Shown here piece after piece: positions 1 to 53,170 of a DNA stretch of 53,170 nt; positions within the stretch are counted from its first letter, which is position 1, and the number at the start of each line of letters is the position of its first letter. The stretch is from sequence record NZ_CP023007.1; one strand, written 5' to 3'. The stretch is from a plasmid. Under the pieces are notes generated by a model. The model did no database searches, was not told the origin of the DNA, and was given only the letters and a program-made list of their open reading frames with translations. Position numbers and translations under genes: made by a program.

Positions 1-1541
1 TGTCCGTAACGGAAAAATTAAGCTACAAATCTTGGTCTGCAATTAGTCTTATTTTACATAATGGTTTAAAAAAATATAAACCAAAAAATAGTAAACTAGT
101 TCAACTCAATCAAGAAGTACATAACGATAATAAGACTGGTTCAATTGCTGTTTTTCGTAATAAATCATCAATGAGTCGTGACATGGGTTTTGTCGTGACT
201 TCTGAAGAAGCATTAATAGAAAACATTGAGACACTAACACATTGGACACCTAATACCTTTAATTGGTTAGGATATGATAACAGCCGTAAACATATTAAAG
301 GGCATTCAGAACGTAATCTAAGCCAAATTAATGCGTTTGTAGTTGATATTGATTTTAAAGATGCTCTAGATAGAGATCGAAACCTGAATCTGGTTAATAG
401 CAGCATAGTCTTAGATGACCATATTCTACCCACACTTGTCTTAAAAACTGATAAAGGGTATCAAATTTACTATATCTTGGATCGCCCAGCATTTTTATCA
501 AAACATAAAAATGGTAGTATGCCTGTTTTAAGCGCGGCTAGAAAGATTTCTGAAAATATAAAAGGTACGATTATGGAAAAAATACCTGCTACTGATGTAG
601 GATGTAATAGTTTTGGAATTTTTCGGATCCCGCGGGAAGATAATATTATTTTTTTTGAACCAGAATTGACCTACTCATTTGCTGGTTTTTTAATGTGGAG
701 TAAGTCAGTCACACAAAAAAGTAAGGAAAAGCGTAAGAGCAATCTAAAAGTAATTAATAGTCCGCATTCTCAATATAGAAAACAAACCGATCAAGCTTGG
801 TTTAGAATTATGTTGACAAAGCACAACATTAAACCAGGTCAAGGACTAGGACGTCACAATACTATACTTACACTGGCCTTAGCGTGCTACTCTTCTGGAA
901 AAAACCAAAACGATGCCTTCAATTTATTAGATGAGTTTAATTCATACCTTGAAGATCCTTTAGACGTACGAGATATGCAGCGTTGCGTCCGTGACGCTTA
1001 TTCTGGCAATTATAAAGGTGCATCTAAACTTTATATTGATGAATTAATAGATACCTGGGCAACACCTGATGAGAAGCGCATTGTGGTGCAAGAAAGTAAC
1101 GTTCAATGGTACAAGTGGGCGAAGCCTCGCACAGAACGCGTCTATAGTCACGTGTCAGAATGGCTAAATGATGTGATTGAACTAATTAATAAAGTTAGCT
1201 CTGGAGCAGACAAAGTTATTATGTCAACCAGGGCTATTCGTGATGCTCTTGATATTTCTCCATCAACCTTGAATAGGGTGATGAAACAAGCCATTTCATC
1301 TAATAAGCTAATTGTAAAAAAGGGGAAAGGAAATCAAGCGTCACAAATTGCAACTTTAGAAATGGTATTAAGAGCTTTATATCGGAAAAGAGAAGCAGAA
1401 TCAATAGCTTGGGTTAATTACCTTGAGGCTTTTTTGAAGTTACAGAATAGGCAGTATATTGAGGAACAAAGCGTATTTTCAGATGTTGAAGGAATTGATG
1501 ATGAAGTAGATAGATTTGGAACCAATATAAGTACGGGGTGA
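1..1541 (+). CDS. Theta-replication initiator, Inc18 RepR/RepE/RepS-like (PriCT-type); 5' end runs off the window start (the in-frame N-terminal extension occupies nt 3-170; the ATG appears split between nt 53170 and nt 1-2)
   Basis: Motifs VTSEEA..THWTPN..KGHSE.NLSQIN.FV.DID and GIFRIPREDNIIFFEP match my recollection of pIP501 RepR and pAMbeta1 RepE. The frame is open from nt 3 (SVTEKLSYKSW..KNSKL..GSIAVFRNKSS), resembling the RepR N-terminus. An AAAGGAG RBS sits at 53153-53159. Confidence 0.75.
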   Translation, partial: SVTEKLSYKSWSAISLILHNGLKKYKPKNSKLVQLNQEVHNDNKTGSIAVFRNKSSMSRDMGFVVTSEEALIENIETLTHWTPNTFNWLGYDNSRKHIKGHSERNLSQINAFVVDIDFKDALDRDRNLNLVNSSIVLDDHILPTLVLKTDKGYQIYYILDRPAFLSKHKNGSMPVLSAARKISENIKGTIMEKIPATDVGCNSFGIFRIPREDNIIFFEPELTYSFAGFLMWSKSVTQKSKEKRKSNLKVINSPHSQYRKQTDQAWFRIMLTKHNIKPGQGLGRHNTILTLALACYSSGKNQNDAFNLLDEFNSYLEDPLDVRDMQRCVRDAYSGNYKGASKLYIDELIDTWATPDEKRIVVQESNVQWYKWAKPRTERVYSHVSEWLNDVIELINKVSSGADKVIMSTRAIRDALDISPSTLNRVMKQAISSNKLIVKKGKGNQASQIATLEMVLRALYRKREAESIAWVNYLEAFLKLQNRQYIEEQSVFSDVEGIDDEVDRFGTNISTG

Positions 1542-1594
1542 AATCTCTTAATTTAGTGCTACCAATTGCCATTAGATTTTTTATCTCTTAGATA

Positions 1595-1828
1595 GGTAGC
1601 GTCAAGAATCTTGTGTAAATGAAATGCCTTCGTACATATAATATGTATCTAACTTAAATAAATGATGCTTCCAAGGTGTCCTGGAGTCCTTTGAACCCTC
1701 GGTGGATCCGCTTCAGAGACTTCTCGTTATAAACATTAAACTGAGAAACCAGGAAGCGATCCAGTGAATCTTCCGTTGGAAATTGTTCTTTGTGGTGGGT
1801 GGTGCGCTTGAGATACTTATTAAAGTTA
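1595..1828 (-). mobile_element. IS256-family right-end fragment (terminal IR plus last ~70 codons of the transposase); the ORF 1654..1875 is chimeric
   Basis: C-terminal motif KRTTHHKEQFPTEDSLDRFLVSQFNVYNEKSLKRIHRGF is present. The terminal sequence GGTAGCGTCAAGAATCTTGTGTAAATG is nearly identical to the copy at 27412-27645. Confidence 0.75.
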
Positions 1829-1847
1829 TAATATAGATACTCAAAAG

Positions 1848-2087
1848 TTGGACTTTTCCACAGCCCAATTCTCACCAGCAGAACTAGAAAAGCAAAGCAA
1901 GGATTTGGTGAACCATTCTAATGACTTCTTAACTGATGAAGATAGTGGGCTCCCCGTTTTCTTAGAACCCGAAGCCGTGCAACTACTTAGCTTTTGGTGT
2001 CGCACTCCACAACAAATGCATCGTTTTATTGGCATTATCTTAAATGCTAATGAGTTGAAAAGGATCATCAAGATATTGGGGTTCTAA
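1848..2087 (+). CDS. hypothetical protein (possibly the 5' part of a gene disrupted before 2117..2320)
   Basis: ORF only; no recognisable motif. Confidence 0.25.
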   Translation: MDFSTAQFSPAELEKQSKDLVNHSNDFLTDEDSGLPVFLEPEAVQLLSFWCRTPQQMHRFIGIILNANELKRIIKILGF

Positions 2088-2116
2088 TCCCGCTTGACGA
2101 CGAAGAACTAAAACCT

Positions 2117-2320
2117 TTGATGACTAAAGCTTTGAGACGCTACTTTAACGCCCTAAGAAGCAATGAGAAGCACATCAAGAACGTGGAGAACTACTTATAC
2201 GGCACCATGCAAAACCTATTTGGCGTTTGTTGGGATAAACAAGCGGCTAGAGAATATGCGGCCAAACACCCCGAAGAAGAAAAATCGGCCGACAACGATA
2301 ACAGTGGGTTGTACTACTAG
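2117..2320 (+). CDS. hypothetical protein
   Basis: ORF only. Confidence 0.25.
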   Translation: MMTKALRRYFNALRSNEKHIKNVENYLYGTMQNLFGVCWDKQAAREYAAKHPEEEKSADNDNSGLYY

Positions 2321-2569
2321 TCCTAAAAGGCTACAAAATCCTTTCTAAGCGATTTTAAGACTTACTAACCTATTTTACTTAAGTTAGATTTAAATGGCTT
2401 AAACATAAGAATAGGGGCTTTTAAATGAGTGTCAGAGCTAACCAGCTCAAAAGTTCAGCCTTTAGATCAACGCCAAGCTCAAGTGATTTGAGGCCAAGGC
2501 TTTATCTATTGATAAGGTACTCAAAAGGTAGTATAATGGTAGTAGTAAAAGAAAGGAGATGAGACAATC

Positions 2570-2851
2570 ATGGCAGTTAAGGGAAAGAAACGGGTCCAAG
2601 TCAAGATTGATAAAGATTTGGCCGATGATACCGAAGCAATTTTAAGCGAATTGGGCTTAAATCCAACCACGGCCATTAACATGTTTTACAAGCGGATTGT
2701 TGCTAATGGTGCTTTACCTTTTAATGCGTCTTTAAGCGAAGAAGAAAGAGCTAATTTACGCTTTTTAAAGGCGACCGAAGGGACACCAGTCACCGAGTTC
2801 AAAGACGCTAAAGAGGTCGCTGATTGGCTCAACGACCCAGATGAGGACTAA
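2570..2851 (+). CDS. RelB/DinJ-family type II antitoxin
   Basis: N-terminus MAVKGKKRVQVKIDKDLADDTEAILSELGLNPTTAINMFYKRIV is a typical DinJ ribbon-helix-helix. An AAAGGAG RBS is present. The ORF overlaps the downstream ORF by 11 nt. Confidence 0.75.
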   Translation: MAVKGKKRVQVKIDKDLADDTEAILSELGLNPTTAINMFYKRIVANGALPFNASLSEEERANLRFLKATEGTPVTEFKDAKEVADWLNDPDED

Positions 2852-3347
2852 TGACTTAGTCAGCCTATACGTTAGTTTTGTAGAAACTAACGGTGGCAAG
2901 TCTCGGCCAGTTTTAATTCGTCGGGTATCAGAACAGACGGTCGAGGCTTTTAAAATTACTAGTCAGTATGAAAAGAAGTCGGCTTATATCAAGCAACAAT
3001 ATTATCCGATTCAAGATTGGCAATCCGCTGGGTTGAAGAAACCTTCCTGGGTCGATCTTGGTAATATTTATCGCTTTCCCAAAGCCGGTTTAAACTTTAA
3101 AGAAATCGGTCATTTAAGTAAGCTAGATCAAAATAAAATTTCAGATTTTACGCTTGACCTAAAATCAAAAAGAAGAGGTAAGGGTCAAAAGATAATTCAA
3201 CAGCGATCAAGTAAAAGGAAGCACAAAGAAAGTAAAGCAGAGCTTACACAAAGAATTCAAAAACAGTTAAAAGACTTTGCTAAACACAATCCAGAAATTA
3301 AGCCAAAAAACAATCCTGAAAATAAAAACGATCGGCCTAGTTATTAG
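2841..3347 (+). CDS. putative PemK/MazF-fold toxin (~100 aa core) with a ~65-aa lysine/arginine-rich C-terminal tail
   Basis: GGKSRPVLI..ITSQYEKK..WVDLGNIY..IGHLS..KI resembles the PemK/MazF pattern (RPxlVv..piTs..S.v.l.qi..id..rl..iG.ls..ki). It is translationally coupled to the antitoxin. The tail reads KSKRRGKGQKIIQQRSSKRKHKESK... Confidence 0.45.
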   Translation: MRTNDLVSLYVSFVETNGGKSRPVLIRRVSEQTVEAFKITSQYEKKSAYIKQQYYPIQDWQSAGLKKPSWVDLGNIYRFPKAGLNFKEIGHLSKLDQNKISDFTLDLKSKRRGKGQKIIQQRSSKRKHKESKAELTQRIQKQLKDFAKHNPEIKPKNNPENKNDRPSY

Positions 3348-3627
3348 GTTGATCGTTTTTTAATTTATCCGGTTTATGGGCGTTAACATAGTCAGCAAAT
3401 GTTTTTAAAAGTTCTTCGGTTTGTTCGACCGAGAGGTTATTAGCTTGAAAATATTTTTCAAGCAAAGCACCCTTTTGAATTAATCGGCGAGAACGAGCTT
3501 TGCGTTCTTGTCGGCTTTCATAGTATTTAGATTGCCGTAATTTAAAATCTTCCCGCTCAATTTTTTGTTTTAAACGCGCTTGTTGTTCAACTAGTTTTTC
3601 ATATTGATTAGGCATAGTCATTACCAC
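3337..3627 (-). CDS. small coiled-coil mobilisation accessory protein (MobC-like?)
   Basis: Charged, coiled-coil protein divergent from mobA, on the far side of oriT. Confidence 0.35.
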   Translation of the reverse strand: MVMTMPNQYEKLVEQQARLKQKIEREDFKLRQSKYYESRQERKARSRRLIQKGALLEKYFQANNLSVEQTEELLKTFADYVNAHKPDKLKNDQPNN

Positions 3628-3637
3628 CTAACTATTA

Positions 3638-3877
3638 TTAGTTATTTTGATCTTGATTTAAAAAGGCGGCAATTTTTTTAGCAATCATTTTAATTTGTGG
3701 AGTGGTCAGTGTTGCATAATTCAAATTAGATGATTTAATGATTTCCTTACCAAGGCTTTGTTCAATTTTGCTTTTTTCAGCTTTAATCTTTTGATTAAGC
3801 TGTTTTAATTTAGCTTCTTGTTTTTCTAAGTTACTTTTAGACATAACGATCCCTCCAATCATATTAGAAATAATCAC
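3638..3877 (-). CDS. small coiled-coil protein, probable mobilisation accessory
   Basis: Same operon and orientation as 3337..3627. Confidence 0.3.
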   Translation of the reverse strand: MIISNMIGGIVMSKSNLEKQEAKLKQLNQKIKAEKSKIEQSLGKEIIKSSNLNYATLTTPQIKMIAKKIAAFLNQDQNN

Positions 3878-3989
3878 CGAAACTATATCATATAGGAAAC
3901 GTTAAGTCAAAGTATAAAAGTTGAAATAGCGAAGCGGAAGGCATACACTAAAAATAAATTCAGGAGAATCAGTAGACCGAGTAAAACGA

Positions 3990-4035
3990 GGTCAATGCGC
4001 ACTTACACACAACAACTAAAGTTGGTTGTGTTATT
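3990..4035 (-). promoter_or_regulatory. oriT, MOBQ-type (imperfect IR followed by TAAGTGCGC nick core)
   Basis: The minus strand reads ACACAACCAACTTTAGTTGTTGTGTG-TAAGTGCGCATT. The RSF1010-type nic core is GTAAGTGCG|CCCT. The site lies 80 bp upstream of mobA. Confidence 0.6.
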
Positions 4036-4115
4036 GTGCTAAACCCTTGTATCAGAAGTCGCCGTTGGCGACAACAAAAGCAAACCCATAAACCCAAAGA
4101 AAGGTGGTGACCGAC

Positions 4116-6179
4116 ATGGCAATTTTTCACATGAGCTTTAGTAATATTAGTGCTGGAAAAGGAAGAAGCGCAATTGCTGGAGCAAGTTATAGAAGTGGTG
4201 AAAAGTTATTCGATCAAAAAGAAGGTCAAAGCTATTTTTATGCTCGGTCAGTCATGCCAGAAAGCTTTATTTTGACACCAAAGAATGCGCCAGAATGGGC
4301 GAGTGATAGAGAGAAATTATGGAATGAAGTCGAAAGAAAAGATCGGCGAGCAAATTCACGCTATGCAAAAGAGTTTAACGTGGCTTTACCAGTTGAATTA
4401 AGTGAAGACGAACAGAAAGAATTATTGACAAAATATGTACAAGAAAATTTTGTTGATGAGGGTATGGTTGCCGACGTAGCAATTCATAGAGATAACCTAG
4501 ATAATCCGCACGCTCATGTTATGCTAACTAATCGTCCATTTAATCCAGACGGAACATGGGGATTGAAAAGTAAAAGGGAAAATATATTAGATGAAAATGG
4601 GAACAAGACTTATACAGGAAATAGTCGTTTTCCAAGATCAAGAAAGGTGTGGCTAGTTGATTGGGATAAAAAAGAAAAAATTACTGAATGGCGGCACAAT
4701 TGGGCGGCTAGTGTCAATCAAGTTTTAGAGCAAAAAAATATTCCGGATCGGATCAGTGAAAAATCATTTATCGAGCAGGGAATAGATGATATACCAACTC
4801 AACATGAGGGAATCAATAGCAAGCGGCATGAAAGAAAAGAATTTAACCAACAAGTAAAGAACTATCGCAAGGCCAAAGCCAGTTATAAAAACAACCAAGA
4901 AAAAGTAATCAATAGAGGTCATTTAGATAGTCTAAGCAAACATTTCTCGTTTAATGAAAAACGGGTGGTCAATGAGTTAAGTCATGAACTGAAAACTTAT
5001 ATCAGTTTAGAGAGCTTAGATGATAAACGGCGCATGCTATTTAATTGGAAGAACAGTACCTTAATTAAACATGCAATTGGTGAAGATGTGACTAAAAAAT
5101 TATTGACGATTAACCAACAGGAAAGCTCATTAAAAAAGGCAGATGAACTCTTAAATAAAGTAGTCGATCGCACGACGAAAAATCTTTATCCAGAGCTTAA
5201 TTTTGAACAGACCACGCAAGCTGAAAGACGAGAATTAATTAAGGAAACCGATAGCGAACAAACAGTTTTCAAGGGTAGTGAATTAAACGAACGTTTAATG
5301 AACATTCGTGATGATTTGTTGACCCAACAATTATTGACCTTTACCAAACGGCCATACGTTGGCTGGAAGTTATTAATGCAACAAGAAAAGGAAGTCAAAA
5401 TCGAACTGAAATATACGCTGATGATTCATGACGATAACTTAGAAAGTCTAGAACACGTCGATCAAGGGTTACTAGAGAAATATTCACCAACCGAACAGCA
5501 AAAGATTACTCACGCAGTCAAAGATCTACGGGCAATCATGGCCGTTAAGCAAGTCATTAAAACGCAATACCATGAAGTATTGAAAAGGGCCTTTCCCAAA
5601 GGTGATTTAGATGGATTGCCATTGATTAAACAGGAACAAGCCTATACAGCCGTGATGTACTATGATCCTGTTTTAAAGCCATGTCAGGCTGAAACGATTG
5701 AACAGTGGCAAGCAAATCCACCACAGGTGTTCAGTCCCCAAGAACATCAACAAGGACTAGCTTATTTATCGGGACAGCTTAGCTTAGATCAGTTAGAAAA
5801 TCATCACTTACAACGGGTTTTAAAGCATGATGGCACTAAACAACTCTTTTTTGGCGAATGCAAAGCCGATCCGACGATTAAGAACAGTCAGATCGAGAAA
5901 ATGCAAAAACAGTTAAAAGGGCAACAAGCCAAGGACGACCAGTATAGAAAAGAAAATATCGGACATTATCAACCGCTAAATTACAAGCCAGTTAGTCCAG
6001 ACTATTACTTAAAGACGGCCTTTAGTGACGCGATCATGACTGTTCTATATGCTCGTGATGAAGATTACCAACGACAAAGACAGGCGCAAGGTTTAAAGGA
6101 GACTGAGTGGGAAATGACGAAAAAGCAACGGCAACACCAAACTCGAAATCGGCATGAAGATGGGGGCATGCACTTGTAA
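4116..6179 (+). CDS. mobA: MobA/MobL-family conjugative relaxase
   Basis: N-terminus [31 protein letters not shown] and the HAHVMLTNR histidine motif. The RBS AAAGGTGG is 8 nt upstream of the ATG at 4116. Confidence 0.85.
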
Positions 6180-7812
6180 TCACAAAATTAGTGATTGGTT
6201 GATCGGTATGAATGGTAGTCCCTTATATACTTTATTGTTGAGACAAAATGGGGTGCACGGGGTGTATTCAATTGGTCGCGTGCAGACGCCAACCTTGTAT
6301 ATGGTCTATCAAAGAGACCAGGCAATCAAAAACTTTAAGCCGGAACCCTATTTTGAACTAAATGCGGAAATTTTAGCCAATCAGCAAAAATTCGCCGCAA
6401 AATTAGACCCCTATCAGCGGTTTAAAAACGAAATAGGGCTAATGACATTCATGCAAGCTAAACACGTTCAGAAAGGCTCACAGGGTGGTTTAATCAAGGA
6501 CGTGCAAAAACGGGCTAAAAAGAGTGCTAGTCCACAACTATTCTCGCTATCCAGTCTGCAAAGCGCCATAAATAAACGGTATCATGCCACTGCCAGCCAA
6601 ACCTTAGCGGCCATTCAGAGTTTATACGAAGCCAAGTTTCTTAGCTATCCCCGAACCGATTGTGCTTATATCACTGATGAAGAATTTGAGTATTTAGTGG
6701 CTAATCTGACGAAGTATCTGGGTTTAGTCTCTAAGCCAGTCGCTTGAACCAATACCACCCCAAATAAGCGCTATGTTAATGGAAAAAAGGTTGAAGAACA
6801 CTACGCCATTATCATGACTAAAGTCGTCCCGACTAAAGAGAAATTAGCCAGCTTACCTAAAATACAGCAGCAAGTCTATGACTTGGTTTTAAGAACGACG
6901 TTAGCGATGTTTGCTGATCCTTACGAATATGAAGAGACCACCATTATCACCCAAGTTGGCGACGTCAATTTTAAAGCGACGGGTAAGGTCCCAACTAAGC
7001 AAGGTTGGCAAGCTTTATTTGATGATCACAAAGCCGACCAGCAAGTGGCAGCCAACCTCCCGCTCGTTCACCGAGGCGATCAGGTTAAAGCAAATCTGCA
7101 AACACCACAAAAAGAAACGACACCACCGGTGCCCTTTACCGAAGATACCTTAATTACGGCAATGAAGACGGCCGGTAAAACACTTGATGATGAAGAAGCC
7201 CAAGCGATTCTTAAAGATGTGCAAGGCATTGGGACAAGTGCAACCCGGGCCAATGTGCTGGAAGTGTTAAAGAAACGCGGCTATCTCGTCACTGAAAAGA
7301 ACAAGCTCCACGTCAGTGAAGCGGGGATTACTTTATGTAAAGCGGTTGAACTCGAACCCTTGTTAACTAGCCCAGAGATGACAGCAAAATGGGAGCAAGC
7401 GTTACAGCAAATGAGTACCGAAGAACGCACTCCGGATAATTTTTTGAGCCAAATCAAGAAGTTTGTGGCGAAGTTAATCGCTGATGTTCCCACACAATTA
7501 ACCGGCAATGCAGCCATTAAGCAACAAATTGATCATCAACAGCAAGCGCAAAAAGTTGCCGAGGTGTTCTTAGAAACACCACAAGTAACTGTCGTAAATA
7601 AACAAAAGTTTTACATTGTGAATCCCAAGCAAGGTGAGGACTTTACCCTACCCAAGAAATGGAGTAGCAAGACGCTTGGTAAGACCGCAATTAAAGCGCT
7701 GGTCACCAAGGGGGAAACGAGCAAATTAAAGGGTTTCAAGAGTAAAAAAGGAAAGTCGTTTGACGCCAAGTTAAAGCTTGACGGCCATAAATTAAGTTTT
7801 GATTTTGATTAG
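6154..7812 (+). pseudogene. topB: DNA topoisomerase III remnant: the N-terminal TOPRIM domain is missing and an in-frame TGA at 6745-6747 splits the rest
   Basis: SIGRVQTPTL and the active-site LSYPRTD motif are present. The 6154 and 6814 ORFs share one frame, separated only by TGA. Confidence 0.8.
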
Positions 7813-7935
7813 AACCTGCCTACCGCGCCCTATACTACGTTCCGGTTGGTTAACCCGTCATTTAGGTTCACTTTTACAATCCCAAAAGTAAACCTGAACA
7901 ACGGGTGAGATTAACAAAGCAAAGGAGATCATAAA

Positions 7936-8064
7936 ATGAACAACGAATTAGCAGTTTTAGCCAGTGAATTACCCGTTTTGCAAGCTAAAGGAACCTACAA
8001 GTATTTAAAAGAAATCACTGGTAACGGAGCCAAGTATCCTATGACCCACGTAACATTCAATTAG
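7936..8064 (+). CDS. small ORF (42 aa) with a strong RBS, possibly the 5' remnant of a gene cut by the IS5-like insertion
   Basis: AAAGGAG-N7-ATG. The reading continues in another frame to ~8135. Confidence 0.2.
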   Translation: MNNELAVLASELPVLQAKGTYKYLKEITGNGAKYPMTHVTFN

Positions 8065-8135
8065 TTAAATATGGTTTTAAAGTAGGAACTGATTATGTTG
8101 TCCCAACTATCAATTCACCTAAAGCTAAAGCTTCA

Positions 8136-8995
8136 GAGGCTGTCCAAGATCTATGATTTTTGATATACCCCTATGTAAAAAGCGAGTTTAAGCTATGAAA
8201 AATTACCCCAGCAATATTACTCGGCAACAATTTGAATTAATTCGACCAGTTTTAGAAAATTTTCGTAAGCGAACCAAGCCTCGAAAATATGACCTCTACG
8301 AGGTCTTCTGCGCGGTTCTGTATGTCTTGAAAACCAGTTGCCAATGGCGTCAAGTTCCCGGTGATTTCCCAGAATGGCGGTCAGTTTACAACTATTACAA
8401 AATTTGGTCAACTAAAGTTGAACCAACCGCTGATTCTTTATTGGAACAAGTTTTAAAAAAATTGTCATTGATCGGCGAACTTACCAAGGACGTTTAGCTT
8501 TAACTTCGTTTATTATCGTGGACGCTCAGAGCGTCAAAAACACTGCCACTGCTGAAAACAAAGGTTACGATGCCGGTAAGAAAATCTCGGGGATTAAGCG
8601 CCATCTGGCAGTTGATATCCATGGCTTTCCGCAGGCCATTCACATGACGCGAGCGAACGTCTCTGATCGAGACGGGGCCAGTGCAATGATCGCTTTACAT
8701 GCCATGCATTTACGCCAGGTTCAAAATGTCTTAGTTGATGGTGGTTATTCAGGCGTTAATTTTCAGCTCGATGTAGCCAGTAATTTAAACGCAACCGCGT
8801 AGGTTGCGAAGCGCAATGAGTTGCATCGATTCGAAGTCATGCCCCAACATTGGGTAGTCGAACGATCTTTTAGTTGGCTAGAGAATTGTCGGCGACTTCG
8901 GAAAAATTGTGAGCGTCAATTAACCACCAGTCTGCAAATGGTCGTTTTAGCGTTTTTAGCACTATTACTCAAGAGATTTTAGACAGCCTCTAAGC
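8136..8995 (+). mobile_element. IS5-family (IS427-group-like) element, ~860 bp. orfA is 8195..8497; orfB is 8518..8979 and carries an in-frame TAG at 8800
   Basis: Terminal IRs AGAGGCTGTCCAAGATC / GATTTTAGACAGCCTCT. The orfA motif is YDLYEVFCAVLYVLKTSCQWRQVP. The orfB tail is HRFEVMPQHWVVERSFSWLENCRRL. Layout is the typical two-ORF -1 frameshift arrangement. Confidence 0.75.
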
Positions 8996-9120
8996 TCTGC
9001 CTGGATGACCAAATACTTTTTGCGACCCGAGCCCCGACCATGAAATTTCTCACGAGTACCGAACACCTGAATGTTTGTGTCTGTAATTCCCAGTAATTTA
9101 AGCGTATTATCTAGTTGAGA
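8994..9120 (-). mobile_element. ISL3-family 5' fragment (start codon plus ~45 codons), ~95% identical to 12121-12256
   Basis: [24 protein letters not shown]... It abuts the right IR of the IS5-like element. Confidence 0.7.
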
Positions 9121-9202
9121 CATCTATTCCTACCCCGCTTATCTTGAGTTTCGTCGCTTAAAGCATAGCACTAGGGAGGCTTAGATGCTTTTTTTGTTAT
9201 CA

Positions 9203-9256
9203 AAAAGGGTCTAGTACTTTTGGAATGGAAATACTTTCCAACACCAAAAATTCTAG
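9203..9256. repeat. 54-bp imperfect palindrome made of two outward-facing 27-bp IRs (GGGTCTAG...CTAGACCC); a second copy lies at 46557-46610
   Basis: The two copies differ at one base and are in opposite orientation. Confidence 0.6.
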
Positions 9257-9311
9257 ACCCTGTCGGAGTCTAAAACATGATAAGATTTAGTCAATTAGGA
9301 GAATAAAAATC

Positions 9312-10481
9312 GTGAAAATCAAATTTCTTACTAAAAAATTTTTTAGAGCGAGACTATCTGAATTTATCTCTGTTCAAACTGATAACTTTTTGAGAAAATT
9401 AAAGCCGAGACCGTTTTTTACAGAATATATCGAGCAAGTTTTCAGAAAGAACGTTGAACCTAACGTTAGCCAAAATTGCTTGACTTTATCGGTTTTAACG
9501 GACACTCATGAAAAAGCTGTTGCCAGTTCATCGTACTATGGTCTCAACGGTGTAAGGCATATTATTGAAGCCAATAAGGCTTGCGATTCATTGCCAGTGG
9601 ATTACAATATTCATTTAGGCGATTTGATCGATGGTAGTGATAAGCCAGAGATCAGTCGAGGATTGTTACAATTCACGATGGAAAATTACCAAAATAGCCA
9701 GCGTCCTTTTTATGTGCTGGAAGGTAATCACGATGAAAATGATAAGTATGATGAACACAAATTTATTACTTCAGCCTCATTTAGACGTGACGACTACTAT
9801 AATTTGGTAACGAAACATGATTTCGAACAACCTGAGATCAAACGCTTGAGTCTTGGTTCCAAAGTTGCTTGGATCGATAAAGGGGATATTCGAGTAATTT
9901 TCTTGAATACGAGCGATATTCCCTATATCCTAAATGGCGGGGCCAAGAAGTACGACTTCAAAAAAGTCCGTGGTATCCGCGAGCAACAGATCGAAGATTT
10001 AATATCTATTTTAGAAAAGACAATTGATAAGCATGTCGTAGTTTTTGGTCATGCTAATTTGATCAGTCAAAGTGGTCGTTCAGCTTTGGACTTCAACGGT
10101 GACTTAGTTCAGAAGATTTTTACTAGCTTTAATAATAAGGATTCTGGACAACTTAAAAATGAATTATCCGGTGATTTTGGAGTTAATGTTCGCTATAACT
10201 TTACTGATACCGGTATTTCGACCATATCGAATTATATTTGTGGACACATGCATTATGAAAAGTGCTACAAAGTTAATGGGATTAATCATATAATATTAAA
10301 TTGTTCGGCCTTAATGGGTAAAAAACATGGCCTAACGACTGATTATAATAAAAAATGGGATCGCCGATATAATGAGATTTCCGAATTAGCTGGATATTTC
10401 ATTAATATCAATCCCGACAAAATGTTGCTCCAAATATTTGGATATGGTGCAGCAACCAGATTCGTAAGTTTTGAAATTTAA
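9312..10481 (+). CDS. calcineurin-like metallophosphoesterase
   Basis: Motifs LTDTHE, GDLIDG, GNHDEND and GHMH. GTG start. Confidence 0.7.
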   Translation: MKIKFLTKKFFRARLSEFISVQTDNFLRKLKPRPFFTEYIEQVFRKNVEPNVSQNCLTLSVLTDTHEKAVASSSYYGLNGVRHIIEANKACDSLPVDYNIHLGDLIDGSDKPEISRGLLQFTMENYQNSQRPFYVLEGNHDENDKYDEHKFITSASFRRDDYYNLVTKHDFEQPEIKRLSLGSKVAWIDKGDIRVIFLNTSDIPYILNGGAKKYDFKKVRGIREQQIEDLISILEKTIDKHVVVFGHANLISQSGRSALDFNGDLVQKIFTSFNNKDSGQLKNELSGDFGVNVRYNFTDTGISTISNYICGHMHYEKCYKVNGINHIILNCSALMGKKHGLTTDYNKKWDRRYNEISELAGYFININPDKMLLQIFGYGAATRFVSFEI

Positions 10482-10492
10482 GGAGAATTAAT

Positions 10493-10870
10493 ATGTGCGG
10501 TATCGTCGGTTTCGTAGACAAGAAGATTGCTGACAAAAAGCCAATTATAGAAGCTATGATGGATACGATCAAACATCGTGGTCCAAATAGTTCGGGGGAA
10601 TTAGTTAATGAGGATACGGCGCTAGGATTTCGTCGATTGAGTATCATTGATATCAACAGTGGTATGCAACCTATTTACAATGAAGATAAATCAAAAGCAG
10701 TAATTTTTAACGGAGAAATTTATAACTACCAAGGTATTAGAGAAGAATTGGTCAACAAGGGTCATACTTTTACTACCGAAACAGATACAGAAGTATTGTT
10801 ACATGGTTTTGAAGAGTGGGGAATGGAAGAATTACTTAAGAAAATTCGGAAGTTTGTCAAATGGTGTTGA
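10493..10870 (+). pseudogene. asnB: asparagine synthetase B, N-terminal glutaminase-domain fragment (3' truncated)
   Basis: MCGIVGFVDKK..RGPN..RRLSIIDI. Homology ends at ~10850, before the ISL3 copy. Confidence 0.8.
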
Positions 10871-10888
10871 AGGATAGTTTCTATCCTT

Positions 10889-10925
10889 TGGAGATCTCCT
10901 CGTGTGGGAGATCTTTTTTGTTGTT
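10889..10925 (+). terminator. rho-independent terminator-like hairpin (GGAGATCTCC..GGGAGATC followed by a T-run)
   Basis: Stem-loop plus TTTTTTGTTGTTTT. Confidence 0.4.
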
Positions 10926-12256
10926 TTATTAGTTGCGGCGTTTAATCTGGTGTGTTGTCTGAATATCGTACTTGAAGGCATAACAAATAAGCCTACCATC
11001 GTGACGTTATTGTGGTAGATAATCTAGGCAATCAGCTGGTAGACGCGTGTGAACATATTGGCCTGATTGGAGAAGCCATAACAAGCACGTTTGAGCTCCT
11101 TGATCTTACGGTTGATGCCCTCTATCGGTCCGTTAGAGTAGGACGATTTGGCGGCGTTAATTACTCCATTAAGATTCTTTCGTAGGGTATGCATGGCCGT
11201 ATCTAGGGGCGTGCCGTTAGGCTGATAGTTAGTGATTATATTCTTGAGTTCATCAGCGTGACGCCCCATCAAAGCATCGTGGAGATCGATGTAGGTTTCA
11301 TAAGCTGTTTTGAAGGCCGGAAACGTATCGGTTCCAATATCAATAGTGTTCTGTTCGGTCGAGTACTCATTCAGGCCGAAGAGGTAGCGGCTCTTTTGTG
11401 CGTCAGGGTTGGCCTTGTGGAATAGGCGCCATAGTGATTTCAGTACTTTATATTCCCGCGAATGCTTGTCGAGTTGCTTTAAACATTGAGTGCGAATGGT
11501 ATCCATCGTCCGGCCCATTAATTGAATAATGTGGAACCGATTAATAATGAGTTCGGCGTTAGGGAATAGTTCGTGCACGAATGCCTAATAGGAGGCGTTT
11601 ATGTCCATGATGACGCGTTGAACCGCGGCCCGTTCTGCGGTGCTGTACTGACTAAGAAAGAACTGTTTGATGGTTCTATTAAGGCGGTCGCTAAGTACTT
11701 TAACTGATTTGTGAGTGTCGGCGTCAATGCAAATAAACGACATGGAGCCGTGTGTGGAACGGAATTCATCAAAGCATAGATTAATCGGTAACCGGCGGCT
11801 CGCGTGTGGATGAATATTAGCCGTCAAAATACGCTGAACTGAGTTTGTCGAAATACCGGTGAGACTGGCGATAGTCTTAGCCGGGAGTGATTTACTGGCT
11901 AGCTTCAGCACATGAGTCGCTAGTCCGTGACCGATGGCGTGGTTAGTTGATACCACTGGAGTGGTGGCCGTACAAGTGCTATGGCAGTTACTATGACGCC
12001 AGCGTTGCTTGTTTAGCTCTAGAATTACGAGCCGGTCCATGGGTCCTGCAATGTGGACATGAGTGAGCTTGTGTCCGTTAGGGTGCAACGTATTGTATCC
12101 ACAGCTGGGACAGCGCCTGAGTGTGTAGGTAAGCTCTGCCTGGATGACCAAATACTTTTTGCGACCCGAGCCCCGACCATGAAATTCCTGACGAGTACCG
12201 AACACCTGAATGTTTGTGTCTGTAATTCCCAGTAATTTAAGTGTATTATCTATAGG
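10926..12256 (-). mobile_element. ISL3-family element, 5'-truncated (no IRL or start codon). The transposase is frameshifted across ORFs 11024..11578 and 11585..12280
   Basis: The ISL3 transposase N- and C-terminal halves lie in adjacent frames. The first 9 residues of ORF 11585 derive from IS3 sequence. Confidence 0.75.
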
Positions 12257-12672
12257 TACTAGGTTTGATTTTAAGTGCACTTAAAATACGCACAGGCGCG
12301 TAGCCTTGTGCTAAAAATTGGTTAACAAGCGGCAATCCCACATTACGGACTATTTTTTGGCTAGTAAGATGGCCGCTCGCTTTAAAATTTCGTTTTCTTC
12401 CTCCAAAATAGCGAGGCGCTTCTCTAGTTGCTTGACGTCTTTTAAAGTCTTTGACTGACCCTCGATCATGATTGGGTTAGCTTGTTTAACCCAAATAGCA
12501 ATAGAATCTTTCGACGGACCAAATTCTTCTGCTAATGATTTAAGTGAACGGCCTTCTTGGTGAAGTTTAACCAATGAATCTTTGAAATTTTGTGAATAAC
12601 GAATTGACATAAAAATACTCCTATACTTTCATTTTACGGACTGAATAAAAATAGTCCATTTTTTTAGTATAA
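12257..12672 (-). mobile_element. IS3-family left-end fragment (IRL plus orfA 12350..12610), truncated by the ISL3 junction
   Basis: The orfA HTH reads MSIRYSQNFKDSLVKLHQEGRSLKSLAEEFG. The same left end recurs at 38172-38545 in inverted orientation. Confidence 0.75.
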
Positions 12673-12684
12673 GAGTATTTATCA

Positions 12685-13137
12685 TTGATTGCATCATTAG
12701 GATTGACGACATTGATTATGCAAGATGGTGTTTTCCATATTAGTGAAGGATCACCAATTATTGCGTTTTTGCCAGTCATTATGATTGGAATTGTCTTCGG
12801 TCTGGCGATGGATTACGAAGTGTTCATGGTCTCACGGATTAGGGAGACATACATTGCCACTGGAGATACAAATCGGGCTGTTAAAACAGGATTGCAAGAG
12901 AGTGGTCTAGTCATTATTACAGCCGCTTTGATTATGATTGCTGTCTTTGGAAGTTTTGCCTTGGTTGAAGATTCAACGATTAAGTCAATTGGTATTTCAT
13001 TAGCCAGTGGGGTTCTATTTGATGCCTTCTTGGTTCGTCTGATTATTATTCCAGCGACAATCAAGATATTCGGTCGTGCTAACTGGGTATTCCCAGGAGC
13101 AAATTACTATAATAAGTTTAAGGATGATGCGCAATAA
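12685..13137 (+). pseudogene. MMPL/RND-superfamily transporter, C-terminal fragment (5' truncated by the IS3 end)
   Basis: GLAMDYEVFMVSRIRE and the following TM helices are the typical MMPL C-terminus. Confidence 0.7.
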
Positions 13138-13289
13138 ATAGGTATTGTGGCATTAAAAATATTTTTTTGGGAGTGATTTTAATCACTCCTTTTTTGTTTG
13201 ATTATGTCGCATTTTTGATATCTTTACTATTTATAAAACAATACGAATAATTTTATTTTTGAGGTAATAAGATATAGAATGGCACTAAC

Positions 13290-14561
13290 TTGTCGTTTAA
13301 TATTCATAAAAATTATGGGGGAGTAGCTGTGATAAAAACCAAGATAACTAGTCTTGTCATTGGGTTGATTTTGGGGGCAGGCTTAGGGTTATATGGCAAT
13401 ATTGATGATGATGTTATGGCTGCAAAAACTGATAGTCAAACAACTAAGACAGTAAAGCAGGCAAAATCATTAAGTCAACAGTACCAATATAAAGAAGCAA
13501 AATCAGTATTATCGGGGCACAAAGGAACAACAGTTGATCATCTAAAAAAGAGTATTAATAAGCAACAGTCAAAGTTGGTCACGTGGGATGATCCGACAAA
13601 AATTTCACATCTTTTTTATCATTCACTAATTGTTGATCCTGGTAAAGCTTTCTCATCTAAGCAGGCACAGGGATACAAAGATTATATGGTGACCATCGAC
13701 GAATTTATGCCGATGCTGAATCAGTTATATGATAATGGCTATGTATTAATTAACTTTAAAGATATTATTTCGATTGATAAACAAGGGAAGGTGACTTTCA
13801 AACCAGTCAAATTACCTGAAGGCAAGAAGCCTTTAATTATATCACAGGATGATGTTAACTATTATGAGTATATGAAGAATTCTGGATTTGCAGATAAATT
13901 AGTCGTCAATAAGCAAGGTGATGTTAAAAATCAATATACCAATAATGGTCAGAAGAAAATTGGTGATTATGACATGGTATCGATTATTGATACCTTCATC
14001 AAAAAGCATCCAGATTTCTCATACGGTGGCTCAAAGGGTGTGATTGCTGAAACGGGTTATAATGGGGCGCTAGGTTATCGTTCATCAAAGAGTCAATATG
14101 GTGATACAAAAAAGACACATCGCGAAGCTAAGAAAGCGACAAAGGTTGCTAACGCTATGAAAAAGGAAGGTTGGCAGTTTGCATCGCATTCCTGGGGTCA
14201 TATAAATATGACTACGGCCAGTGTTGATAATATCAAAAAGGACACTGCACTTTGGCAAAAGGAAGTACGACCAATTGTTGGTAAAACACCAGTATTGATT
14301 TTCCCATTTGGAGCAGATATTGGCTCATTTACAAATTATACAAATGATAATGCAAAGTACACTTATCTTAAGAGTAGCGGTTTCAGTATTTTCGATAATG
14401 TTGATGCGTCACAGACATCATGGGGTCAATTAACAAATGATTATTATCGTAATGCGCGGATAAATGTCGATGGTATTCGTTTACATGAAACAATGACTGG
14501 TGAGAACACGGTTCTAAATGACTTCTTTAATACAAAAGATTTTTATCATCGTGATAAATAA
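13290..14561 (+). CDS. polysaccharide deacetylase (NodB-homology) family protein with an N-terminal TM anchor; the true start may be GTG ~13333
   Basis: HSWGH motif; a GGGGGAG RBS precedes the GTG. Confidence 0.65.
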   Translation: MSFNIHKNYGGVAVIKTKITSLVIGLILGAGLGLYGNIDDDVMAAKTDSQTTKTVKQAKSLSQQYQYKEAKSVLSGHKGTTVDHLKKSINKQQSKLVTWDDPTKISHLFYHSLIVDPGKAFSSKQAQGYKDYMVTIDEFMPMLNQLYDNGYVLINFKDIISIDKQGKVTFKPVKLPEGKKPLIISQDDVNYYEYMKNSGFADKLVVNKQGDVKNQYTNNGQKKIGDYDMVSIIDTFIKKHPDFSYGGSKGVIAETGYNGALGYRSSKSQYGDTKKTHREAKKATKVANAMKKEGWQFASHSWGHINMTTASVDNIKKDTALWQKEVRPIVGKTPVLIFPFGADIGSFTNYTNDNAKYTYLKSSGFSIFDNVDASQTSWGQLTNDYYRNARINVDGIRLHETMTGENTVLNDFFNTKDFYHRDK

Positions 14562-14585
14562 TGAAGAGCGCGAGACAAAAGTCGT

Positions 14586-14702
14586 CAACAAAAAATTGGG
14601 TTATTTTTCAAACAGTTAGACAACACTATCACTCTTCACCAACGTAAGTTAGATTTGTTGAAAGAACAGAAAAAAGGCTTTTTACAAAATATGTTTGTAT
14701 AG
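14586..14702 (+). pseudogene. hsdS: type I R-M specificity subunit (HsdS), C-terminal tail remnant only
   Basis: [35 protein letters not shown] is the conserved HsdS C-terminal motif. Confidence 0.55.
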
Positions 14703-14887
14703 GGTCTATAATTATAAATTAGATAATACATTAGAAGCTGGAGACAAGATTGTCTAGATAATGTGTGAGATAAAATTTTTGGCAGGTTATCACACATAAG
14801 ATAAAATGTTTTTAAAACTGATAACGTATTTATTTCACAACAATTACGCATTTATTTTTGAGAAAAATATAAAGCAGGAGGATTACA

Positions 14888-15838
14888 ATGCTGAAAAATT
14901 ATTCTTTAACAAAAGATACGTTATTAGTTTCGTCAGAATCAAATATCAAAAATTCTTCTGTTGTTTATGTTTATGGTGACGAACGAGAATATATCGAATC
15001 TTTTGAACATAAATATGACCTTAAAATAGGCAATATACTAACGTTTGATGATCAAGTTGCATATGACACGATGATAGATCGGAACGATGAAAAAAGTTTG
15101 CTCGTAAGTTTTTTGTTTCCCAAGATACACGAAGGTGGGCTTCTGGATAATCTGACGACATCTGTTGTTTTCTTGGTATTTAAAAATAAGTTGATAATTT
15201 TTACAAACCACAAATTAAATTCCATTTCCGAACTCTTATCCAATATGGTTTTACGTGATGTCAATAATTTCACGGAGGAAGTACTTTTAAAGATTATGCA
15301 AAAAGATTTCCATGTGATGCTTAACAACCTTCGTGGAGTCAAGGAAAAAATTGATGATTTAGACTCAGAAATATCAACGCCCGGTCCACTCAGACCAACG
15401 TTTGGTGATTTATTGACTCTTCGAAAATACATAATAGCTTTGTCAGCAACTTATGGCGCTAATCACAAAGCGCTGGATTTCATTAAAAAAAATTTCACAA
15501 CTAATAATGATATTGATTTTACCACCAAAAAAATAATTGATGAGATATACGATACAAGTGACACAATGGATAAAATTATTTTAGGTTACAGCCAATATTT
15601 GGATGCTTTGGGAAATATGATAAACAATATGATTTCGTATCAGCTAAACATGATTATGAAAACTCTAACAGAGATATCAATCGTTTTGACTATTCCAGCG
15701 ATTATTTTTGGTTTTTGGGGAATCAATGTCCATGTCCCGTTTGAAAAATCTTCTTATGGTGTTTTTGCTGTGCTGATTATCTCTGTTATACTAAGCCTAA
15801 TTTGCTGGTTTTGGTTGCGACGCAAAAAATATTCGTAA
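14888..15838 (+). CDS. CorA-superfamily divalent cation channel with GIN in place of the GMN signature
   Basis: Two C-terminal TM helices flank FGFWGINVHVPFE. The upstream palindrome is ATGTGTGAGATAA..TTATCACACAT. Confidence 0.7.
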   Translation: MLKNYSLTKDTLLVSSESNIKNSSVVYVYGDEREYIESFEHKYDLKIGNILTFDDQVAYDTMIDRNDEKSLLVSFLFPKIHEGGLLDNLTTSVVFLVFKNKLIIFTNHKLNSISELLSNMVLRDVNNFTEEVLLKIMQKDFHVMLNNLRGVKEKIDDLDSEISTPGPLRPTFGDLLTLRKYIIALSATYGANHKALDFIKKNFTTNNDIDFTTKKIIDEIYDTSDTMDKIILGYSQYLDALGNMINNMISYQLNMIMKTLTEISIVLTIPAIIFGFWGINVHVPFEKSSYGVFAVLIISVILSLICWFWLRRKKYS

Positions 15839-15945
15839 AGTATTTGTGATACCCTAATATGATTTAAAGCAGAATTGCTTTGTTGACTTTTTAAAAGGCT
15901 GATTCCTTTCAATAATTTAATAGCTTTTATCAGGAATTGTAATAT

Positions 15946-16444
15946 AAATAGACAGTGGTATTTGTTATTTATCTAAATAGCTTTTTAATGTATTGCACTG
16001 TGCGCGGAGAAATATTAAAAGCTTCAGCGGCTTCCTTCACAGTATGAGAGTTAGAATATTCAAAGATAGCCATATTCCGGCTATCTTTTTTCTTTTGGGT
16101 CTACCCTCCTTATAGTTGGGATTGTGTTGGCTTGCAAATATTTTACCGGCTTGCGTACGCTCGATAATCATATCACGCTCCATCTCCGCAACCGATAGCA
16201 AAGTTCTGACAATCATACGCCCAATTGGGGTGTTATCTATTGTTCCTAAATTTAAAACCTTAATCATTATTTTTTCTTTCAATAAGTCATCAATTAAGTT
16301 CAATGCTTCTCTAGTATTACGAGCAAAACGATCTAACTTTGTGATGATCAATGTGTCATTGGGTTCAATCAGATGGACCAGTTTTTCAAATTGCGGTTGC
16401 CTAGTATTACATTTCAGAGGGGAAGTATAGTTTGCGAGAGTCAA
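15946..16444 (-). pseudogene. serine recombinase (resolvase/invertase) remnant, lacking the N-terminal catalytic Ser region and frameshifted in the HTH
   Basis: LIITKLDRFARNTREALNLIDDL..IERTQAGK. The HTH tail lies in another frame. Confidence 0.65.
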
Positions 16445-16944
16445 TGAACCTTATGCTGGATTCAGAAGGATTACCTGTGGCACAAGCAGGAGGACAAAAG
16501 AAGAAGCAAGATGATAATTCTGGTGACATTACCATAGAATACAAGGATCGTACTTTATTGCTTGAAGTAACATTGATGGATAAGAATGCCATTAAACGTG
16601 GGGAGTGGGAACCAGTACTCAGGCATACCGTTAATCTTTCTGCTAGTCGCACTGTTCCGGTTCAAACATATTTCATTACTGATGCTGTTGATAAGAACAC
16701 CGAAAATATTTGGCGTTCTGTGGCTGCAACCGATTTAGAGGAAACCGCTGTCCAACATCGCTCTGTTCGTGCAACCATATATCCTCTGACAATTGATACG
16801 TTGATTAAATGGTTACATGATAAAGGTGTAAACGAAAAGGTTATTTGGGATGCCGTAGATACTTCATATAAGCCACTAATCGAAACTGATTTCGACGCTG
16901 ATTGGAAGACTGACATATTAGCCTCGATATCATCGAATAACTAA
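16432..16944 (+). CDS. hypothetical protein fragment (N-terminus truncated); a DITIEYK motif suggests a possible PD-(D/E)xK nuclease C-terminal domain
   Basis: ORF only; weak motif. Confidence 0.25.
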   Translation: MRESMNLMLDSEGLPVAQAGGQKKKQDDNSGDITIEYKDRTLLLEVTLMDKNAIKRGEWEPVLRHTVNLSASRTVPVQTYFITDAVDKNTENIWRSVAATDLEETAVQHRSVRATIYPLTIDTLIKWLHDKGVNEKVIWDAVDTSYKPLIETDFDADWKTDILASISSNN

Positions 16945-17060
16945 ATACAGAAAAATACAACAAATATTATCAGACTAAGGACTATACTAGAAAACATCAG
17001 TACATTCCTTAACTCAGGGTCTATAGTTAACTTATCGCCCCTATAAAAACTTATTAAAAC

Positions 17061-17104
17061 AACCCCTGTTATCTAACTACTAGATAACAGGGGTTGTTTT
17101 TTTG
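17061..17104. terminator. strong rho-independent terminator (15-bp perfect stem AACCCCTGTTATCTA/TAGATAACAGGGGTT plus T-run)
   Basis: Seen directly in the sequence. Confidence 0.65.
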
Positions 17105-17147
17105 TTAGGTGCTATAATAGTACTTAAAAAACGAGGTCGATGATCAC

Positions 17148-17420
17148 ATGCCTAATCACATATTTATCAATCTAGAGTCCGGGAATGATAATATTTCAAT
17201 ATTCTATGACGAACCATCATTTGTGGTCATTGCGAATAAAGATGATCTAACTAGCATTCAGTTGATTGATGAGTCTAAAAAACCTGGTATCTATATATTG
17301 TTAGGTAATGATAAACGATATATAGGTCAAGCATCAAATGCTATTTTTAGTAGACTGCAGCAACATTATATTAATAAGCCGGGTTCACAAATAGAATTTG
17401 TGACAAAAGTAGGAGGCTGA
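17148..17420 (+). CDS. GIY-YIG nuclease-domain protein (90 aa, probably truncated)
   Basis: PGIYILLGNDKRYIGQASN..RLQQH matches the GIY-YIG signature. Confidence 0.5.
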   Translation: MPNHIFINLESGNDNISIFYDEPSFVVIANKDDLTSIQLIDESKKPGIYILLGNDKRYIGQASNAIFSRLQQHYINKPGSQIEFVTKVGG

Positions 17421-17756
17421 ACAATCAATGGTTCAGTCTCTTTTTTGGTGGATTATTTAATGATTTTCTAATCTGTTTAGTTAATAATAAAAATTTGAAA
17501 AAACGCTTTTTCACAAAACTAGAGCTATTATTAAGAGCTCTTTTAAAGGCTTTTTATTTTGTTATATAAGCTTGAATTGAAGAAATAAAAATGCGAAATT
17601 AGGATTAAATTAAAAAAACATAAAAAAATATTGACTTTTATTAGAAAGTCATTAGAATTATGCCTATACAAAAAACCGGGGTGTGGAAGTTTGAAAAAGA
17701 ATGACATTAATCTGTACGTAGATGTAGGCACAGTTAAATAAGGGTCTAAACCCTTA

Positions 17757-18068
17757 CTAATTGTGAGTTTTACAGTACAATCTCAAACCTCGTGTCTTGG
17801 CAAAGACTATAGCCTCTCGAACCGTCATTTGTCGGTCGGGGCGGTTTTGGAATTGCTTTGGCTGATAAGGTTCGTGATTGTATAGCATAAAGTAAATTGC
17901 GGTTAACAGCTGTCTAGCGATAGCGACTATCGCTTTCTTGTAACCACGGCGTTTCTTTAGAACGTTGAACCGACTTTTAATTTCAGGGTGCTTATTGCTT
18001 CTAACGATGGCATTAGCAATCTGGACGAGGAGCGGTTTGATATATTGTCCAGCTAAAGAACATGCCAA
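17757..18068 (-). pseudogene. IS110-family transposase, C-terminal fragment
   Basis: GYKKAIVAIARQLLTAIYFML is the conserved IS110/IS116 C-terminal motif. Confidence 0.65.
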
Positions 18069-18234
18069 AGATTATAGACATCATTATCTAATTCATTACC
18101 CCAATTAATTAGATAATAGCTGGCTTATTTGTTGTGAACTGTTAGCTATGGGTATATACCGCGACTAACGGTCAGAAGAGTTTTTAGTTACTGGTGTTCA
18201 TTTGAATACCAGCTTTTTTGTAGGAGGTAAGAGT

Positions 18235-19707
18235 ATGAGTGTATGGGGACAGTTTATGAAACGTGAAGACGCCTCAAGTTATATCGACAAAGATGCTGAT
18301 ATGCCGCGAGTGTTGCGTACTAAGGATTTTTTGGCATTGGGAGTTGGCACGATTGTTTCGACGTCAATCTTCACGTTGCCAGGTGTGGTTGCTGCTAAGT
18401 ATGCAGGGCCAGCTGTAGTCCTATCGTTTCTTGCGGCGGCTGTTGTAGCTGGATTTGTAGCTTTGGCTTACGCAGAAATGTCGGCTACATTGCCAGTGGC
18501 AGGTTCAGCGTATTCATGGATTAGTGTGTTATTTGGTGAAGGCTTTGGCTGGGTTGCTGGTTGGGCCTTATTAGCAGAATACTTTATCGCTGTTGCGTTT
18601 GTTGGGTCTGGGTTATCAGCTAATCTTAGAGGACTGTTGTCACAGGTTGGATTAAATTTGCCTGCTGCTCTTTCTGGGGCTGTAGATACCCATACATTGT
18701 TTGGCTGGTCACCGAATCTTAGTGGCCCTAAAGGTGGAGTGATCGACATTATGGCATTTATCGCCATTATCGTTGTCGCTATGTTATTAAGCCGTGGAGT
18801 CCAAGAAGCTTCACGAGTTGAAGTTGTGCTGGTTGTACTAAAGACGGCTGCTGTATTGCTATTTATTTTTGTGGGTATTACCGCTATTGAACCAAAAAAT
18901 TATGTACCATTCATTCCTGCTTATAACCCAGGTGGTACCACAATGGGCGGTTTTCAAGGTGTTTGGGCTGGTGTAGCCGGTATTTTCTTGGCATATATCG
19001 GATTTGATTCAATTGCTTCAAATTCAGCAGAGGCGATTGAGCCACAAAAAACCATGCCACGAGGAATTCTTGGATCTTTGGCAATTGGTGTCGTTATGTT
19101 TGCAGGTGTCTCATTAGTCTTAGTTGGAATGTTTAAGTATTCACGTTATGTAAACAATGCAGCACCCGTTGGTTGGGCGTTGCGTGAGTCTGGACATCCT
19201 TTGATTGCAGCTATTGTCTCAACGGTCGCAGTGGTCGGAATGTTTACCGCTTTAATTGGTATGATGATGGCCGGTTCGCGATTGCTATACTCATTTGGTC
19301 GTGACGGCATGTTGCCATTATGGTTAGGTCGTGTTAACGAGAAGGGCTTGCCTAATTCAGGGCTGATTGTCTTGACTGTTGTCAGTGTTTTGGTTGGTTC
19401 ACTTTTTCCATTTTCATTTTTGGCCGAATTAATTTCAGCGGGGACGTTGATTGCCTTCATGTTTGTGTCTGTGGCGATGTACGCCTTGCGCCCTCGCGAA
19501 GGTAAGGACTTACCAACAACTGGATTCAAAATGCCCGGCTATCCTGTAACACCGGCAATCGGATTCTTGCTAGCGTTCTGGGTTTTCTGGGGCTTAAGCA
19601 TTGATGCAAAGCTTTACGCATTGGCTTGGTTTTTGCTTGGCTTGATTTTGTACTTTGTATACGGTGCAAAACATTCAGATACACGACGTAAACAGGCCCG
19701 AAAGTAA
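18235..19707 (+). CDS. APC-family amino acid permease (12 TM)
   Basis: GGAGG RBS then ATG at 18235; typical APC hydrophobic profile. Confidence 0.85.
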   Translation: MSVWGQFMKREDASSYIDKDADMPRVLRTKDFLALGVGTIVSTSIFTLPGVVAAKYAGPAVVLSFLAAAVVAGFVALAYAEMSATLPVAGSAYSWISVLFGEGFGWVAGWALLAEYFIAVAFVGSGLSANLRGLLSQVGLNLPAALSGAVDTHTLFGWSPNLSGPKGGVIDIMAFIAIIVVAMLLSRGVQEASRVEVVLVVLKTAAVLLFIFVGITAIEPKNYVPFIPAYNPGGTTMGGFQGVWAGVAGIFLAYIGFDSIASNSAEAIEPQKTMPRGILGSLAIGVVMFAGVSLVLVGMFKYSRYVNNAAPVGWALRESGHPLIAAIVSTVAVVGMFTALIGMMMAGSRLLYSFGRDGMLPLWLGRVNEKGLPNSGLIVLTVVSVLVGSLFPFSFLAELISAGTLIAFMFVSVAMYALRPREGKDLPTTGFKMPGYPVTPAIGFLLAFWVFWGLSIDAKLYALAWFLLGLILYFVYGAKHSDTRRKQARK

Positions 19708-19772
19708 AGAAGCGTTGGCGGTATTTTTAGAGATTAAAATGTTTTTCTGTTTAAAGAGAGGCGGGAAAGAAT

Positions 19773-21110
19773 ATGACTAGAAATGATGAAGTCTTGGATG
19801 AAGAAGAAAAGTATTTCGCAGGTGCGGACCGTGTTTATTATTTTGACATGGTGATTGATTCAGGAACAGGCGCCGTAGTACGCGATGTCGCAGGAAACGA
19901 ATATATTGATCTATTAGCTAGTGCAAGTGCTACAAACACTGGCCATGCGCATCCAGCAATTGTGAAGGCAATTACTGAGCAAGCTCAAAAGTTGGTTCAT
20001 TATACGCCTGCGTATTTTTCTACGTCGACTGAGGCAAAATTGGTTAGCCGACTAGTCCATCTGGTTCCTGAAGAAGGCGATTGGATGGTGGCTTTTGGAA
20101 ATTCTGGATCGGACGCAAATGACGCTGTAATCAAATTTGCGCGTGGGTATACTGGACGGCCAAATGTGGTGAGTTACACAGGAGCCTACCACGGTTCAAC
20201 ATATGGTTCTATTACTGCGTCTGGGGTTAGTTTAAACATGGTTCGCAAGATCGGACCATTGTTGCCTGGATTCTTCAAGGTGCCTTTCCCAGCCCCATGG
20301 AAGAAGCAACCGGAGGAATCAGAAGAAAAATTTACCGACAGAATGTTTGAGGCGTTTTTGGAGCCGTTCAACAATTATTTACCGGCTGATGAGACGGCGG
20401 TTATTTTGATTGAGCCAATTCAGGGTGATGGTGGAATTGCAGCAGCACCTAAGTTATATTGGCAAAAGGTTGCTCAATTCGCTAAAGAACATGGCATTTT
20501 GCTGGCAGTCGATGAAGTTAATCAAGGAATGGGACGTACTGGAACGTTCTTCTCATATCAGCGGTTTGGCCTACACCCCGATTTGATCAGTATGGGTAAG
20601 TCTTTGGCGTCTGGAATGCCACTTAGCGCGGTTCTAGGCCGGCGTGAAATTATGGAAAGTCTAGAAAGTCCAGCAAATGTGTACACGACTGCGGCAAATC
20701 CAGTGAGTGCAGCCGCCGCGTTGGCTACACTTGATGTTATTGAGAATGAACATTTAATGGAGCGCTCAAAAGAGCTAGGCGAGATTGCACGTGAGTTCTT
20801 TGAAGGTGAGCAGAAACGTCATGATTTCATCGGCGGTGTACGCATGTATGGATTGAACGGTGGAATTGATATCGTTGATCCGAAAACTGGGCTGCGGGAT
20901 ACTGATGCCACTAATTACATTTTATATGCGCTATTTAAACGTGGTGTTTTGATGATTTCGTTACAAGGTAGCACTTTGCGATTCCAACCACCTCTAGTAA
21001 TCACTGAAGAACAATTGCGTCAGGCGTTCGACGTACTACATGGTGTATTCAATGATTATGAGAATGGTAGATTAACGGCCCCAACCGGTAGGCACCATAT
21101 TGGTTGGTAG
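19773..21110 (+). CDS. class-III PLP-dependent aminotransferase (GabT/putrescine-aminotransferase-like)
   Basis: Class III aminotransferase fold signatures throughout; lies in an operon with the permease. Confidence 0.85.
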   Translation: MTRNDEVLDEEEKYFAGADRVYYFDMVIDSGTGAVVRDVAGNEYIDLLASASATNTGHAHPAIVKAITEQAQKLVHYTPAYFSTSTEAKLVSRLVHLVPEEGDWMVAFGNSGSDANDAVIKFARGYTGRPNVVSYTGAYHGSTYGSITASGVSLNMVRKIGPLLPGFFKVPFPAPWKKQPEESEEKFTDRMFEAFLEPFNNYLPADETAVILIEPIQGDGGIAAAPKLYWQKVAQFAKEHGILLAVDEVNQGMGRTGTFFSYQRFGLHPDLISMGKSLASGMPLSAVLGRREIMESLESPANVYTTAANPVSAAAALATLDVIENEHLMERSKELGEIAREFFEGEQKRHDFIGGVRMYGLNGGIDIVDPKTGLRDTDATNYILYALFKRGVLMISLQGSTLRFQPPLVITEEQLRQAFDVLHGVFNDYENGRLTAPTGRHHIGW

Positions 21111-21896
21111 GAACAATAAACAACAGTTGTGGCCTCTTTTTGATGCTGTATAATTAAAGGGTTAGAACCGTGTCATTACTTAATGACATAAGTAAGGAGA
21201 GAAAAAGATGAAACATAATGAGCATCTATTAGATAAATCGTATTTCGAAAAAGTCGCTGCACTTTTTAATAAAGGACAGTCTGATCCCCTGCTAGGTGAG
21301 GCCATGTGAACATGGAATAATCTTCAGGAAGGTTTCACAGCCAATGAGCGCCTTCCAGACACGCTCGTTGATATTGCTGTTTGGCCCGTTTTTAATCGCG
21401 CTCCTCAGCTATATCGACAAGCACCACAAATAAAAACCCGCCCTGCGTAACTTTGGTCGGTTACAAGGCGGCAATGTATTTTGTAATCTAGACCACCGCC
21501 TTTAAAGCGGCTTGTCTGAGAAGCTCCGTTCACGCAGGGCTTCTTTTTCTTCCTCGCATTATAGCATGCCTTTAATTATCCTTCGACTATTTTAAATTAA
21601 CTTTCTAATAGTTCTAGGGGACGCACGTTTTTTTGTACTAAAACAAAGGTAAAAACTAGTAGACATAATCAAAATATTTTTTGATCATGAACCGTACAGT
21701 GTGCTCTTCTCAATTGATAACAAGGCCTTTGGTGCAAACTGTGAGCTGGGTCCTGGGAGCTTGCTTCCATTCATTAAAAGTCCCGTTTATCGTCTCTTAG
21801 TGCAGCTTAAAATACCAACGGTGGGCCCATTTTAGCCACCTCGCATGAATCTTTATATTCAACACAATTTGTAGATCAATCAGATCGTCCACCAAT

Positions 21897-21950
21897 TTGC
21901 ATAGGCACCACATATAGTGCTACAATGATATCCTAACTACTATATATAGA
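21897..21950 (+). promoter_or_regulatory. nrd promoter (TTGCAT-18-TACAAT) with two putative NrdR boxes ~31 bp apart
   Basis: Box 1 CACCACATATAGTGCT overlaps the spacer; box 2 ACTACTATATATAGAA contains the perfect palindrome CTATATATAG. Confidence 0.4.
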
Positions 21951-21963
21951 AAAAGGACGATGA

Positions 21964-22437
21964 TTAGTTACGGAAACCATAAACATTCTCTACATCAGTT
22001 TGAGTGGCAACACGAAATATTTTATTAGCAGACTGACAACATACTTTGAGAAAGAACATCATGTTCGGGTTAGTTCCATTAATGTTAAAGAACACCCTGA
22101 ATTCACCACTCTTGACCAGCCGTTTGTTACCTTCCTACCAGCCTTTCTTAAAGGTGGTAATGGGGTTAATAACGGTTATACTGAAATATTAACCACTATT
22201 TTGGGAGATTACCTCGCGTACGAAGGCAATTACCGGCATTGCTACGGTATTATCGGTAGCGGTAATCGTAATTTTAATAAGCAGTTTGCACTCACGGCTA
22301 AACAATATGCTAAACACTTCGATTTTCCTTACATTACCGATTTTGAGCTACGTGGCACCGCACACGACATTCCTCGCATTGCCAATGCCATCTTAACCTA
22401 TCGCAATCAATTTTGTTTTCAAACAACGAAGGAGTAA
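21964..22437 (+). CDS. nrdI: NrdI flavodoxin-like protein. The six-frame ORF starts at TTG 22000, but the conserved N-terminus LVTETINILYISLSGNT lies upstream in the same frame with no ATG
   Basis: The (L)VYISLSGNT FMN-binding motif spans 21964-22014. An ATG at 21960 is out of frame by one nt. Confidence 0.8.
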   Translation, partial: LVTETINILYISLSGNTKYFISRLTTYFEKEHHVRVSSINVKEHPEFTTLDQPFVTFLPAFLKGGNGVNNGYTEILTTILGDYLAYEGNYRHCYGIIGSGNRNFNKQFALTAKQYAKHFDFPYITDFELRGTAHDIPRIANAILTYRNQFCFQTTKE

Positions 22438-22443
22438 TCCCTA

Positions 22444-24612
22444 ATGGTAACTAGCACCCCAGAAATGGAAAATACCTATTTTTACTTAAATAACCTCGTA
22501 AATATCCCAAGCAACGGAGAAATTCCGCTACATTATGATCAAGAAGCCCTCAAGGCCTATTTTGAAGAGACGGTCGAACCAAAGACTAAACAATTTGATT
22601 CATTGGATGCCAAATTAAACTACTTAGTCGACGAAGATTACATTGATCCAGATATCTTGAATCAGTATTCCCACGAATTTGTGCGGTCCTTGTTCGACCG
22701 AATGAAAGACCATCACTTCCATTTCCGCAGCTTTCTCGGGGCGTACAAGTTTTACACACAGTACGCCATGAAAACCAACGACGGACAACAATTCTTGGAA
22801 GGTTTTATCGACCGTGTTGTCTTCAATGCTCTCTACCTTGCAAACGGTGATGAGCAACTTGCTAATGACGTTGCCGATGAATTAATTTCACAGCGTTACC
22901 AGCCCGCCACTCCCACTTTCCTCAACGCGGGGAAAAAGCGCCGCGGAGAAATGTTGTCGTGTTTCCTAATTGATATGGCCGATTCCATGCTCTCAATTGG
23001 ACGTGGCGTTAATTCTGCCCTTCAACTATCTCGAATCGGTGGGGGCGTCGGCGTTAACCTGTCAAACTTGCGCGCCTCAGGTGATCCTATTAAGCAGATT
23101 TCCAACGCCTCGTCTGGCGTTGTACCAGTGATGAAGTTACTTGAAGACTCATTTAGCTACAGTAACCAACTTGGGCAACGGAACGGCGCCGGAGTGGTTT
23201 ATCTCAACGTCTTCCATCCTGACATCTTACATTTTCTGGATACCAAAAAGGAAAATGCGGACGAAAAAATTCGGGTGAAGACCTTGTCCCTCGGTTTGAT
23301 TGTTCCTGATAAATATTATGAATTACTCAAGACTAACGAACCAATGTATCTTTTTAGCCCCTATGATGTCGAACGTGAATATCGTACGCCATTTGCTTAC
23401 ATCGATATCACCAAAGAATATAACAACATGGTCGCTAACCCCAATATTAAGAAGTCAGTCTTTAACGCGCGGAAACTAGAACAAAAGATTTCTCAACTCC
23501 AACAAGAATCTGGTTATCCTTACATCTTGAACATTGATACGGCCAACCAAACTAACCCTGTCGATGGCAAAATTATTATGAGTAACCTTTGTAGTGAGAT
23601 CTTACAGCCTCAAGAACCGTCAAAACTTGATGATGACCTATCGTACAAGACAATTGGCACCGATATTTCATGTAATCTCGGATCAACTAATATCATGAAT
23701 ATGATTGACTCGCCGGACTTCGGTCACTCAGTTGAGGTTGCTGTTCGTGCGCTCACCCTCGTAACTGACACAACCGACGTTAAGGAAGTACCGACTGTTA
23801 GACATGGTAACGAACTTTACCACACGATTGGATTAGGGGCTATGGGTCTGCATACTGCCCTTGCACGCCACCAAATTGAGTATGGCTCACCAGAGGCCCT
23901 TGAATTTACTGATGCCTACTTCCTAGCTTTAAACTACTATTCACTCGTTACGAGCAATAGAATTGCCCGTGAACGCCACGAAACCTTCGCTAAATTTGAC
24001 CAATCAAGGTACGCTGATGGTAGTTACTTCGATCAATACTTGAACGCAGACTTTGAATTTAAGAGTACCAAAGTTGCAGAGATTTTCAAAAACATTAAAT
24101 TACCATCTGTTGCCGACTGGGAGGCCCTCAAACAGGCCGTCATGGCGGATGGTCTTTACCATCGTAACCGACTTGCCGTGGCACCGAATGGTTCCATTTC
24201 GTACGTCAATGAAACGAGTGCGTCACTTCACCCAATCACACAATTAGTAGAACAACGGCAGGAAAATAAAGTGGGATCAATCTTCTACCCGGCACCCTAC
24301 CTGTCTAACGAAACTTTGCCCTACTACACGCCCGCATATGATATCGACCAACGCAAAATCATCGATACCTATGCCGTAGCGCAAAAACACATTGATCAAG
24401 GCATGAGTCTGACACTGTTCATGCGTTCAGTTTTGAAACCCGACCTTTACGAGTGGAAGGACAATGACAACTTGAAGATGACGACCCGGGACCTTAACCG
24501 GTTACGGAATTACGCCTGGACCAAAGGCATTAAGTCACTTTATTACATTCGAACGTTTACAGAAGACGATGAAATTAAAACGGCAAATGAATGTGAATCA
24601 TGCATGATCTAG
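22444..24612 (+). CDS. nrdE: class Ib ribonucleotide reductase alpha subunit
   Basis: Active-site NLCSEI and C-terminal CESC pair; 722 aa. Confidence 0.95.
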   Translation: MVTSTPEMENTYFYLNNLVNIPSNGEIPLHYDQEALKAYFEETVEPKTKQFDSLDAKLNYLVDEDYIDPDILNQYSHEFVRSLFDRMKDHHFHFRSFLGAYKFYTQYAMKTNDGQQFLEGFIDRVVFNALYLANGDEQLANDVADELISQRYQPATPTFLNAGKKRRGEMLSCFLIDMADSMLSIGRGVNSALQLSRIGGGVGVNLSNLRASGDPIKQISNASSGVVPVMKLLEDSFSYSNQLGQRNGAGVVYLNVFHPDILHFLDTKKENADEKIRVKTLSLGLIVPDKYYELLKTNEPMYLFSPYDVEREYRTPFAYIDITKEYNNMVANPNIKKSVFNARKLEQKISQLQQESGYPYILNIDTANQTNPVDGKIIMSNLCSEILQPQEPSKLDDDLSYKTIGTDISCNLGSTNIMNMIDSPDFGHSVEVAVRALTLVTDTTDVKEVPTVRHGNELYHTIGLGAMGLHTALARHQIEYGSPEALEFTDAYFLALNYYSLVTSNRIARERHETFAKFDQSRYADGSYFDQYLNADFEFKSTKVAEIFKNIKLPSVADWEALKQAVMADGLYHRNRLAVAPNGSISYVNETSASLHPITQLVEQRQENKVGSIFYPAPYLSNETLPYYTPAYDIDQRKIIDTYAVAQKHIDQGMSLTLFMRSVLKPDLYEWKDNDNLKMTTRDLNRLRNYAWTKGIKSLYYIRTFTEDDEIKTANECESCMI

Positions 24613-24719
24613 GAAATTCACTTGGGGTCTTACCGTCCGTTTAACACACCGGCATACGTTATTGGGTCACAAGACCCATATACCCCATGAATCCTAATTA
24701 AGGAGACGAACAAATAACG

Positions 24720-25646
24720 ATGGACTATTTATACTACAAAGCAATTAACTGGGATGACATTAAAGATAATTTCGATAAATACACGTGGGAACAACTCACC
24801 ACTAACTTTTGGTTGGACATTCGGATTCCCGTCACGAATGATCAACCAGCTTGGCAACAGCTAGCAGACACTCAACAACAGGCCATTACCCGCATGTTGG
24901 CAGGTGCATCGATGTTAGCCGTCTACCAATCAGAGGTCGGCACTCCTGCCATTCGCCATGATCGGCGAACCCAACAAGAAGAATCCGTATTAAATACCAT
25001 TACCTTCATGAAATCAGTCCATGCTAAGAGTTACACGACCATTTTTCGGGCCCTGATTCCAGGCAATGGTGGCGCAAATCTCACTTGGGCAGACAATAAT
25101 GCTGATCTGCAAGCTGAAATCGACCAACTCGCTCAAACGAGCACCAATGGCACGGCTTTACAAAAAAAAGCCCTTTTTATTTTGACCGAAACTGGTCTTT
25201 CATTTGGTAAATATTGGACAACCCTTCAAACCCATTCTCTCGTCAATACCTACCAAATGTTGGCCAATATTCTTCGTGGAAGTGCCATCTTTAGTGCCTA
25301 TGTCGGCTACAAATTTCACCTTGGGTTTGAAGACCTCGCGTCAAGTGACCAAGCCGAACTGCAGCATTGGATTAATACACAGTTTGATCAACTCATGCAA
25401 ACTGAAAAAGACTTCCTAGAAGCTAACCTTGACGATGCCGCCGAAGCCATCAATTTGGCCTACTATGGTGCCAATCATGCACTAATATCACTTGGTTTCG
25501 ATGCTGTCTACGAAGTTCAACCGTCTTCACTAGTGGCGCAACTCAAAGAACTGATGATTGACCAAAATCAATTTTTGCAACAGGTAACGGCTGCAAACAA
25601 TGAATCGGACACTGAAAAAATGACCGATGACGACTACGACTTTTAA
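24720..25646 (+). CDS. NrdF-like R2 paralog with a degenerate metal site: A67, K98, H101, E157, S188, F191 in place of D, E, H, E, E, H. It retains Tyr105 and the C-terminal DDDYDF tail
   Basis: Aligned to the downstream canonical nrdF (~35% identity) and to class Ib NrdF ligand positions. Confidence 0.8.
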   Translation: MDYLYYKAINWDDIKDNFDKYTWEQLTTNFWLDIRIPVTNDQPAWQQLADTQQQAITRMLAGASMLAVYQSEVGTPAIRHDRRTQQEESVLNTITFMKSVHAKSYTTIFRALIPGNGGANLTWADNNADLQAEIDQLAQTSTNGTALQKKALFILTETGLSFGKYWTTLQTHSLVNTYQMLANILRGSAIFSAYVGYKFHLGFEDLASSDQAELQHWINTQFDQLMQTEKDFLEANLDDAAEAINLAYYGANHALISLGFDAVYEVQPSSLVAQLKELMIDQNQFLQQVTAANNESDTEKMTDDDYDF

Positions 25647-25660
25647 GGAGCATTCAACTA

Positions 25661-26611
25661 ATGAGCTATAAAACAATTAACTGGGACATCATCGAAGACG
25701 AACTTGACGAATATGTATGGGATAAAGCAACGGCACAATACTGGCTGGATACGCGAGTACCTGTTTCTAATGATTTACGGGACTGGCGGACACTCTCTGG
25801 CACCGAAAAATCGGTTATCAATCGGGTTGTGGGTGGATTAGCCTTGCTGGACACACTCCAATCCGAAGAAGGAGTCGACGTGATGCGGCCCGACGTTCGG
25901 ACACGAAAAGAAGCAGCAGTCCTCAATGACTTTTTGATGATGGAGTCAATTCATGCCAAAAGCTACGGCACTATTTTGACATCTTTGAACGATCAAGCCA
26001 CTGTTGACGAAGTATTCAAATGGATGAACAATAATCCCAGAATGCAATACAAAGCCAAACGGATCAATGATATTTATCAAACGGGAAACAACCTTGAAAA
26101 GAAAGTTGCAAGCGTCTTTCTTGAAGGAATTTTGTACTACACCAACTTTTTTACCCCACTTTGGTACCGTGGTAACAATAAGCTGGCAAATCTTTCTGAA
26201 GTTATCAAACTGGTGATCCGCGATGAATCTGTTCATGGTACCTACCTCGGCTACAAATTTCAATTGGGATATAACGAGCTATCGGCGACTGAACAAAAAA
26301 CATTCAAAGAGTGGATGGATGAGTTGCTCGACGATCTCCTTGAGAACGAGTTTGCGTTCACCGAAGAAGTTTACGCGCCGATTGGGTTAGCGGAAGACGT
26401 TAAACAATTCGTTCACTACAACGCCAACAAGGCGCTCCAAAATATGGGCTTTGAATCCCGCTTCCCTAATGCTGAGATTAAAGATATCAACCCAATCGTA
26501 ATGAACGGAATTTCAACCGAAACGGCCAATCATGATTTCTTTTCACAAGTTGGTGCTGGCTATCTAATGGGTAATGCTGAAGCTATGAGTAGCGGCGACT
26601 ATGACTTCTAA
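25661..26611 (+). CDS. nrdF: class Ib ribonucleotide reductase beta subunit (canonical metal ligands)
   Basis: LLDT, MMESIHAKSY, FLEGI and RDESVHG are all present, as is the GDYDF tail. Confidence 0.95.
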   Translation: MSYKTINWDIIEDELDEYVWDKATAQYWLDTRVPVSNDLRDWRTLSGTEKSVINRVVGGLALLDTLQSEEGVDVMRPDVRTRKEAAVLNDFLMMESIHAKSYGTILTSLNDQATVDEVFKWMNNNPRMQYKAKRINDIYQTGNNLEKKVASVFLEGILYYTNFFTPLWYRGNNKLANLSEVIKLVIRDESVHGTYLGYKFQLGYNELSATEQKTFKEWMDELLDDLLENEFAFTEEVYAPIGLAEDVKQFVHYNANKALQNMGFESRFPNAEIKDINPIVMNGISTETANHDFFSQVGAGYLMGNAEAMSSGDYDF

Positions 26612-27411
26612 CATAGGCTTCTAGGCATAATTAAAATTAAAAAAAGGCTAATATCTACAGGAAATATTAAAGTAAATCCCCTGAGTTGTACTAGTCCCTG
26701 TCAAGTTGTCATTTGAAATAATATAATTTTTGCTTTGCTTAAACGGCCTCATTCCAGTATTCAGCTGGGTGAGGTCGTTTCTTGCTGGTGAACGATCTAG
26801 TTGATTAAAATAGTTGATGCCTTCTTCGGCCAAGGCCACTAATTCTTTATAGGTAACTGGTTTAGCGTGTCGATCAATCCAGCGCAATTTGAACTCGTTC
26901 CACCAACGTTCCATTGGTGCGTTATCATACGGCATTCCTGGTCGTGACATACTACGGGTGACTTCATGTTGCGCCAAAAAGTTATTGAATGTTCCTGATG
27001 TGCATGCCGAACCTCGGTCAGTACGCACTACAGGGTGGACGTCACCCGCAAAATTAAAGGCCCGTTGAAAAACTTGAACTTTTGCCTTCGAAGTTTCAGT
27101 TTCACTTAATTTATGGGCAATTAGATGGCGACCGTAAAGATCCAGCGCGCCACTCAAACGCACTTTATACTGACCGTTAACACCATAGGTCAATCCCGTT
27201 GAATCAGCTAACCAAACCTGGTTTGGTTGGTTAACGCTAAAACGCTGATTTAAAACATTATCTTGTAAGTATTGCTCCTGTTGTTTGATTCGTGAATGCT
27301 TTTTCTGACGAACCTGGCAACGAATGCCTAGCTTGCTCATAATCCGCTTAACTTGCTTTAACGCCACCTGTTCGGTGACGGCCGGGTCTTTTCTGAGATT
27401 AGATAATATTT
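26612..27411 (-). mobile_element. IS3-family 3' fragment (orfB integrase core 26648..27367, N-terminally truncated)
   Basis: DDE/rve-domain sequence; abuts the nrdF stop. Confidence 0.7.
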
Positions 27412-28176
27412 GGTAGCGTCAAGAATCTTGTGTAAATGAAATGCCTTCGTACATATAATATGTATCTAACTTAAATAAATGATGCTTCCAAGATGTCAGG
27501 GAGTCCTTTGAACCCTCGGTGGATCCGCTTCAGAGACTTCTCGTTATAAACATTAAACTGAGAAACCAGGAAGCGATCCAGTGAATCTTCCGTTGGAAAT
27601 TGTTCTTTGTGGTGGGTGGTGCGCTTGAGATGCTTATTAAAGTTCTCAATCAGGTTAGTGGAGTATAGTGATTGCCGGATAGCTGGTGGAAAGACCATGA
27701 AAGTGAGTAAATTCGGCATTTTAAGCAGTGGTAATTCCCTTGGTATACAACTGAATGACCGTTGTTTCTAAATTATCACTGTGCCGACCGTAGGCCGGCA
27801 AGGTATGATTTTCAAACCGGCCATTGCGATCTCGAGGAATGGTTAAGTTAAGTTGGCCGTACTTCGTATCAAACGAGCGCTGATAACTGCCGTTGCGGTT
27901 ATTACCAGTGTTAATCCCAGCGTATGAGTAGCGTTCGTAACCCAAAAACTCTGCCAATTCGGTTTGAAGCAGCTGGTTAATCGCAATTTCGAGGTGGTGA
28001 CGAAAAACTTCGTCTAAATCTTGCTTCTGGGCTAGTGCAGCGATAATTTCTGTGGTAAGTTCATTCATGGGGAATGCCTCCTGTGATGTTTTCTGTGGTT
28101 ACTAAATATCATAAGGGAAGGCATTCCCTATTTCTATACAATTCAGAAATCTCTTATGCATTTACACAAGATATTT
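27412..28176 (-). mobile_element. IS256-family element with an internal deletion (~760 bp): transposase N-terminal 115 aa (27721..28068) fused to C-terminal 82 aa (27471..27719)
   Basis: MNELTTEIIAALA..RNGSYQRSF..LNLTIPRDRNGRF N-terminus and KRTTHHKEQ C-terminus. Imperfect terminal IRs AGCGTCAAGAATCTTGTGTAAATG / CATTTACACAAGATATTTTACGCT. Confidence 0.75.
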
Positions 28177-28860
28177 TACGCTCTCATCAGGGGAGAATTG
28201 GTTTCTCCTTGAATGATCTACCTGAACATGGCGTACGCCAACGGCGTAACGTTGACCAACGATCCAAATATAATCAATCTTTGGGGCGATCAATTGAACA
28301 GCGTCCCATGATGATTAATCAACGTAATCGCATCGGCGATTTTGAACTAGATACAATTGTTGGCCCCCGTGGGCATAGTAAGGCAGTTTTATTAACCTTA
28401 ATCGATCGCAAATCACGTTTCCTTTGGGCCTACCGATTAAAAAACCGGACAGCAGTAACCGTTAATGAAGCCCTAAATAAGTTTCTAGCAACTTTTAATG
28501 GCCCGGTGCATAGTTTCACGGTGGACCGTGGCACTGAGTTTAGCGGGCTAGTATCACTTGAATCACAATATGGTATTAAGACCTATTACTGCCATGCTTA
28601 TACTCCAGCTGAACGTGGTAGTAATGAACGCTTTAATCGGAATTTACGTTATTTTTATCCTAAAGGGACTCGTTTTGAGCACATTAGTGCTCAAGATTTA
28701 ACGACGACGTTACTCCAAATTAACCAGCGACCGCTTAAAATACTCGACTGGCAAGCACCGTATCAGGTTATGCTGACAAATTTGTCAAAAAATTTGGATT
28801 AAATTTGCAATCTACCACTCAAATGCCATCCATGCCGTTGAAAAATATTCAACCCGTAAG
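28177..28860 (+). mobile_element. IS30-family 3' fragment (transposase C-terminal DDE region ~28270..28802)
   Basis: SIEQRP..INQRNRIGDFELDTIVG..DRKSRFLW..DRGTEFS. Confidence 0.7.
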
Positions 28861-29016
28861 GCTGACGTCATGGTTTGTTTCTGCGTCATTGACAGTTGCT
28901 GCATTAAACGACCCTCTTTCATGTGACTGTTCATCTAAGTACAGACACATGATATATCCAACATATAACGCCGATCAATGACTCCATGAAAGGTCTTGCA
29001 GCAACTTCTTAACAAA

Positions 29017-29208
29017 CTAGTGCTGGTGGGCGTGTTGTTGACTTGACTGGGGCCGATAAGCGGCAACTAACCCTGTCACAGCGTCCAAAGTCATAATCAG
29101 ACCCATTAACCACATCGCTGCCATATTGTGCATGGTACCAATTAGAATCAGCAGCACCATATTTAACGCCAGCATGAGCCAGCCCATTGTTTTCGACATT
29201 TGTTGCAT
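29017..29208 (-). CDS. small membrane protein with a His-rich C-terminus (HAHQH), divergent from the multicopper oxidase
   Basis: GAGGAGG RBS 7 nt before ATG at 29208; two TM helices. Confidence 0.4.
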   Translation of the reverse strand: MQQMSKTMGWLMLALNMVLLILIGTMHNMAAMWLMGLIMTLDAVTGLVAAYRPQSSQQHAHQH

Positions 29209-29334
29209 GAAAATCCTCCTCAAGTGTATGGATAAGACCTATACCATTTTTCGATATTACTTTAGATTAATTCTAAATTATGTTTATGGTAATCTTAAAA
29301 AGTGTTAAAATTCTTGTCAGAGGGGGAATCACGA

Positions 29335-30863
29335 TGAAAACCTATACGGACTATTTCTTTGATGAGCCAGCGTTTGATCTCCACGATGGCGGTTACGTGC
29401 CGCTTGAGGTCAGTGATGCGCCTGAGAAGCCCTTAAATGTGCCGCCGTTGTTGAAACCGGATAAAGAGACGGCGACCGACGTTTATTACACGGTGACAGC
29501 AGAGGCTGGGGAAACGCAACTGTTACCTGGGGCGAAGACCAAGACGTGGGGCTATAATACCAGTCTGTTAGGTCAGACGATTGTGTATCGCCGTGGTCAG
29601 CATACGCATGTGACACTAAAAAACACCCTGCCTGAGTTGACCACTTTTCATTGGCATGGGGCTAATGTTAGTGGCCCTTATGTTGATGGCGGATGCCATG
29701 CGCCGGTTTATCCGGGTGAAAGTAAGCATATCGACTTCACATTGGAACAACCGGCGACGACTTTGTGGCTGCACGCGCATCCGTGCCCATCCACAGCCGA
29801 GCAGGTTTGGCATGGTTTGGCTGCCATGGTGATTGTCAAAGACGACCATGAAGCCAGCCTGCCATTGCCAAGGAACTATGGCGTTGACGATATTCCGGTC
29901 ATTTTGCAAGACCGGCGTTTTCATGAGAACAACCAGTGGGACTACCGGGCTGATTATGATCCTGACGGTGTTGCTGGGCCAACTGCAATGATTAACGGTA
30001 CAATCAATCCCTATTTTGATGTCACCACGCAAAAGGTCCGGTTGCGTTTTCTGGATGGTGCTAATCGCCGTGAATGGCGGTTGCATTTTTCCGATGACCT
30101 GCCATTTACGCAAATTGGCGGGGACGGCTCACTGTTACCGGAGCCGGTCAAATTTACCCATTTGATGCTGACTTGTGCTGAGCGTGCCGAAGTGATTGTT
30201 GATTTTGGCCAATACCATGAAGGCGACGAGGTCACCTTATATACGGATGATGTGCCATTGCTAAAGTTCCGCATTCATGCGTTCAAACCGGATCAGACTA
30301 CCTTGCCTGATAAGTTGTTCGATGTGAAGGCACCAGTGGTTGACCCGGCTTTGCCAGTTCGCCACGTTGTGATGCAGGGGATGGACGAAGGTGTTGCGAT
30401 TGATGGTAAAAAGTTTGCCATGCAGCGGATTGATGCCACGCAACCAATTGGCAAAGCCCAGTACTGGGATGTTACCAATAGCAATGATGCGCCTGGAATG
30501 GTTCATCCATTCCATGTGCATGGAACCCAATTCTTAGTCTTGTCGCGGAATGGGCATGCGCCGTATCCAAATGAACATGGTTTCAAAGATACAATTGGCG
30601 TGAATCCTGGTGAAACGGTTCGGCTGCTGGTTCGCTTTGATTTGCCAGGGGTTTATATGTATCACTGCCATATCATTGAGCACGAAGATGGCGGCATGAT
30701 GGCACAGATTGAAACATTCGATCCAGCCAAGCCAAAGCAAGAATATAAATTGATGGATATGGATACGTTAATGATGGCCTTGGCTAAAGAACGTGGCGTC
30801 AAACCATCTGAGATTTGGATGGGCGGTATGCAGTCTTATGAAAAAATGGGAATGAAAATGTAA
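29335..30863 (+). CDS. multicopper oxidase (laccase/CueO-like) with a Met-rich C-terminus
   Basis: Cu-site motifs HWHG, HAHP, HPFHVHG and HCHIIEHEDGGMM. RBS GAGGGGG upstream. Confidence 0.9.
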
Positions 30864-30902
30864 ACGTCCCACAATACTAATATAGAAAAAGATGATTTTA
30901 AT

Positions 30903-32276
30903 ATGCACTCTCCAACGATCAAACATCGCAGGGCTTTTGTCGCCACGTTACTGACAGGTACCTTTTCGATGTCAATTTCTCAGTCTTCTTTAAGCACCGC
31001 TTATCCTGCTTTTATGAAAGCTTTTGGTTTAGGAGCGGATACAGTTGCTTGGCTGACAACCGGCTTTATGTTGGTGATGACCTTGATGATTCCGGTTAGC
31101 CCATGGCTGTTGCATAATGTTACTTTCCAACGGCTTTTCCAAGCGATTGAACTCATTTTTGCCATTGGGACAGGCTTATGTATCTGGGCACCGAGTTTTA
31201 CCGTGCTCATGATTGGCCGGTTGCTTGAAGCGATTGCGGTCGGGATTATTTTCCCGAGTTTCCAGACCGTGTTGCTGACGATTACGCCGCATAGTGAGCG
31301 TGGTCGGGTGATGGGCACGGCGGGATTGGTCATGGGCTCAGCCTTGGCAGTCGGTCCGATTATTTCCGGTGTTTTGCTGACATGGTTCCCTTGGCAGGCT
31401 TTATTCTTGTTCTTCTTGGTCGTTTCGCTGCTTGTGCTGGCCGTTTCAACGGTGACCATTGCGTCTGTCATGCCATTGCAACCGACGCAACTGGACTGGG
31501 TGTCCTTCCTTTTATCCGCAAGTTTTCCAATTCTACTTTATGCCTTGGGTGCTTTGTCGAAAAAAGGCTTAACTGTTGGCGTGGTTGGTTTGTTGATTTT
31601 AGGCGTTCTGGCAGCTGGTATTTTCGTTGTTCGGCAATTGAATCGCCAACCACCAATGTTGCAAATGCGAGTTTTTGCCACTGGTATGTTTACTAAAGCG
31701 GTGTTTCTGACCGGAATTTCATACGTCGGTTTGATTGTCACCACTATCCTGATGCCGCTTTACTTTCAAACGCTACTTGGTTTGTCACCGTTGATTTCTG
31801 GCTTGTCCTTAGTGCCAGCTGCGGTGTTGCTGAGTATTTTGAATCCAATTAGCGGGCGCCTACTGGATCGCTTTGGACCGCGTGTCGTGGCCATGATTGG
31901 CATGTTGTTGATTACTGGCGGCTTTGGTCTGTTAGCAGTCTTTGCCCATCATTTACCGCTGATTGGGGCAGTTATGTTGGCGATGGCGACTGAAGCCGGC
32001 AATGCCTTTGTGATGATGCCTTCAGTGACGGCTGGCGCGAATGCTTTGCCGAATGAGCTCGTGGCAGACGGCACTGCGGTTACAACGACGGCTCGTCAGT
32101 TATTCGGTTCTGCCGGTGTCATGTTCGCCACAGTGTTTTTGGATGGCATGCAAACCACGCTGCGAAGTCATGCTGGCGGTTTTGCTGTTACCTTCGCTGT
32201 GTTTGCTGGCGTGGGCCTGATTGGCTTGCTGTTGGCGTTGACGTTACCAAAGGAAGTCGCGAAGAAAGCGGTATAG
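30903..32276 (+). CDS. MFS transporter
   Basis: 12-14 TM hydrophobic profile. Confidence 0.8.
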   Translation: MHSPTIKHRRAFVATLLTGTFSMSISQSSLSTAYPAFMKAFGLGADTVAWLTTGFMLVMTLMIPVSPWLLHNVTFQRLFQAIELIFAIGTGLCIWAPSFTVLMIGRLLEAIAVGIIFPSFQTVLLTITPHSERGRVMGTAGLVMGSALAVGPIISGVLLTWFPWQALFLFFLVVSLLVLAVSTVTIASVMPLQPTQLDWVSFLLSASFPILLYALGALSKKGLTVGVVGLLILGVLAAGIFVVRQLNRQPPMLQMRVFATGMFTKAVFLTGISYVGLIVTTILMPLYFQTLLGLSPLISGLSLVPAAVLLSILNPISGRLLDRFGPRVVAMIGMLLITGGFGLLAVFAHHLPLIGAVMLAMATEAGNAFVMMPSVTAGANALPNELVADGTAVTTTARQLFGSAGVMFATVFLDGMQTTLRSHAGGFAVTFAVFAGVGLIGLLLALTLPKEVAKKAV

Positions 32277-32300
32277 CTGCGAATTCGTGCTTTGCATCTA

Positions 32301-32341
32301 CAAAAATGACCGCCTACCAAAAAGTAGACGGTCATTTTTGT
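32301..32341. terminator. bidirectional rho-independent terminator (AAATGACCG..CGGTCATTT flanked by A- and T-runs)
   Basis: Seen directly. Confidence 0.6.
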
Positions 32342-32429
32342 TGCAACTAAGCATGCTTGACTGGGTGCTTAGCCGCAAATGATCAGGAGAGAAGCATCGC
32401 GACTAGGAAAGGAGGGCAACACGGTTGCT

Positions 32430-32795
32430 TTAATCAACAAAGACCAGTTCGATAGTTTCATCTTCCGGTTTGATGTTGACAGATAAATGACGATTAAGGT
32501 CGGCCACCAGTTTGCGTGCGAAGGCCATCTTCTCGTCGAATTCGGTCATGTGCGAAGTAAACGGGACGCTTTGGTAATTAAAGTTTTCGCCGATATAGCC
32601 CGGATCAGTCACGTAGCGCAAGTTGTTTTCGTCGTGGCGACTGCCCGGTTTCAGGACGGTATCCAAATACTGATAGAGAATCGTTGGATCGTAGTTCAGC
32701 GGCTTATCAAGGGTCGTGGAAAGCTTGTAGCCGGTTGCTTGACCAGCGAATTGTTCGTTGATTTAGACTTGGGTAAGGCTTTGATACAATTTCAA
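32430..32795 (-). pseudogene. hypothetical protein (~120 aa) with an in-frame TAA after codon 10
   Basis: The frame is continuous from the TTG/RBS at ~32795 through TAA (32763-32765) into ORF 32430..32666. Confidence 0.3.
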
Positions 32796-32837
32796 AACGA
32801 TCACTCCTCTTCTTTTCACTTTTAGTATAGCAGTTAT

Positions 32838-32911
32838 GGTAGATTGTAAAATTAATCCGAACGCTGATCTTTTTTGTCCGAACAGCGTTCGGATTAATTT
32901 TACAATCTACC
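32838..32911. repeat. perfect 29-bp inverted repeat (GGTAGATTGTAAAATTAATCCGAACGCTG) with a 16-nt spacer
   Basis: Exact reverse complement; verified base by base. Confidence 0.9.
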
Positions 32912-32926
32912 TTTTACCAAGCAATT

Positions 32927-33648
32927 GATGAAATGCTAGCTAACGCTAGTCCTAGTGATAAATTGTCTAAACGCTTGCAAGCAATCTTTGCCCAAGCATC
33001 TATTTCTCGGCGTGATATGTTGGGTGCAATGATTGGCGCGGTATGAATATTGCTACAGCAAAAAGTGAATCATTTGCAGTTAATGAATTCAAACAGCAGT
33101 ATATCGATGGCTATAATAATTTAAGCCCTAATAAACTATCAACAGTTCCAGATAAAGTAGCCAACCAAGCTGAGTATTCTCAACGAATTTGGGTGCATGG
33201 CGACGTCATGACGACACGAATGAAAGAAACCCTGAACAAGGGTTTGAGTCGCCGCATGAAAAAATCAGACATCAATAAAATGACCCGCAGTATTCCTCAA
33301 AGCGGTGATCGAATTGATGACAATTTAGCAACGCCTATGAACCAAATGCTATCCAGAATTCATACGTTAACAACTAATGAAGCTATACGCAATAGCAACG
33401 GTGGTAAGAATAGAACGTATGATGAACAGAATGTTCAGTATGTGATGTGGTTAACCGAGGAAGATGATCGTGTTTGTGATATTTGTGAACCACTTGATAG
33501 ACAAACATTTGCCTATGGACAAGCACCGATTCCAGTCACGGATACTCATCCAAGGTGTCGTTGCCAGCTGGTAGCCTGTGATGAAGATGGGAATCTGCTG
33601 TCTGGTGAACTTGATAGGGTATTTAAGGAACAAAAAAAGCCCACTTAG
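32927..33648 (+). pseudogene. phage head-morphogenesis protein (SPP1 gp7 / Mu F family), C-terminal part, frameshifted near 33040
   Basis: VCDICEPLD..HPRCRCQ signature. Confidence 0.65.
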
Positions 33649-33665
33649 TTTAAAACTAAGTGGGT
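33632..33665 (-). terminator. terminator hairpin for the minus-strand glsB-like gene
   Basis: GCCCACTTAGTT-TAAA-AACTAAGTGGG with the T-run on the minus strand. Confidence 0.5.
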
Positions 33666-33766
33666 CAGGAATATTATTAATTGGCTTCGCTCACAACAAA
33701 GTCGAGGGGTGCTAACTAAGTTAGCATCTATAATTTAGTATAAGAACCTTAAATGAAGCTTAAAAA

Positions 33767-34015
33767 CTAATTCTTTGATTTACCGACAAAGAAAGAAACT
33801 ACAGCAACAACAATTACTGCTCCAATAATTGAAGGAATAATTGCCATTCCGGCTAATTGAGGGCCCCAAGATCCGAGTATAGCTTCTCCAATAGAGGAAC
33901 CAACTAATCCGGCAACAATATTAGCAATCCACCCCATTGATTTTCCTTTGCTAGTAATTGCTCCAGCAATAGCACCAATGATGGCACCAATAATTAAAAC
34001 CCATAACCAATGCAT
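33767..34015 (-). CDS. GlsB/YeaQ/YmgE-family stress membrane protein
   Basis: GAIIGAIAGAI...GWIANIVAGLVGS is the typical transglycosylase-associated family sequence. Confidence 0.8.
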   Translation of the reverse strand: MHWLWVLIIGAIIGAIAGAITSKGKSMGWIANIVAGLVGSSIGEAILGSWGPQLAGMAIIPSIIGAVIVVAVVSFFVGKSKN

Positions 34016-34229
34016 AAAACATCATCCTCTCTTATTTTTCGAAGGATGTTTTTTAGATTTGTTATAGTTTTGAATTTCTTTAAAAATGGCTAATAAAAGT
34101 TGAGATATAGAAATGATAATTGATAATTTTGACCAAAGTCCAAATCTTTTCATATGAAATCCTCCATTATCTAAATTGCATTCTTCTAAATCTAATTATA
34201 GGCAATTGAATATTTGCATACAAGTTATT

Positions 34230-35038
34230 GGTTCTGTTGCAAAGTTCCCCATAACACCTGATTTATTGTAAAATGTAATAAAAAAGAATGCGAGGACAAC
34301 AGATGAATCATTTTAAGGGCAAACAATTCCAAAAAGACGTGATTATTATCTCTGTTGGGTATTATCTTCGCTATAATTTGAGTTATCGTGATGTTCAAGA
34401 GATGTTATATGATCGTGGCATTAACGTTTCTCACACAACAATTTACCGTTGGGTTCAAGAATATGGTAAGCTGATCTATCAAATCTGGAAAAAGAAAAAT
34501 AGACAGTCCTTTTATTCGTGGAAAATGGACGAAGCTTATATTAAAATTAAAGGGAAGTGGCATTATCTCTATCGTGCAATCGACTCAGAAGGCATGACAC
34601 TGGATATTTGGCTAAGACGAAAGAGAAATACTCAGTCTGCTTATGCTTTCTTTAAACGACTATACAAGCAGTTTGGGGAACCGAAAGTTATCGTGACAGA
34701 TAAAGCACCATCAATTGCTAGTGCTTTTAGGAAGTTACAAAAGCAGGGGCTATACAGCGAAACTGAGCACCGGACAGTCAAGTATCTCAATAACTTAATT
34801 GAGCAAGATCATAGACCTGTTAAACGTCGAAATAAACTTTATCAAAGTCTTCGTACTGCATCAACTACGATTAAGGGCATAGAAGCATTGAGAGGCATAT
34901 ACAAAAAGAACCGAAGAAATGGAACGCTCTTCGGCTTTTCGGTATCTACTGAAATTAAAGTTTTGATGGGTATACCAGCATAGTCAAAGTATCAGAATGG
35001 GACTTTTGTACTCAGTATTGAAACTTTGCAACAGAACC
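34230..35038 (+). mobile_element. intact IS6-family element (IS1216/IS257-like), 809 bp; transposase 34303..34983
   Basis: 17-bp IRs GGTTCTGTTGCAAAGTT at both ends; transposase N-terminus MNHFKGKQFQKDVIIISVGYYLRY. No flanking 8-bp TSD. Confidence 0.9.
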
Positions 35039-35113
35039 CATTATAGCCCATACATTTTCTATTCTTTTTATTACCAATAATTTTGATATTCAATTTTTGA
35101 TAATCAATAATTA

Positions 35114-36139
35114 TTAGTTCTTATTGTGCATATTATTTTTAATTAAATCACGTAATTGACGAAAATCATTTTTTACGTCGTAATCGTGCCGCTTTTGCGA
35201 AATTAGCTGTTGTAACAGTTCTTCTATACGCTCTACGTCAGTTTCGTCCGTGTAATTGATCCAGTCGACGTGCTCTAACCAATCAATATAGGCATGCTTT
35301 CCTTTTCCATAACTATTTCCAAATAACAAGCAAGGTGTTCCTGTTAAAACGGAAAATACCATTGCATGCCAGCGATCTGTAATAATTATTTCCTGGTGCG
35401 AGAAGAGTTCTAGTTCTGAATCAAATAATGCCTCCCGAGTAACAGGTGTTATCTTTTGTGGTTCATCTAGAACGGTATCAACTCTTTTTACAGGGCGTTC
35501 ATTTCCTAAAATATCTTTTATATTGTCAATCGTACTTTTTTTAACAACTTTTTCTGAATCATGCCGTAAAACGAATAAAGCCCCATTTCGATTGAACTTC
35601 CAGTTGACAGAATTCATATATAAAACCATGTCAGGTGTGAAAATGACTGGGTTATCAAACGTTGATTGCATACGATGAAAACTTTGAGCATCACGTGCCA
35701 CTAACACGAGATTAGGATTTTTACGGTAAGCCTCTTGACTCTTTTGTTTTTCAATCTCACCATCTTCATTGTCTTCAAAATGTATTGATTGAGGAAATGA
35801 AATTGTCAGATTGTTCACAAAAGTTGAAAAAACCTTACGCCGTGCCTCCTCATGATTATGGTACAAATTGCCCATATTTCCTCCGCCAGTAAACGCAATA
35901 ATATCAGAGGACTGTAAATGCTCTTGGACAATGGGAATAGCATAGTCATCGTCTTCTTCAATAATTTCAATATATTGATATTCGGGGAATTCGTTTTCAA
36001 TATATTTTCGTTCTGCTAACGAAACTGCTTGATCCCCCATGTTCGTGTAGCTTGGAACACCAAACATGTAAAATTTTGGTCGATCATTATTAGGAAGTTT
36101 GTGCACGACCTCTGTTGTGTTAACATAAAAGTTTGCCAT
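35114..36139 (-). CDS. polysaccharide pyruvyl transferase family protein
   Basis: 341 aa with the family's typical length and glycine-rich motif. Confidence 0.65.
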   Translation of the reverse strand: MANFYVNTTEVVHKLPNNDRPKFYMFGVPSYTNMGDQAVSLAERKYIENEFPEYQYIEIIEEDDDYAIPIVQEHLQSSDIIAFTGGGNMGNLYHNHEEARRKVFSTFVNNLTISFPQSIHFEDNEDGEIEKQKSQEAYRKNPNLVLVARDAQSFHRMQSTFDNPVIFTPDMVLYMNSVNWKFNRNGALFVLRHDSEKVVKKSTIDNIKDILGNERPVKRVDTVLDEPQKITPVTREALFDSELELFSHQEIIITDRWHAMVFSVLTGTPCLLFGNSYGKGKHAYIDWLEHVDWINYTDETDVERIEELLQQLISQKRHDYDVKNDFRQLRDLIKNNMHNKN

Positions 36140-36162
36140 GTGAATTAATACCCCTTTTATTT

Positions 36163-37527
36163 TTATACTTCAGCATTTTCATATGCTTTTTTCATTTTAC
36201 GACCATTCACAAATATAATGGATAACAAGATACTAAAACCGTTGGTTAGTGCAAAGACGAAGAAAACAATAGCTGTTCCTAACAATGCAATAAGCTGCGG
36301 ATAAATTAGACTAATAATAAAATTAGTAACCCACGTTGTCGCTGTTGCGACTGACATAAATTGTGCTTTAACTTTTCCCGGAAACATTTCTGCTAATAAT
36401 AACCATGTGACTGGGCTAACAATACCTTGATGATTGGCCAAGAATAAAGTCAAAGCGATCAGTACCAATACATTTGTTATGGTCTGCGAAAACATCGTTG
36501 TTTTCATAATCAAACCTAATAGTGCTAAGAAAACGACATTGCCAATCAAACCAATAACTAGCATTTTATGATGATTAACTTTTTCAATCGTACGCGTACC
36601 AAAGATACTAGCAATAACTGACACCACACCTATTAAAACATTTGCGTAGAGTGAACCTCCGGCCCCCATTCCCACATTTTCAAGTAAAATCGTGCCATAA
36701 TACATGACGGTATTAACACCAGAAATTTGTTGAATCAACGCAATAACTATTCCGGTAGTTAATAAATAAAGTAATTTTTTATTTTTCAAAGCAACCGACC
36801 AGCTAAACTCTTGATCATCAGATTCATCAATTGTTTCAGTTCCACTTATTACGAGCTGTTTAGTATTGCTGAACCCTAACCGACGAAATAATTGTCTAGC
36901 TTTATTAACTCGTCTTTTGAACAAAAGCCACTGCGGACTTCCACTGATTCGAAATGAATAAATCCATAAAATCACCGATGGAATTGCCGCAGATAAGACC
37001 ATAATACGCCATATAGGACTCCAGTCACCCCAGATGTTTCCTAAAATAGCATTGACAACAAAGGCACTGAGTTGACCAAGAACAATAAAAATAGCATTCT
37101 TATTAACATTCGCACTGCGTAAATTATCTGGCGATATTTCAGCTAAATACATTGGTGAAAGACTCGATGCCGCTCCTACGGCAATCCCTAAAATAAATCT
37201 AAAAATAGCCATGAACCAGAAATTAATAGCTAATGCACAAAGAAAGGTTGATATGGTAAAAATAATTGCAATCAAGCGTAGCGTTTTTTTCCTCCCTACT
37301 TGATCGGCTATCTTCCCACATCCTAATGCTCCAATACAAGCACCAATTACAAGGGAACTCGATACTACGCCTTGTAAGGAAGGGTTAAGATTAAGTTGAT
37401 CTGGACGGCTCATAAAAGCTAGCGCTCCATTTACTACTCCTGTGTCGTAACCAAATAAAAAGCCTCCCAAAGATATTACATAAACACAATAATTCAAAAA
37501 TTTTAAATTAGGTTTTTTACTCGTCAT
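36163..37527 (-). CDS. MFS sugar-porter family transporter
   Basis: 12 TM helices; sugar-porter signature G-R-[KR] loop motifs. Confidence 0.8.
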   Translation of the reverse strand: MTSKKPNLKFLNYCVYVISLGGFLFGYDTGVVNGALAFMSRPDQLNLNPSLQGVVSSSLVIGACIGALGCGKIADQVGRKKTLRLIAIIFTISTFLCALAINFWFMAIFRFILGIAVGAASSLSPMYLAEISPDNLRSANVNKNAIFIVLGQLSAFVVNAILGNIWGDWSPIWRIMVLSAAIPSVILWIYSFRISGSPQWLLFKRRVNKARQLFRRLGFSNTKQLVISGTETIDESDDQEFSWSVALKNKKLLYLLTTGIVIALIQQISGVNTVMYYGTILLENVGMGAGGSLYANVLIGVVSVIASIFGTRTIEKVNHHKMLVIGLIGNVVFLALLGLIMKTTMFSQTITNVLVLIALTLFLANHQGIVSPVTWLLLAEMFPGKVKAQFMSVATATTWVTNFIISLIYPQLIALLGTAIVFFVFALTNGFSILLSIIFVNGRKMKKAYENAEV

Positions 37528-37817
37528 TTTTCTTTTTTCTTTCTTTAATTTTCTATACTGTTTTTCATCAAATTCCTAAAAAGTTTCTAATTTCAAAAAA
37601 ATATTCGCTTAAAAAAAAAGCCCAAACACTGTAAAAGCAATTTAGGGCTCGCGTAGTAATCTAAAATCCCATGATTCTAGTCTGCCTTCTTATAATCTGC
37701 AGTCTGATCATTATGATCAAAAATATTTTCTTTATCATTAGATTTAGGATCATCTTTTTTATTTTGCTTTTTTACTTCATTATTTTCTTCTGCTATGATC
37801 AAAATTCCCCTTTTATT

Positions 37818-38066
37818 TCAATGTTTGATTCGAGTTGTGATCCAAGAAACAATAATTACTAGAATAACTGCTCCTATGATAGAAGGCACTAATGCCATGC
37901 CAGCAAGACTAGGCCCCCAGTTACCTAACAAACTTTCGCCTAACTATGAGCCAATTAATCCAGCAAGTATATTGCTAATCCAACCCATAGCAGCACCTCG
38001 ACTAGTAAGCGCTCCGGCTACTGCTCCAATTATTGCACCGACTATTAAGGTCCAAATAATCCCCAT
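37818..38066 (-). pseudogene. second GlsB/YeaQ-family paralog with an in-frame TAG (37944-37946)
   Basis: MGIIWTLIVGAIIGAVAGALTS..GWISNILAGLIGS*LGESLLGNWGP, against the intact paralog at 33767..34015. Confidence 0.6.
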
Positions 38067-38171
38067 TTTCTATTCTCCCTTTGCTTCTAAAATATTATAA
38101 TTATATCACTTACTAAATAATATAGTTTAATAATGCTTACACAAATTAATACAGGATATTTTCAAGTTTTT

Positions 38172-38893
38172 AATGCTCTTATACTAAAAAAATGGACTAT
38201 TTTTATTCAGTCCGTAAAATGAAAGTATAGGAGTAATTTTATGTCAATTCGTTATTCACAAGATTTTAAAGATTCACTGGTTAAGCTTCACCAAGAAGGA
38301 CGTTAACTTAAATCATTGGCAGAGGTATTTGGGCCTTCAAAAGATTCTATTGCTCTTTGGGTCAAGCAATTAGAAAAGCGTCTCGCTATTTTGGAGGAAG
38401 AAAACGAAATTTTAAAGCGAGCGGCCATCTTACTAGCCAAAAAAAAGTCCGTAATGTGGGATTGCCGCTTGTTAACCAATTTTTAGCACCAGGCTACTCG
38501 CTTGTGCGTATTTTAAGTGCACTTAAAATCAAACCTAGTACCTATTACAACTGGCTCCATTGGTAGCCCAGTCGACAAGCAAAGCGTAGAGAATCTCTAA
38601 AACCTTATATTTTAGACGTTTGGAGAACCTTTAAATTTTATGGTTATCGTCGTATTGCTGCTTATAGTCAACAAACCGACGGGCCGAAAGTATCTGAGTA
38701 TATGACACTCAAATTGATGCGTGAATTAGGGAATAAATCCCGCATGCAAAAACGTTATCGCAAGCCCAAAACTGTGGTGACTGTTGATCAAAAGCCCAAT
38801 CTATTGACTCCTGAGCAGGTTAATCCGCCAAAATTTTATTATACACTTACATTTACCGATTATTTTAATGTGGGCATGCTGCTGGCATCTTAA
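38172..38893 (+). mobile_element. IS3-family 5' fragment: orfA carries a premature TAA and an internal deletion; orfB is truncated after ~110 codons
   Basis: Same IRL and orfA as 12257-12672. The orfB start reads RRESLKPYILDVWRTFKFYGYRRIAAY. Confidence 0.7.
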
Positions 38894-38908
38894 ACAGCAG
38901 ATAAAAAT

Positions 38909-39196
38909 CTATAAATCATTATTAAAAGTTTTCACTAAAGTAACCTGCTTTAGTCTATTTTCTCCCCAGTCATTTAAAGCAACTATGATGGGAATTAAAG
39001 TTTCTCCTATATCCGTTAGTTGATATTCAGTGTGTTTTACTTTACCAGTTAAGTATTCTCGTTTATAAACAATTTGGTCCGCCATTAACTCATTCAGTTG
39101 GTTTGATAAAACTTTTTTACTGATGCCCTTCAGATTTTTCATAAAATATGAAAAGCCATGTGGCCCATCATTTATTAAGATCCATGATGCAACCAA
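38909..39196 (-). pseudogene. HxlR-family (winged-helix) transcriptional regulator, 5'-truncated
   Basis: [31 protein letters not shown] is the HxlR core. The N-terminal ~20 aa are replaced by unrelated sequence. Confidence 0.55.
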
Positions 39197-39199
39197 TGG

Positions 39200-40454
39200 T
39201 TACAGTTGCGGATGAAATGCTACGTAAGGGGACTGGGGCTGGTTCAACCTACACTGACTGGCTTCACTTGCCAATTGAATACGACAAGGATGAGTTTGCT
39301 CGTATTCAAGCAGCAGCAAAGAAGATCCAATCAGACTCAAAGGTTTTGGTTGTTATTGGAATCGGGGGCTCATATTTGGGCGCTCGTGCGGCAATTGACT
39401 TCTTGAACGAATATTTCAACAACTACTTGCTAGACGAGCAACGCAACGTGACTTCCCACAAGTTTTGTTTGCTGGAAACTCAATTGCACCAGCTTGCTTG
39501 AACAGCTTGATCAAGGTAATTGGCGACCGTGACTTCTCAGTTAACGTGATTTCCAAGTCAGGAACGACGACTGAGCCAGCGATTGCATTCCGTGTGTTCA
39601 AGCAAATGTTGGAAGAGAAATATGGTGTTGCAGGCGCTCGTAAGCGCATCTATGCAACGACTGATGCAAAACGTGGTGCTTTGAAGACATTGGCTGATAC
39701 AGAAGGTTACGAAGAGTTCGTTGTGCCTGATGGTACTGGTGGACGATTCTCAGTTTTGACGGCTGTTGGTTTGTTGCCAATTGCAACTGCTGGTGGTGAC
39801 ATCGAGCAATTGATGGCTGGAGCAGCTGCTGGTGAAGCGGAATACGCTGATGCCGATTTGGCAAATAATCCGGCTTACCATAACATCTTGTACCGGAAGG
39901 GTTATACAACAGAATTGTTGATTAACTATGATCCAACGTTGGTTCAATTCGGTGAGTGGTGGAAGCAATTGCAAGGTGAGTCAGAAGGTAAGGACGGCAA
40001 GGGTATCTTCCCAGCGACTGGAAACTTATCAACGGACTTGCACAGTTTCGGACAATACATCCAAAACGGACGTCGCAACTTGTTTGAGACGTTGTTCCGC
40101 GTAACTGAGCCAGTGACGGACGTTGTGATTCCAGAAATGGATTCTGACGACGGTTTGGGTTACTTGCAAGGTGAGAAGATGAGCTACGTTAACCGTACTA
40201 CTTCAGAAGGAACCTTGTTGGCCCCCGTTGACGGTGGTGTACCTAACATGATTATTGAGGTGGACAAGCAAAATGAATTTGCTTTGGGACAAGCCATCTA
40301 CTTCTTTGAAGTAGCTGTTGCCATTTCTGGTTACTTGAATGGAATTAATCCATTTGACCAACCAGGCGTGGAGGCATATAAGCGCAATATGTTTGGATTG
40401 TTGGGGAAGCCAGGATACGAAGATATTACTTATCAGTTACAACAACGCTTATGA
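39200..40454 (+). pseudogene. pgi: glucose-6-phosphate isomerase: the first ~25 codons are missing and a 5-bp tandem duplication (CAACG CAACG, 39439-39448) shifts the frame
   Basis: [19 protein letters not shown] and SKSGTTTEP motifs. Removing one CAACG restores ..[15 protein letters not shown]. Confidence 0.85.
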
Positions 40455-40463
40455 ATAAAATAA

Positions 40464-40508
40464 AAGGCTAGTCACTAACCAAAAATTGGTCAGTAACTAG
40501 CCTTTTAT
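40464..40508. terminator. bidirectional terminator between pgi and pfpI (GGCTAGT..ACTAGCC with flanking A- and T-runs)
   Basis: Seen directly. Confidence 0.5.
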
Positions 40509-40695
40509 TAATTAGTATGTTTTAGAAATATAAGTTCAGTTTAATTGCGCAACGGGGGTTTAAAAACGTCTATATAAAAATCCCCCGTGTTACTAACACG
40601 AGGAATAAGTTACTTTAACGGTAACTGTTTAAAAATTTATTTTAAAAGAGGCAAACTCATCAAGCTATAGGTTTGAATGCTTATCAATATCAACA

Positions 40696-41199
40696 TTATA
40701 AAGCTGATAGGAAGGCATCATTAAATGCTGGGATATCCTTTGGTTCGCGACTGGTAATTAGATTACCATCGATCACAACAGCTTTGTCTTCAATGCGTGC
40801 ACCGGCATAATACAAATCAGGTTGTACAGTTAAATATGCTGTCATTGTACGACCTTGCACTAACCCGGTTTGAATCATTAATTGTGGACCGTGGCAAATA
40901 CTTGCTGTTAACTTATTAGTTGCCAAAAAGAACTTGGTAAATTCGACAAACCGTTGGTCTGCACGTAATTGATCTGGCGAAAATCCTCCTGGGATGAACA
41001 ATGCATCAAAGTCTTGAGGACTCACTTCATCAATGGATTTATCAATGTTAATCTGAGTACCATGCTTACCTTCAACAGTGCCTTTTTCAAAGCTGATCGT
41101 TGTCACTTTGTGTCCTGCAGACTTAAGAGCCTCTACAGGTTCAGTATATTCAACGTCTTCGACTAGATTAGTCACCAAAACTGCAACTGATTTTGCCAT
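40696..41199 (-). CDS. DJ-1/PfpI-family protein (glyoxalase III / general stress protein)
   Basis: Nucleophile elbow ICHGPQ. Confidence 0.85.
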   Translation of the reverse strand: MAKSVAVLVTNLVEDVEYTEPVEALKSAGHKVTTISFEKGTVEGKHGTQINIDKSIDEVSPQDFDALFIPGGFSPDQLRADQRFVEFTKFFLATNKLTASICHGPQLMIQTGLVQGRTMTAYLTVQPDLYYAGARIEDKAVVIDGNLITSREPKDIPAFNDAFLSAL

Positions 41200-41279
41200 A
41201 ATAAAATTCCTCCTTTTTATGATTATTCATCGCGTTTTTTATATTTAGAGCTAGTTATTTGCCAGACCCACTATTTCTT

Positions 41280-42428
41280 TTAAGACATACCTGGTTTCAA
41301 TACCACTTTAATGTTATTATCCGCTTTTTTGTCAAAAATATCGTATGCTTCAGCAGCACGCTCCAAAGGCATTGTATGTGTAATGATATCCGATGGGTCG
41401 AACTCCCCTTTTTCAATCATGTCATAGATTTTCGGCATCAAGTGGATAACCGGAGCTTGTCCCATTTTAATATTCACATTACGAGTGAAGAAATCTTGGA
41501 ACGGGAAATTCGTTGCTGGAGTCATATAAACCCCAGTTACCATCAACGTCCCAAATTTCTTCACAGCTTCACTTGCTGTTTGTATTGGTGAGTAAGAACC
41601 GCTTTGCGGCGTAAGAATATCTTTAGTTTTTTCTTTGATTGGCGTTACACCATCCATTCCTACACAATCAATTACTACCTCAGCACCACCCTTAGTCATT
41701 TCATATAATTCACTACCAACTTTAGAAACATCTGAAAAATTCACGATCTCTACGCCGTTCATTTTTTTCGCATGCTGCAAACGATGATCGACGTTATCTA
41801 CGGCAATTACACGTTTAGCACCTTTCATTTTGGCAAATTTTTGTACAAATAATCCGATAGGGCCAGAACCCAATACGATTACTGTATCTCCTGGTTTCAT
41901 ACCACTATGTTCTACACTCCAATATGCTGTTGGCAGTACATCTGATAGGAATAATACCTTCTCATCTGGTAGATCACTATCAGGAACAACAAAAGAAGTG
42001 AAATCCGCAAATGGGACACGTAAGTATTCAGCTTGACCTCCAGGATAATTTCCTTCCATTTTACCAAAACCGAACAACCCGCCTTGATCAAACATTGGAT
42101 TAGGGTTGGAATTGTCACATTGACTTTCCATATGATTAGCACAGAAATGACACTCTCCACAACCAATGTTGAAAGGGATAACGACTCGGTCGCCTTTTTT
42201 CACTTTCGTTACTGCAGAACCAACTTCTTCTACAATGCCCATAGGCTCATGCCCTACCACATAGTCTTCTTCCATGACCGGTTTCCCGTTATGGTATAAA
42301 TGCAAGTCAGAACCGCAAATAGCTGTTGCTATGATGCGAACAATCATGTCGGTTGGTTCTTCAATCGTAGGATCCGGGACCGTTTTGACTTCCATTTTTT
42401 CGTTTCCTTGCCATGTTACTGCGCGCAT
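41280..42428 (-). CDS. Zn-dependent alcohol dehydrogenase, formaldehyde-dehydrogenase-like
   Basis: GHEPMG motif, the C-x2-C-x2-C-x7-C structural Zn site, and the GxGxxG NAD-binding motif. Confidence 0.85.
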   Translation of the reverse strand: MRAVTWQGNEKMEVKTVPDPTIEEPTDMIVRIIATAICGSDLHLYHNGKPVMEEDYVVGHEPMGIVEEVGSAVTKVKKGDRVVIPFNIGCGECHFCANHMESQCDNSNPNPMFDQGGLFGFGKMEGNYPGGQAEYLRVPFADFTSFVVPDSDLPDEKVLFLSDVLPTAYWSVEHSGMKPGDTVIVLGSGPIGLFVQKFAKMKGAKRVIAVDNVDHRLQHAKKMNGVEIVNFSDVSKVGSELYEMTKGGAEVVIDCVGMDGVTPIKEKTKDILTPQSGSYSPIQTASEAVKKFGTLMVTGVYMTPATNFPFQDFFTRNVNIKMGQAPVIHLMPKIYDMIEKGEFDPSDIITHTMPLERAAEAYDIFDKKADNNIKVVLKPGMS

Positions 42429-42466
42429 AAAATCTCTCCTTTTTGTAAAAGCGATATTTTCAGATT

Positions 42467-43021
42467 ATGAAGACAGCCTATCATCCTGTTTTATATAAAT
42501 CAAAAGTTAAAGCTTTAGGACTAATCGGTTATGGCCATATTGCGCAAAAAGTTGCTAAAATAGGACACACTTTTTCTATGAAAATTATTTTCTATAATCA
42601 TCGTCTTAAAAAGGTTCCTGAATCATGGATTCAGCAGGTTTCATTTGATGAACTATTAAGGCAATCTGATGTGCTTAGTCTGCATGTGATCCAAACACCA
42701 GAAACAATTGATTTAATTAATAATGATACAATTGCCGAAATGAAAAATGGGGTTATTATATTGAATACGGCCCGAGGCAAATTGGTTAATGAAGCGGACA
42801 TCAGGAATGCCTTGAATGAAGGCAAAATTTATGCCTACGCCACTGATGTTGTTAAAGGGGAGCCCATTGCTAGTGATAGCCCATTATTACAGGCCAAAAA
42901 TTGTTATATTACCCCACATATTGCTTGGGCACCATATGAGACAAGAGATCGGTTGTTGCATATGACTGTTGATAATATAAAAGCATATTTATCAAGAGAT
43001 CTGAAAAACGTTATCAATTAA
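42467..43021 (+). pseudogene. D-isomer-specific 2-hydroxyacid dehydrogenase, NAD-binding C-terminal half only
   Basis: GLIGYGHIAQ Rossmann motif; the N-terminal ~110 aa are missing. Confidence 0.65.
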
Positions 43022-44215
43022 TGGCAATGGTCTGTGAATTCTTTTGCCTACATTGAAGTAAAATTGTCTAAAATAAAGCAATTAGAAAAAACAGAGCCAG
43101 CAAATAAAGTGTTAAGAAGAAATTACGTAAGTTAGTAAACAAGAACGAAATCGATCAACTTCGTGAAGAATTGATGAAAAAGAATCAAGAATTATATGAT
43201 GCAAAATTGGAGAACGAAATCTTAAAAAAATCAATGACCCTGTTCGGAACCTCAAAGGACGAAAGAAAACACAAATAGTTGATCAGATCAGGGTCGAACA
43301 AGAGTCTCTTCCGAAATCTAACCGGTATAAAGTCGGCGATATTCTTAAGACCATTGGACTTAAGAAAGCGACTTATCATGATGAACGTAAACGTATCAAA
43401 GATTATGTAGATATGTAAAAGTAGAGATACTAAAAATTGCTGAAAGCGGGAGATATCGCGGACGTCTAACCTACGGTTATCGTCGCGTTCAAGAAGAGCT
43501 CATTAAATTAGATATCCATCTATCAGACGCCGTAGTGCGTCGTTTGATGGATGAATTAAATGTTCAAGTAAGCCTTTATAACCGCCACAGAAATGGTAGA
43601 TATTCATCTTATAAAGGTACAGTTGGAAAAGTGGCCCGTAACGTTCTACATCAGCATTTTAATGAAACCGTACCTTTCAAAGTATTACATACCGATGTTA
43701 CACAAGTACGCTTAGCCGATACTAAGTGGGCTTACGTCTCAGCTATTACTGACGAAGCAAGCAAGGAAGTTTTAGCATTTCAAGTAAGTAATAGTCCTAA
43801 CAGTAAACTAATTATGGATACACTCGATGAACTCACAGAAAATATTTCGGAAGGAATAAAACCAATAATTCATTCAGATCAAGGTTGGCATTATCAATTG
43901 AATTACTATACCGATAAACTCTCTGAAAAAAATTTATACAAAGCATGTCTCGTAAGGGAAACTGTCTTGATAATGCGCCAATTGAAAGCTTCTTTCATCT
44001 TCTTAAAACAGAATGTCTTAATGGATTTCCACAGTGTAAAGATATTGGAGAATTCAAGGAAATCACAAAGAATTACGTCGATTGGTTTAACAATCGACGA
44101 ATATCACAGAAAACAAAAGGCATGACTCCCTGCGAATACAGGGAACATGCCTTAGCAGTTTAAAAATATTCAATTTTGTCTAACTTTTGTGTTGCACTTT
44201 AAATGAGGTGATCTT
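43022..44215 (+). mobile_element. degenerate IS3-family element: orfA is in pieces; orfB (43535..44163) is frameshifted at ~43945
   Basis: rve-domain HSDQGWHY; C-terminus NYVDWFNNRRISQK. Confidence 0.7.
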
Positions 44216-44225
44216 TTTGAATCTT

Positions 44226-46550
44226 TTAAGAAATTATAGTTGCTAATGCAGCACCAGTCCGAGAGTTTTTATCGTTTAGGCTATCTTTTGGATGACCTTC
44301 AAAACAAACTTGACCGCCGAATTTACCAGCATCGGGTCCCATATCGACTAACCAATCGGCTCGTGAAATTAATTTCAGATTATGTTCAATCAGAATTAAT
44401 GTATTGCCCTTATCAACCAATCCTTCAAATAAATCGATCAATTGTTGAGTATCCTGTAAGTGCAATCCGGTTGTTGGTTCATCTAAGAAATAGATTCGGC
44501 CGGTATGATTCAATTCCATTGCTAACTTAACACGTTGCACTTCACCACCAGATAAAGTGGTCATCGACTGGCTAAGATTCAAATAACCAAGTCCAACTTG
44601 GTGGAGTAGACTAACCTTTTTGTAGATATCTGGCACATCTTTGAAAAACTCTAAAGTGTCGTTGATAGAAAGATTTAGAACCTCAGAAATATCTTTGCCA
44701 TGATAAGTGTATTGTAGTGCTTCTTGGCTATAACGTTTCCCATGACACAACTCACATTCTTGAACGATTGGATCCATGAATGCCATCTCGGTGATCATCA
44801 CACCTTTACCTTTGCAACGGGGACAAGCACCTTTACCGTTATAACTAAATAGTTGTGTTGAAACGCCATTGTTGGCTTTACTGAAAAGCTTTCGTAGAGG
44901 ATTTAAAATGTTCAAGTAAGTTGCAGGTGTAGAACGAATATTCAAACCTACAGAATCCTGACTCAAATCAATATAGTCTTGATCAGAAACTTGTTGTTTG
45001 AAAGCTTGGACTAAAGTACTTTTTCCAGAACCTGCTGGTCCAGATATCACGGTCATTACACCTTGAGGGATTCTGCTAGATACGTCTTTTAAATTATGAG
45101 AAGTTACATGATTAACATTTAGCCAAGATTGAGGTTCACGAGGCTTTGGGAAAGTGATTTTTTCTCGTAACATTTTACCCGTAATAGTATCTGACCGTAA
45201 TAGTTCGTCGTAGGTACCAGTGAAAGTTACTTGACCACCATTTTTGCCGGCTTGTGGTCCCATTTCCACGACATAATCTGCTGTCGAAATAATGGCAGGG
45301 TTGTGATCAACTAGGATAATGGTATTGCCATGTTCCTTGAGCTTTTTTAAGGATAGGGTAATTAATTTAATATCGTGAGGATGGAGTCCTACACTTGGTT
45401 CATCGAGTACGTAAACTAAATCGGATAGGGAACTCGTCAAATATTTGGCAATTTTAATTCGTTGAGCTTCTCCACCAGATAGAGTATCAGTTCCACGGCC
45501 AAGGGAAAGATAACCTAAACCGATGTCGACCAAAGCTTGAACTTTACTATGTAGTTCACGCACCATTGTTTTAGCCTTGGGGTCCGAGATATTATCCAAA
45601 AATTTTAGGACACTTACTAAATCCATATCGCTGACTTCTGCAATATTTTTGCCAGCAATTTTACCAGTTAGAGCCTTTTTGTTCAGACGTGTTCCATGAC
45701 ATACTGGGCAAGGTTTTCGAGTGACAATCTTTGATAAGGCAGCTTCATGATGACGACCTGAGGCACTATGAATAACAGAGCGAAGCATACGTGGAACTAG
45801 TCCTTCATATAATGCCGTACGGCCCCAATTTGCCGGTGGATTTTTTAATTTTTGTTGCGGAGCGTGCATGAATAAATCATATTCTTCATCGGTGTAGTCT
45901 TTAATTTTTTTGTCTAAATCAAATAATCCACTGTTGCCATATTCCTTCCAACGCCAAGTTCCCGGTTGAAAACCGGCAAAAGTCATTGCACCTTCATTGA
46001 GTGATTTATTAGGATCAATTAATTGACGTTCATCTATGTCGTCAACAAAGCCTAATCCCTGACATTTTGGACACATTCCCTGAGGTAGGTTAAAGGAAAA
46101 CCATTCAGAATACCCAACCCAAGGCTGTCCAATTCGAGAAAACATCAAACGTAAGACGGAATAGATGCCGGTGTAGGTTGCCAGAGTAGATCGAGAATTA
46201 CGACCAATAGGCTTCTGTTCAACCACAATTGCCACTGGTAAGTTGTCGATTCGGTTCACTTCAGGTTGACCGTATTTAGGCAAATATTGTTGGGTGAAAC
46301 TAGGAAAAGTTTCATTCAATTCACGTCGGGAAACAGCGGCTAATGTATCAAAAACTAAAGAGGATTTACCAGACCCAGAAAGACCAGCAAATACAGTCGT
46401 TTTATGCTTAGGAATATCTAAACTGACATCCTTTAAGTTATTTTCTTGAGCTCCATGGATAGAGATAGTCCCATCTGCAAATAAATCAGTCATAAAAACC
46501 TCCAACAGTAAATTTATAATTCCATTATATATAGAAATCTCGTTTAACAA
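44226..46550 (-). CDS. UvrA-paralog ABC ATPase (774 aa, no UvrB-binding domain)
   Basis: Two NBDs with Walker A GLSGSGKS / GPAGSGKS; zinc-finger pairs CPKC..CPVCHG and CPRCKG..CELCHG. Confidence 0.85.
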   Translation of the reverse strand: MLNEISIYNGIINLLLEVFMTDLFADGTISIHGAQENNLKDVSLDIPKHKTTVFAGLSGSGKSSLVFDTLAAVSRRELNETFPSFTQQYLPKYGQPEVNRIDNLPVAIVVEQKPIGRNSRSTLATYTGIYSVLRLMFSRIGQPWVGYSEWFSFNLPQGMCPKCQGLGFVDDIDERQLIDPNKSLNEGAMTFAGFQPGTWRWKEYGNSGLFDLDKKIKDYTDEEYDLFMHAPQQKLKNPPANWGRTALYEGLVPRMLRSVIHSASGRHHEAALSKIVTRKPCPVCHGTRLNKKALTGKIAGKNIAEVSDMDLVSVLKFLDNISDPKAKTMVRELHSKVQALVDIGLGYLSLGRGTDTLSGGEAQRIKIAKYLTSSLSDLVYVLDEPSVGLHPHDIKLITLSLKKLKEHGNTIILVDHNPAIISTADYVVEMGPQAGKNGGQVTFTGTYDELLRSDTITGKMLREKITFPKPREPQSWLNVNHVTSHNLKDVSSRIPQGVMTVISGPAGSGKSTLVQAFKQQVSDQDYIDLSQDSVGLNIRSTPATYLNILNPLRKLFSKANNGVSTQLFSYNGKGACPRCKGKGVMITEMAFMDPIVQECELCHGKRYSQEALQYTYHGKDISEVLNLSINDTLEFFKDVPDIYKKVSLLHQVGLGYLNLSQSMTTLSGGEVQRVKLAMELNHTGRIYFLDEPTTGLHLQDTQQLIDLFEGLVDKGNTLILIEHNLKLISRADWLVDMGPDAGKFGGQVCFEGHPKDSLNDKNSRTGAALATIIS

Positions 46551-46556
46551 AAATAA

Positions 46557-46610
46557 TCGGGTCTAGAATTTTTGGTGTTGGAAAGTATTTCCATTCCAAA
46601 AGTACTAGGC
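46557..46610. repeat. second copy of the 54-bp paired-IR palindrome (inverted relative to 9203-9256; 1 mismatch)
   Basis: Direct comparison of the two copies. Confidence 0.6.
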
Positions 46611-46711
46611 CCTAATTTAAAAAGCCATTGATAATGGATCAAAAACGGCCACTAGGGTGTGCTTTAGTGAGTCAGATAGAACGTGTTGAAATATACAAAG
46701 GGGGGTTAATA

Positions 46712-47145
46712 ATGGATAATATGAGAAAAGTGCAGAGTGTATCAGAAGAGAATATGAATGAAGTTCGAATTTTTGAGATATGTAGAATCCAAGTAAAAGC
46801 AGTTCAATCCGAAAAAATAAAAGTATCTGTTTCAGAAAGCTTTGCTTCTGTTCTTAAGTATCTATTGGCAATTCAACTCAAGAAGTATTGCAAGGTTTAT
46901 TCATGGACGTTAAGAATGAGGTCGTATATAAACAAGATCTTTTTGTTGGGAGAGTGAGGGGAATTAATGCTTCACCGTATCAAATTGTGCAGTCAGCCAT
47001 TTTGATGAACGCAACCCATATTATATTGGCACACAACCATCCTAGCCAAGAAGATATAAAATTTTCGAAAAATCTAAAAGAAGTTTTAAGCCATTTTAAT
47101 ATTATCTTGTTAAACCATCTCATAGTATTATCCAGTAGCTATTAT
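46712..47145 (+). pseudogene. radC: RadC-like JAB/MPN domain protein, frameshifted (~46920) and 3'-fused to a toxin remnant
   Basis: HIILAHNHPSQ is the JAMM motif. AAAGGGGGG RBS. Confidence 0.65.
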
Positions 47146-47427
47146 TGGACTGAATTTGAAAAATTTTTGGATAGTTTGCCAACGAAGGATGCTGTAAAAT
47201 TAGTTACCATTATTCGTAAGATTGAAACGTATGGGCTACTCGTAGCGGAGAGGCAAAATTGAACAATAATTTATATGAGATACGTTCTAAACGAGCTTCT
47301 AACATCCAAAGAACCATTTACTTTCAATTCAAAGATAATAAATACATCATCACAAATAGATTTACCAAAAAGTCGCAAAAAACACCAGCCAGTGAGAAAA
47401 AAATTGCTAGAGATAGAAGGTAAATTT
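47130..47427 (+). pseudogene. Gp49-like RelE/ParE-family toxin, 5'-truncated and frameshifted at ~47258
   Basis: FEKFLDSLPTKDAVKLVTIIRKIETYG | LYEIRSKRASNIQRTIYFQFKDNKYIITNRFTKKSQKTP. Confidence 0.55.
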
Positions 47428-47450
47428 ATTTTAATAAGGAGGAATCATAG

Positions 47451-47735
47451 ATGAGCAAAATTGATAAATATATTGAAAAAAGAAGTGTTCAAGACGCTGA
47501 TTTTGCTAAGCAAGTTGAGCAAGAAGATATCAACTTAGAGGTAGCGATAAAAGTGCGTTCTTTAAGGGAAGATATGGGGTTAACACAACGGGAATTTGCC
47601 CAAGTGATTGGTAAACCACAATCTACTGTTGCAAGAATTGAGAATGGTAATGTTAATGCTTCAACCAAGATGCTTTCCGACATTGCTAAGGCAACCAATC
47701 AAAGACTGACTATTCAGTTTGAACCTGTTCATTAA
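47451..47735 (+). CDS. XRE-family HTH antitoxin (HigA-like), intact
   Basis: LTQREFAQVIGKPQSTVARIENG HTH motif. AAGGAGG RBS. Confidence 0.75.
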   Translation: MSKIDKYIEKRSVQDADFAKQVEQEDINLEVAIKVRSLREDMGLTQREFAQVIGKPQSTVARIENGNVNASTKMLSDIAKATNQRLTIQFEPVH

Positions 47736-47767
47736 TCGCAGATTTATAATTATTCGAAAAAATGATG

Positions 47768-47815
47768 GAATATTCAAGTTTCGAGCCTTAGGTTCGAAAC
47801 TTTTTTATTTCAGAT
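47768..47815 (+). terminator. terminator hairpin AGTTTCGAGCC..GGTTCGAAACT plus T-run; a near-identical ~48-bp copy lies at 49730-49778
   Basis: Direct repeat of the terminator module, ~85% identical. Confidence 0.55.
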
Positions 47816-48255
47816 AAATTCTAGTTAAATAAATTCAACATATTCTGATATTCATAGATGGTATGCCTGATCTGTTTTAACTTTTTAATAGTATTTGTAA
47901 TTAATTGATTTTTTACGATTTAAATTATTATTTAATAACTAATTAATTTTTAATTAGTACCACAACCAAGTTCAATATCTAAAATTTCGCAATCAGTGGA
48001 AAATTATGACAGTTATATTAGTATTTTTTTACTGGTAATTAGTTATTAGTAGATTTTAGATATTCGGCATCGAGTTTGTGTTAATCGAAGGATGTTTATT
48101 TTATTTAATTCAACCGACCTTATTATTTTAGGCTTAATATATTCAGCTTGAAAAATTTGCTACAGGTTTAACTTATTTTAAATAAGCAAATTATTTGATA
48201 TTGTTTAGTCGTAAACCTATACTCTGTTTATCATGGTTTTATAGTGGGGGATAAA

Positions 48256-49614
48256 ATGATTAAAGCTAAGAATGTATATATTGGTTTTGGAAAAGCGGCT
48301 AAGACACTTGCTTTTCGTCAAGCACAACGCGGTGAATCAGTCGTAGTAATCGAGGAATCTGATCAGATGTACGGTGGAACATGTATCAATATTGCATGTA
48401 TTCCATCTAAGCTGTTGTATGAATTATCTGACAAGCCACAGGTTGGTGGTTTAAAAGATAACTACAAAATGGCAATTACTAAAAAAAGAAGTGTCATTGG
48501 CAAATTAAGGTATAGTAATTTTCATAAATTAGCTGATCAAAAGACGGTTAAAGTTTTGAATGGATCGGCTTCGTTTATTGACCAACATACGTTAAACGTT
48601 AAATATTTGAATGGAGCGACAGAAGAAGTAGTAGGCGAAAGAATTTTTATTAATACCGGTGCTACATCTACAATCCCAGATATCCCGGGATTAAAAGAAA
48701 GTTCAAGAACCGTTACTAGCACGGATTTATTAGATCAAGATCACTTTCCCCAATCTTTAGCCATTATTGGTGGTGGGTATATTGGAATGGAATTTGCAAC
48801 AACGTATAGTCAATTTGGTTCCAAAGTGACGATGATTAATCGCAATGCAGAATTTATGCGTGGAATGGACCAAGATGTTTCCCAAGCGGTAAAACAAAAC
48901 TTTGATAAAGCCGGAATTGAAGTGCTTCAGTCAGCCGAAGTGATTCGAGTGCAAGATCAAGGTTCACACGCCGTATTGACTGTTGCTTCTGATGGAAGTG
49001 AATCACAAATAATGGTTGATACGATTCTCGTTGCCACTGGACGAAAGCCTAATATCCAAGGTTTAAATTTAGAACAAGCAGGAATTCGTTATACCGAAGC
49101 CGGAGTTGCCGTCGATGATCATCTTAGAACCAATGTTCAAAACATTTGGGCAATGGGTGACGTTCGAGGCGGAGCACAGTTTACCTTCCTCTCCTTGGAT
49201 GATTATCGAATTGTTTATAATCAGTTATACGCTAGTGGAACGAAGACAACTGAGGAGCAAGTAATTGTTCCAAAAACAATCTTTTTAATGCCGCCATTAT
49301 CTCAAATTGGCATGTCTGAAAGGGAAGCACTTGATAAAAAAATAGAATATCGTACGGGAAAGGTTGCCGTTGCTGGAATGCCTAAAGCACATATTTTAGG
49401 CCATCCGAACGGATTTTATAAAGTACTTATAGATAAAGAAGATCATATCCTAGGAGCCACGATCTATGCTCCAGAAGCACATGAAATTATCAACATCATC
49501 AGTTTGGCGATGCATGCCAATTTGCCTTACCAAATGTTAAGAGATCAGATTTATTCTCACCCCACGATGGCGGAAGGATTAAATGATCTGTTCGAAACGA
49601 TTGGTATGAACTAA
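48256..49614 (+). CDS. FAD/NAD(P)-dependent pyridine nucleotide-disulfide oxidoreductase (glutathione-reductase-like)
   Basis: Redox CxxxxC (GGTCINIACIPSK) and C-terminal HPTMAEGL. Confidence 0.85.
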   Translation: MIKAKNVYIGFGKAAKTLAFRQAQRGESVVVIEESDQMYGGTCINIACIPSKLLYELSDKPQVGGLKDNYKMAITKKRSVIGKLRYSNFHKLADQKTVKVLNGSASFIDQHTLNVKYLNGATEEVVGERIFINTGATSTIPDIPGLKESSRTVTSTDLLDQDHFPQSLAIIGGGYIGMEFATTYSQFGSKVTMINRNAEFMRGMDQDVSQAVKQNFDKAGIEVLQSAEVIRVQDQGSHAVLTVASDGSESQIMVDTILVATGRKPNIQGLNLEQAGIRYTEAGVAVDDHLRTNVQNIWAMGDVRGGAQFTFLSLDDYRIVYNQLYASGTKTTEEQVIVPKTIFLMPPLSQIGMSEREALDKKIEYRTGKVAVAGMPKAHILGHPNGFYKVLIDKEDHILGATIYAPEAHEIINIISLAMHANLPYQMLRDQIYSHPTMAEGLNDLFETIGMN

Positions 49615-49729
49615 AGGTGATTGGATTTGTCGGAATTATTATTTTTCATGTTTTGAACAAAAGTTATTTAATTGATTGCTAAAACGCAGATGCTACTAGA
49701 TTCTGTTTTGGCTGTGATTTTAATAATGT

Positions 49730-49778
49730 GATGGAGTATTTAAGTTTCGAGCCCTGTGTTCGAAACTTTTTTATTTTA
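49730..49778 (+). terminator. second copy of the terminator module
   Basis: GATGGAGTATTTAAGTTTCGAGCCCTGTGTTCGAAACTTTTTTATTTT. Confidence 0.5.
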
Positions 49779-49984
49779 TCGTACTTACCTTTATACATAG
49801 GACGTTTAAAAGGTTCATTAGAATACCTGTAGTTAATGAGGTAACGGAATATAATTATTTATGGTTCGTTTAAAAGATATAAAAACTTGCCTCAAGTAGA
49901 GGTTAACAGTGCTAACATGTGAACTATTATACTTTAATTTGTTTAATCCGGATCAAAGTTCAAATCAAATTTATAAGTTATATA

Positions 49985-50100
49985 ATATTGAACCAACAGT
50001 ATAGATGTAACAATAGAGTGTACCCTATTGTGTTACAATTAGTTTATTGAAATCTCGGTATTTATGTATGACACAATAGAGTTGTCACATAAATACTTTA
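49985..50100 (+). promoter_or_regulatory. putative res/crossover site region with imperfect palindromes upstream of the resolvase
   Basis: TGTAACAATAG..CTATTGTGTTACA and ATGACACAATAGAGTTGTCACAT. Confidence 0.3.
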
Positions 50101-50117
50101 AAAAGGGAGTCAAAAAA

Positions 50118-50720
50118 TTGAAAATAGGATATGCACGAGTGTCTACCACTGATCAGAATTTAGATCGTCAAATCTTTGCTTTAAAAAAAGCCGGAGTTCA
50201 AAAAATATTTGAAGAGAAAATTTCTGGTAAAAACATGGAACGCCCAAAGTTAAAAAAAATGCTGGAGTATATTCATGATGACGATGTAGTTACAGTAATA
50301 AGTTTGGATCGCTTAGGGCGTAATTCGCGTGATTTAACAGATGTTATTGATAAAATCAGACGGAGAGGAGCAGTTTTGGATGTTCTAGATTTACCTACGT
50401 TTGCAGGTGTTGAAGACGGCAATTTAAGAGCTCTATTAACAAATCTTGTATTGGAAATATATAAATATACGGCAGAAGAAGAACGTCAAAAAATCTTAAA
50501 AAGGCAAAGTCAGGGAATAAAAATAGCTAAGACAAAGGGCATATATAAAGGAAGAAAAAAAGAATATGCTCCAAATGGTTCAAAACGCTTCATATATAAT
50601 GGGGTTTTAAACGGAATAAAGAACGGAAAAAGTATTGCGCAAATTTCCAGAGAAACTGGTATCGGACGAACACAGGTCTATCGAATTCGTGACTATGCTA
50701 AATCAATTAATGAACTATAG
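50118..50720 (+). CDS. serine recombinase (resolvase), TTG start
   Basis: KIGYARVSTTDQ catalytic motif plus a C-terminal HTH. Confidence 0.85.
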   Translation: MKIGYARVSTTDQNLDRQIFALKKAGVQKIFEEKISGKNMERPKLKKMLEYIHDDDVVTVISLDRLGRNSRDLTDVIDKIRRRGAVLDVLDLPTFAGVEDGNLRALLTNLVLEIYKYTAEEERQKILKRQSQGIKIAKTKGIYKGRKKEYAPNGSKRFIYNGVLNGIKNGKSIAQISRETGIGRTQVYRIRDYAKSINEL

Positions 50721-50845
50721 CAGGTTTAATGTGAAATGTGCTTGTAGTTCGCCTTACAGACGTGATTTTATGATATTTGTAAGAAGAAATTAATTTATAT
50801 AAAAAGAACTTACTCAAATTAAGCTATGTTTATACTTCTGCGTAC

Positions 50846-51120
50846 GGTGTGTACATTGTATGCGCGGTATACTTAGTATACAAATGATAAGTATATACAA
50901 TTGCCTGTTCTCATACTGAGTTATTTATAATAACTATATTTATATTTTGCATACAATGTGTACATTGTATGCACGGTATACTTAGTATACAAGTGATAAG
51001 TATATAGAAACACCTACTCTCAAGCTGCATTATTTTATTATAATAACTATATTTATTTTTTTGAAAATAATGTATACATTGTTTTCATGGTACGCATCGT
51101 ATACAAATGATAAGTATAGT
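50846..51120. repeat. ~2.5 copies of a 110-bp tandem repeat rich in GTATAC/GTGTAC heptads, followed by a 15-bp perfect hairpin at 51121-51158
   Basis: Unit GTGTACATTGTATGCGCGGTATACTTAGTATACAAATGATAAGTATATA...ATAATAACTATATTTAT. Confidence 0.8.
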
Positions 51121-51236
51121 AAAAAGAACTTACTCATAATTGGAGTAAGTTCTTTTTCGTATGAAATATATCTAAATTATTTTGTACACTTCGTACGCTT
51201 TGTATACAGCGTGTACATTGTATACAAATGAAATCT

Positions 51237-51617
51237 TTAATCAAGTCTTTTGAGGTTTAAATCATACATACCTTGAAATACATCTTTTTGTCGATCAGGT
51301 AGGCCTTCTTTAATGTAGTAATCAGCTAACGTTGAAATAATATCATCGATTGATGCCTTATCTGCTCGTTCCAATTCGGTCATAAAAGGTTGTAGTGTTC
51401 TACATTTTAGAATCGTAGTTTCCGAGAGACGCTGAGTTTGAGTTTTTTTTGATTTCCTTTTTGCAGGTTTAACTGTGTTAGAATCCTTTTTTTCAGCTAA
51501 CTCTATATCTGGTGAAGTAAATTTTGGACTTGTAAAATCATTTCCATCAGTAAATTTAACCTCTTTTTCTTCCAATGTACTTTTTTTATTAGTTGTTAAG
51601 ATCGGATCAATAGACAT
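51237..51617 (-). CDS. small partition/centromere-binding protein (ParB/ParG/omega-like, 126 aa)
   Basis: Translationally coupled downstream of parA; basic N-terminal half. Confidence 0.5.
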   Translation of the reverse strand: MSIDPILTTNKKSTLEEKEVKFTDGNDFTSPKFTSPDIELAEKKDSNTVKPAKRKSKKTQTQRLSETTILKCRTLQPFMTELERADKASIDDIISTLADYYIKEGLPDRQKDVFQGMYDLNLKRLD

Positions 51618-51628
51618 ATTGCGCCCCC

Positions 51629-52522
51629 CTATTCTACTTTCTCAAATTCTTGTTGATGTTGATCTAACTCGGTTAGAACATTTTTAAATACAGTGTGAGC
51701 TTTTAAATCCCATTGATCTGGTGTTTTACTAATATTTTTCTTTAAATGAATTCCTTCTACATCGTACACTTTTAGGCGTTCTTGATATTTAACAATTGTT
51801 TCTAATACATTATTGCCATAAGATTTTTTTGCATCATTAAGTATCTTGTCATCGACTCGTCCACCTGGACGAAGCATGCAAGGAACGATACCTAATACCT
51901 GAAGTTGCTTGTTATAAGTGTTAATAAGGTACTGCATATAATCAATGTATGTTTGTGCTCCATCTAAAGATAGTTCCTGAGTTTGTAAAACAATAATACA
52001 ATAATCTGCTGCCATCATAGCATTGTCTGAAAAATCAGAAATTGTTGGTGGCACGTCAATATAAATAGCATCGTACTTTTCTTTTAAAGGTTTAAGTAGT
52101 TCGTTTAAGTAATTAATTTGTGCTTCATCGTTATTTGGAAACTTAGACATTAGCAATTTAGGTAAGTTCTTAAATTGTGTAACACTAGAAATTAAATCAA
52201 GATTTTCCATAATAGGAGTTACTTGTGAAGTTAGATCACCTTCTATAAAACCTTTATAAATATTTTTGTCGATTATTTTTATGCCACCTGTCTTGGCTAA
52301 AATACTCGATGCGTTAGCCTGAGGATCAAGATCGATTACTAAAGTTTTACGATTTTTGTATACGGCTGATGTATAAGCAAGCATAGTTAACGTTTTTGTT
52401 TTACCTACGCCCCCTTTAAAATTCCCAACAACATATACAGTACAGTCTCTTGCACTTGATACAGTTCCGTCGGCGCCAAAATATAATTGGTCATACTCAA
52501 GGTTTTTATTTGTTTCTGTCAT
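51629..52522 (-). CDS. parA: ParA/Soj-family partition ATPase
   Basis: Deviant Walker A GNFKGGVGKT. Confidence 0.85.
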   Translation of the reverse strand: MTETNKNLEYDQLYFGADGTVSSARDCTVYVVGNFKGGVGKTKTLTMLAYTSAVYKNRKTLVIDLDPQANASSILAKTGGIKIIDKNIYKGFIEGDLTSQVTPIMENLDLISSVTQFKNLPKLLMSKFPNNDEAQINYLNELLKPLKEKYDAIYIDVPPTISDFSDNAMMAADYCIIVLQTQELSLDGAQTYIDYMQYLINTYNKQLQVLGIVPCMLRPGGRVDDKILNDAKKSYGNNVLETIVKYQERLKVYDVEGIHLKKNISKTPDQWDLKAHTVFKNVLTELDQHQQEFEKVE

Positions 52523-52559
52523 AAGATTACCTCTTATTTTTATTTGATAAATATATTAT

Positions 52560-52660
52560 AGTATACAATTACAAACATTGCAATTGTATACGGGATTTTA
52601 TTTTTATGTTTATTTGTATACTTCGTGTACTTTGTATACATTGTATACAAATGCTATTTA
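52560..52660. promoter_or_regulatory. parA operator / centromere-like array: palindrome GTATACAATT-N11-AATTGTATAC, then four phased TTTGTATAC-type 9-mers; a related array lies at 51181-51235
   Basis: Seen directly. Confidence 0.55.
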
Positions 52661-52861
52661 TTAAAAATAAATACAAAAATACTGTTAAATCAAGGTTTTA
52701 AAAAGCATCGCATATGTAAACTATGTATACGTTGCATACATAGTTTACATAGTGCACTTAGTATACTCTGTATACAATAATTTCATGTGTAAACAAGTGA
52801 AATTGTTTCTTTACAAAGATTTTACTTTATGTTTTACTTAACGTAATCAATAAGAAAATAA

Positions 52862-52892
52862 AAAAGCCGTCGTGAACTGGCATTCACGACGA
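52862..52892 (-). terminator. minus-strand rho-independent terminator in the rep leader (candidate antisense-RNA terminator)
   Basis: GTCGTCGTGAA-TGCCAG-TTCACGACGGC followed by a T-run on the minus strand. Confidence 0.4.
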
Positions 52893-53170
52893 CCCACAAA
52901 ATACAAATAAGAAAATAAAACTTTCAACAAGTATTGTATGATATTTCATTAATAAAGACAATACCAGAAAGTATATAAAAGAACGAACATAATTTTTGTG
53001 GGGTCGCAGTGTAGGCTTTTTTAAGCACATTTTGATCACTCAATTGCGCGGTGGATCAGTAATTTGCTGGTTCACTTTTTCTTTAGATTTAATCAACGGC
53101 ATTAACTACTATTTGTTTCAAAACAAATATACCTTTGGTTAATATCGTTCTGAAAGGAGTGCAAATATTA

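Follow-up and report, generated by a model that had tools for sequence, protein, structure and literature searches.

A degenerate NrdF paralog conserved upstream of canonical NrdF in class Ib ribonucleotide reductase operons of Lactobacillales: a candidate non-catalytic small-subunit partner

The DNA analysed here (the window) is a stretch of 53,170 nucleotides from a Pediococcus pentosaceus plasmid (NZ_CP023007.1). Its list of open reading frames (ORFs) contains a four-gene run, nrdI-nrdE-nrdF'-nrdF, with all genes on the + strand (Table 1). The first gene is also labelled NrdI by PGAP, and its true start may lie further upstream, at about 21979-21985; the product of the second contains the Pfam domains RNR_N, lgN and lgC. 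The nrdF' and nrdF genes are in different reading frames, and the overlap of the nrdF Shine-Dalgarno sequence with the nrdF' stop codon suggests that the translation of these two genes is coupled. A scan of positions 21100-26900 for promoters and terminators yielded no more hits than expected by chance, and none that would divide the operon. The NrdR box consensus ACACWATATATWGTGT had no match in the window at up to three mismatches, and for this reason we make no claim about NrdR. In current annotation, R2 genes of this type carry the generic name 'ribonucleotide-diphosphate reductase subunit beta'.

Table 1. Genes, translation signals and diagnostic codons of the nrdI-nrdE-nrdF'-nrdF locus (positions in the window).
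Feature	Position	Strand	Remarks
nrdI	22000..22437	+	Class Ib RNR flavodoxin-like activase; PF07972 1.4e-31; NF002714 182 bits
nrdE	22444..24612	+	Class Ib catalytic alpha subunit; TIGR04170 1090 bits (cut-off 750)
Shine-Dalgarno AAGGAG of nrdF'	24700..24705	+	14 nt 5' of ATG; read from sequence
nrdF'	24720..25646	+	308 aa, degenerate R2 paralog; PF00268 140 bits
A67 codon, in place of Asp ligand	24918..24920	+	Asp absent from every NrdF' (A, N, S or T)
K98-S-V-H101 codons, in place of first E-x-x-H	25011..25022	+	K98 not family-wide; other members have E or A
Y105 codon TAC, radical-Tyr position	25032..25034	+	Variable among orthologues
E157 codon	25188..25190	+	Single carboxylate ligand largely kept
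S188-A-I-F191 codons, in place of second E-x-x-H	25281..25292	+	F191 invariant in the Lactobacillaceae/Enterococcus NrdF' set
A290-A-N-N-E-S295 codons	25587..25604	+	Canonical NrdF has G-A-G-Y-L-M-G here, with the interfacial pathway Tyr
C-terminal peptide E299-K-M-T-D-D-D-Y-D-F308	25614..25643	+	Conserved NrdE-binding tail (predicted for NrdF')
Shine-Dalgarno AAGGAG of nrdF	25645..25650	+	Shares bases with the nrdF' stop codon (25644-25646); read from sequence
nrdF	25661..26611	+	316 aa, canonical class Ib beta subunit; PF00268 276 bits

The initial annotation had described two NrdF homologues in tandem in this operon, the first of which has lost four of six metal ligands, and the alignments bore this out. 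Both R2 genes matched the PF00268 profile. Against TIGR04171, the class Ib NrdF model with an equivalog cut-off of 355 bits, NrdF scored 430 bits, above the cut-off, and NrdF' 192 bits, below it. The two proteins are homologous over their full length, as had been proposed, with a measured identity of 32% (E=7e-60) instead of the estimated 35%. Residues were equated by alignment to the neighbouring NrdF and to E. coli NrdF (PDB 3n37), whose residue numbers agree with those of NrdF' for the first ~110 positions. NrdF has D64, E95, H98, E155, E189 and H192, together with Y102, the pathway tyrosine Y301 and a DYDF tail. At the ligand positions, which are D/E/H/E/E/H in NrdF, NrdF' has A67/K98/H101/E157/S188/F191, one histidine being among the four ligands that are gone. 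Tyr105 and the C-terminal DDDYDF reported for the window's NrdF' are both present, and W31 and K103 are found as in canonical NrdF. An R2-like ligand-binding oxidase (R2lox) was considered and rejected, as NrdF' has no match to the R2lox model NF006200, has lost ligands and has an alpha-binding tail; NrdF matched this model weakly, below threshold.

The losses of NrdF' extend beyond the metal site. All characterised class I beta subunits retain the interfacial pathway tyrosine (PMC8463856). This residue (G-x-G-Y-L-x-G, the equivalent of E. coli Y356) is missing from all NrdF', and in the partner NrdFs GAGYLMG is invariant, as is the canonical NrdF motif HDFFSQVGAGYLMG in the partner alignments. 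That AANNES replaces it in the window's NrdF' had not been noticed in the initial annotation. In B. cereus R2b, the superoxide channel that is used with NrdI comprises residues K263 and N267 (PMC9462851); the corresponding positions are H and S in the window's NrdF' and are variable across the NrdF' family.

Other features are strictly kept. In the tail of NrdF', residues M301, D305, Y306, D307 and F308 were invariant (alignment A2), and when canonical NrdF sequences were added M301 was still invariant and D305 and Y306 nearly so. The AF2 model of NrdF' has an R2 fold and is confident (pLDDT 88.6); compared with NrdF structures by Foldseek (S. sanguinis NrdF 4n83), it gave TM scores of 0.83-0.91 with an rmsd of ~2 A. 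The tail is disordered in the model, as it is in solved R2 structures.

The nrdI-nrdE-nrdF'-nrdF order was observed in every related locus examined whose flanks were long enough: in 29 GTDB species (Lactobacillaceae, Leuconostoc, Periweissella, Enterococcus and Streptococcus), on ~27 metagenome contigs and on 166 plasmids. Chromosomal four-gene loci occur in Liquorilactobacillus hordei, Nicoliella lavandulae and Lacticaseibacillus porcinae, and the order is found in Carnobacterium too. In streptococci, a gene named 'nrdK' lies between nrdE and nrdF. Throughout, the downstream copy has D, E, H, Y, E, E and H, and the upstream copy lacks the Asp; the DYDF tail, to which the initial annotation had drawn attention, is always kept. 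The A-K-H-E-S-F pattern is itself conserved in part: the Asp is always lost and E157 largely kept, but some branches have E or A in place of K98. H101 is retained in all NrdF' of Lactobacillaceae, Enterococcus and Carnobacterium, and is Asn in Streptococcus-type copies. When metagenomes were scanned in reverse, with the canonical partner NrdF as seed, a degenerate R2 was located directly upstream in every locus with enough 5' sequence, and no member of the partner clade was found without such a paralog. NrdF' was never the sole R2 of an operon in the loci examined; a canonical nrdF always follows it. An independent tandem R2 pair of Actinobacteria has the same losses and retentions. Among the carriers of nrdF'-type operons are plasmids that occur very commonly in food and probiotic Lactiplantibacillus, Latilactobacillus and Pediococcus.

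NrdF' ORFs are intact and 305-319 aa long, even in lineages that share no more than ~29-45% identity. The dN/dS ratio, calculated only from pairs with dS below ~1.4 because synonymous sites were saturated below 70% identity, was 0.09-0.12 for NrdF', 0.02-0.05 for NrdF and 0.03-0.05 for NrdE; NrdF' is under purifying selection, and it evolves 3-5 times faster than NrdF. In a neighbour-joining tree, which long-branch attraction may affect, all upstream copies were monophyletic and their branching mirrored that of the downstream copies. On the sequence evidence, nrdF' is the product of an old tandem duplication of nrdF within Lactobacillales.

The conserved positions of NrdF' cluster at residues 1-40, 81-103 and 190-198 and in the tail. 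Human RRM2 residues K95 and E174 bridge the RRM2 homodimer (PMC6642173). NrdF' residues 24 and 103 are homologous to them, an interface assignment that is carried over from a human class Ia R2 to a class Ib protein; the conserved interface-homologous segments would fit homodimers and heterodimers equally. The partner NrdF clade has five clade-specific fixed substitutions at residues 17-25 of the N-terminal helix, where NrdF' has the ancestral residues; these substitutions could be ordinary phylogenetic signal, since the stand-alone NrdFs used for comparison were taxonomically narrow (mostly streptococci, vagococci and enterococci).

The residues that make or transfer the radical are lost from NrdF' and the docking tail is kept, so NrdF' probably serves as a partner without catalysis of its own, as Rnr4 does in yeast. 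We propose a catalytically dead beta' that attaches to NrdE and, most likely, forms a heterodimer with NrdF in the way that Rnr4 does with Rnr2; to this reading we give a probability of roughly 0.55. An inert, Rnr4-like partner of canonical NrdF was one of two readings offered in the initial annotation, and it is the best-supported explanation because the two genes obligately co-occur, NrdF' is under purifying selection, and both the NrdE-binding tail and the segments that correspond to the R2 dimer interface are retained. NrdF' has lost the means of making or passing a radical (metal ligands, mostly the radical tyrosine, always the pathway tyrosine, and the NrdI superoxide-channel residues) and has kept the R2 fold, the dimer-interface homologues (N-terminal helix segment and K103) and the NrdE-docking C-terminal peptide. 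According to this model, it would pair with the canonical NrdF that is translated along with it, giving a beta-beta' dimer. Only the NrdF protomer would bear an Mn2-Y* cofactor, built up with the help of NrdI, and the C-terminal tails of both proteins would anchor the dimer on the NrdE dimer. We infer that NrdF' may in this way stabilise or activate NrdF. Class I RNRs display half-of-sites reactivity (PMC8463856), so that one live protomer per dimer would be mechanistically sufficient. The 3- to 5-fold faster evolution of NrdF' is unusual for a tight obligate partner and counts against the heterodimer model; Rnr4-type subunits are likewise divergent. The more general proposal, that many Lactobacillales and, by a separate origin, some Actinobacteria have a class Ib RNR that is an obligate asymmetric alpha2-beta-beta' enzyme with one small-subunit protomer permanently dead, is more tentative, and we rate it slightly below even odds.

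The tail is the most strictly conserved feature of NrdF', which, together with the loss of all radical functions and the retention of the dimer-interface-homologous segments, would also suit an NrdF' homodimer that acts without NrdF, as a decoy or regulator on the beta-tail site of NrdE. In a class Ib enzyme without an ATP-cone, such a protein might serve to adjust activity, or might hold NrdE or make it more stable. We find this unlikely: an inhibitor encoded between nrdE and nrdF and coupled to nrdF would just titrate the enzyme made from the same mRNA. Moreover, the canonical partner clade, never found without NrdF', is itself changed in the putative interface helix, which mutual dependence explains better than a decoy.

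In yeast, cofactor assembly in Rnr2 needs Rnr4. This analogy, and the obligate co-occurrence of NrdF' with NrdF and NrdI, would be in line with a factor that assists the assembly or maturation of NrdF or NrdE only transiently and stays outside the working holoenzyme, for example as a scaffold while Mn is loaded or NrdI acts, or as a chaperone in folding. This explanation is less likely still, as the NrdI-channel and contact residues are unconserved in NrdF', and a purely transient factor has no obvious need for a strictly conserved NrdE-binding tail.

The second reading of the initial annotation was a new metal-independent radical-generating R2, activated by NrdI, in which K98 would occupy metal site 1 and Tyr105 would be the residue that carries the radical or becomes DOPA. 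The window's copy does have Y105, K98, H101, W31 and the tail, and class Ie proves that metal-free R2 proteins exist (PMC11846895). Among NrdF' orthologues, however, Tyr is one of eight residues observed at position 105: Cys (TGT or TGC) is present in most members of the K98 clade, to which the window's copy belongs, including copies 89-96% identical to it, and A, T, V, I, L or F elsewhere. With E or A in several branches, K98 was rejected as a conserved functional stand-in for metal 1. The Asp beside the DOPA site that class Ie keeps (D88 in M. florum and D112 in G. vaginalis R2e) is gone from all NrdF', the Y356-type tyrosine is missing, the NrdI-channel Lys and Asn are not retained, and NrdF' is never alone in its operon. 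The initial annotation had itself named the loss of Tyr105 in orthologues as evidence against function, and on this ground the radical-generating reading is refuted; we consider it very improbable. A functionless, decaying duplicate, which the loss of catalytic residues and the fast evolution might suggest, is the least probable explanation and, as had been argued from the outset, a pseudogene is ruled out by the selection and conservation data: ORFs intact in all lineages and of conserved length, dN/dS of ~0.1 (0.09-0.12), the same gene order in 29 GTDB species, an invariant tail and N-terminal motifs, a confident predicted fold and a strong Shine-Dalgarno sequence.

Non-catalytic R2 partners are known from eukaryotes, as in the case of yeast Rnr4. 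To our knowledge, bacterial class I RNRs are treated as symmetric beta2 homodimers. The literature searched contained no description of the NrdF' paralog; the coverage was incomplete, so this absence is no proof. If the proposal of an obligate asymmetric enzyme is correct, it would be the first case of an Rnr2-Rnr4-like pair in bacteria, with at least two origins, and a natural proof that one radical-bearing protomer per beta dimer suffices and is perhaps advantageous. A conserved dead beta' in class Ib operons would mean that bacteria too use asymmetric small subunits, and nrdF'/nrdF would offer a simple two-gene model of the role of the second beta protomer and of its tail in holoenzyme assembly, of half-of-sites reactivity and of Mn/NrdI-dependent cofactor maturation. 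For annotation, there is a risk that nrdF' genes are wrongly counted among functional R2 genes or among class Ie-like ones.

Among known systems, canonical class Ib NrdF (S. sanguinis 4n83, E. coli 3n37) shares with NrdF' the fold, W31, K103, the acidic-aromatic C-terminal peptide and 30-37% identity; NrdF' differs from it by the absence of three to four of the six ligands and of the interfacial tyrosine, and by a score under the TIGR04171 cut-off. In class Ie R2 the substitutions are E->Q/V, E->S/P and E->K; the Asp and both His remain, the Tyr is converted to DOPA, and such a protein can serve an organism as its sole aerobic R2 (PMC11846895). Like NrdF', class Ie proteins (QSK or VPK; M. florum, A. 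urinae, S. pyogenes, G. vaginalis) derive from class Ib NrdF, have lost metal carboxylates, are encoded beside nrdI and nrdE and have acquired a Lys in the former metal site. They retain the Asp, both His, the DOPA-forming Tyr and the pathway Tyr, whereas NrdF' has lost the Asp and one His, has its Lys at a different ligand position, lacks the pathway Tyr, does not conserve the Tyr at the radical position and is always encoded beside canonical NrdF. The pattern D->A, E->K, E kept, E->S and H->F thus differs from both the class Ib and the class Ie patterns, as first noted in the initial annotation, and membership of class Ie was rejected on the lost Asp and His, the unconserved Tyr and the canonical nrdF that always follows.

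Closer parallels come from eukaryotes. Apicomplexan R2_e2/PfR4 is, like NrdF', a divergent second R2 that accompanies an orthodox R2 and has no radical-forming tyrosine (PMC3824934); unlike NrdF', it belongs to class Ia of eukaryotes and is not encoded in an operon. A heterodimeric beta-beta' R2 whose beta' is unable to assemble the cofactor has been described (PMC3824934). Yeast Rnr4, like NrdF', is an R2-fold paralog that has lost several metal ligands and does not assemble a cofactor (predicted for NrdF'), coexists with a canonical R2 and is under selection. Rnr4 is of class Ia, whereas NrdF' is bacterial, of class Ib (Mn/NrdI-dependent), operon-encoded and present on mobile plasmids; it evolved from NrdF within Lactobacillales, independently of Rnr4, has other ligands substituted and a variable Tyr at the radical position, and its heterodimer is putative. 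The likeness of NrdF' to Rnr4-type beta' subunits is one of functional analogy, not of phylogenetic membership.

The class Ib ribonucleotide reductase cluster of the window comprises four co-directional ORFs, and the operon region is 100% identical in NZ_CP118671.1, a mobilizable Pediococcus pentosaceus plasmid of 57.8 kb. The products of its two R2 genes, NrdF' (upstream) and NrdF (downstream), share 32% identity from end to end. Against the class Ib NrdF model of NCBIfam (cut-off 355), NrdF scored 430 bits and NrdF' 192 bits, and the PGAP label of NrdF' is the generic 'ribonucleotide-diphosphate reductase subunit beta'. In alignments with E. coli NrdF (3n37, whose numbering is that of NrdF' for the first ~110 residues of the alignment) and with the neighbouring NrdF, residues A67, K98, H101, E157, S188 and F191 of NrdF' face D, E, H, E, E and H of NrdF. 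Y105 and the tail DDDYDF are both found in the window NrdF'. The loss of metal ligands described in the initial annotation was therefore correctly observed.

Features of the operon region in the window
Feature	Position (nt)	Remark
'Putative holin-like toxin' ORF (RefSeq)	~21344-21433	29 aa; in ~900-nt spacer between aminotransferase gene and nrdI
Candidate extended -10 promoter	21897-21926	~35-75 nt 5' of nrdI
nrdI	22000-22437	co-directional with nrdE, nrdF', nrdF; annotated TTG start
nrdE	22444-24612	co-directional with nrdI, nrdF', nrdF
nrdF'	24720-25646	first R2 gene, 308 aa; stop codon 25644-25646
nrdF Shine-Dalgarno	25645-25650	AAGGAG
nrdF	25661-26611	second R2 gene, 316 aa; ATG start
DDE transposase	26648-27367	IS remnant
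Split transposase	27471-28068	IS remnant, two fragments
IS30-like ORF	28074-28802	IS remnant
Multicopper oxidase	29280-30863	beyond the IS remnants

IS remnants lie on both strands directly 3' of the operon (26648-28802), which fits a mobile cargo module. The candidate promoter (TTGCAT, 18 nt, TGCTACAAT) was below the scan threshold and was read by eye; a search of the window for the NrdR-box consensus gave no hit. The codons for the conserved N-terminal strand of NrdI (..INILYISLSGNT) lie 5' of and across the annotated start (21961-22014), so that initiation at this TTG removes the first beta-strand. From the stop codon at 21961-21963 up to position 22000, no ATG, GTG or TTG is in frame, and the ATG at 21960 belongs to another frame. 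This arrangement is common to all plasmid-clade loci, and NrdI of chromosomal orthologues is longer (150-160 aa); a non-canonical ATA or ATT start or an annotation problem may be involved.

The initial annotation had asked whether NrdF' forms a conserved family beyond this plasmid. It does, in a fixed operon position in 29 GTDB species and 166 plasmids. A search of 5.8 billion proteins returned Lactobacillaceae orthologues in a graded series from 98% to about 41% identity. NrdF' sequences make up a small, discrete family: when 1.84 billion cluster representatives were searched with a profile, only about 9-11 clusters (50% identity) scored above 330 bits, canonical NrdF starting at ~234 bits. 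Scanning one genome per GTDB species, we found 29 loci, in lactobacilli (Loigo-, Lactiplanti-, Pauci-, Liquori-, Secundi-, Levi-, Lacticasei- and Limosilactobacillus), Nicoliella, Leuconostoc, Periweissella, Enterococcus MAGs and two Streptococcus species. All 29 have the order nrdI-nrdE-(degenerate R2)-(canonical R2), which is also chromosomal in L. hordei, N. lavandulae and L. porcinae and present on Carnobacterium contigs. The 166 plasmids, from PLSDB, match the cluster at ≥90% DNA identity and come mainly from Lactiplantibacillus, Latilactobacillus and Pediococcus. In the reverse test, a metagenome scan with peptides specific for the partner NrdF clade, a degenerate R2 lay directly upstream in every locus with enough upstream sequence (~27), and no partner-clade NrdF without NrdF' was seen among them.

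NrdF' is under purifying selection. Nei-Gojobori dN/dS, calculated for pairs with unsaturated dS only, was 0.09-0.12 for nrdF' (0.093 for homologous loci L009 vs L013, 0.119 for L004 vs L029; dN 0.047 for the window vs L013), compared with 0.02-0.05 for nrdF, 0.03-0.05 for nrdE and 0.07-0.10 for nrdI: a constraint 3-4 times looser than that of its neighbours, yet far from neutrality. The AlphaFold2 model is a confident R2 fold (pLDDT 88.6, pTM 0.87) with a disordered C-terminal tail, and its closest Foldseek matches are NrdF of S. sanguinis, Salmonella and E. coli (TM 0.83-0.91, rmsd 1.6-2.1 Å). Such dN/dS values together with the predicted fold exclude a relic for practical purposes, and the earlier view that NrdF' is no decaying pseudogene holds. 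Synonymous divergence differed sharply among adjacent genes of the same replicon pair (window 22000-26611 vs L013 and L009); dS against L013 was 0.011 for nrdI, 0.30 for nrdE, 0.43 for nrdF' and 0.015 for nrdF, indicating that the plasmid operons are recombination mosaics.

The downstream R2 has D,E,H,Y,E,E,H in all loci without exception. In NrdF', the first ligand is lost in all (A, N or S), the second is K, E or A, the His of the third column is retained (N in the Streptococcus type) and E157 is mostly retained; the fifth ligand is S or N and the sixth F, except that the Streptococcus and the Carnobacterium type both have E in the fifth column and H in the sixth. At position 105, Y, C, T, I, L, V, F or A occurs. 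Even in the clade with K98, which is not universal, Cys (TGT/TGC) is usual, among others in copies that share 89-96% identity with the one in the window, and Tyr (TAC) is limited to a sub-clade; the biggest 90% cluster (277 member sequences) is a Cys form. The partner NrdF has an invariant HDFFSQVGAGYLMG, the Tyr of which we take to be the counterpart of Y356 in the G-S-Y-L-V-G motif of E. coli NrdB. This interfacial radical-transfer Tyr, common to all characterised class I beta subunits (PMC8463856), is absent from every NrdF' aligned; in two Enterococcus MAGs a Tyr is shifted one position from the site, and residue 105 is I or L. S162, Y166, K263 and N267 of B. cereus R2b line the superoxide channel that connects NrdI with the metal site (PMC9462851), and the NrdF' counterparts of Y166, K263 and N267 are F162, H and S, variable within the family. 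No NrdF' has the Asp that class Ie R2 retains beside the DOPA site. The proposal of the initial annotation that NrdF' generates a radical without metal, with K98 in metal site 1, thus fails by a criterion set there, the loss of Tyr105 in orthologues, and with the pathway Tyr absent and neither K98 nor the channel residues conserved, radical generation is extremely improbable.

Far less degenerate upstream copies exist, of the Streptococcus (A/S,E,N,Y/F,E,E,H) and Carnobacterium (A,E,H,Y,E,E,H) types (L033:4035-4988, L034:3636-4601, L035:6001-6960 and many metagenome loci, L047-L070). They lack only the Asp, the pathway Tyr and, in some cases, one His, and they appear to be early stages of a degeneration series. 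Asp and the pathway Tyr are already gone in the least degenerate lineage, the Carnobacterium type, and so appear to have been lost first. In a NJ tree, the upstream copies form one clade, sister to canonical Lactobacillales NrdF, with a topology mirroring that of the downstream copies, which fits one old duplication followed by co-divergence, NrdF' evolving faster. Another degenerate NrdF-like protein (P0183; E,N..,N,T,S at the ligand columns, no acidic C-terminal tail) lies at the base of the NrdF' clade.

Column entropy located the conserved segments of NrdF' at residues 1-40 (M-x-Y-L-Y-Y-K-A-I-N-W and W-E-x-L-T-x-x-F-W-L-D-x-R-x-P), 81-103 (T-Q-Q-E-E-x-V-x-N...F-M-x-S-V-H-x-K) and 190-198, and in the tail (E-x-M-x-x-x-D-Y-D-F); the remainder is highly variable, and canonical NrdF is conserved end to end. 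The C-terminal tail of R2 proteins is the R1-binding peptide, and the fold matches of the NrdF' model include 2bq1, the R1E-R2F complex of Salmonella. By motif alignment, E24, I34 and K103 of NrdF' presumably correspond to K95, E105 and E174 of human RRM2. E24 is retained in 23 of 24 NrdF', and K103 is invariant across all aligned NrdF' and NrdF. RRM2 K95, in the helix preceding the conserved Trp, makes inter-protomer salt bridges to E105 and E174, required for homodimerisation (PMC6642173). From this mapping and the conservation pattern, the retained segments plausibly map to the R2 dimer interface and to the tail that docks on alpha. Two further features, like the mirrored tree topologies, hint at co-adaptation of NrdF' and NrdF. 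The paired NrdF clade carries 32 clade-specific fixed substitutions (vs 47 stand-alone canonical NrdF), five of them grouped at residues 17-25 (E,V,D,A,A for K,T,E,L,E), in the helix that is the homologue of the one around RRM2 K95, where NrdF' has the ancestral K,T,E,L. The nrdF' stop codon overlaps the nrdF Shine-Dalgarno, a layout typical of translationally coupled subunits; elsewhere the gap is usually 3-14 nt (L. hordei, N. lavandulae and L. porcinae loci).

We read NrdF' as a non-catalytic beta'. In the most economical model, to which we assign a probability of roughly 0.55, it would form a heterodimer with NrdF. NrdI and O2 would activate NrdF alone, giving Mn2-Y·, the tails of both proteins would bind the NrdE dimer, and NrdF' would stabilise or activate NrdF. 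One live protomer per heterodimer agrees with the half-of-sites behaviour that class I RNRs show (PMC8463856). A beta'2 homodimer acting through its tail as a decoy or regulator of NrdE is unlikely, and a transient assembly factor is more doubtful still.

A separate degenerate NrdF-like gene was found on an actinobacterial metagenome contig (L074:71-6731; also L075), immediately 5' of a canonical intein-split nrdF, after which come nrdH and an intein-containing nrdE. Its product has lost ligands and the radical Tyr (E->N, Y->A, E->K, H->N) and, with GSSYVIG missing, the pathway Tyr, but it retains a DDDDWDF tail. It clusters with actinobacterial NrdF in the NJ tree, apart from Lactobacillales NrdF'; such dead-live R2 tandems therefore probably have two or more origins. 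Many NrdF homologues of ~550-1000 aa (P0102-P0139) gave two or three separate matches to the profile, with breaks near profile position 99 (beside the first E-x-x-H motif) or near 190, and are probably intein-containing NrdF.

A class Ie survey of GTDB genomes took in QSK and VPK patterns only (PMC11846895), and no description of the NrdF' paralog was found in the literature searched. The dead subunit, conserved and obligately paired, is real and widespread, and it has apparently not been described before. NrdF' is neither a functional class Ib NrdF nor a class Ie protein, R2lox or pseudogene, and may represent a bacterial class Ib analogue of an inert beta' subunit. The proposed NrdF-NrdF' heterodimer would parallel yeast Rnr2-Rnr4: NrdF' follows the logic of Rnr4 but has an independent origin, from NrdF within Lactobacillales.
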